NCBI GenBank assembly: GCA_038889235.1
Contig: JAWAHN010000001.1
Span: 674,499 to 706,498 of the forward strand
Length of the DNA stretch: 32,000 bases
DNA from: Candidatus Jordarchaeales archaeon
GTDB lineage: Archaea > Asgardarchaeota > Jordiarchaeia > Jordiarchaeales > Freyrarchaeaceae
Direction of reading: 5' to 3'
The position numbers were made by a program, and so were the translations under genes. The notes beneath the pieces are model-generated. The model did not search any database. It was given only the letters and a program-made list of their open reading frames with translations, and had not been told where the DNA came from. Shown here piece after piece: positions 1 to 32,000 of this stretch (positions within the stretch are counted from its first letter, which is position 1; each line of letters begins with the position of its first letter).

Positions 1-423
1 TATTTCTCGGTCACTCATCCCGTTAAAGTATTGCGCCAAAATAAATGCCGCTATTTCGATCGGGCTTAGCTCTCCTTTAACTATGCTTTGGACTATAATG
101 GAGATTTCATCACGGGATAATTCTTCCCCCCGCATTTTCTTCCTTACATGTTCAAGCGCAGGAGTGGAGGGTGCTGTGTCTAAGATAATGGATTCACCGT
201 CAGACAGGTTAATTAGCTTGCTTAAACGTTTAGGGATGCCTATCTCTCCCCTCCCCACCATAGAATCGGAGAGGGCTACGTTAACCGTTAACTCACGCCC
301 ATCGGCGATAAGCTTAACCCTGTCTCCCACTTCAGCGTGAATTTCACTAGCGTCATGAACGTTCATAACTATTGTCGCAGATTCGAAATCGATGTCTACG
401 ATGCGCGTCTCGAACTCTTTCAA
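1..423 (-). CDS. deoA: AMP phosphorylase / thymidine phosphorylase family (N-terminal 141 aa; runs off the left edge)
   Basis: Not in the ORF track because it has no stop in the window. Manual translation from TTG at 423 (SD GGAGGT upstream) gives MKEFETRIVDIDFESATIVMNVHDA...VGDRVKL...GEIGIP...ALEHVRKKMRGEELSRDEISIIVQSIVKGELSPIEIAAFILAQYFNGMSDREI. This is the typical archaeal AMP phosphorylase N-terminus. Confidence 0.9.
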   Translation of the reverse strand, partial: MKEFETRIVDIDFESATIVMNVHDASEIHAEVGDRVKLIADGRELTVNVALSDSMVGRGEIGIPKRLSKLINLSDGESIILDTAPSTPALEHVRKKMRGEELSRDEISIIVQSIVKGELSPIEIAAFILAQYFNGMSDREI

Positions 424-537
424 ATATGCAACCTCCACGTATTAGCTAGCTTCTTATGGAAAACCAATTTTTTGGGGTATTTTGATAAGGTATTTATCAG
501 TGCAAAGAAAAAGTTTTCCATTGGGGGTATATTCAGC

Positions 538-2325
538 ATGCTGTTCTCTAAAATAGCAGATTTTTATGAGAAAATAGAGGCTACGACAAAACGGTTGGAG
601 ATGATAGACCTACTTGTTAACCTGTTCCTAGAGACGCCAAAAGAGATAATTGACAAGGTAGTTTACCTGACGACGGGGAGAATTTACCCGATGTTTGTTC
701 CAATAGAGCTTGGTATTTCTGAAAAGTTGGCCATGCGAAGCATCGCTATGATTGCTGGAGTGAGTATTAAGGATGTTGAAAACACCTTTAAAGAGGTTGG
801 TGACATAGGCCTTGTTGCCGAAATATTCACGAAAAAGAAGAAGCAAGCCTCCCTATTCCGGACGCCTTTAACAGTCGAGGTGGTTTATGAAACACTAGAT
901 AAGATAGCGAAGGAAAGTGGGGAGGGGTCGGTAGAAGCCAAAATAAGACATCTTTCGAAGCTGCTACTTGACGGTACACCTAAAGAAGCCAAGTATATTG
1001 CGAGGATGGTTGTAGGAAAGCTCCGCCTTGGGATAGCAGATTATACAATTCTTGACGCGTTGGCCGTGGCTTTCACAGGGTCTAGAGAAAACAGACCCAT
1101 CCTTGAGAGGGCTTACAACATCACATCTGACTTAGGACTAATAGCTAAGGTGGTTGCAACAGAGGGGCTTAACTCTGTTAAAAACTTCAAGATCACCGTT
1201 GGAAGACCTATAAGGATGATGCTTGCTCAAAGAGCGACATCTCCCGAAGAAATTCTTGAGCGCATGGGTGGCCGTTGCTCAGCCGAATATAAACTTGACG
1301 GGGAACGAATGCAAATACACAAGGACGGAAGTAGAGTGGAAATATTTTCTAGGAGACTTGAGAACATAACGTACCAGTACCCAGACGTAGTTAAACTTGT
1401 CATAGAAAACCTGAAAGCAGAGAGAGCGATAGTTGAAGGAGAATGCGTGGCCATAAATCCTGATACCGGGGAAATGCTTCCCTTCCAGCAATTGATGAGA
1501 AGGAAAAGAGTGTACGGCATAGAGGAAGCCGTAGAGAAGTACCCTGCTATGATCTATCTTTTCGACGCGCTTTTGGTAGAAGATGAAGATTTAACGGATA
1601 AACCCTACCCTGAACGCAGAAAGAGACTTGCGGAAATAGTTCGAGAAAACGAGCGTATAAAGTTAGTTAGAGCAGAGCTGCTCGACAGCGTGGAAGCCAT
1701 AGAGAAATTTTTTGACGCTGCAGTCGAGGAAGGATGCGAAGGTATAATGGCGAAATCCATCCAATCCGACTCCATATATGAGGCTGGAAGTAGAGGATAC
1801 AAGTGGCTCAAGTTCAAACGAGAGTACAAGACAGAGATGACCGACACTATAGATGCAGTTATAGTTGGAGCGTTTATGGGTAAAGGCAAACGGGCAGGAT
1901 CCTATGGAGCGCTGCTCGTCGCGGTTTACGACGAGGATTCAGACATGTTCAAAACCATCTGCAAAGTTGGTACAGGCTTTAGTGATGAAGATTTAGAAAG
2001 ACTGCCGGAGATTCTTAGGCCTTACCAGATACCACACAAACACCCGAGAGTAGATTCAAAGCTAAAGGCAGACGTATGGTTCACTCCAGCCAAAGTTATC
2101 GAGATTATTGGGGCTGAATTAACAATAAGCCAAGTTCATACATGTGCCTTGGGATACGCTAAGAAAGACAGCGGGATAGCAGTTAGGTTCCCAAGATTTA
2201 CTGGTAGGTGGAGGGATGACAAGGGACCAGAAGAAGCTACAACTGTTAAAGAAGTAATCGAGATGTACGAACAACAGAAAAAAGTGAAGGTGGCTGAAAC
2301 AGTAGAAGAAGACACGGCTAAGTAA
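538..2325 (+). CDS. lig: ATP-dependent DNA ligase
   Basis: Motif I EYKLDGER (adenylated Lys), EGE, EGIMAK, WLKFK, and OB-domain VRFPRF. The true start is probably ATG 538 (MLFSKIADFYEKIE, SD GGGGGT). The ORF-track extension to 337 overlaps the divergent AMP phosphorylase. Confidence 0.97.
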   Translation: MLFSKIADFYEKIEATTKRLEMIDLLVNLFLETPKEIIDKVVYLTTGRIYPMFVPIELGISEKLAMRSIAMIAGVSIKDVENTFKEVGDIGLVAEIFTKKKKQASLFRTPLTVEVVYETLDKIAKESGEGSVEAKIRHLSKLLLDGTPKEAKYIARMVVGKLRLGIADYTILDALAVAFTGSRENRPILERAYNITSDLGLIAKVVATEGLNSVKNFKITVGRPIRMMLAQRATSPEEILERMGGRCSAEYKLDGERMQIHKDGSRVEIFSRRLENITYQYPDVVKLVIENLKAERAIVEGECVAINPDTGEMLPFQQLMRRKRVYGIEEAVEKYPAMIYLFDALLVEDEDLTDKPYPERRKRLAEIVRENERIKLVRAELLDSVEAIEKFFDAAVEEGCEGIMAKSIQSDSIYEAGSRGYKWLKFKREYKTEMTDTIDAVIVGAFMGKGKRAGSYGALLVAVYDEDSDMFKTICKVGTGFSDEDLERLPEILRPYQIPHKHPRVDSKLKADVWFTPAKVIEIIGAELTISQVHTCALGYAKKDSGIAVRFPRFTGRWRDDKGPEEATTVKEVIEMYEQQKKVKVAETVEEDTAK

Positions 2326-2446
2326 AATAATATGCTAGTGCAGAAGAGCGCATTAAAAAGCTTTGCAAAAAATTTTAATAACATCAAAAACATAGGTAGC
2401 TTGAAATGCGTTTTTCTTTAAGAAATTGTGAAAGAGGTTGTTAAAA

Positions 2447-2842
2447 TTGTCTGTCGAGCAAATAATTTCCGTCATAAATGAGCTTCTTTCAACAAACGAA
2501 AACATAACTGCAGCCGCAGTTATCACAAATGACGGGCGTATAATATACCAGACAAACAACTGGGACGTTAGTGTTGACGCGCCGAGTCTAATTGCTTCTT
2601 GGAGGGAAAAGGCGCCAGCCATATCGGTTCAGGGTATAAAGTACTCTGTTCTTCAAACAACTGAGGAGAGACTCGTTGCGACAAACGTTAGCGGACTCGG
2701 ACATATAATACTTGCAACAATACAGAGACGCGGCTTTCTAATGGTTTACGTGACACCTCAAGGGGATGCTGGTGGGAGCTACGTGGACGTCAGTCGGGCA
2801 GCAATGAAGCTCGCTCCAATTTTGCAAGCGATGGGTTACTGA
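2447..2842 (+). CDS. Asgard-type profilin (actin-monomer-binding protein)
   Basis: AAAVITNDGRIIYQTNNWDVS...ISVQGIKYSVLQTTEERLVATNVSGLGHII...FLMVYVTPQGD matches Loki/Odin profilins as I recall them. TTG 2447 lies 8 nt after SD GAGGT (the ORF track starts at 2438). Confidence 0.92.
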   Translation: MSVEQIISVINELLSTNENITAAAVITNDGRIIYQTNNWDVSVDAPSLIASWREKAPAISVQGIKYSVLQTTEERLVATNVSGLGHIILATIQRRGFLMVYVTPQGDAGGSYVDVSRAAMKLAPILQAMGY

Positions 2843-2873
2843 ATACTTTAAATCAAAGATCCTCCCCCTCTTT

Positions 2874-3563
2874 TTAGTAAATCCTCCTGACGAGACGTAC
2901 TTCTTCGCTCTCTAAGTCATATTCTACGAGGTTGGCTTTGGCCAGGTCGTAAATGCTTTTCAGTATGATTGCTGGCTGGAAACCAGCGGCCTCAGTTATT
3001 TCTTTCCGTTTCATGATGTTTTTATCTCCATGCAACAAGTATAGTACTTTGGCGTGAGGCTGTCCACCGAAAACTTCCTCGAGAAGAGTGATATATATTG
3101 AAAGGAGGTGCCTTACGTCCTCGATTTCCTCTTTTTCCTTAGTAATTTCTCGGTACATCTTTGACAGCCTTGATAGCTGTTCCTTTATGTAGTTTAGCTC
3201 TTCTTCGAGCTTACGTTTTTCGTTCAACACACTGGAAAGCTCTTCGTCTTTTGCAGCTAACTTTTCCTTAGTCTCTTTCAGAGAGCGTTCCAAGCTCATT
3301 ATTTGTTCCTTTAGAGAAACTATTTCTCTCTGAGAAGATTCAAGGGTGGACTTTAACTTTTCAGTTTCTTCTTCCTTGCTCTTCAGTAAAAAGATGAGTT
3401 CATTCATTTTTTCATCTTTTTCCTTAATCTCCCTTTCTTTGGCTGCAAGGGCATTTGCCATTCCCGTGACTTCATCGACGATAAGTTCCATTCTATTATA
3501 GAGGTCTTTTATCGCCGCACAGATACTACTTACTTTTTCCACAGCGTTAGTGTTCACATTCAC
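2874..3563 (-). CDS. Coiled-coil protein with C-terminal winged-helix domain
   Basis: About 150 aa of E/K-rich heptads, then PHAKVLYLLHG...KRKEITEAAGFQPAIILKSIYDLAKANLVEYD (wHTH pattern). SD GGAGG upstream. Confidence 0.75.
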   Translation of the reverse strand: MNVNTNAVEKVSSICAAIKDLYNRMELIVDEVTGMANALAAKEREIKEKDEKMNELIFLLKSKEEETEKLKSTLESSQREIVSLKEQIMSLERSLKETKEKLAAKDEELSSVLNEKRKLEEELNYIKEQLSRLSKMYREITKEKEEIEDVRHLLSIYITLLEEVFGGQPHAKVLYLLHGDKNIMKRKEITEAAGFQPAIILKSIYDLAKANLVEYDLESEEVRLVRRIY

Positions 3564-3711
3564 TCCTCCCCGCTAGCGGATCACCACAAAAACTTGGAAG
3601 AAATTCAACTATTATTTCAACTCGTAATTTTCAGCTTTCGATAATTTTTAAAGGGTGTCTGTTATTTATAAGGTTGATCAGAGAGAATTCATTCAGGCGG
3701 TTGGAGGCTCA

Positions 3712-4596
3712 ATGGAGGAGGACCTAAGGAATGTTATAGAAAGGGTGATCGGAGAAAGTGTTCAAAGAAGCATAGAACCATTTATACGCGCTCTTTTGAA
3801 GAGCATAAAGATAATCAGAGATGAAGTCGCTTCGATAGGAGTGGAGCTGGAGACGCGATCCAAGGACCTTTTGAGCCAATTAAACGGATTATCGAACCTG
3901 CTTCGGACAATTTACGAGCATGTGGAAAGAATAGAGAAGACGCAGGGTGAAGCGGAGCAACGGCTACTTATAACTCCCCCCTCTGAGCAAAGAAATGTAG
4001 AGAGTCTTGTAGAAAGCAAAGTTAGAAGCTTGATTGAACCTCTAGGTAAAACTCTTCAGAAGATCGTGGATCAACAAATTACGCTGATAAATACCATCGA
4101 GCAAATTGTCGGAAAAATGGAGAGCATCGAAAGGAGCATGTTAGAACTTAAGACGAGTGCACCTAAAATCCCAATTCAGCTGGGTTCAGAGGTGGATGAG
4201 GAAGAGAGGGCAGAAACAACTTCAGACGTTTTTAAAAGTGAAGTTTTCTCTAAATTAGAAGGTGCAGTTAAGACGCTTCTGGAAAAAACCGAGGAAGCAG
4301 AAAAGGTCAAAGAGACGGAGGAAGCAGAAGGGGGACCAGAATTTGAAGAACATTTAACAGAAACCGAAAAGCTAGAGCTTCAATCCGCTTCAAGAGAAGC
4401 CGCTGGTAGCGAGGAATTAACTATTGACAAATTACAGGAGAGGGTGGCAGAAATAGATCGGGAAATAACTGACTTAACTTTTGATAGAATGAGAGGGCTT
4501 CTAAGTGAAGAAGAATATCAAGAGAAAAAGGAGACATTAATAAAGGAAAAGGAGATTTTGAAAAAGAAAATCGAGGAGCTGACTCTTAAGATGTAA
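3712..4596 (+). CDS. Hypothetical coiled-coil protein with acidic linker and C-terminal SHOCT-like helical hairpin
   Basis: Helical N-terminal half, an E-rich low-complexity linker, and a C-terminal RGLLSEEEYQEKKETLI. ATG 3712 follows SD GGAGG (the ORF track starts at GTG 3655). Confidence 0.7.
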   Translation: MEEDLRNVIERVIGESVQRSIEPFIRALLKSIKIIRDEVASIGVELETRSKDLLSQLNGLSNLLRTIYEHVERIEKTQGEAEQRLLITPPSEQRNVESLVESKVRSLIEPLGKTLQKIVDQQITLINTIEQIVGKMESIERSMLELKTSAPKIPIQLGSEVDEEERAETTSDVFKSEVFSKLEGAVKTLLEKTEEAEKVKETEEAEGGPEFEEHLTETEKLELQSASREAAGSEELTIDKLQERVAEIDREITDLTFDRMRGLLSEEEYQEKKETLIKEKEILKKKIEELTLKM

Positions 4597-4639
4597 AGGA
4601 AGAGAAACCTAAGATTTACGGGTGGAGGAATGCTGAAGT

Positions 4640-4945
4640 TTGGAAAAGACTGTGGATATATGGGAATATTACCCAACCTATTCCGTCGATAAGAGCGGTA
4701 AAAAAGTGTTGATTATACGGGCTCTTACTTCCTTAAGCGATCTCAGCAAATTCGATATTCAAAATTATGAACAAATCAAGAAGTTGTGGTTTTCGGTTCT
4801 TTTAAGCATCCCTCTTCTAAAGAAGAAAAATTTTGACGACTCCTTACTCGAGGTGAAGATTGAGGGGGAAACTGTTGAAGTTCGTGTAACAATCCCTCAA
4901 GATTATATTGAAGATGGTTCGACTCTTGGGGGAGAAAAGAGTTGA
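4640..4945 (+). CDS. Hypothetical protein (101 aa)
   Basis: SD GGAGG upstream. The stop overlaps the next start (TTGA), suggesting translational coupling. No family recognised. Confidence 0.6.
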   Translation: MEKTVDIWEYYPTYSVDKSGKKVLIIRALTSLSDLSKFDIQNYEQIKKLWFSVLLSIPLLKKKNFDDSLLEVKIEGETVEVRVTIPQDYIEDGSTLGGEKS

Positions 4946-5562
4946 TCCACGCTATCTACATTATAGATGGAAGAAGTGGGGTACACTTCCTTTCCCAGAG
5001 ATATGGAGAAATAGAACTGGATGAAGCGCTAATTGCTGGATTTTTAACAGCTATCAAGCATTTTTCATGTGAATTGAAAAAGAGTAAAAGAGAGGGGGAG
5101 ACTGATGCAGTTCAAGAAATAGAAATGAAAACGTACAAAATTGTTATTCATGCTTCTGAGGAAAACATCCTTGTAGCTGCAATAACCGACTGGGAGGATT
5201 CCACGCAGCTTGTTAGGAAAGCTTTGACGGAAGTTGCTTCAAGCTTTTCAGGAAGGTATAGATCAATTTTGAATAATTGGAACGGAGATTCATCATTATT
5301 TTCAGACTTTGTTCCCGAACTCGACAGGATTTTAATGGAGGGGCGTATTGGGGAAGCGCTTAAAAAACCGAAACTTAAAGGGAAACTTATGAAGAGTATG
5401 GTTAGAATGGGATTTATAAGTGAGGACGCGTTTAGGATAAGCGAGCTATGTGACGGAAGACACACAAAAGAAGCGATTGCCGACAAGCTTAAACTCCCCT
5501 TAGAAAAAGTTATTGAAGCAATAGGGGAGCTTGAGAAAAAGAACCTCCTCGAGTGGGTTTAA
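4942..5562 (+). CDS. Longin-domain protein with C-terminal winged-helix
   Basis: MIHAIYIIDGRSGVHFLSQRY...DEALIAGFLTAIKHFSCEL is the standard longin beta-beta-alpha start, and FSDFVPELDRIL ends the domain. The C-terminal LCDGRHTKEAIADKL...VIEAIGELEKKNLL is wHTH-like. Confidence 0.85.
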   Translation: MIHAIYIIDGRSGVHFLSQRYGEIELDEALIAGFLTAIKHFSCELKKSKREGETDAVQEIEMKTYKIVIHASEENILVAAITDWEDSTQLVRKALTEVASSFSGRYRSILNNWNGDSSLFSDFVPELDRILMEGRIGEALKKPKLKGKLMKSMVRMGFISEDAFRISELCDGRHTKEAIADKLKLPLEKVIEAIGELEKKNLLEWV

Positions 5563-5591
5563 AGGTTTCCTGAACTGAAAGATGACTATTT

Positions 5592-6449
5592 TTACTCCGC
5601 TTCGTATTGTACTCCGGAAGTTATCAAGATTAACGACAAAACAATTATAACGGGTGAAATGAAGATAACTATTTCTCCGAGAAGGGATTTTATGATAGCG
5701 GCTTGCATAGTTCGACCCACATAGTAACACATGAAGCCGACCCCTAACAAGGAAGCCCTCCTTCTTATCACACCCGCGCTATTCAATGCCACGTAAAAGA
5801 ATAGTAATGGGATAAACAGCGAGTAAATAGACGAGAGAACGTAGTTTATGGCAAAGTATACTGCTCCACTTGGTTGGTAGACTATAGCAAGCCTTTGAGG
5901 GAACCAGGGACTAAATGGGTCGAAGCCAAGCCAGAAAAGTACTCCTTGAGTTTCTGAGCCGGGCTGGGGTACTAGGAAGCGGACTTCATCTATAACGTAA
6001 TTGAAAAGAAGCTCTCCCGGTAAGAGAAGTAAAGCAAGTCCGGCAAGCAACGGGGGAATATGAAGTGTACGTCTCAGCCACTTATTTTCAAGCCACACGT
6101 AAGCGATGCCCAGGGATATGAATGAAAGACTGAGCCATTCCCAAAAAGATGCCAGCCGCCAATCCCAAGTGTTACATATGAACACAGCTTCAACAAATGG
6201 AGTATATGCACTGGACAAGACGGGAGCCAAAAAAATTACTGCAGGTTTGTCGTAGAAATCGTATAAAAGAAAGAAAACTCTACCTACTGCAAGCGTCAGG
6301 AAGAATAACGAGAGCGATAAATTGAAAAAGTTTCGGTTCTTTCTCCACTTGAAGAGAAAAAGGTACAAGAAAAGGAGGACATAATAACCCACTATAGTAA
6401 ACCAAAGTCCTATGGCGAAAGTATATGGAACATATTGTGACGGGATCAA
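5592..6449 (-). CDS. Polytopic membrane protein (about 7 TM), unknown function
   Basis: Roughly seven hydrophobic segments separated by short basic loops (KWRKNRN, IRRRASLLG). Confidence 0.75.
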   Translation of the reverse strand: MIPSQYVPYTFAIGLWFTIVGYYVLLFLYLFLFKWRKNRNFFNLSLSLFFLTLAVGRVFFLLYDFYDKPAVIFLAPVLSSAYTPFVEAVFICNTWDWRLASFWEWLSLSFISLGIAYVWLENKWLRRTLHIPPLLAGLALLLLPGELLFNYVIDEVRFLVPQPGSETQGVLFWLGFDPFSPWFPQRLAIVYQPSGAVYFAINYVLSSIYSLFIPLLFFYVALNSAGVIRRRASLLGVGFMCYYVGRTMQAAIIKSLLGEIVIFISPVIIVLSLILITSGVQYEAE

Positions 6450-6527
6450 ATTCCCCCTTCCATTCCTGGAATATAGGGAGGTTAGATATAAAAATGTTTA
6501 TCCGGTAACGAGTTATGAGGAGGTTGC

Positions 6528-7355
6528 ATGGAACGAGTTATAGGGGTTTCTTCTGGATGCTTTCTGTTCAGAGGGAATGGCTACGTAAAACCAAAACCTA
6601 TTCCGTTTGAGCTTAGAAAGTACCAATTTGAACTGCAGGTTGGGAGGGGTTATTTCTTCGAAGACATTGAAAATATTGTTACGGTGCATCTGCCATTTCG
6701 CGAGTATCACGCTGCTTCTATTAATGGAGAAAAACTGTTTATCGAGGGGAGGAACGTCAACATAGCTACGTTAAATGGTAGTTTGAGAAAAGCTTGGTTA
6801 AAAGAGTTCACAGGAATAATATTCGAGGCGGCCTCTAGAAATGCAAGCGTTGCAGTGTTGCATTATGGTGTTTGTGATTGCCAAGATGAGAACGTTCTTA
6901 ATGAAAGCCACAGAGTGAGACACTGGAAAGCCGAAGCTTCTTTTTTGGGAGAAATCTCGAAAGTATGCGATGATGTGGGGATATCGCTCTTAGTTGAAAA
7001 CCACCCTTACGATGAAACCATCTTTTTAAACCATCTAAAACACATGGAAGCAGTAGTCGAGGAGGGGTTTGCTAAAATATGCTTAGATTTTCCTCATGCA
7101 TATTATAGGGAGTTTAAAGGGGAAGATAACATAGAAGCCTTGGCAAGTGCACTCAGAGATGAAATTTTGGAAGTTCACTTAGCTGATGGGAACGGGCTAA
7201 GCCATGAACCTCTCCAGGTAGGAGAGGGAAGTATTAACTTCGAGAAGGTGTTAAAAAAGCTGACAAGAACAAAGTTTTTCATAATTGAGGTGAGAGGAGA
7301 CCCAACTCCATCGATTAAAGCAGCTAGAGAACTCTTAGAAAAAACAACCTTGTGA
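6528..7355 (+). CDS. Sugar phosphate isomerase/epimerase (AP endonuclease family 2) TIM-barrel protein
   Basis: Metal-ligand motifs VENHP, CLDFPHA, EVHLADGNG..H...GEGSINF, and IIEV. Confidence 0.85.
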   Translation: MERVIGVSSGCFLFRGNGYVKPKPIPFELRKYQFELQVGRGYFFEDIENIVTVHLPFREYHAASINGEKLFIEGRNVNIATLNGSLRKAWLKEFTGIIFEAASRNASVAVLHYGVCDCQDENVLNESHRVRHWKAEASFLGEISKVCDDVGISLLVENHPYDETIFLNHLKHMEAVVEEGFAKICLDFPHAYYREFKGEDNIEALASALRDEILEVHLADGNGLSHEPLQVGEGSINFEKVLKKLTRTKFFIIEVRGDPTPSIKAARELLEKTTL

Positions 7356-7399
7356 AGTGATGAATGTATCTATAAAGAGTCACTTTTTGCTGCTTGTTG

Positions 7400-8683
7400 C
7401 TAGAAAATTCTGGCCTCCAAATCCATTACTACCTCTTGGAAGGCTCGGTATAACACGTCTAAAAAAGAGGCCAATACTCTTCCTATCTTGTCTTTTAGTG
7501 GAGCCTTTTCGGGATAACCTAAGTCGTAAAGTGGTTTGTTAAGAAGTGCTTCCAATCCTACAGGTATAGATGCTTTCGCCATAAGCGATAAGTTAGAAAG
7601 GACTCTCACACCGTGCTTTTCTAGGTATTTTTCTGGTTCGAGAAGGCTCTCTCTTTTGAGGTCATAAATCCGTTTTATCGTTGAATCAAGGAGAAGCTGT
7701 AGCTTTCGGAGCTCATCTGTAATATCGCTACTTAGGATGCTGCCATGTTCACTTAAGAAGCGATCAATTTCGGAAGAAATAGAGAGGATAGGACGCTGCC
7801 AAAGTATGTTTAAAAGCTTGTCAAACACCACCATATTTTTCCTGCTGCCAGTTTTTTCTTTGCTGATCCTCGCTTTCAGATCTCTAATCTTCTTATCTAG
7901 GGAAATTATCATACTTGAAATACTTTCTAGGTCCATTTTAAACCCGCTTTTAAGTTCCTCGTGTTCTATGAGATAGAACCTGTGTATTTCTTGTTCAAGA
8001 ATGAAACCCATTTTCTCCGAGAAGTTTCTCACTCTGTGCAACAAAAAATCTAGGAATATGTTTAAATAAAGCTTCCTTAGAAGACCCGCTAACCTCTCCC
8101 ATATCTCCTTAAACATTACTATCCTTTCCTTTTTCAAGAGGATCAAAGCGTGATCTCCGGGTTTTAAGTAAAAACAATAGTCTTTGAGCGCCTCTTTAAG
8201 ACTGTTTTTTTCCCCCAACTTGTTTATGAAGATGGATGGATAACCGTGAGCAGCCGTGTTGACGTAGTAGTAAAGCCGTTTACCTTCATTCGTGGGGTAG
8301 CTAAAAACTATAATGCGCTCCAAATCTCCTGGATGGTGGGCTTTTCCGGGAGCTATAGTGAAACCCTTACTGTACGACAGCATTACGTAGATTGAATACC
8401 TTTCTTCCCCCTCAGTTAGTCCTGGAAACCTTAACAGGAAACCTAATTTTTCTAATACGCTTCTTTTATCTTTAGCCCATTCAGATGCTAATAAGTAGAA
8501 GCTACGCTTCTCTACATCTCCAACTATAACTCTGAAGAGCCCTAAAGTATCTCGTTTCTCGACATATTCATGTAATTTGTCAAAAAGCTTGCTTAACTCT
8601 CTCATGCTTCTTTTAAGCACAAATTCACGACTTTTCTCTTCATATATCGCAACTCTTTTCGGGAGGTAAACTTCGACTTCCAA
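7400..8683 (-). CDS. Hypothetical protein with an HxGD(W/L)E...AH motif and helical C-terminal half
   Basis: Long, clean 427-aa ORF. The motif HHPGDLERIIVF...VNTAAHGYP resembles Vps62/NPP1-like domains (tentative). Confidence 0.65.
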   Translation of the reverse strand: MEVEVYLPKRVAIYEEKSREFVLKRSMRELSKLFDKLHEYVEKRDTLGLFRVIVGDVEKRSFYLLASEWAKDKRSVLEKLGFLLRFPGLTEGEERYSIYVMLSYSKGFTIAPGKAHHPGDLERIIVFSYPTNEGKRLYYYVNTAAHGYPSIFINKLGEKNSLKEALKDYCFYLKPGDHALILLKKERIVMFKEIWERLAGLLRKLYLNIFLDFLLHRVRNFSEKMGFILEQEIHRFYLIEHEELKSGFKMDLESISSMIISLDKKIRDLKARISKEKTGSRKNMVVFDKLLNILWQRPILSISSEIDRFLSEHGSILSSDITDELRKLQLLLDSTIKRIYDLKRESLLEPEKYLEKHGVRVLSNLSLMAKASIPVGLEALLNKPLYDLGYPEKAPLKDKIGRVLASFLDVLYRAFQEVVMDLEARIF

Positions 8684-8781
8684 GGGTAAAAACCCCCACT
8701 ATAAATTACACATGTTTTGCCGAAAAACGTGGTATATACACCATGATCATTTCTGGACATCCCCTCTTAAAGGTGTTCTCT

Positions 8782-9222
8782 TTACTCCTTCAACTTTCTG
8801 ACCCGCACGAAAATTATGGTTGCAGCGATGGAGTAGAAGAGAAGCACAAGAAGTAAAAACGTGTAAATGCTTATGAATCTCGTAAAGGTTATTCCAAAGC
8901 CAAGTAAGAAACCCGTAATAACGCGTAACCAATTTTTGCTCTCTCTTCTAAAAACGCTTTGTGTACCCCAGTCAAGTAAAGCAGGCATTAACGAAAAAAT
9001 CACCAAAGCCACTGCTGTCGCTTCGCTTAAGAAAAGCCACTTCCAGAAGCAGTAATAAACCGCAATTCCAAAAATGAAGCCTAACGTCAAACCACTACAC
9101 CTAGCACATAGACGAACTTCGCTAGAAAAAAAGCGTATACGCAAGGTTCTATGAGCATACTCTTCAGAGTGGTGAGAAAGCAGGAATAACAGAATTTTCT
9201 TAATACTTCTCAAGGAAGACAC
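8782..9222 (-). CDS. DUF2085-family membrane protein
   Basis: H...HRTL...LCARCSGLTLGF, PALLDWGTQ, SKNWLRVITGFLLG, and 4-5 TM segments. Confidence 0.8.
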   Translation of the reverse strand: MSSLRSIKKILLFLLSHHSEEYAHRTLRIRFFSSEVRLCARCSGLTLGFIFGIAVYYCFWKWLFLSEATAVALVIFSLMPALLDWGTQSVFRRESKNWLRVITGFLLGFGITFTRFISIYTFLLLVLLFYSIAATIIFVRVRKLKE

Positions 9223-9302
9223 CCTAACAAAAGGATTTTAATTTAAAAAAATAAGATGTGATGTATGCCTGTCTTCTCTGAGACTCTTTTTATGTCAAAA
9301 GT

Positions 9303-9503
9303 TCACCTGACTATCAAGTACACTATTAGCCCTATAATGCCGGTTAACAAGACTATCAACAACCAAAGTTCCCCAGATTTTCCACGAGATTCAGCGTCTC
9401 TGTAAACCCACACGGCGAGAGCGAGCGCTATGATACACCAGGCCACTAATATTATCAACGAAAGACTTATTCCGAGCAATTCGAATTGCAGTGGGAGCAA
9501 CAA
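9303..9503 (-). CDS. Small membrane protein, PLDc N-terminal-domain-like
   Basis: AVWVYRDAESRGKSGELWLLIVLLTGIIGLIVYLIVR pattern. SD GGAGG before the TTG. Confidence 0.75.
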   Translation of the reverse strand: MLLPLQFELLGISLSLIILVAWCIIALALAVWVYRDAESRGKSGELWLLIVLLTGIIGLIVYLIVR

Positions 9504-9678
9504 AGGGCTTCCTCCTTTATCAAGAAGTTTTGTATCTACATTTTTGGTATAACTTAGAAATAAATTTTGTGGATGCTTGCAGGACTTAGCGTTTCAAAAC
9601 AATTTTAAAAGAAAAATTTTATTTCCATTTAAGTGATACTTTAAAGTAAGCTTTTAAAAGGTAGGGAGAGGGAGCAGA

Positions 9679-10257
9679 TTGACAGGGACTAAGATATGTA
9701 GCGTTTTGTTTGAAACACCAGGCCCTGCGAACACGGATGAAACATTGAAAATAGCTAAAGAATTTGCGGATAACAATCAAGTGAAGGATATAGTTATTGC
9801 TTCTACTACAGGGAATACTGCTCTCAAGGCGCTTAGATTGTTTTCTCCGGACAAGTTTAACTTGGTGGTGGTTACTCATAGTTACGGTTTTGTAAAACCA
9901 GGAGAGCAAGAGTTTGATAGTGAAGTTAGAGCGGAGCTTGAAAAGAAAGGTGTTAAGGTTTTGACGTGCGTGCACGCTCTTTCTGGGGTTGAAAGAGCAT
10001 TTAGGAACAAACTTGGCGTCTGGATGCCGATCGACCTAATTGCTAGAACACTTAGATCCATACTGGGCGACGGATTTAAGGTTTGCGTGGAGATTGCTCT
10101 CATGGCTGCCGATGCAGGACTTATTCCAATAGATAGGGACGTAATCGCAATAGGAGGGACAGGGCGGGGGGCGGATACTGCAGTGGTTCTTAGGCCTTCA
10201 AACACGTCCAACTTCTTAGATTTACGTGTCAAGGCCATTCTTTGTAAGCCCATCTGA
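9679..10257 (+). CDS. Pyruvate kinase C-terminal (alpha/beta) domain-like conserved protein (COG1751-type)
   Basis: FETPGPANTDETL, IVIASTTGNTA, HALSGVERA, GFKVCVEIALMAADAG, IGGTGRGADTA. Confidence 0.85.
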   Translation: MTGTKICSVLFETPGPANTDETLKIAKEFADNNQVKDIVIASTTGNTALKALRLFSPDKFNLVVVTHSYGFVKPGEQEFDSEVRAELEKKGVKVLTCVHALSGVERAFRNKLGVWMPIDLIARTLRSILGDGFKVCVEIALMAADAGLIPIDRDVIAIGGTGRGADTAVVLRPSNTSNFLDLRVKAILCKPI

Positions 10258-11073
10258 TAAATACTTTTTTAGCGGTCTTTTGCACGAGGGACACTTATCT
10301 TTTTGTTTAAAGTAATCGTTTAAATGCTTTTCACATGCCTTATTAAAACAAAAGGGACATGTGAAATGCTTAGAGTCTGGCGGCAGTTTATCTCCGCACA
10401 CCATGCATTTTTCTTCTTCAACCTCACTGCGCAATGCCCTTTCTATCCATTCAAACTCTTCTGGTGAGCCGATTTCGTACACGCCGTTCTCTATTAACAT
10501 GTCTCTAACGTAAATTCTGTACTCTTGAGGTGCGTCTTCAGAAACCAAGAGAAGTTTCTTTGCTTCTTCAAGAAGAGAGATCCCATTCAATCTTGACGAA
10601 ACCATTTTCCACACATATCTTAAGATCAATGGATTCCTTACGAGGGAACCATAGAGAAAATTCGCGCACTCGTAGCTTCGCCCCTCGTTAAAATAGTAGT
10701 CTACGGCTTCCTTAAAGAGGCCAACTCTGAGCAGTTGTAGAACCGGGTGACCGACCCCTTCTTTTTCGTATTTGTCTAAGAGTTTTTCGGCCTGCCTCGT
10801 TCTAATGACAGAGTAGAGGGCGCAGGATAACGTGCATAAAAGGAAAAATATGCTTAATGTTGGAAAAACTGTAGGGTATTGTGTTGGGGCCACGTTTAAA
10901 CTAATTAGCAACATATTGTAAGCCAACCACGCGAAAAAAGATTCGTAAGTATTACGAGTGAAGTATAGATAGATATCTATCGCACAATAAGCTGCAATGC
11001 TAAAAGACAACAAGAGGAGAATTGAAAGTCTGCGCTTCAACTTGGACTTAGCGAGTTCCGTCAAAACAATCAC
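10222..11073 (-). CDS. Membrane protein with C-terminal RING-type zinc finger
   Basis: Three N-terminal TM segments. C-terminal C-x2-C-x12-C-x2-C-x4-C-x2-H-x10-C-x2-C (CMVC...CPFC...CEKH...CPSCKRPL). Confidence 0.75.
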   Translation of the reverse strand: MIVLTELAKSKLKRRLSILLLLSFSIAAYCAIDIYLYFTRNTYESFFAWLAYNMLLISLNVAPTQYPTVFPTLSIFFLLCTLSCALYSVIRTRQAEKLLDKYEKEGVGHPVLQLLRVGLFKEAVDYYFNEGRSYECANFLYGSLVRNPLILRYVWKMVSSRLNGISLLEEAKKLLLVSEDAPQEYRIYVRDMLIENGVYEIGSPEEFEWIERALRSEVEEEKCMVCGDKLPPDSKHFTCPFCFNKACEKHLNDYFKQKDKCPSCKRPLKKYLSDGLTKNGLDT

Positions 11074-11204
11074 CGCTAGGGTAACTTACTTTTCGTAGAA
11101 AAATTAATTTTTTGGAAGTTTTAGTATTCTCACTCACCAAACTAATGAGGATTTTTTATTACTTGTAGTAATAATTTTGCAGAAAGATTTATATGAATTA
11201 AGTA

Positions 11205-12779
11205 ATGGAACTTTTAACTAAGACCCAGGGGGCACCTATTGTGAAAGTGAAAACACCGCATGCAGAACTGGAAAAAGTTGACGATAAACCAATAAGAAGC
11301 TACGATGAAATAAACGAGAAAATAAAGCGGGGGGACGTCATAGTAGTTACAGCAGAAGAGATGGTTAAAATAGTTGAGGAAGAGGGAGTAGCTAAGGCTG
11401 CTAAGGAAATAGATGTGGTTACAACGGGAACCTTTGGACCGATGTGCTCGAGTGGGGCATTCTTGAATTTCGGTCATGCGGATCCGCCGATAAAAATGGA
11501 AAGGGTGTGGATTAACGATGTTGAAGCGTATCATGGAGGAGCAGCCGTGGACTGCTATATAGGCGCCACAAAGATGAGCCAAACCAACCCATTTAAGTAT
11601 GGTGGAGGACACGTAATAGAGGATTTAGTGGCAGGTAAGGAGGTAGAAGTTAGGGCTATAGCGTACGGCACTGATTGTTACCCCAGGACGCGTATAGAAA
11701 CCACTGTAACTATAGAAGATCTTAACCAGGCTATTCTTTGTAATCCTAGAAACGCGTATCAAAGGTATAATGCTGCAACGAACGGACGCGATGAAGTAAT
11801 ATACACATATATGGGGAAATTGCTCCCCAATTATGGAAACGTTACTTTTTCTGGGTCAGGTTGCCTTAACCCGCTTTGCAACGATCCCGACTATGAAACT
11901 ATAGGTATTGGTACGCGCATATTTTTGGGGGGTGGAATAGGTTACATTATAGGGGAGGGAACTCAGCATAATCCACGCGAGCAATTTGGGACCTTGATGG
12001 TTAAGGGAGATCTTAAAAAGATGAGTCCTAGGTATTTGAGGGGGGCGGCTTTCACGAAGTATGGTACAACAATGTTTGTCGGGGTCGGTGTTCCCATACC
12101 TATTCTGAATCAACGCTTAGCATTGAAAACGGCTGTAAGTGATGACGAGATAACAACTAAGATCCTCGATTACGGTGTTCCAAGACTTCAGAGACCTGTC
12201 ATCAGAGAGGTGACATACAGCGAGTTGAAATCTGGGAGAGTGGAACTTAATGGTGAAACCGTTAAAGTTTCTCCTCTTTCGAGCATAAGCATGGCGCGTG
12301 AAATAGCTGAAACCCTCAAGAAGTGGATAGAAAACGGGGAATTCTTCCTTTCAGCTCCTGTGGAAAGACTGCCTCGAGATACTGTCTTTAAGCCTATGAA
12401 AATGACTAAGGAAGTAAAGTACGTTAAGTCTTTTATGAGGCCGGCTGTCACGTGTAGAAGCAGTAATTCCATAGAAGATGTGGCAAAGATCATAGTTTCT
12501 AGGAGCGTCAACCACGTAGTAGTTGTAGACGAGGAGGGCAAATTGGAGGGGATAGTGACGTCTTTCGACATAACTAGAGCGGTTGCTGAGAAGAAAACAA
12601 ATCTAGCGGAGATAATAACTAGGAAAGTTATCTCAATAAGTCCCGAGGAACCCATAGAGGTGGCATCTAGGAAAATGAAGGAGCATGACATTTCGGCACT
12701 TCCAGTCATAGATGAGCGGAAGAAGGTGCTTGGCATAATTACTAGTGAAGACTTGTCTAAGCTGATCGGTGGGGAGTGA
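11205..12779 (+). CDS. L-aspartate semialdehyde sulfurtransferase (MJ0100/MA1821 family homocysteine biosynthesis protein) with C-terminal CBS pair
   Basis: VDVVTTGTFGPMCSSGAFLNFGH, YGGGHVIEDL, YGTDCYPR, NPRNAYQRY, IGIGTRIFLGG, plus two CBS repeats. Confidence 0.92.
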   Translation: MELLTKTQGAPIVKVKTPHAELEKVDDKPIRSYDEINEKIKRGDVIVVTAEEMVKIVEEEGVAKAAKEIDVVTTGTFGPMCSSGAFLNFGHADPPIKMERVWINDVEAYHGGAAVDCYIGATKMSQTNPFKYGGGHVIEDLVAGKEVEVRAIAYGTDCYPRTRIETTVTIEDLNQAILCNPRNAYQRYNAATNGRDEVIYTYMGKLLPNYGNVTFSGSGCLNPLCNDPDYETIGIGTRIFLGGGIGYIIGEGTQHNPREQFGTLMVKGDLKKMSPRYLRGAAFTKYGTTMFVGVGVPIPILNQRLALKTAVSDDEITTKILDYGVPRLQRPVIREVTYSELKSGRVELNGETVKVSPLSSISMAREIAETLKKWIENGEFFLSAPVERLPRDTVFKPMKMTKEVKYVKSFMRPAVTCRSSNSIEDVAKIIVSRSVNHVVVVDEEGKLEGIVTSFDITRAVAEKKTNLAEIITRKVISISPEEPIEVASRKMKEHDISALPVIDERKKVLGIITSEDLSKLIGGE

Positions 12780-13173
12780 AAAAGTGAAAATGCGAGTTAG
12801 GTTTAGCACGGACAAGATTAAGGAAGCGGTTACAGCAGATGTAATCCTGGAAACAGGGGTGCGTATAAATATACTCAGCGCTATGCTTAACGAGCGAGGG
12901 GGAGAAGTGCTGCTTGAAGTGCCAGATGATAAGGCGAAAGAAGTGCAGGATGCTTTCAAACGGCATGGTGTGGATGTTGAAGAAGACAGGAAACGCGTGG
13001 AAATTCTTAAGGATCGTTGCGTAAATTGCGGTTCATGTTACTCCCTCTGCCCCGTTGACGCCATACGACTTGACCCGAAAACCTTCGAAATAGACCTAAT
13101 CAAAGAACTGTGCATTGGATGCATGAGGTGCATCGACGCATGTCCGCTTGAAGCAATAGTTAGAGTCAAATAG
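12769..13173 (+). CDS. NIL-domain + 2x[4Fe-4S] ferredoxin, partner subunit of the sulfurtransferase (MJ0099/MA1822 family)
   Basis: NIL-like VRINILSA. Two ferredoxin motifs, CVNCGSCYSLCP and CIGCMRCIDACP. Overlaps the upstream gene. Confidence 0.9.
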   Translation: MGSEKVKMRVRFSTDKIKEAVTADVILETGVRINILSAMLNERGGEVLLEVPDDKAKEVQDAFKRHGVDVEEDRKRVEILKDRCVNCGSCYSLCPVDAIRLDPKTFEIDLIKELCIGCMRCIDACPLEAIVRVK

Positions 13174-13364
13174 CATGTGTACTTTTGGCGAACTACTATT
13201 GTCCTCTTAACTTTAGAGAAGAGGTAAGCTTACGTTTTTATTAAAATGGCAGCCTTTAAGAGATGTATATCAAGTAATTTCTTAGCTAGTTTTAGAAAAT
13301 CCACGACATTAAATACCGGTTTTTCCGTTAAACGAGTTTAGTTGATGGAGGGGATGCTTTTCAG

Positions 13365-14396
13365 ATGGACGTAAGTAGGTACTTGTCTCTAAAAAGGGTT
13401 ACCCTGTTTTTCAATGGAGGAGCCTTAATGGAGTACGAGGGGCAAATTCCAGTTAAGGACGAGGATACATTGTACATGATGGCTGTTGACTTGAACATTG
13501 CTGAACAAGTTTTTTCAACTTTGAATGTAAGCGACCTCGACGGAGGAGCTGTAACTGAAATAGTGTACCAGCTCCCTGCTGAGTTGTCTTGCAGTTATGA
13601 CGTTAAATTTGACAACTTCATGCGGAGCTTACTCCCCAAACTCGTAGGGAGAACCATCAGCTTAGGAGTAAAAAGTGGAGAGAACATTTCAGGGATCCTT
13701 CTGGGCTTTGACGAAACAAAAAATGGCGGCAACGATGAAGTTTTCCTCGATGTTCTCTCATCGGACAAGCTTTACAGAGTCAACATGGCGTCAGTAGAAC
13801 ATATTTCTTTGGGAAAAAACTGCTCTCTTGAGTTAAAAAACCTTGCTAAAGGGGAATTGAAGGCTTACGTCGGTTGGAGAATAGACCCGGGGACTGTAGT
13901 AAAAGAAAAACATTTGGTTAATGTAAAACATTTTCAGTCGCTGGGTGAGAAATGGAGACCCTTTTATCATCTTTATGTTTCAGATGAGATGTGGGTTTTG
14001 ATAGTGTGGTGCGAAATCACAAACCCAACGTCAAAGGATTGGAAAGACGTGTCGATTACACTTACAACCGGAGCAATGCTACTGCTAGGATCTTGTGAAC
14101 TGCGAAGTGATGAAGTTGCCGAGTACAATATCACTGGACCAGTTACTATTCCCAAGTTTTCGAGAGTTCTCATCCCTGTCTCTAAATTTGAAGTTAAAGG
14201 CGAAGTACAGTTGCAAACAGGTGATTCAGAGAAAAATGTGGTGAAGGTGAGTATAATAAACGACAGCGGTAAAGTGTGGCTTCCAGGAAAAATTATAGTG
14301 TGGAGAGAGGGACGGCTCCTTGGAATTGGTGAATTACAGTTTGTCAAGAAAGGCGGAGTTGCGGTGGTTGAGGTAAGCGTGAAGACAAGTAATTGA
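13365..14396 (+). CDS. DUF4139-family protein
   Basis: VTLFFNGGALMEYEG N-terminus and WRPFYHL...CEITNPTSKDWKDVSITLTTG signature. Confidence 0.7.
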   Translation: MDVSRYLSLKRVTLFFNGGALMEYEGQIPVKDEDTLYMMAVDLNIAEQVFSTLNVSDLDGGAVTEIVYQLPAELSCSYDVKFDNFMRSLLPKLVGRTISLGVKSGENISGILLGFDETKNGGNDEVFLDVLSSDKLYRVNMASVEHISLGKNCSLELKNLAKGELKAYVGWRIDPGTVVKEKHLVNVKHFQSLGEKWRPFYHLYVSDEMWVLIVWCEITNPTSKDWKDVSITLTTGAMLLLGSCELRSDEVAEYNITGPVTIPKFSRVLIPVSKFEVKGEVQLQTGDSEKNVVKVSIINDSGKVWLPGKIIVWREGRLLGIGELQFVKKGGVAVVEVSVKTSN

Positions 14397-14530
14397 AAAC
14401 ATTTAAAAAAATAAAAAGAATTTTGTATTTTTAACATTTTAAAAATTAAGAAAAGTTTATTTTTCTACAGATTTTAACATTTCTTGCCCGGTTAACTAGG
14501 ATTGTTTTGCTGTTAATGGAGTGAGCAGTA

Positions 14531-15415
14531 ATGAAAGGTAGGTATGTAAAATACGCAAACAAGGTTTTAGAGGTGTTCTGCAATGGAAAAGACGCATTGA
14601 TATTTGCTCCCCTACTGAAGTTACTTGTGGAGCACATGGAAGAAGTATGTGAAATGTGCATGGAAAACAAAATGGTCTGCACACTGCGGCCTATGTGTCC
14701 TGAAAGAAGATGGCTTAGCTTTCTCATAATGATAGGAGCACAAAAAGAGGATCTTCCAGCTTTTTGTTTCAAAACCAGGATTAATGAAGTTAAAGCGATA
14801 ATAGAGAGGACTAGCCATATTCATTTCAGCGATGCCATACTTCAAATAGACGTTTTTCTCAATATTCTTTCTGGCGGAAGGTCACGCTTAATAGAGCCTT
14901 TCAGAAGCGGTGATCTTGAAAGGTTTATTGAGGGGCTTGAGGCAGAGTTTAAACGCCACACAAAAAACATTTCGTTGCTTGTTAATGATAGATGTATCTT
15001 CATCTTGGTGGACGAAAACCTAGTAATGATGTATTTGGATAAAGGGTTTGTCTTGATAAATCCTGAGGAGAAAGTGTTTGATTCCGCAGAAGAATTAGTT
15101 AATTTAGTGCTTGCTTTTAAAAATCATTATGATGTACCAATTCAAGTGGAGGAAGAATTTGCCGGGTTCCCTCGAATTACGGTAAGAATTCCTCATAAAC
15201 CTTATGTAGAAGATTTAGTGAACAAATTCGTTGAAAAAATGGTTAAAAACGCCGGACACGTAAATTTCTTCCCTGAAAATGATAGCTTAATGTTAGAGGT
15301 AGAATTTGACTTAGTCAATTCCCCTCTTAAGTTTAGGAAGGTTCTTCACGTATTAAACGATATTAAATCACTCTACCAGGAAGTGATTGGTAAAGGCGAG
15401 GGGGGTAAGACTTGA
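14531..15415 (+). CDS. Hypothetical protein with N-terminal Cys cluster (possible metal or Fe-S binding)
   Basis: CEMCMENKMVCTLRPMC (C-x2-C-x6-C-x5-C) plus PAFC. The stop overlaps the next start (TTGA). Confidence 0.65.
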   Translation: MKGRYVKYANKVLEVFCNGKDALIFAPLLKLLVEHMEEVCEMCMENKMVCTLRPMCPERRWLSFLIMIGAQKEDLPAFCFKTRINEVKAIIERTSHIHFSDAILQIDVFLNILSGGRSRLIEPFRSGDLERFIEGLEAEFKRHTKNISLLVNDRCIFILVDENLVMMYLDKGFVLINPEEKVFDSAEELVNLVLAFKNHYDVPIQVEEEFAGFPRITVRIPHKPYVEDLVNKFVEKMVKNAGHVNFFPENDSLMLEVEFDLVNSPLKFRKVLHVLNDIKSLYQEVIGKGEGGKT

Positions 15416-18400
15416 CCGAGAAGGTTGTGTCACTTATTGCTAGTAGGCTTGGACTTAAAGATAATGAAGCCAGGGTCTATGAAATACTTCTTTCTTATAG
15501 GGTTCTTACAGCAGGAGAGATATCGTACTACACGTCTTTTCCAATATCCGAAGTTAATGCAATTCTCCACTCTCTCATAAACAAGGGGTTAGTTATTCGT
15601 ATACCGGGAGTTGTCGAAAAATACATGCTCATTACTCCTTTTAAGGTGTTTTTCGAGACTGCTGGTGAGACTTCGAAAGTTGCTAGAGGAGTAGAGGAGA
15701 GACTGGAGAAGTACTCGGAAGTTATTAAAACAGACTTGGGAAGCTTCATTGAAAGTTTTAAGTCCAAACTAGAAAGTTTTGTGAGCAGAGAAACGCAGAA
15801 TATAAAAAGTAAAGCCGGTGAGACTAGTGCTCTCTTGGAAGCGCTGACTACACAAGAAAAGGCGAAATTGGGTGACGCAGCAAAAGACGTAGATTCTTGC
15901 TTCGAAGTAGAGTTAGAAACACATAGAAAACTTAGTGAAGATTTATTGGCCAACTTTAGAGGTGAAGTAGAAAAGAAAATAGAAGATTCCTTAAAAAAAG
16001 TAGAGGGCTCTGTCAAACAGAGCGCGGTAAAAGCGTTGAGCGCCTTTACATCCACTATGGGTGACTTGAGCGCTCAGTTAGGGAGTTTTGAAAAGAAGAT
16101 ATTAAACGAGATTACCGTGATATCGAAGGAAGTTGACTCGCTTCCGGAAAAAATTGCTGAAAAAATAACTGATGCCAAGAAAGAGTTCGATACTAAAGTA
16201 AGAAACGTTTTAGAGAGTTCCAAAGAGCAAACTTCGAGTGTTGTAAACGCGTTAAAAAATGAGATTAACGAGCATGTGAAGGCTGTGGAAAGGCTTACGT
16301 TTGAAAGCATTAGAAGGGACGCCTTAAAGTTGAGGGAGCATGTTGAAAAAATAGGACGAGAGCTAGAGACGTTTATAAATGATTCGACGTCAAATACCGC
16401 GAAAAGCGTTTCATCCATTTACACGGCGGTTTCAAAACCTCTTCGATCCTTAAAGGTAGAGTATGAAAGAGAGATGCAAAAAATTTTAGAACAGATGGGT
16501 AGACTCACGGATAGCAGCGTTCGCCGTTTTTCTTCGATTATTGATGAAACGAAAACTAAAGTGGCTGAGCAGATTAAGTCATACGTTGAACTCCAAAAGG
16601 ATGTTTTAGACGAATTTAAGTCAAAAATAGATGGACATATATTATCCAGTATTAAAGAGTTCAGTACGGCTTCTTCTTCGATAAAGGAGCGTTTCAAAGA
16701 AGTTGTAATGGAGGAGAAAAGTACTACAAGTAAAGTTTTTGAGTGGACAAGAGAGGTGGTTAAGTCACTTATTCTGGAGCACACTGACGTGGTAAAGAGC
16801 ACTTTAAGGGAGATTGAAAAGAAACTTCACGACGCATTGATCATGGAAAGTGAAAGTGAGGAAAAAGATTACTCCAAATTCAAAGACACATTCTCTTCCA
16901 TGCTGGAAGTTTCTAAGCGAGAAATACTGGAAGTAGCAAAAGTAACGTCTAGAAGCGTGCTCAGAGAGATACATACTCAGACGGATGTAATTATAAGTGA
17001 ACTGAGAAAGTTAAGGGAGAAAGTTTTCGAAAATATTAAGGAAGAATTGAGGAAAATCAAGTGGGAGGCTGAGGAGGCAAGGAGGAGCGTTGAAAGGCTT
17101 CTATCTCAACGTGTCGCATACATGGAGGAACAAGCTGAGCTCATGAGGCAACGATTAGACGAAACAATCAAAAAGAAGCTCGAGGAGATAAACTCCAATT
17201 TTGGAGTTATAAGGGCAGGATTTCTTGAAGTGATGGACGGAATATTGGCTAGGTTTGCCGAAATTGTGGAAGAAACCAAGAACAGTTTTTCGCTATCAAT
17301 TAATTCTCAATTCTCTTTCTTTAAGGAGAGCCTCGAGAAACTTGACCTAGCGCTCACAGAAGAACTGAAACAGCAAGTGGAAGCCGCCAAAGCGGAGGCC
17401 AACGAGTTTCTCTTAAGTTTTTCGAAAGAGTTGGAGGGAAGAATCCTAAAGGTGGAGGAGCTCACGAAGCAAATCATCGATAACATAGAGGGCACATTTA
17501 AAAAGCAGGAGAAGATTAGTAGGAACCTTAGAAACACAGTTTCGTCTTACTTTGTCCAAGAGTTGAGACGATACATAGATGCGTTCTCTAATACTACCCT
17601 ACTGCTTAACGAGCGTTTGACTTCGCTCTTAGATGCGAGAATAAAAACCCTGGAAAGACTTAGAAGCAGGCTCGAAAAGGAAATTTCATCTTTAATTGCT
17701 AGCAAAGAGGAGCTAATAGAGGAGAAAAATGCCAGTTTAAGAGACACAGTGGATGCGCACATTTCGGAGAGATACAAAGAGTATACAGAGTTGCTGGAAA
17801 ACACTATTAGGGAAATTGAAAAGATGCTTTACGAGCATGTAGAGCGATTCAAAGGTCACATGGAGGAGGTTTCAAGGAAGCTGGCAGAAACCGTCAGGGA
17901 AACTCTGGGAAAGATATCTAAGATTTCCGATAGTAGCACAAGGGAGTTGGCGGCTTTGCTGAGCGTTGAACAAGAAACCGTTGTTAACGAAACGAAAAAT
18001 TTGATTGAGGAAGCAAATAAGACATTTGAACAATATGTTAGAGCTCTGAGAAATAGCATTGCAACTTGTCTAGATAATTTAGTGGAAGAAGTGGCGAAAC
18101 AGATAGAGAGCCTGAAAGATAAAAGGGATTATCTTGCGACAGCATTGAAAGGCAGTATGATAGCGAGTATTGAACAATTTGAAACTACACTTAAAGAATT
18201 AGAGAGCGATTTAACTTTAGGCATGGAAGGTGAATTAAAGAAAGTTGATTCATTGACTGCACAGCTAGAAGTAAGGTTGCAATCTTTGCTTGATAAGCTG
18301 AAAAGTGACGGATGGGCATATTCGGATTACTTACTAGAAGAAAGCGCAAATATACTTAAGAGAAGCGCTGAAAGTGTGAGAACTATTCTGGAGTCTGCAA

Positions 18401-19338
18401 GTCGAAAAATTACTGAAATCATAGTGGAAGACAAAAAGGTTTTGGGTTCGAAGACTGATGAAGCAAGAAACTTGATTGAAGGAATAACGAAGGAGACAAT
18501 AGAAGAAATTGAGAGCGCGGCGCGTAGAATACATGACGAGATAACTATTCTCGTAAGTAGGTATCGTGAAGAGACGGAAAAAATTATGCATGAAACCAGG
18601 AAGCGCATAGTTAGTGAGTTTAAAAGATGCGTTGAAAAACAAGAGAAGGACGTTGAGGATGTTAGCCGCAACATAACGGAAATGCTTGCCCAGTTAGTGG
18701 AGAGCTACGAAAAAATGCTGAAGGAGTTCAGCAACGATTTGTCGGTTCATGTAAGCGAGTTCTACAAGAGAGTGGTTGAGAACGTAAGAGGAACAACGGA
18801 TACTCTATGTGAAAGCATCAGAAAGTTGCTAGAGGAGTTAAAGTATACTGAGGAAATTATGCAACTAACGTGGAGCGAAGTAACAAAAGCGCCTTTGGCT
18901 TTAGAAAAAACCTCGTTCGTAGTGACACGAGAAGCGGCGCGCGTACGAGTAAAGGACATGGTGGCACGGGCTAAAAAGTCACTAGTAGTTGTGGCTCCTA
19001 ACCTGGAGGAGCTCCCGGTGCAGGAAATACTAGAATTGAAGCCTTCGGTAAGAGTATATCTGTTTACAGATTTCGAATTACCAAGGCAAATTGACACGTT
19101 GAGGAGTTTGGTGAGTAAAAGTGGTGTGCGTTTGTGGAGAAGAGAAGAAAAGGAATTTTTCATATGTCTGCGAGACGATGAAGAAATGTTTATCGCTCCA
19201 GTGTCAAAAGAGGAGCCTTTAGTAGCTGTGGTGAGTGAAGAACAAAGTTACATCGAAGCGTATAAACGTTCACTGCTACCTCTCATTAGGTCAACGTCCA
19301 AAGAAGTGAGATTGGAAGATATACAGAGCGCCAAGTGA
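15412..19338 (+). CDS. TrmB-family protein: N-terminal wHTH, about 1090-aa helical/coiled-coil insert, C-terminal TrmB effector-like (PLD-like fold) domain
   Basis: LGLKDNEARVYEILL...LTAGEIS...LHSLINKGLV...Y...P is the TrmB N-terminal domain. The C-terminal MVARAKKSLVVVAP...VRVYLFTD...FFICLRDDEEMFIAP is TrmB C-terminal-like. The middle is E/K/S/L-rich amphipathic helix. Confidence 0.8.
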   Translation: MTEKVVSLIASRLGLKDNEARVYEILLSYRVLTAGEISYYTSFPISEVNAILHSLINKGLVIRIPGVVEKYMLITPFKVFFETAGETSKVARGVEERLEKYSEVIKTDLGSFIESFKSKLESFVSRETQNIKSKAGETSALLEALTTQEKAKLGDAAKDVDSCFEVELETHRKLSEDLLANFRGEVEKKIEDSLKKVEGSVKQSAVKALSAFTSTMGDLSAQLGSFEKKILNEITVISKEVDSLPEKIAEKITDAKKEFDTKVRNVLESSKEQTSSVVNALKNEINEHVKAVERLTFESIRRDALKLREHVEKIGRELETFINDSTSNTAKSVSSIYTAVSKPLRSLKVEYEREMQKILEQMGRLTDSSVRRFSSIIDETKTKVAEQIKSYVELQKDVLDEFKSKIDGHILSSIKEFSTASSSIKERFKEVVMEEKSTTSKVFEWTREVVKSLILEHTDVVKSTLREIEKKLHDALIMESESEEKDYSKFKDTFSSMLEVSKREILEVAKVTSRSVLREIHTQTDVIISELRKLREKVFENIKEELRKIKWEAEEARRSVERLLSQRVAYMEEQAELMRQRLDETIKKKLEEINSNFGVIRAGFLEVMDGILARFAEIVEETKNSFSLSINSQFSFFKESLEKLDLALTEELKQQVEAAKAEANEFLLSFSKELEGRILKVEELTKQIIDNIEGTFKKQEKISRNLRNTVSSYFVQELRRYIDAFSNTTLLLNERLTSLLDARIKTLERLRSRLEKEISSLIASKEELIEEKNASLRDTVDAHISERYKEYTELLENTIREIEKMLYEHVERFKGHMEEVSRKLAETVRETLGKISKISDSSTRELAALLSVEQETVVNETKNLIEEANKTFEQYVRALRNSIATCLDNLVEEVAKQIESLKDKRDYLATALKGSMIASIEQFETTLKELESDLTLGMEGELKKVDSLTAQLEVRLQSLLDKLKSDGWAYSDYLLEESANILKRSAESVRTILESASRKITEIIVEDKKVLGSKTDEARNLIEGITKETIEEIESAARRIHDEITILVSRYREETEKIMHETRKRIVSEFKRCVEKQEKDVEDVSRNITEMLAQLVESYEKMLKEFSNDLSVHVSEFYKRVVENVRGTTDTLCESIRKLLEELKYTEEIMQLTWSEVTKAPLALEKTSFVVTREAARVRVKDMVARAKKSLVVVAPNLEELPVQEILELKPSVRVYLFTDFELPRQIDTLRSLVSKSGVRLWRREEKEFFICLRDDEEMFIAPVSKEEPLVAVVSEEQSYIEAYKRSLLPLIRSTSKEVRLEDIQSAK

Positions 19339-19441
19339 GTAAGAGTGGATATTTCGTTCATCATACTCGGCCTTATAAGATGCAATGCTTCTAGAGATGA
19401 AACGAAGTAAAAGGGCAGAAAAGAGAGCTAGGTAGATCTCA

Positions 19442-19789
19442 ATGATAAAGTGGGAGACTCCAAGTGATGAAGAGGCACTAAGAGAGGTCGAGACGCTTAA
19501 GAAGTTCGTGAAAGGTGACTATGTGAAAATAGCAATACTAGAGCAGCTTATCAAGGGTGGTTGGTGTACTTTAAGCGAGTTGTGTAGAGCGGCGAAGGTG
19601 TACGATAGGTATGTTGGACAGGTAAGGGTAGCAACCATTTTGCAATACCTAGAAAGCATAACTAGGGGGCTTCTAGAGAGGGATGAAGGAGATTTTTGCG
19701 TGAGGTGGAGGATTAAGCCTGAAAGGAAAAAGATAATTGAAAAATGGATTGAAGAAATCAAATCCGCACCTTACCGTAAAAGCTTCTGA
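19442..19789 (+). CDS. Small winged-helix protein
   Basis: KIAILEQL...WCTLSELCRAA...VATILQYLE...GLLE...VRWRI wHTH pattern. Confidence 0.65.
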   Translation: MIKWETPSDEEALREVETLKKFVKGDYVKIAILEQLIKGGWCTLSELCRAAKVYDRYVGQVRVATILQYLESITRGLLERDEGDFCVRWRIKPERKKIIEKWIEEIKSAPYRKSF

Positions 19790-19795
19790 AAATTT

Positions 19796-20407
19796 TTAAT
19801 CCACTTTTAATTCCTCAATGCTATTTTTGGTTATCTTAAATATCTGGATGGGGCCTCCTGACGCCGTATCGCGTGATCTGGCCGCTTTTATTGCTCGTTC
19901 GGCTAAAGCGACCGCTTCATCTACGGTTATGCCTTCTTTGTATTCGTCTTCTAAAACTCCAAATGCTATTACTGAGCCGGACCCCGTTGCACCGAACTTA
20001 TCTTCTTCTATTATGCTCCCTAAGGGGTCTAGGGTGAATATGTGGGGGCCTGTGTCGTCCACCCCACCTAAGATTAACATGCTGACATATGGGAAGAGCC
20101 TGTTTTGGAAGAGGATTAATGATGCGAGGCGGGCTGCGGCTTTAACAGAAACATCCCTTTTGAGCTCTAGCTTCAAGAGTGCAAGGTTTGCTTTTAGCAC
20201 ATCCACGACATGCTGGCAGTCTGCAACGGAGCCACTTATCGTTACTGCAATTCTATCTGCAATTTTGAATATCTTTGGAGCAGAAGTGCTTGCAATAATA
20301 TTCCCCATTGTTGCTTGAGATTCCGTCGCGAGCACAACGCCATCTTTGCATACAATTCCGACGGTTGTCGTACCACTCATAAAAACTTTTGAATTATCTC
20401 GTTGCAT
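19796..20407 (-). CDS. psmB: Proteasome subunit beta
   Basis: 12-aa propeptide then G|TTTVGIVCKDGVVLATESQAT, GSVAD, GGVD, ATGSGS, RDTASGG. SD GGGGGT. Confidence 0.97.
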   Translation of the reverse strand: MQRDNSKVFMSGTTTVGIVCKDGVVLATESQATMGNIIASTSAPKIFKIADRIAVTISGSVADCQHVVDVLKANLALLKLELKRDVSVKAAARLASLILFQNRLFPYVSMLILGGVDDTGPHIFTLDPLGSIIEEDKFGATGSGSVIAFGVLEDEYKEGITVDEAVALAERAIKAARSRDTASGGPIQIFKITKNSIEELKVD

Positions 20408-20470
20408 GGGGACCCCCTTCGCCTTCCCTTCATTGAACTTAAAGCATTAAGTCCAAAGAATAAATGAAGG

Positions 20471-20478
20471 TATATAAA
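20471..20478 (-). promoter_or_regulatory. Probable TATA box of psmB
   Basis: TTTATATA on the minus strand, preceded by purine-rich GAAGAAGAG (BRE-like), about 64 nt upstream of the start codon. Confidence 0.5.
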
Positions 20479-20540
20479 CTCTTCTTCATCAGTACAGTAA
20501 CCAAGAAATGTAGTTTATAAAGTAAATTTACAGGATGTTT

Positions 20541-20631
20541 TGGTGGGCGGGCCAGGATTTGAACCTGGGACCTCCACGGTGTCAACTTCGCCCTTTCTGT
20601 GTGGCGTCATAACCAGCTAGACTACCCGCCC
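20541..20631 (-). tRNA. tRNA-Val(GAC) with one 14-nt non-canonical intron (30/31); CCA encoded
   Basis: Minus strand reads GGGCGGG TA GTCTAGCTGGTTATGAC G CCAC[ACAGAAAGGGCGAA]G TT GAC AC CGTGG AGGTC CCAGG TTCAAAT CCTGG CCCGCCC A CCA. Spliced length is 77 nt with a perfect cloverleaf. Confidence 0.93.
20587..20600 (-). other. tRNA-Val intron at position 30/31
   Basis: Central helix CGCC/GGCG with 3-nt bulges AC^A and AA^G. Confidence 0.85.
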
Positions 20632-20667
20632 ACAAGTGTAAAATGTGATTGGTGGACCCCGCGGGAC

Positions 20668-20689
20668 TTATTCAGCTTTTTGTGAGCCT
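20668..20689 (-). other. tRNA-Ala intron 3 (58/59, 22 nt)
   Basis: A GGCT CACAAAA AGCT GAAT AA. Central helix (A or G)TTC/GAAT, bulges AA^A and AA^G. Removal restores the 7-nt T-loop TTCAAGT. Confidence 0.78.
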
Positions 20690-20694
20690 TTGAA

Positions 20695-20712
20695 TTCGCG
20701 GCCTCCTGGGCT
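20695..20712 (-). other. tRNA-Ala intron 2 (53/54, 18 nt)
   Basis: A GCC CAGGA GGC CGCG AA. Central helix CGCG/CGCG, bulges GG^A and AA^T. Confidence 0.85.
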
Positions 20713-20732
20713 CCCGCGGCCTCCGCGATGCC

Positions 20733-20754
20733 GACGCGCCTCCTTTTCGGAGGA
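20733..20754 (-). other. tRNA-Ala intron 1 (33/34, 22 nt)
   Basis: T CCTCC GAAAA GGAGG CGCG TC. Central helix CGCG/CGCG, bulges TT^T and TC^G, perfect 5-bp intron hairpin. Confidence 0.88.
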
Positions 20755-20815
20755 AACGCGGTGCTCTACCAGGCTGAGCTAGGGGCCCACCGTGATTGAG
20801 AAAATAATTGAGGGC

Positions 20816-20830
20816 ATTTAAGTATTTTTC
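20816..20830 (-). promoter_or_regulatory. BRE + TATA promoter of the Ala-Val tRNA pair
   Basis: Minus strand GAAAAAT-ACTTAAAT lies about 28-42 nt upstream of the tRNA-Ala 5' end. Only 18 nt separate the two tRNAs, suggesting a dicistronic transcript. Confidence 0.65.
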
Positions 20831-21060
20831 GGGGGGATTTGAGGACAAGATAACTATTGGAAAGGTCTTGGAAGTGATTTCGCCTTTGGATTGAATGATT
20901 GATTTTTACAAGCTTTTTATGCCTTTTTAACTACAGTTGATGCTTAGTAATAGGGGGGCGGTAACAAACGTGCAATATCATCTTTAGCTACTTGAGAATT
21001 TAAAATGACAACTTTGTTGGTGTTTAAATATGAAAGATGAAGCTTTGATTGTGGTGGTTG

Positions 21061-21423
21061 ATGGAAGGTACAAGTCCCTTTTACTGGTGGATTGTGAATC
21101 CAGGGACAAACCTTCTACTATCGTTCATTTTCTCGTTCCTATCTTTTGTTGGAACAATATGTTTCATAGCTAATATTGTTTTTCTTTCGATAAGCGAGAG
21201 GAACAGGGGTAGATACGTTATTGGCGCAATTTTCTCCTTAATAGTCATAGGATGCTGTTTGAAATGGGAGTGGTTCTTAGTTTCTATCGGAAATTTGGCG
21301 AGTATGCTAGCTAGCGGGATAGGGAATATAATAAACCAAGCAATCTATTACTGGTACTTGTATAGTTTTGGAGAGAAAATGAATGAAAGCTTGTTTTTCG
21401 GACCGTTGATTCACCGTTTGTGA
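21061..21423 (+). CDS. Hypothetical membrane protein (about 3 TM)
   Basis: Hydrophobic, Trp-rich ORF. ATG 21061 follows GGTGG (the ORF track starts at TTG 21049). Confidence 0.55.
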   Translation: MEGTSPFYWWIVNPGTNLLLSFIFSFLSFVGTICFIANIVFLSISERNRGRYVIGAIFSLIVIGCCLKWEWFLVSIGNLASMLASGIGNIINQAIYYWYLYSFGEKMNESLFFGPLIHRL

Positions 21424-21435
21424 AATCTTGGTTTT

Positions 21436-21699
21436 TTATTTGTTTTTAAGAGTGTATATCTCGTTGTCTACAAGTATGTAGAATGTGTAATCGTAGAGGA
21501 TTATTGGTTTTCTGAAAAGAAATGCAAGTTTAAGAAAGTTTGAAACTTGCGCTTCTCCTTTAAATATTATTTCAGAGCATGTCTGTCTGTTGAGCTTGAA
21601 CTCGTCTGGAACTATTATTGGAACTTTTTCCTCTTTTGCCTTAACCTTTACCCGTTCTACAAACTCTGTTTTTTCAACATCTTCTCCAAAAATCGGCAT
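21436..21699 (-). CDS. Small hypothetical protein (87 aa)
   Basis: Strong SD GGAGGAGG before the ATG, and protein-like composition. Confidence 0.65.
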   Translation of the reverse strand: MPIFGEDVEKTEFVERVKVKAKEEKVPIIVPDEFKLNRQTCSEIIFKGEAQVSNFLKLAFLFRKPIILYDYTFYILVDNEIYTLKNK

Positions 21700-21963
21700 T
21701 ACTTTCCTCCTCCTGAAGGGGTATACATTGAAGAGAGGACGCCAGATAACTACCTATAGTTATACTAGAAACTCTAAGAGCACGTGAAATTTTTAATATT
21801 TTCCCTTAATAGGCAAGGAACACAATTTAATGTGAAACGACAGTGAAAAACGTGAAAAAAGTGTGTTACGAATCTTTAAGTAAAAGTCTTCTTGTCTTCA
21901 GCTAGATACATTTTTAAGGAAGCGTTCTCGGTTTGGTAACCTAGATTTCCTGGAGTCGCGGCG

Positions 21964-22683
21964 GTGAGAGATGTGGCTCAGAGCAGCGATGTTATTTCGA
22001 AAGGAGATTTCGTTCTCGTCGATTTAACCGGACGCGTAAAAGACGGAGAAATTTTTGAAACTACGTTGAAAGATGTTGCTGAAAAAGAGGGAATTTATGA
22101 CGAAAACGAGGTTTATGAGCCACGATTAGTCGTTGTAGGTGAAAATTGGGTTTTCCCCGAGATTGACAGCACTCTAGAGTCTATGAAAATCGGTGAAACG
22201 AAAACCGTTGAAATAAAGAATGCATTTGGAGAGTGGAAGCGAGAGAATGTTAAATCCTTCTCTGTTAAAGAATTTTTAAAGAACAACATAAATCCAAAGC
22301 CAGGTATGCGTGTCAGAATAGGAGGAAGACTGGCAACCATAAAGAAAGTAGGAGGAGGAAGGGTTAGAGTTGACATGAATCATCCGTACGCCGGCAAAAC
22401 GATAGTCTATGAAGTTTCGGTAGTAAAGAAAATCACTGATAACAATGAGAAGATTAAGGCGCTGATTAAGAGAAGAATGCCAAAAATACCCCTTGAAAAA
22501 GTGAAAATTGAGGTAGGAAGTGAGGGAAAGTCTATTACGATAGAAATACCTAAAGAGACGTTTTTTGTCGATGGAGTGCAATTCGTTAAATTCGGGTTGG
22601 CGAGAGACTTAAAAAAGTACATTGGTTTTGAGGAAGTGATATTTATCGAGAGGTATAGTGAAGAACTACTCAGCGGGTCTTAG
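21964..22683 (+). CDS. slyD: FKBP-type peptidyl-prolyl cis-trans isomerase (archaeal long type, SlyD-like)
   Basis: KGDFVLVDLTGRVKDGEIFETT...EA-like EK, YEPRLVVVG, VRVDMNHPYAGKTIVYEV, and a C-terminal extension. Confidence 0.92.
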   Translation: MRDVAQSSDVISKGDFVLVDLTGRVKDGEIFETTLKDVAEKEGIYDENEVYEPRLVVVGENWVFPEIDSTLESMKIGETKTVEIKNAFGEWKRENVKSFSVKEFLKNNINPKPGMRVRIGGRLATIKKVGGGRVRVDMNHPYAGKTIVYEVSVVKKITDNNEKIKALIKRRMPKIPLEKVKIEVGSEGKSITIEIPKETFFVDGVQFVKFGLARDLKKYIGFEEVIFIERYSEELLSGS

Positions 22684-23115
22684 AAGCACGACTTTCATAC
22701 TTTTTCCCATTGGACAAACAATATTTCCATTTACTTCTTCTACAATACAACGGTCTCCAGGTTTTAACGCGCTTGGCTTACAAACATCGATATTTGTACA
22801 ATTGTATGCGCATTCAACATCCCTATAAACTATTGTAGCACCTTTTACGGCTTGCTTTGGTTCAAGAGCCGCTGGGACCACAGAGAGGATAACTTCAACA
22901 GCCCTAACACCGTTTTCATGAAGAGTGCAAGGGTGAGTTAATTCGCGCACATTAACGACTTCGTAAATTCGACCTGGTTCCAAGTTTTCTATGCACACTT
23001 TTTTAAGCTGACAAGAATTGCATGGCTCTGCAGAACCATAATGAACAAATCTAAACCCAATTTTAGCTTGCATGGAACCCACAAGTGTCAAAAAGCGACG
23101 AGGCACTAGGAACAC
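22666..23115 (-). CDS. UPF0179 family protein
   Basis: TLVG...AKIGFRFVHYG...CNSCQLKKVC..NLEPGRIYEVVNVR...CTLHENGVRAVEV. Sits next to egsA, as in many archaea. Confidence 0.88.
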   Translation of the reverse strand: MFLVPRRFLTLVGSMQAKIGFRFVHYGSAEPCNSCQLKKVCIENLEPGRIYEVVNVRELTHPCTLHENGVRAVEVILSVVPAALEPKQAVKGATIVYRDVECAYNCTNIDVCKPSALKPGDRCIVEEVNGNIVCPMGKSMKVVLLRPAE

Positions 23116-23120
23116 CCCAC

Positions 23121-24194
23121 TTAAGTTATTACGCCAGTTATTGTTGCAAGTCTTATAGCAGCTTCTCTATCTATACCTTTTTCCCCAAGAATAGTGTATC
23201 TTTCCGGCCTTATCTTATGCGCGATACATAGAGCTTCAATTATATATTCTGCGTCTATACCTAATTCTTTCGCCGTCACAGGAGCGCCTATAGTTTTCAG
23301 TGCGTCTCTAATCGCCTGCCAGTCACCCCCATGGAGGTACATCATCATTATCGCTCCTACCCCGCATTGTTCTCCGTGGAGAGCAGGTTTTGGAGCAATC
23401 ATATCCAACGCATGGCTGAACATGTGCTCCGCACCACTAGTTGGACGACTGCTGCCGGCAATTCCCATGCTGACGCCACTGCTTATCAAGGCTTCTATGA
23501 CTGTTCTAAGGCTATTCTCAGTTCGTCGAGCAATAAGATGAGCATTTTGAAGGATAAGCTCACCGCTAAGTTTCGCAAGTGAGGCAGCATACTCGCCAAA
23601 ATACTCGTTCCTTAACTTATACGCCAGCTCCCAATCTTTAACCGAAGTTATATTTGCAATAACATCGCCGCAGCCGGCAGCCGTTAACCTATACGGTGAG
23701 CTCCCTATTATGTTAGTATCGGCAATTATGGCAATAGGTGTTGCCGCTTCGAGAGAATGAGGTATACCTGTGTCCTTGATGCTTGCTCTAGGGGAAGCTA
23801 TCCCATCGTGAGAAGCGGCTGTTGGAACACTTATGAATGGCAGTCCTTCAAGGTGTGCAGAGAGCTTAGCTACATCTATGCTCTTCCCACCTCCCACACC
23901 TATTATTAACTGAGGCCTAACTTTCTTAGATATTGCCCTAACTTTTTCAACTTCCTTCATTGTGGATTCTTCTATAATTACAATTTGGCTCGAAATTTTT
24001 GCATCATAAAGCGAGGTGGAGACTTTTTCGCCTGCTATTTTACTAGTTTTTGGACCAGAAACGATAAGAGCAGATCCCATTAATCCGAGCTTCTTACAAA
24101 CGTCTCCAACCATGTATATGACGTCGCGTCCAACAACGATTTTCCTCGGAAGTTCCATTTTGTGAACTGGCAGGCGAACTTGAAGAACAGTCAA
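23121..24194 (-). CDS. egsA: NAD(P)-dependent glycerol-1-phosphate dehydrogenase
   Basis: MELPRKIVVG, GVGGGKSIDVAK, VPTAASHDGIASP, GCGDVIAN, SSRPTSGAEHMFSHALD, LHGEQCGVG. The start is uncertain (TTG 24194 or ATG 24158). Confidence 0.96.
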   Translation of the reverse strand: MTVLQVRLPVHKMELPRKIVVGRDVIYMVGDVCKKLGLMGSALIVSGPKTSKIAGEKVSTSLYDAKISSQIVIIEESTMKEVEKVRAISKKVRPQLIIGVGGGKSIDVAKLSAHLEGLPFISVPTAASHDGIASPRASIKDTGIPHSLEAATPIAIIADTNIIGSSPYRLTAAGCGDVIANITSVKDWELAYKLRNEYFGEYAASLAKLSGELILQNAHLIARRTENSLRTVIEALISSGVSMGIAGSSRPTSGAEHMFSHALDMIAPKPALHGEQCGVGAIMMMYLHGGDWQAIRDALKTIGAPVTAKELGIDAEYIIEALCIAHKIRPERYTILGEKGIDREAAIRLATITGVIT

Positions 24195-24600
24195 AGCGTC
24201 ATCAACACCTCTAAGATGTTTAGAGAAAAATAGAGTCATAGCTTTTAATAGTTTACACTTCTTGTCTGATATAAAATTCGATTATTGACGAAAAAAATAC
24301 ATTAATTAGTAAATAATCGAATTTATGATTTTATGGAAGAAACGATGCATATCAGTTTAAGGGCGGAGAAGGTACGCGGAAGAGAAGAGGTAAAGCGAAA
24401 TGTTTATTATCAATGCTTCAATGAAAAATTCATGAATTTGAAACAACTTATCTTTTAAGACTTTAAATAAGTCAGACAGAAACAGAGCTTGCTTTCTCCA
24501 AGAAGTGGTTAAATCAAAAACTTCCCGCGCAATAAACTTGGATTAAAGGTAATGTGAATTAAAGAAAAAGTCTTAGATAGGAAATCGAAGGTGCAGAGAC

Positions 24601-26499
24601 ATGTTTTATGAGGATGTTGAAGAGCTTAAACGAGTAATTCTAGAAAATATCCCCAGGTCGGCAGATGTTACAGCAATAGAATTAGAGGGGCCTGAAATAG
24701 CGGTTTATTTGAAAAATCCGAATTTACTTGTTGACGATGCAGAAATAGTCAAGAATATAGCGAAGAAAATTAAGAAACGCATAGTTATTAGGTCAGATCC
24801 TTCTGTCAGACTCCCCCCGGAAGAAGCTGAAAAGATAATTAGGGAAATAGTTGTCGAAGACGCTGGCATTGGCGAAATCTCGTTCGACAACATTTTAGGA
24901 GAAGTTATAATAGAGGCTAAAAAACCAGGACTTGTAATCGGCAAAAATGGTGTAACTTTAAAGGAAATAACAAGGGCGACCCGCTGGAGACCCATTGTAG
25001 TTAGAGAGCCGCCTATGGAGTCAAAATTAGTCAAAAGAATAAGGGGAGTACTCCAGCTTGAAAAAGAGCAGAGGATGAACATTTTAAGAAAAAGTGGATG
25101 GCGAATACATCGCTCACCGATTTTCAAGAATGGATGGGTAAGATTGGTTACCCTGGGGGGATTCAGGGAAATTGGACGAACAGCGATCTTGGTTCAAACG
25201 CCTGAAAGTTCAATTTTAATTGATTGCGGGATCAATGTTGGAGGCGGTGGGGGGGCGTTCCCATACTTAGACGCGCCAGAATTCGACATAGAAAAATTGG
25301 ATGCGGTTATAGTTACTCATGCGCACCTAGATCATAGTGGTTTCGTGCCTTTCTTGTTTAAGTATGGATACGATGGACCGGTTTATTGCACCACACCTAC
25401 TAGGAATCTTATGACGCTACTTCAATTAGATTACCTTGAAGTAGCCGAAAGGGAGGGAAAGATAACTCCTTACACTCAAAAAGATGTTAAAAAGGCGGTG
25501 CTCCACACAATAACACTAGAGTACGGTGAAGTGACGGACATAGCGCCGGATGTGAGGCTAACACTTCATAATGCCGGCCACATACTGGGGTCCGCCATAG
25601 TTCACCTCCACATCGGTGATGGGCTTTACAATATAGCTTACACTGGAGACTTTAAGTTCGCCAAAACAAGGCTGCTTGAACCAGCTTGCAACACTTTCCC
25701 ACGACTCGAAACAATAATAATTGAAAGCACTTATGGTGGACCAGAGGATATCAAGCCCTCCCGGAAAAACGCCGAAAGAGCTCTAGTTTCAGCGATAAAT
25801 GCCACTTTAAGCAGGGGGGGTAAAGTCTTAATTCCTGTACTGGGAGTCGGGAGAGCACAAGAATTGATGTTAGTCATCGAAGAGTACATGAGAAGGGGAA
25901 TAATAAAAGAGACTAAGGTTTACATTGATGGAATGATAAGTGAAGCAACAGCTATACACACGACACACCCTGAGTACCTTTCGAGAGAATTAAGGGAAAG
26001 AATATTCCACCAGGGAAGCAACCCCTTCCTTGCAAAGTGTTTCGAACCAGCTAAGAAAGAAAAAATGGACGTAGTTGAGGGAGATCCATGCATAATTATG
26101 GCGACGTCAGGAATGCTCACCGGAGGTCCAAGCGTTGAGTACTTCAGACTTATGGCTCCTGATCCCAGAAATTGTCTGCTATTTGTATCATATCAGGTTG
26201 AGGGAACTCTAGGGAGAAGGGTGCAGAAGGGATGGAAAGAAGTACCCATGCGTACTGAAGATGGAAAAACGGAGATAATTCCGGTCAAGATGGAAATAAA
26301 AACCATTGAAGGTTTTTCAGGACACAGCGATAGAAGGCAGATAATTAATTACCTTAGGACTATTAATTCTAAACTTGAAAGAGTGATTACCTGCCACGGA
26401 GAGGAAAGTAAATGTCTCAATATGGCAACATTAATCCACAAGTCCTTTGAAATAGAAACCAGAGCCCCTCAGAACCTAGAAACTATTAGGTTAAAGTAA
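24601..26499 (+). CDS. beta-CASP ribonuclease aCPSF1 (transcription termination factor FttA)
   Basis: N-terminal KH domains, LGGFREIGR, THAHLDHSG, NAGHILGS, ESTYGG, GFSGHSDR, TCHGE. Confidence 0.97.
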   Translation: MFYEDVEELKRVILENIPRSADVTAIELEGPEIAVYLKNPNLLVDDAEIVKNIAKKIKKRIVIRSDPSVRLPPEEAEKIIREIVVEDAGIGEISFDNILGEVIIEAKKPGLVIGKNGVTLKEITRATRWRPIVVREPPMESKLVKRIRGVLQLEKEQRMNILRKSGWRIHRSPIFKNGWVRLVTLGGFREIGRTAILVQTPESSILIDCGINVGGGGGAFPYLDAPEFDIEKLDAVIVTHAHLDHSGFVPFLFKYGYDGPVYCTTPTRNLMTLLQLDYLEVAEREGKITPYTQKDVKKAVLHTITLEYGEVTDIAPDVRLTLHNAGHILGSAIVHLHIGDGLYNIAYTGDFKFAKTRLLEPACNTFPRLETIIIESTYGGPEDIKPSRKNAERALVSAINATLSRGGKVLIPVLGVGRAQELMLVIEEYMRRGIIKETKVYIDGMISEATAIHTTHPEYLSRELRERIFHQGSNPFLAKCFEPAKKEKMDVVEGDPCIIMATSGMLTGGPSVEYFRLMAPDPRNCLLFVSYQVEGTLGRRVQKGWKEVPMRTEDGKTEIIPVKMEIKTIEGFSGHSDRRQIINYLRTINSKLERVITCHGEESKCLNMATLIHKSFEIETRAPQNLETIRLK

Positions 26500-26517
26500 G
26501 GGTTAAAGGGTGTCAGT

Positions 26518-27699
26518 TTGATGTATAGGAGCTCACCTGTTTTTAAGGATGAAAGCACGTTTTTTCATGAATATGTGCCACCCGAGCTCCCGCATAGGGA
26601 GAAACAACTAGAACAACTTACAAGATTTTTTAAACCAATATTTACTAATAAGTTTGTAAGTGTCAATGTTGCAATAATAGGACAGGCCGGAGTTGGAAAA
26701 ACGGCCCTTGTGAAACTATTCGGAAAGAAATTAGTTGAAGAGTCTAAGAAAAGTGATGGAAAAGTAATTTTCGAGTACATGTACTGCAGCGCGGCGAGGA
26801 CTCTCTCAGCAGTATTAAGACAGGTGATATCTAAGAATTGGAGAAAAATTCCAATCACCGGGATCACTGGAAGCGAGCTAATAGTAGAGTTAAATGACAG
26901 ACTGGCCAAAGAAGATAAAAGGCTTGTTTTAGCTCTTGACGAAGCCAAACTTTTGGGAGGCGAAGAAATCCATGGGCTCATAAGAAGCGCCGAGTTCTTC
27001 GGCTACGGTAAAGCGAGAATAAGTACTATAATAATAAGTAGGCCCGAAGATTGGGTTGCTTACCTTCAACCCGACCTTTCAGAAGACATACACATCGTTA
27101 TAGAGCTCCCAAGGTATTCTGAGGAGGAACTAAAGGACATTTTAGAGTATAGGGCTAGGATAGGGTTTCATGACGGGGTTGTCAGCCCGGAGATATGCGG
27201 TATGGTGGCTAAAATAGCCAGTGAAACCGGAAACGCACGGCACGGGATAGAAATACTCTACCATGCTGGGCTGCTGGCTGAAAAAAGCGAAGAGAAAAGA
27301 ATAACACCTGAAATGATAAGGATAGCTAAGAACCAAGTTTACCCAGAAACTTCACCTGAAATCCTTAAGGGGCTACACGTTCACGAGCTTTTAACATTGC
27401 TCGCAGTTGCGATCACATTAAAGGAAGAACTGGCAGTCCCCATAGGTAAAGTGTATGAAACATACAAAGTTGTTTGCGAAGAGTATGGAGCGAAACCCCG
27501 CACAACGCGGAATTTCAGAAATTACTTAAGGGTTCTCTCAGAGATCAAGGTAATAAATACTGTTGTTAAGAATTTTAAGAGAGGCAGAAGGACTGTCATT
27601 ACACTGACAGAGATACCTTCATCTGTTCTTGAAGAAAGAGTGAGAAGTTTGCTTGAGAAGAAAGCTCCTATAGACATAAGAGACATAGGGAGCGACTGA
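26518..27699 (+). CDS. cdc6: Orc1/Cdc6 family replication initiator-like AAA+ ATPase
   Basis: YVPPELPHRE, Walker A GQAGVGKT, Walker B LALDE, YSEEELKDILEYR, GNAR, and a C-terminal winged helix. Confidence 0.9.
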   Translation: MMYRSSPVFKDESTFFHEYVPPELPHREKQLEQLTRFFKPIFTNKFVSVNVAIIGQAGVGKTALVKLFGKKLVEESKKSDGKVIFEYMYCSAARTLSAVLRQVISKNWRKIPITGITGSELIVELNDRLAKEDKRLVLALDEAKLLGGEEIHGLIRSAEFFGYGKARISTIIISRPEDWVAYLQPDLSEDIHIVIELPRYSEEELKDILEYRARIGFHDGVVSPEICGMVAKIASETGNARHGIEILYHAGLLAEKSEEKRITPEMIRIAKNQVYPETSPEILKGLHVHELLTLLAVAITLKEELAVPIGKVYETYKVVCEEYGAKPRTTRNFRNYLRVLSEIKVINTVVKNFKRGRRTVITLTEIPSSVLEERVRSLLEKKAPIDIRDIGSD

Positions 27700-27701
27700 A
27701 A

Positions 27702-28784
27702 TTGAAGATACTAGAAGAGAACCTAGAGAGAGGCGAGGTTGTAGTACAAGTAGAGAGCCGGAACGATCTTTGGCATCTTTACAACATAATATGTAAAGGA
27801 GACGTTGTTTACGCGTTGACATATAGGAGGATTCGTGGAGGAGACGATGCCATAAGAGCAGATAGTGGAGAAAGAATACCGGTTTATTTGGGGATACGGG
27901 TTGAAGATGTAGAATTCCACAGGTACTCAGATAGACTTAGAGTTAAAGGAATCATAGTAGAAGGTTCAAATGAGGTGGCTAGAGGAGATTACCACACGAT
28001 AAATGTCGAGGTGGGAAAAAAGGTAAAAGTTGTAAAAGAGGAGTGGCCTACGTATATCATTGACAGGTTAAAGGAGGCAGCAAAAGGCGTAGAGGAGCAT
28101 GTTATATTAGTCGCTGTTGAGGAGGGCGAGGCATATATTGCGTCGATTGACAGAATTACTATTACTCCACTAATTAGGGTTAGCGAAAGTATACCGGGTA
28201 AGAGAGCAGGGGAGGAAAGAGAGAGCAGCTTGAAAATGTTTTACTCCAAGGTGGCTAAGAGCATAATTCACTATGCAAAACAACTTAATCCCGTTAAGAT
28301 AATAATCGCTGGTCCTGGATTGACGAAAAACCGCTTAAAGGAGTACATAGTTAACAACTATCCTGAGCTTGAACCCCTAATTATTCTTGAAAACGCTAGC
28401 TATGGGGATGAAAGCGGAGTTTACGAGGTCATTAGAAGAGGGACTGTAGAGAAAGTTTTAAGGGAGAGCAGGGCGTTGCGAGAAATAGAGGCCATTGAAG
28501 ACCTTTTGACTCAGTTAGCAAAAAATCCTGAAAAAGTAGTGTACGGTAAAGAGCAAGTTGAAAAAGCGGCTCTTTATGGTGCTATACATAGGCTCTTAAT
28601 TGCCTCGAAAATCATGAAGGATGCCACGCCCGAAGAGAGAAAGAACTTAGAGGAGCTGATCAAAAATATTGAAAAAATGAGGGGTGAAGTTATTTTCGTC
28701 GACGGGGAGCATGCCGCCGGGCAGCAACTCCTTGGTTTGGGGGGAATCGCTGCAGTATTGAGATACTCCATCAGCGAGCTATAA
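27702..28784 (+). CDS. pelA: mRNA surveillance protein Pelota (Dom34)
   Basis: DLWHLYNII..GD.V.A.T.R, LGIRVEDVEF, RLRVKGII, YHTINVE, AGPGLTK, GQQLLGLGGIAAVLRY. Confidence 0.95.
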   Translation: MKILEENLERGEVVVQVESRNDLWHLYNIICKGDVVYALTYRRIRGGDDAIRADSGERIPVYLGIRVEDVEFHRYSDRLRVKGIIVEGSNEVARGDYHTINVEVGKKVKVVKEEWPTYIIDRLKEAAKGVEEHVILVAVEEGEAYIASIDRITITPLIRVSESIPGKRAGEERESSLKMFYSKVAKSIIHYAKQLNPVKIIIAGPGLTKNRLKEYIVNNYPELEPLIILENASYGDESGVYEVIRRGTVEKVLRESRALREIEAIEDLLTQLAKNPEKVVYGKEQVEKAALYGAIHRLLIASKIMKDATPEERKNLEELIKNIEKMRGEVIFVDGEHAAGQQLLGLGGIAAVLRYSISEL

Positions 28785-28799
28785 TGGTCTTGACAAATT

Positions 28800-29597
28800 C
28801 TATTGAAGTTCCCTTATGAGAAAATCGCATAAAGCCATTATGCTTTGAACAGCAGGAGAATTAGGCGCATAGTCAAGTAGAGCTTTGTTTGCTAGATCAG
28901 CTTCTATAACATTTTTATCATAGGGTATTAGACCTGCTATTTTCACTCCTATTCTGTTAGCGGCTTCTTCCAGAAAGCTTTTTTCTTCTTCGTTCGAAAT
29001 TTTATTTCCCACCAGAAAGACACGCTTCACACCCAGTCCCAAAGAAAGGTTTTTTATTTTTTCAGCTATGACCACGGATTTAGCCCCTGGTTCTGTTACA
29101 ATCAACATTGAATCCACATTCTTAGCTGTACCCCTACCCAAGTGTTCTATTCCAGCTTCCATGTCAAGTATTACTACTTCGTCTCTTTTTAAAATAAGAT
29201 GGGAAATTAGGGCTCTTACTAGGGCGTTGCTTGGACACATGCAGCCTCCACCTGGATTAACGACTGTACCAGCAACTAAAAGTTTCACTCCATCAGGACC
29301 AACTATTTTGAACTTTTCAGGTATGTCTGAAACTTTAGGATTTAAAATGAAGACACCACCGATCGACCCGGGTCTAGCCCCTGTTCTCTCCTCTATGAGG
29401 TCACTCATTTCAGAAATCGGAGTTATGTTGCGGGCAATTTCTTGTGGTATACCTAAGGAAGAATAGAGGTTCATGCCAGGGTCTACATCTATTGCAAAAA
29501 CATCGAAACCTTTCCTGGAAAACAGCCGGGCAAGTGTCCCTGCAATTGTTGTCTTACCTACACCTCCCTTGCCGGCTACTGCTATCTTGAAGCCCAA
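28800..29597 (-). CDS. cooC: CooC/AcsF-type nickel-insertion ATPase (MinD/ParA-like)
   Basis: KIAVAGKGGVGKTT, DVDP, GGGCMCP (CxC metal motif), LDMEAGIEHLGRGT. The likely start is TTG 29597 after GGTGG. Confidence 0.85.
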   Translation of the reverse strand: MGFKIAVAGKGGVGKTTIAGTLARLFSRKGFDVFAIDVDPGMNLYSSLGIPQEIARNITPISEMSDLIEERTGARPGSIGGVFILNPKVSDIPEKFKIVGPDGVKLLVAGTVVNPGGGCMCPSNALVRALISHLILKRDEVVILDMEAGIEHLGRGTAKNVDSMLIVTEPGAKSVVIAEKIKNLSLGLGVKRVFLVGNKISNEEEKSFLEEAANRIGVKIAGLIPYDKNVIEADLANKALLDYAPNSPAVQSIMALCDFLIRELQ

Positions 29598-29613
29598 AGA
29601 AAACCACCGAGGA

Positions 29614-31086
29614 TTAACCCTTGACGACACCTATTGGTCTAAGTTTGGCTACTAGGGATGCAATGCCTACCTTATGGGAAACGTCGACAACCAAATCGAC
29701 GTTTTTATACGCATCTGGCGCTTCTTCACTTATGACAACTATACTGGCAGCCTCTATGAGTATACCTGATTTTTGAAGCTCATTCTTGATTTTTTCACCC
29801 CAAAACTTCTTCTTTGCGTCAGCTCTGCTAAGCCGCCGGCCTGCACCGTGAGCCGTTGAACCGAAACTTAGTTCCATGGATTCAGGGTTTCCTCGTAAGA
29901 CATAACTAGCAGTACCCATGGTTCCAGGTATGAGAACCGGTTGCCCAATGTCTTTGTACTTTGACGGTATATCTGGATGACCTGGCGGGAAAGCTCTAGT
30001 AGCGCCTTTTCTGTGGACACATAGGACTTTGCTTTCGCCATCAACACGGTGTCTTTCAAGCTTAGCGATGTTGTGAGCCACATCGTATACTACATGTATT
30101 CCAAGGTCTTCGGAAGAAGAGGAGAAGACTTTTTCAAACGATTCGCGCACCCAGTGTGTTATGCACTGCCTGTTTGCCCAAGCAAAGTTTGCAGCCGCCG
30201 CCATCGCCGCCAAGTAATCTTCACCCTCCCTGCTTTTTCCTGGAACAGCCGCCAGCTCTCTGTCTGGAAGCGAGATACCATACTTTCCCATTGCGTGCTC
30301 CATTATCTTTAAATAATCGGAGCATACCTGATGACCTAAACCACGTGAACCGGTATGTATTAGTACTGCTATCTGTCCCTCAAATAATCCCATTTTCTCG
30401 GCTGCCCTCGCATCATAAACTTGCTCAACATATTGTATTTCAAGGAAGTGGTTACCGCTACCTAGTGTCCCGAGTTGAGGGGCACCACGATCCTTTGCCT
30501 TAGAGGAGACCTTGCTCGCATCAGCACTCTTAAGACACCCCTCCTCCTCACAAAATATTCGGTCTTCATCCCAACCGAAGCCTTTTTCGATCGCCCAATT
30601 CACACCGCTTTCAAGTACTTCATTTAGTTCAGAGTGAGAGACTCTAATCTTGCCCTCAGAACCCACACCACTAGGAATCTCTCTGAATAAAACTGCTAGT
30701 AACTCTTTGAGCTTGGGAATAACTTCTTTCTTCGAAAGATTTGTCCTGAGAAGACGAACACCACAATTTATATCGTAACCAACCCCTCCTGGAGAAACCA
30801 CACCATCCTCTTCAAAGTCGACTGCTGCAACTCCGCCTATGGGGAAACCATATCCTTGATGAGCATCAGGAAGAGCTATGGAGTTTTTCTGGATTCCCGG
30901 TAGGCACGCTACATTCATAGCTTGAACTAATGTTTGGTCTTTCTTCATTCCATCGAGAAGTTCCTCATTCGCGAAAATTATGGCCGGAACACGCATACAC
31001 TTCTTGGCATCCTTCGGTATTTCCCATATTAGGTTAGATCTTTTTTTCAGAGGAACCTGGGACACGCCCACCACCCTTCTTTCCAT
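29614..31086 (-). CDS. rtcB: tRNA-splicing ligase RtcB
   Basis: PDAHQGYGFPIGGV, GYDINCGVRL, GTLGSGNHFLE, HTGSRG, DVAHN, HRKGATRA, STAHGAGR, EEAPDAYK. No intein. The start is uncertain (ATG 31086 preferred over the ORF-track 31128). Confidence 0.97.
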   Translation of the reverse strand: MERRVVGVSQVPLKKRSNLIWEIPKDAKKCMRVPAIIFANEELLDGMKKDQTLVQAMNVACLPGIQKNSIALPDAHQGYGFPIGGVAAVDFEEDGVVSPGGVGYDINCGVRLLRTNLSKKEVIPKLKELLAVLFREIPSGVGSEGKIRVSHSELNEVLESGVNWAIEKGFGWDEDRIFCEEEGCLKSADASKVSSKAKDRGAPQLGTLGSGNHFLEIQYVEQVYDARAAEKMGLFEGQIAVLIHTGSRGLGHQVCSDYLKIMEHAMGKYGISLPDRELAAVPGKSREGEDYLAAMAAAANFAWANRQCITHWVRESFEKVFSSSSEDLGIHVVYDVAHNIAKLERHRVDGESKVLCVHRKGATRAFPPGHPDIPSKYKDIGQPVLIPGTMGTASYVLRGNPESMELSFGSTAHGAGRRLSRADAKKKFWGEKIKNELQKSGILIEAASIVVISEEAPDAYKNVDLVVDVSHKVGIASLVAKLRPIGVVKG

Positions 31087-31273
31087 TTTAACCTTTTTCC
31101 ATTTTTTAAAAGTTATGTAGACGCTCACTACCGCGTATAGTAACTAGACAAGGATTGATAAACTGTGGAGAAACGTGGGAATTTTTGAGGATACCCGTGT
31201 AGGAGACATTACGAGTGAGGATAAATAAAAGTATCGCGCTTCAAAAGGAAGGTAAATATGCGATGCGGACAGC

Positions 31274-31612
31274 TTAGTACACTCGCCATGTGTGCTTACA
31301 TAAGGTACATCTAAAGAATATCGTTGAAGCCTCATCAGCCCGCCTAGTTTGAACCTGCCAGTAGTAAGCTGTGGTATTGCCGCATTTAGGACAAACGGCT
31401 TTTGCAGTAGGTAATGTCTTCACTTCCAACTCTTCATCCAGAATCAATGTTTTATCTTTCGGCGAATGTTCTATTTCTCTCTTGACAACAAATCTCTCCT
31501 TATAGTTGGATGGGAGATTCTCTTGGTGGCCACAGCTTCGGCATATTAGTTTAACCTCATTTTTCGCTTTCTCGGGATACATTAGCATACCGCATTTGGG
31601 GCAGAAGTTCAA
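31274..31612 (-). CDS. tfs: Transcription factor S (TFS / RpoM family)
   Basis: FCPKCGMLM...CRSCG and CPKCG...QTRRADE...FFRCTLCKHTWR. The acidic DE pair is intact. Confidence 0.93.
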   Translation of the reverse strand: MNFCPKCGMLMYPEKAKNEVKLICRSCGHQENLPSNYKERFVVKREIEHSPKDKTLILDEELEVKTLPTAKAVCPKCGNTTAYYWQVQTRRADEASTIFFRCTLCKHTWRVY

Positions 31613-31648
31613 CGGCTATCACCTTTCTAGTGTTACAGTTAGATACGA

Positions 31649-32000
31649 TTAATCCTTATTTTTCTCTTCAACAATTCCTAATTCTTTTATAATGTTTCGT
31701 ATGAGCGATGTGAAGGCAGAGACAAAATTACTGGTGTTGTTTTTAACTGAAAGCTTCGGGTTAATCATCGAGGCGATGAAGTTTGCAGCCTCTTTTATCT
31801 CTATCGCCCCAGTTAGCCAAGCATATCCTATTAAGGCCTCCGCCGCGTCACTCAGCTTATACTTGTCTTGTCTTGGCGGTAAATAGAGACGTAATCCCGA
31901 CGCTCTTAAAGCTTCTGCAAGTATGTAGCCAGGGAGCTTCGTTTTTTTGATATCACCTATCGCTATAAGTAAAGCCAAACTGTACATCAAATTGACTACT
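31649..32000 (-). CDS. Archaeal minimal ribonuclease III-family protein (Ribonucleas_3_2-like); 5' end outside the window
   Basis: The frame stays open to the edge: VVNLMYSLAL...ILAEALRASGLR..LPPR...LSDAAEALIGYAWL. Confidence 0.72.
   Translation of the reverse strand, partial: VVNLMYSLALLIAIGDIKKTKLPGYILAEALRASGLRLYLPPRQDKYKLSDAAEALIGYAWLTGAIEIKEAANFIASMINPKLSVKNNTSNFVSAFTSLIRNIIKELGIVEEKNKD

Follow-up and report, generated by a model that had tools for sequence, protein, structure and literature searches.

A tRNA-Ala(GGC) gene with three bulge-helix-bulge introns, two of them in the T-arm, in a hot-spring Asgard archaeon of the class Jordarchaeia

Can a 139-nt stretch of DNA that tRNA finders pass over, and that yields a cloverleaf once three separate segments are cut out, be the gene with which an archaeon decodes its alanine GCC and GCU codons? 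We addressed this question for a locus of a hot-spring Asgard archaeon of the class Jordarchaeia (GenBank assembly GCA_038889235.1), using a 32,000-nt stretch of contig JAWAHN010000001.1 (positions 674,499 to 706,498, forward strand) that we call the window. In its unspliced form, the locus is missed by ARAGORN with and without intron mode, the default run calling no tRNA in the whole window, and equally by the Rfam tRNA model, both at the gathering threshold and at E ≤ 10, the model's only match in the window being the neighbouring gene at 20631..20544. A first-pass annotation, made from the letters alone, had expected standard finders to fail here, and in this it was right. We conclude with high confidence that tRNA-Ala(GGC) is encoded here by a functional gene, the only one of its kind in this archaeon, and that its three introns are spliced by the endonuclease EndA and the ligase RtcB. 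The gene itself is real; that EndA and RtcB splice it is, judged from the genes and motifs that the genome contains, almost certain.

The gene lies on the minus strand and runs from 20788 to 20650, from the 5′ start GGGCCCCTAGCTCAGCCTGGTAGAGC to the 3′ end GGGGTCCACCA, as a 139-nt precursor body that includes A73 and an encoded CCA (20650–20653). Exon 1 (20755–20788) supplies the 5′ strand of the acceptor stem, the D-arm, the 5′ strand of the anticodon stem, U32 and U33, and is followed at site 33/34 by the 22-nt intron 1 (20733–20754). Exon 2 (20713–20732) carries the GGC anticodon, A37, U38, the 3′ strand of the anticodon stem, the variable loop and the 5′ strand of the T stem, up to the 18-nt intron 2 at site 53/54 (20695–20712). 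Exon 3 is a 5-nt micro-exon, UUCAA (20690–20694), which takes T-loop positions 54–58 in the ARAGORN fold of the spliced RNA; beyond the 22-nt intron 3 at site 58/59 (20668–20689), exon 4 (20650–20667) completes the molecule with G59, U60, the 3′ strand of the T stem and the 3′ strand of the acceptor stem with U70, A73 and CCA. Cutting out the 22, 18 and 22 nt leaves a 77-mer that ARAGORN calls as tRNA-Ala(GGC) with all four stems intact, which upholds the strand, the coordinates, the three excisions and the 77-nt cloverleaf with U33 and G3:U70 that the first-pass annotation had proposed.

In the spliced 77-mer, the acceptor stem is GGGCCCC/GGGGUCC with the G3:U70 identity pair, and A73 precedes the CCA; a 4-bp D stem is followed by an anticodon stem CCGCG/CGCGG with the loop UUGGCAU, containing U33 and A37, and by a T stem GCGGG/CCCGC, with G53:C61, that carries the T loop UUCAAGU. 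The features by which a tRNA-Ala is identified, namely G3:U70, the discriminator A73 and the alanine anticodon GGC, are thus all present. The D loop has nine bases, one of them extra (17a), because of which the linear boundaries 34/35, 54/55 and 59/60 correspond to the Sprinzl sites 33/34, 53/54 and 58/59 used here. Upstream of the gene on the same strand, 28–42 nt before G1, an AT-rich element (20816–20830) consisting of a BRE-like GAAAAA and then a TATA-like TACTTAAAT can be read as a putative archaeal promoter.

We tested each intron against a strict bulge-helix-bulge (BHB) rule that asks for a 4-bp central helix, each strand of which is followed on its 3′ side by a 3-nt bulge, with the cut falling after the second bulge base. 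Under this geometry, the first bulge takes two bases from the end of the exon and one from the start of the intron, and the second takes two from the end of the intron and one from the start of the exon that follows; the central helix forms between the four bases just ahead of the first bulge and the four intron bases just ahead of the second. In each of the three introns, the central helix is paired at 4/4 positions and both 3-nt bulges are correctly placed, so that the earlier reading of a 4-bp central helix and proper bulges for every intron survives the strict rule in three of three cases. Intron 1 has the central helix CGCG/CGCG, the bulges UU|U and UC|G, the inner helix CCUCC/GGAGG and the loop GAAAA; intron 2 has CGCG/CGCG, with C48–G51 on the exon side, the bulges GG|A and AA|U54 and the inner helix GCC/GGC; and intron 3 has AUUC/GAAU, the bulges AA|A and AA|G and the inner helix GGCU/AGCU. 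The inner helices thus measure 5, 3 and 4 bp in introns 1, 2 and 3, and the outer helices formed with exon bases measure 1, 0 and 2 bp; with outer helices this short, the introns are HBh′-type motifs. Motifs of the HBh′ type belong to a relaxed class that needs a broad-specificity enzyme.

Loose BHB-like motifs are common, occurring at 0.061 per nt-strand for lengths of 10–60, and we rejected the presence of a BHB motif by itself as evidence, since chance alone would place about 8.5 of them in 139 nt. At a prescribed site and length, the rate at which the BHB geometry fits is about 0.0012, and the three excisions dictated by the cloverleaf fit in 3/3 cases. We also scanned the genome blindly with a pipeline that proceeds from a 7-bp acceptor pairing through up to five strict BHB excisions and a T-arm filter to ARAGORN. 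Its first solution at this locus consists of exactly the same three introns, and over the genome it returned 35 ARAGORN calls at 22 loci, against 0 in the reversed genome; this strict-BHB census is a partial one, several of the 22 loci being resolved only in part.

BLAST and pattern searches identified orthologues in Candidatus Jordarchaeales archaeon JZ-1_202007_bins_29 (G003), another species of the same genus, and in a genome of another genus of the same family (G004), and the locus is identical in strain-level assemblies. Both orthologues keep three introns at the same sites 33/34, 53/54 and 58/59. The exons match those of both relatives at every position but 59, which differs in G004. The introns have diverged in sequence, with lengths of 23/23/22 nt in G003 and 22/20/21 nt in G004, their motifs being kept by paired changes, as in the inner helix of intron 1, which reads CCUCC/GGAGG here, CCCCC/GGGGG in G003 and CCCCUU/AAGGGG in G004. 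Both T-arm introns occur in 10/10 Ala genes found in the four other genomes of the family (GGC, UGC and CGC being among the anticodons decoded), and the micro-exon UUCAA is invariant in every family Ala gene that has both. Over the nine distinct family Ala sequences, 95.8% of helix cells are paired, compared with 31–49% when the partners are slid; four pairs have changed in both of their bases, none of 500 shuffles attains the covariation score, and the inner helices are among the parts that covary.

The same Ala(GGC) gene with a 33/34 intron is also found beyond the family, in Ca. Jordarchaeum madagascariense, a Jordarchaeia archaeon and Freyarchaeia-1, which belong to the same order, as well as in JZ-1 bins_29 of the same genus; with Ca. 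Jordarchaeales, Ca. Jordarchaeum madagascariense and Freyarchaeia-1 as its closest named carriers, the gene places the genome in the class Jordarchaeia. In the sister family, represented by Freyarchaeia-1 and Ca. Jordarchaeum madagascariense, the Ala(GGC) insert lies exactly at 33/34 and some members also have one at 53/54, so both sites must be old. The class comprises exactly two families in the genome set compared, matching a preprint on Asgard tRNA introns (10.64898/2026.10.13.758758). The strict 4/4 rule gave no solution for the Ala(GGC) genes of the other family of the order or for one UGC gene of G004; by eye, these have relaxed or order-dependent motifs. In the sister family (L009/L033; Freyarchaeia-1, CP147778.1, ~1501–1690), Ala(GGC) carries an insert of 34 nt at 33/34 and an intron of 14 nt at 37/38, to which Freyarchaeia-1 and Ca. 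J. madagascariense add a 31-nt intron at 53/54 and a further one in the T stem. There, UUGG/CCAA, the central pairing of the canonical intron, can form only once the 33/34 insert has been removed, the pairing before removal being AAGG/CCAA (2/4), which implies ordered splicing in the sister family.

Within the genome studied here, which is 95% complete, we found three Ala-type genes, GGC at this locus, UGC at C1:1088321 and CGC at C1:481105, and no second GGC anticodon arm, spliced or unspliced. An intact, intron-free Ala(GGC) gene elsewhere, which would have spoken against the first-pass reading, was likewise sought and not found in this 95%-complete genome. In standard archaeal decoding, it takes the GGC anticodon to read the codons GCC and GCU. 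The locus is therefore to be annotated, with its three introns, as the sole decoder of GCC and GCU in the genome, one that standard tools miss. The Ala(UGC) and Ala(CGC) genes (C1:1088321–1088413 and C1:481105–481197) are identical except for the anticodon and have a 16-nt D-arm intron only, with the T-arm intact. The missing T-arm introns in these two genes suggest that, in this species, the adjacent pair was lost cleanly in one go, or that gene conversion took place.

Interruption is the normal state of tRNA genes in this genome. Nearly every other one is also interrupted, the partial census including a Leu(CAA) gene with three introns and a Cys(GCA) gene with four, and among the 12 loci that the Rfam tRNA model reaches, Arg(CCG) is the sole uninterrupted gene. 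This Arg(CCG) gene (C6:391–468), which stands alone among the tRNA genes found in being uninterrupted, lies on a contig of 5.7 kb whose GC content is 41.6% as against ~48%; the contig could thus be of foreign origin, belong to a mobile element or have entered the bin as a contaminant. The intron mode of ARAGORN additionally called a tRNA-Thr(GGT) with a 1333-nt intron at C3:113954–115379, which is either spurious or a truly large insert. Searched against the genome with blastn-short, the three introns of tRNA-Ala(GGC) find only themselves, the next matches being 12–13 nt long with E > 0.1.

The register of intron 1 decides which anticodon the mature tRNA carries. A cut one base further 3′, at 34/35, would also produce a cloverleaf, now with the anticodon UGC in place of GGC, and would rest on four nominal central pairs (GCGU/GCGU). 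Two of these would be G–U pairs in a central helix flanked by neither an inner nor an outer helix, whereas the 33/34 register combines CGCG/CGCG with a 5-bp helix and is conserved in G003 and G004. The shifted cut would moreover duplicate an anticodon for which a separate gene already exists at C1:1088321, and established knowledge of archaeal decoding implies that GCC and GCU codons would then be left without their usual decoder. We regard the 34/35 cut as very improbable and retain 33/34, with GGC as the mature anticodon.

The T-arm poses a problem of its own, in that the boundary of intron 3 is degenerate in sequence because of an A-run. Sites 56/57, 57/58 and 58/59 all give an identical mature RNA, and it is BHB geometry alone that selects 58/59. 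The motifs at 53/54 and 58/59 also overlap: the central helix at 58/59 joins the final base of intron 2 to U54-U55-C56 on one strand, and that last base and U54 are at the same time bulge bases of the 53/54 motif, so the two motifs share bases and cannot both be fully formed at once. Both circumstances would suit a different route through the T-arm, with a boundary at 56/57 or 57/58, or with the whole 45-nt insert removed in one step and the micro-exon supplied in some other way. Such a route, however, has to reckon with the fact that 58/59 is the only site that puts both cuts into 3-nt bulges around a 4-bp helix, which it does in 9/9 family members, and with a T loop that needs UUCAA, a sequence present nowhere else in the insert; nor does the overlap stand in the way of splicing at 53/54 and 58/59, since the removal of either intron leaves the other motif intact (GUUC/GAAU or CGCG/CGCG). 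We therefore hold other T-arm routes to be very unlikely, and take the excision of two separate introns, at 53/54 and 58/59, as the preferred reading.

If two introns are excised at sites that share bases, they are probably removed in successive rounds. At this locus, the first A of the intron 3 central helix is the last base of intron 2; once intron 2 is out, G53 replaces it, and the helix becomes GUUC/GAAU with a G–U pair, and if intron 3 leaves first, the 53/54 motif CGCG/CGCG is untouched. Either order of removal is thus predicted to work in this tRNA-Ala(GGC). The Ala genes on contigs C2 and C30 of G004 (UGC on C2) differ in this respect, their 58/59 helix having 3/4 pairs before removal of the 53/54 intron (AUUC/GGAC) and 4/4 after it (GUUC/GGAC), which hints that the 53/54 intron is removed before the 58/59 intron in those genes. 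Taken together, these observations allow a joint reading that we offer tentatively and that is more doubtful than the conclusions above: the T-arm pair would be interlocked around the 5-nt micro-exon, so that EndA would have to act twice and the RNA to refold between the two steps, with an order that is obligatory in the G004 C2 and C30 genes; the pair would be ancestral to all Ala isoacceptors of the family, and this species would have lost both introns jointly from its UGC and CGC genes. If so, the clean joint loss from UGC and CGC would fit recombination with a spliced-RNA copy or gene conversion.

RNA data were compared over positions 20300–21100 as assembled contigs from two RNA libraries and two DNA runs. 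No spliced joint was recovered from those contigs, a kind of data in which small structured tRNAs are rarely assembled. The runs that contain this DNA are hot-spring metagenomes. One contig from a sediment metatranscriptome, belonging to a ~95%-similar strain, covers 20604–20781 in unspliced form and may stem from DNA carry-over. Its differences are all confined to the spacer and the introns, namely G2>A and C6>U within intron 3 and one extra G by which the helix of intron 2 becomes longer. Thermodynamic folding is uninformative here, as the predicted minimum-free-energy fold of the naked precursor (−56.6 kcal/mol) differs from the BHB conformer (−41 to −42 kcal/mol).

Could the locus instead be a decaying tRNA pseudogene, its three inserts unremoved junk and its GCC and GCU codons read by another tRNA? 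Spliced RNA that goes unseen among the assembled contigs, and a locus that standard finders do not recognise, are what such decay would lead one to expect; decay would hardly be expected to preserve the exons unaltered in two genera whose introns diverge by compensatory changes, to keep BHB geometry at all six splice sites, or to strike the sole GGC gene of the genome, and interruption is no sign of decay where nearly all other tRNA genes are interrupted as well. A pseudogene is accordingly most improbable, and we return to the reading of a functional gene, whose processing would involve the following neighbours and enzymes.

A tRNA-Val(GAC) gene (20544–20631, minus strand; 52.1 bits with the Rfam tRNA model and also found in the blind census) lies 18 nt downstream of tRNA-Ala(GGC). 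It has a 14-nt intron (20587–20600) in the anticodon stem (~30/31), with the BHB helix CGCC/GGCG, a 3-bp outer helix and almost no inner helix. As tRNA-Val(GAC) follows after only 18 nt, the two genes are probably co-transcribed as a dicistronic precursor. The Ala(GGC)–Val(GAC) pair is kept in G003, in G004 and in a distant Asgard family (G028, L017). In that distant family, the Ala(GGC) gene is without the 33/34 intron and has inserts of other kinds. Elsewhere in the window, a plus-strand gene (15412–19338) encodes a protein of 1308 aa whose N-terminal TrmB-type winged helix precedes ~1200 residues of apolipoprotein-like coiled coil; it adjoins a proteasome subunit gene, an arrangement conserved in strain-level relatives.

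A gene for the tRNA-splicing ligase RtcB (29614–31128, minus strand; 504 aa; Pfam PF01139, E = 5.4e-180) is located inside the window, 9 kb from the Ala–Val pair. The Pfam match begins at residue 69, which leaves either the annotated start or an N-terminal extension in doubt. The genome also encodes two EndA paralogues with the tRNA_int_endo domain (PF01974). The first, of 196 aa (C1:1056164–1056754), is most similar to the catalytic α subunit of Aeropyrum pernix EndA (3P1Z_B, E = 4e-47), with an alignment that spans it from end to end; the Tyr/His/Lys triad is present, and its K51 aligns with K44 of the Crenarchaea-specific loop (CSL). The second, of 195 aa (contig C3; locus L058, 1474–2061, minus strand), has a Val aligned at the catalytic His. 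The EndA of this genome is accordingly predicted to be of the (αβ)2 type with an L1 loop, the broad-specificity kind, which gives a sequence-based prediction for the EndA architecture that the first-pass annotation had asked about. Kaneta et al. 2018 (PMC5829648) described K44 in the CSL and reported (αβ)2 EndA with an L1 loop in Asgard archaea; in A. pernix, K44 confers the cleavage of relaxed motifs (PMC5829648). The likeness to the A. pernix enzyme (PDB 3P1Z, 3AJV), also (αβ)2, extends to the catalytic Tyr/His/Lys, the loop lysine equivalent to K44 and a second paralogue without the His, all read here from sequence. Unlike in A. pernix, the β subunit is closer in sequence to the EndA of M. 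kandleri and M. jannaschii than to crenarchaeal β subunits.

From the anatomy, motifs, conservation and enzyme genes that we observe, we infer the steps of transcription, cleavage and ligation, as we do the order of removal discussed above. Transcription, probably together with the downstream tRNA-Val(GAC), would yield a precursor with introns at 33/34, 53/54 and 58/59, in which each intron and its adjoining exon bases would fold into a BHB motif of the HBh′ form. The heterotetrameric (αβ)2 EndA would then cut within both 3-nt bulges, and RtcB would ligate the exons, the 5-nt micro-exon UUCAA among them, into the 77-nt tRNA with G3:U70.

Valentin-Alvarado et al. 2024 (PMC11291895) found introns in 92–95% of the tRNA genes of Freyarchaeia and Atabeyarchaeia, often at non-canonical sites, with several introns in more than half. 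A survey of 90 Asgard genomes by Goswami et al. (preprint, October 2026; 10.64898/2026.10.13.758758) put the number of intervening sequences in Jordiarchaeaceae and Freyrarchaeaceae at 2.0–2.4 for each tRNA gene, with up to five per gene and the T-arm as a preferred intron site. In the light of these two studies, the suggestion in the first-pass annotation that three introns in one tRNA would be out of the ordinary in Asgard archaea does not stand, and its picture of multi-intron tRNAs as mainly a matter of Thermoproteales is out of date; the novelty that it had made dependent on such introns not yet being catalogued for the lineage also falls away, since the survey (10.64898/2026.10.13.758758) catalogues them. 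The tRNA-Ala(GGC) locus is a further member of the published class and no surprise for its lineage. It resembles the published tRNA genes of the class in having several short (~20 nt), non-canonical BHB introns that favour the T-arm and are missed by standard tools, in the company of two EndA paralogues and of introns that are not shared between tRNA types, and it differs from them in nothing of kind. The overlap of the T-arm motifs and the 5-nt micro-exon are not discussed in the main texts of PMC11291895 or 10.64898/2026.10.13.758758. These overlapping splice motifs around a 5-nt exon are the only slightly new angle, and they offer a compact substrate for studying ordered splicing by an Asgard EndA in vitro. 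Otherwise, the locus adds one comparatively supported case to the Jordarchaeia/Freyarchaeia tRNA genes riddled with non-canonical introns and handled by (αβ)2 EndA.

Outside the Asgard archaea, the closest parallel is with the multi-intron tRNA genes of Thermoproteales, reportedly the work of Sugahara in 2007 and 2008 and of Fujishima in 2010. According to a review (PMC4090602), a single gene there can hold as many as three BHB/HBh′ introns, with 53/54, 56/57 and 59/60 among their non-canonical sites; 53/54 and 59/60 have also long been known from Crenarchaeota. The tRNA-Ala(GGC) gene shares with them introns at non-canonical sites and an (αβ)2 EndA with the Crenarchaea-specific loop; it belongs to a different phylum, and whereas the intron families of Thermoproteales recur across tRNAs, a sign of transposition, the three introns described here have no other copy in their genome.

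What the first reader, a model, noticed from the sequence alone, without database searches (positions are those of the whole stretch)
20668..20712. 5-nt micro-exon and predicted obligatory splicing order of the two T-arm introns
Seen in sequence: introns 2 and 3 flank a 5-nt exon TTCAA (20690-20694). While intron 2 is present, the central helix of intron 3 is the perfect ATTC/GAAT and uses the last A of intron 2. After intron 2 is removed, it weakens to GTTC/GAAT with a terminal G-U. That same A must sit in the 3' bulge of intron 2's own motif, so the two motifs are mutually exclusive. Inference: intron 3 is excised and ligated first, then intron 2. This ordered cut-ligate-refold cycle would also avoid releasing a free 5-nt exon.
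Basis: partly seen in the sequence, partly recalled or inferred. Interest (0 to 1): 0.65.

Follow-up and report, generated by a model that had tools for sequence, protein, structure and literature searches.

The report
Five-base exon between two tRNA introns
An alanine tRNA gene of a hot-spring Asgard archaeon really has two tiny introns only five bases apart whose cutting structures share two bases, so they must be removed one at a time, but the sequence does not fix which goes first, and such genes and ordered splicing are already known.

Summary
Window 20650-20788 (minus strand) is a tRNA-Ala(GGC) gene with three bulge-helix-bulge (BHB) introns at 33/34, 53/54 and 58/59. The exon between the last two is TTCAA (20690-20694).

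The two T-arm motifs share A20695 and T20694, which are bulged in one motif and paired in the other. This overlap is forced by geometry: independent strict motifs need an exon of at least 7 nt.

Twelve distinct homologues from Jordarchaeia genomes and metagenomes keep the same design, with compensatory changes in the intron helices.

One-at-a-time removal with ligation in between follows logically. An obligatory intron-3-first order does not:
- A-U versus G-U changes the isolated motif energy by 0.3 kcal/mol, in favour of G-U.
- The partner base fits G53 in 11 of 12 homologues and the intron-2 A in 9 of 12. It is C in two genes, which pairs only after intron 2 is gone.
- The A is also conserved in relatives that lack intron 3.
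- Folding in context gives a modest intron-3-first bias. The isolated-motif energy rule from a red alga predicts intron 2 first.

Heavily interrupted tRNA genes of this lineage and ordered BHB processing are published. This scan also found the same design before on other DNA.

The parts
20650..20788 (-). tRNA-Ala(GGC) gene, 139 nt, with G3:U70 and an encoded CCA. It consists of four exons and three introns.
   Evidence: The spliced 77-nt product is called tRNA-Ala(ggc) by ARAGORN and folds as a cloverleaf minimum-energy structure.
20755..20788 (-). Exon 1 (positions 1-33).
20733..20754 (-). Intron 1, 22 nt, at 33/34. Central helix CGCG/CGCG (20760-20757 with 20738-20735), bulges TT|T and TC|G, inner helix CCTCC/GGAGG.
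   Evidence: The cut rule gives U33 and anticodon GGC. Isolated motif energy -13.3 kcal/mol.
20713..20732 (-). Exon 2 (positions 34-53), ending in the T-stem 5' strand GCGGG.
20695..20712 (-). Intron 2, 18 nt, at 53/54. Central helix C48-G51 (20718-20715) with CGCG (20700-20697), bulges GG|A and AA|T, inner helix GCC/GGC (20711-20709 with 20703-20701). No outer exon helix (HBh' type).
   Evidence: The central helix is invariant in 12/12 homologues and the inner helix has compensatory changes at two pairs. Isolated motif energy -8.1 kcal/mol.
20690..20694 (-). 5-nt micro-exon TTCAA, T-loop positions 54-58.
   Evidence: Present in all 12 homologues (the search pattern itself required TTCAA). Matches the TTCAA of the intron-less paralogues in the same genome.
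20668..20689 (-). Intron 3, 22 nt, at 58/59. Central helix ATTC (20695-20692, the first base belonging to intron 2) with GAAT (20673-20670), bulges AA|A and AA|G, inner helix GGCT/AGCT (20688-20685 with 20677-20674).
   Evidence: Covariation in the inner helix. Isolated motif energy -2.7 kcal/mol with the A and -3.0 with G53.
20694..20695 (-). The two nucleotides shared by the two motifs: bulged in intron 2's motif, paired in intron 3's central helix.
   Evidence: Read directly from the sequence. Any exon shorter than 7 nt between two strict motifs forces such an overlap (inference from motif geometry).
20650..20667 (-). Exon 4 (positions 59-76): GT, the T-stem 3' strand CCCGC, the acceptor 3' strand, the discriminator A, and CCA.

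Best explanation
This is the single tRNA-Ala(GGC) gene of a Jordarchaeia (Asgard) archaeon. It is interrupted by three protein-spliced bulge-helix-bulge introns.

The two T-arm introns are 5 nt apart. A cutting motif needs 6 nt upstream of its 5' cut (4 paired and 2 bulged) and 1 bulged nt downstream of its 3' cut. The two motifs therefore necessarily share two nucleotides and cannot form at the same time.

The pre-tRNA must go through one cut, one ligation and a refolding before the second intron can be presented to the endonuclease. The micro-exon then stays attached to a larger piece as long as each ligation precedes the next cut.

The direction is not fixed by the sequence. Each motif can form in the primary transcript, and each can form after the other intron is gone, since U opposite position 53 pairs with either the intron-2 A or G53. 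I expect both routes to be possible, with a modest bias towards intron 3 first. The reason is that after intron 2 is removed the restored T-stem competes for G53.

Shown here: the anatomy, its conservation, the enzymes encoded, and the energies. Inferred: actual splicing, the need for ligation between the cuts, and the bias.
For: Anatomy and product.

Conservation and covariation in 12 distinct homologues covering the GGC, TGC and CGC isoacceptors of four related genomes plus metagenomes.

Both motifs are available in every context. Constrained-ensemble costs in the window gene at 37 C are 3.8 (intron 2) and 2.1 (intron 3) kcal/mol in the full precursor, 3.8 for intron 3 after intron 2 is removed, and 2.0 for intron 2 after intron 3 is removed. 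At 75 C they are 3.6, 3.7, 4.8 and 3.3.

The terminal pair matters little.

The partner base is U in 9, C in 2 and A in 1 of the 12 homologues. Changing it to C in silico flips the preferred route.

Two EndA paralogues, consistent with the broad-specificity two-subunit endonuclease, and RtcB are encoded in this genome.

It is the only copy of this isoacceptor found in the genome, so it must be processed correctly.
Against: - There are no RNA data. Splicing itself and any order are inferred.
- Nearest-neighbour energies ignore the enzyme, base modifications and the in situ temperature. At 75 C the isolated intron 3 motif is unstable in either version (+3.9 and +3.5 kcal/mol).
- In most homologues with GAGT as the 3' strand of the central helix, the strict motif costs 7-12 kcal/mol after intron 2 is removed. 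In those genes the order could be effectively fixed.
- Intron 3 is never seen without intron 2 in the 14 Jordiarchaeaceae Ala genes examined. That would also fit a real dependence of intron 3 on intron 2.
Confidence: 0.6

Rival explanations
1. One reading: intron 3 must be cut out and ligated first, because its central helix is perfect only while the last A of intron 2 is present. Intron 2 follows.
For: In-context folding favours this route in 11 of 12 homologues, strongly so in those with GAGT. Intron 3 never occurs without intron 2 in the genes sampled. Intron 2's motif becomes easier to form after intron 3 is gone (3.8 to 2.0 kcal/mol).
Against: - A-U versus G-U is energetically neutral in the isolated motif. 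It is worth 0.1-0.5 kcal/mol in context.
- G-U pairs count as standard pairs of the central helix in the motif definition encoded by the classifier of preprint 10.64898/2026.10.13.758758.
- The partner base is C in two G004 genes and A in one metagenome gene, so the A-U pair is absent in 3 of 12.
- The A is conserved where intron 3 does not exist.
- Before ligation this order leaves intron 2's motif intact next to a free TTCAA 3' end (inference).
Confidence: 0.12
2. Intron 2 is removed first in most molecules. Its GC-rich motif is much more stable and is transcribed first. Intron 3 is then cut from a GTTC/GAAT motif.
For: - Isolated motif energies are -8.1 (intron 2) versus -2.7 (intron 3) kcal/mol.
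- In C. merolae the observed order follows motif energy, lowest first (PMC3728597).
- The partner base pairs with G53 in 11 of 12 homologues, including G-C in two.
- Intron 2 occurs without a 58/59 intron in Freyrarchaeaceae, so it is self-sufficient.
- After intron 2 is cut but not yet ligated, intron 3 has only a 3-bp helix, which protects the micro-exon (inference).
Against: In the whole precursor, intron 2's motif competes with the T-stem and other CGCG-containing helices and is not favoured over intron 3's. After intron 2 is removed the T-stem competes for G53, which makes intron 3's strict motif costly in most homologues.
Confidence: 0.22
3. The locus is not a functional, spliced tRNA gene. 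It would be a decaying pseudogene, or the inserts are not introns.
For: No RNA evidence is available. Standard finders do not call it.
Against: - The product is a perfect cloverleaf with the alanine identity pair G3:U70.
- It is the only GGC isoacceptor copy found.
- Exons are near-invariant while introns vary with compensatory changes.
- The splicing enzymes are encoded.
- The lineage is published as having most tRNA genes interrupted (PMC11291895).
Confidence: 0.03

Closest known systems
Heavily interrupted tRNA genes of the Asgard classes Jordiarchaeia (Freyrarchaeaceae, Jordiarchaeaceae) and Atabeyarchaeia (Valentin-Alvarado et al. 2024, PMC11291895; Goswami et al. 2026 preprint, 10.64898/2026.10.13.758758)
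   Same: Same lineage. Multiple short non-canonical introns per gene, sitting at BHB motifs. T-arm introns are common. Standard tools miss many of them. Two EndA paralogues are encoded.
   Different: Those papers give censuses and evolutionary reconstructions. In the text I could search, they do not discuss micro-exons, overlapping motifs or splicing order.
[quoted passage not shown] 2007, 2008, as cited in PMC3728597)
   Same: Up to three BHB introns per tRNA at non-canonical sites. There is interdependence between neighbouring motifs and hence sequential processing.
   Different: Here neither motif depends strictly on prior removal of the other. They are mutually exclusive alternatives in one transcript rather than nested. 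I could not read the primary papers, which are not held.
Ordered BHB processing of multi-intron pre-tRNAs in the red alga Cyanidioschyzon merolae (Soma et al. 2013, PMC3728597; PMC9602550)
   Same: Three introns, including one at 53/54. Intermediates show a preferred order that correlates with the free energy of each motif.
   Different: In the alga the motifs fold independently, and the order is kinetic or energetic. Here two motifs physically share nucleotides. The alga's energy rule would predict intron 2 first in this gene.

Membership tests
Archaeal BHB (protein-spliced) tRNA introns | A 4-bp central helix flanked by two 3-nt bulges on opposite strands, with cuts after the second bulge base. 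| tested here: met
   All three introns fit. The cut rule reproduces the T-arm of the intron-less paralogues, and U33 with anticodon GGC.
Archaeal BHB (protein-spliced) tRNA introns | At least one flanking helix (h or h') that closes a bulge, supported by covariation. | tested here: met
   The inner helices of introns 2 and 3 show compensatory changes at two pairs each. 95.8% of cells pair, against 30-51% when partners are slid. The outer helix h is absent or poor, so these are the HBh' type.
Archaeal BHB (protein-spliced) tRNA introns | Removal of the introns yields a canonical tRNA. | tested here: met
   ARAGORN calls the spliced product tRNA-Ala(ggc). It folds as a cloverleaf minimum-energy structure.
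Archaeal BHB (protein-spliced) tRNA introns | The genome encodes the splicing endonuclease and the RtcB ligase. | tested here: met
   Two PF01974 paralogues at 111 and 77 bits. RtcB at 600 bits, lying in this window at 29617-30924 on the minus strand.
Archaeal BHB (protein-spliced) tRNA introns | Demonstrated excision and ligation in RNA. | not testable with these tools
Multi-intron tRNA genes of Jordiarchaeia | Belongs to the lineage and carries two or more non-canonical introns. | tested here: met
   Relatives that carry the same gene are titled Candidatus Jordarchaeia or Jordarchaeales. There are three introns and none is at 37/38.
Nested or obligatorily ordered BHB introns (Thermoproteales type) | One intron's motif can form only after another intron has been removed. 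| tested here: not met
   Each motif can be formed in the primary transcript and also after removal of the other, at costs of 2-4 kcal/mol in the window gene.

The most novel reading that the evidence does not exclude
The two T-arm introns form a co-dependent unit. The 3' end of intron 2 (CGCGAA) would act as a built-in stand-in for the T-stem strand. It would present intron 3 to the endonuclease before the real T-stem can trap G53. Intron 3 could then be processed efficiently only while intron 2 is still in place. This would explain why the pair is kept or lost together across the family.
Probability: 0.15. Interest if true: 0.55.

Novelty: new member of a known kind. Interest (0 to 1): 0.3.

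Why it matters
The gene is a clean natural substrate for asking how a BHB endonuclease and RtcB handle two cutting motifs that compete for the same nucleotides. It also bears on how short an exon between two such introns can be.

It gives a simple rule: exons shorter than 7 nt force one-at-a-time processing. It also supplies comparative material, namely 12 homologues plus relatives with only one of the two introns, for designing the experiment.

It does not reveal a new mechanism. Interrupted tRNA genes in this lineage and ordered BHB processing are both already described.

Tried and rejected
- ARAGORN and Rfam on the unspliced gene found nothing usable.
- My first T-arm scans of the genome were far too permissive and produced hundreds of chance hits, and one timed out. 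After tightening, the window gene was the only hit listed with perfect scores for both central helices and an encoded CCA end. Only the first 60 of 114 hits were printed, so part of contig C2 and all of C3 to C8 were not inspected.
No intermediates could be sought.
- The primary papers of Sugahara 2007, Tocchini-Valentini 2011 and Marck and Grosjean 2003 are not held. Statements about nested archaeal introns therefore rest on their citation in PMC3728597.
- A literature search for archaeal tRNA micro-exons found nothing relevant.
- I considered an outer helix formed by intron 2's 3' end with positions 60-64 (A-U, G-C, C/C mismatch, G-C, C-G). The constrained minimum-energy fold prefers the real T-stem instead, and all the bases involved are invariant, so the idea cannot be tested by covariation.
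- I considered exon skipping, that is pairing the 5' site of intron 2 with the 3' site of intron 3. CGCG cannot pair with GAAT, so I rejected it.
- They are corrected.

Full report
**What is there**

Window 20650-20788 on the minus strand is a 139-nt gene. Its parts are:
- exon 1, 20755-20788
- intron 1, 20733-20754 (22 nt, at 33/34)
- exon 2, 20713-20732
- intron 2, 20695-20712 (18 nt, at 53/54)
- the micro-exon TTCAA, 20690-20694
- intron 3, 20668-20689 (22 nt, at 58/59)
- exon 4, 20650-20667

Joining the exons gives 77 nt. ARAGORN calls this tRNA-Ala(ggc). At 37 C its minimum-energy structure is a cloverleaf. It carries the alanine identity pair G3:U70 and an encoded CCA. The unspliced gene is invisible to ARAGORN, and its best Rfam tRNA match (25.7 bits) stays below the 29-bit cut-off.

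**The boundaries do not rest on the motif alone**

This genome's own tRNA-Ala(TGC) and tRNA-Ala(CGC) genes read GCGGG-TTCAAAT-CCCGC with no T-arm insert. That delimits both insertions.
- Intron 2's boundary is unambiguous.
- It obeys the rule '4 paired, 2 bulged, cut' (CGCG, GG|A ... CGCG, AA|T).
- The same rule applied to intron 1 gives U33 and anticodon GGC.
- Applied to intron 3 it gives 58/59.
- By sequence alone intron 3 could slide by up to 2 nt and give the same product.

- Intron 3's central helix is ATTC (20695-20692) with GAAT (20673-20670). Its A is the last base of intron 2.
- After intron 2 is removed, G53 takes that place.
- In intron 2's motif the 3' bulge is A20696, A20695 | T20694.
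- A20695 and T20694 must therefore be unpaired for one motif and paired for the other.

This overlap is a geometric necessity rather than a design feature. A strict motif needs 6 nt upstream of its 5' cut, and the preceding motif needs 1 bulged nt downstream of its 3' cut. Any exon shorter than 7 nt forces an overlap (inference from the motif definition).

**Lineage and conservation**

Pattern scans name the relatives as Candidatus Jordarchaeia or Jordarchaeales hot-spring genomes. Four related genomes and eight metagenome contigs yield 12 distinct tRNA-Ala genes (GGC, TGC and CGC). All have both T-arm introns at the same two sites and the same TTCAA exon.

On the alignment A1:
- 95.8% of helix cells pair, against 30-51% when partners are slid by 1-3 columns.
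- Each intron-internal helix has two pairs with compensatory changes.
- Intron 2's central helix is invariant.

After I tightened the filters of a genome scan for the same double T-arm design, the window gene was the only hit listed with perfect scores for both central helices and an encoded CCA end. Only the first 60 of 114 hits were printed.

The genome encodes two EndA paralogues, as expected for the broad-specificity two-subunit enzyme. It also encodes RtcB, which lies in this window at 29617-30924 on the minus strand.

**Does the sequence fix the order? Evidence for intron 3 first**

I forced each strict motif and compared the ensemble free energy with the unconstrained ensemble.

| Motif and context (window gene) | Cost at 37 C (kcal/mol) | Cost at 75 C (kcal/mol) |
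|---|---|---|
| Intron 2 motif, full precursor | 3.8 | 3.6 |
| Intron 3 motif, full precursor | 2.1 | 3.7 |
| Intron 3 motif, after intron 2 removed | 3.8 | 4.8 |
| Intron 2 motif, after intron 3 removed | 2.0 | 3.3 |

- Eleven of 12 homologues favour the 3-then-2 route.
- The preference is strong where the 3' strand of the helix is GAGT: 7-12 kcal/mol after intron 2 is removed.
- The cause is general. Once intron 2 is gone, the T-stem forms and competes for G53.
- With a relaxed motif (3-bp helix, intact T-stem) the difference in the window gene is about 1 kcal/mol at 37 C and about 0.2 at 75 C.
- Intron 3 is never seen without intron 2 in the Jordiarchaeaceae genes sampled.

1. Isolated motif energies are -13.3 (intron 1), -8.1 (intron 2), -2.7 (intron 3 with the A) and -3.0 kcal/mol (intron 3 with G53). 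The swap from A-U to G-U does not weaken the helix in the nearest-neighbour model.
2. Changing A20695 to G in place raises the cost of intron 3's motif by 0.5 kcal/mol at 37 C and 0.1 at 75 C.
3. The base opposite is U in 9, C in 2 and A in 1 of the 12 genes. It pairs with the A in 9 of 12 and with G53 in 11 of 12.
4. In the two G004 genes with C, a full 4-bp helix exists only after intron 2 is removed. Putting C into the window gene in silico flips the preferred route: 3.4 kcal/mol before and 2.5 after.
5. In the sister family, G005 and G006 tRNA-Ala(GGC) genes have a 53/54 intron ending in the same CGCGAA but no 58/59 intron. G007-G010 have an uninterrupted T-arm. The terminal A is therefore conserved independently of intron 3, and intron 2 is self-sufficient.
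6. In C. merolae, the observed order of BHB processing follows motif energy, lowest first (PMC3728597). That rule predicts intron 2 first here.

**The 'no free pentamer' argument**

Mutual exclusivity keeps the 5-nt exon attached in either order, provided ligation precedes the second cut.
- If intron 3 goes first, the unligated 5' piece still carries a complete intron 2 motif. That motif has no outer helix and needs nothing downstream of U54. A premature second cut would release UUCAA.
- If intron 2 goes first, the unligated 3' piece offers intron 3 only a 3-bp helix.

If protecting the micro-exon were the selective force, it would favour intron 2 first. This is inference.

**Conclusion on mechanism**

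Removal is sequential: one cut, one ligation, refolding, then a second cut. The direction is not dictated by the sequence. I expect both routes to occur, with a modest bias to intron 3 first in this gene and a possibly stronger one in the GAGT homologues.

| Reading | Probability |
|---|---|
| Flexible order | 0.6 |
| Intron 2 first | 0.22 |
| Obligatory intron 3 first | 0.12 |
| Not a functional gene | 0.03 |

**Comparison with what is known**
- 92-95% of tRNA genes carry at least one intron, and over half carry several, in Atabeyarchaeia and Freyarchaeia (PMC11291895).
- A 2026 preprint reports about 2 intervening sequences per tRNA gene in Jordiarchaeaceae, with T-arm insertions mostly at canonical motifs (10.64898/2026.10.13.758758).
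- Neither text discusses micro-exons or order.
- Ordered BHB processing was shown experimentally in C. merolae. The same paper states that in some archaea the last intron can form its motif only after the others are processed.
- The present case is not nested in that sense. The motifs are mutually exclusive alternatives.
- Earlier notes of this scan describe the same tRNA-Ala design, and even a 4-nt exon, on other Asgard genomes.

I therefore file this as a new member of a known kind.

**Limits**
- No RNA evidence could be obtained.
- Energies come from ViennaRNA without protein, base modifications or polyamines.
- At 75 C the isolated intron 3 motif is not stable on its own, so enzyme binding must do much of the work.

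Noticed in passing
window 20544-20631 (-): [quoted passage not shown] The tandem pair is conserved at 85-87% identity in G003 and G004.
   Followed up: partly
window 29617-30924 (-): The genome's only RtcB ligase gene (600 bits, 509-aa open frame) lies in the same window, about 9 kb from the multi-intron tRNA.
   Followed up: no
G000:C1:1088319-1088410 and G000:C1:481103-481195 (loci L027, L028): This genome's tRNA-Ala(TGC) and (CGC) genes lack both T-arm introns but keep a D-arm intron. Their orthologues in G001-G004 keep all three. The two T-arm introns were apparently lost together.
   Followed up: partly
L011:1500-1686 and L018:1500-1687 (G006, G005): These Freyrarchaeaceae tRNA-Ala(GGC) genes have the 53/54 intron, also ending in CGCGAA. 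They also have a second 29-nt T-arm insert after TTCGAAT, near 60/61-62/63, to which I could not fit a strict BHB motif. G007-G010 have an uninterrupted T-arm.
   Followed up: partly
whole genome G000: Only 12 matches reach the Rfam tRNA threshold in a 2.14-Mb genome that is 95% complete. Most tRNA genes must therefore be hidden by introns.
   Followed up: no
G000:C3 about 466400-469800, also C4 and C5: A repeated unit TTCAATCCCCATTTGTGGGGACTGTTTTTGTTTC recurs at spacer-like intervals. It looks like CRISPR arrays and turned up as noise in my T-arm scan.
   Followed up: no
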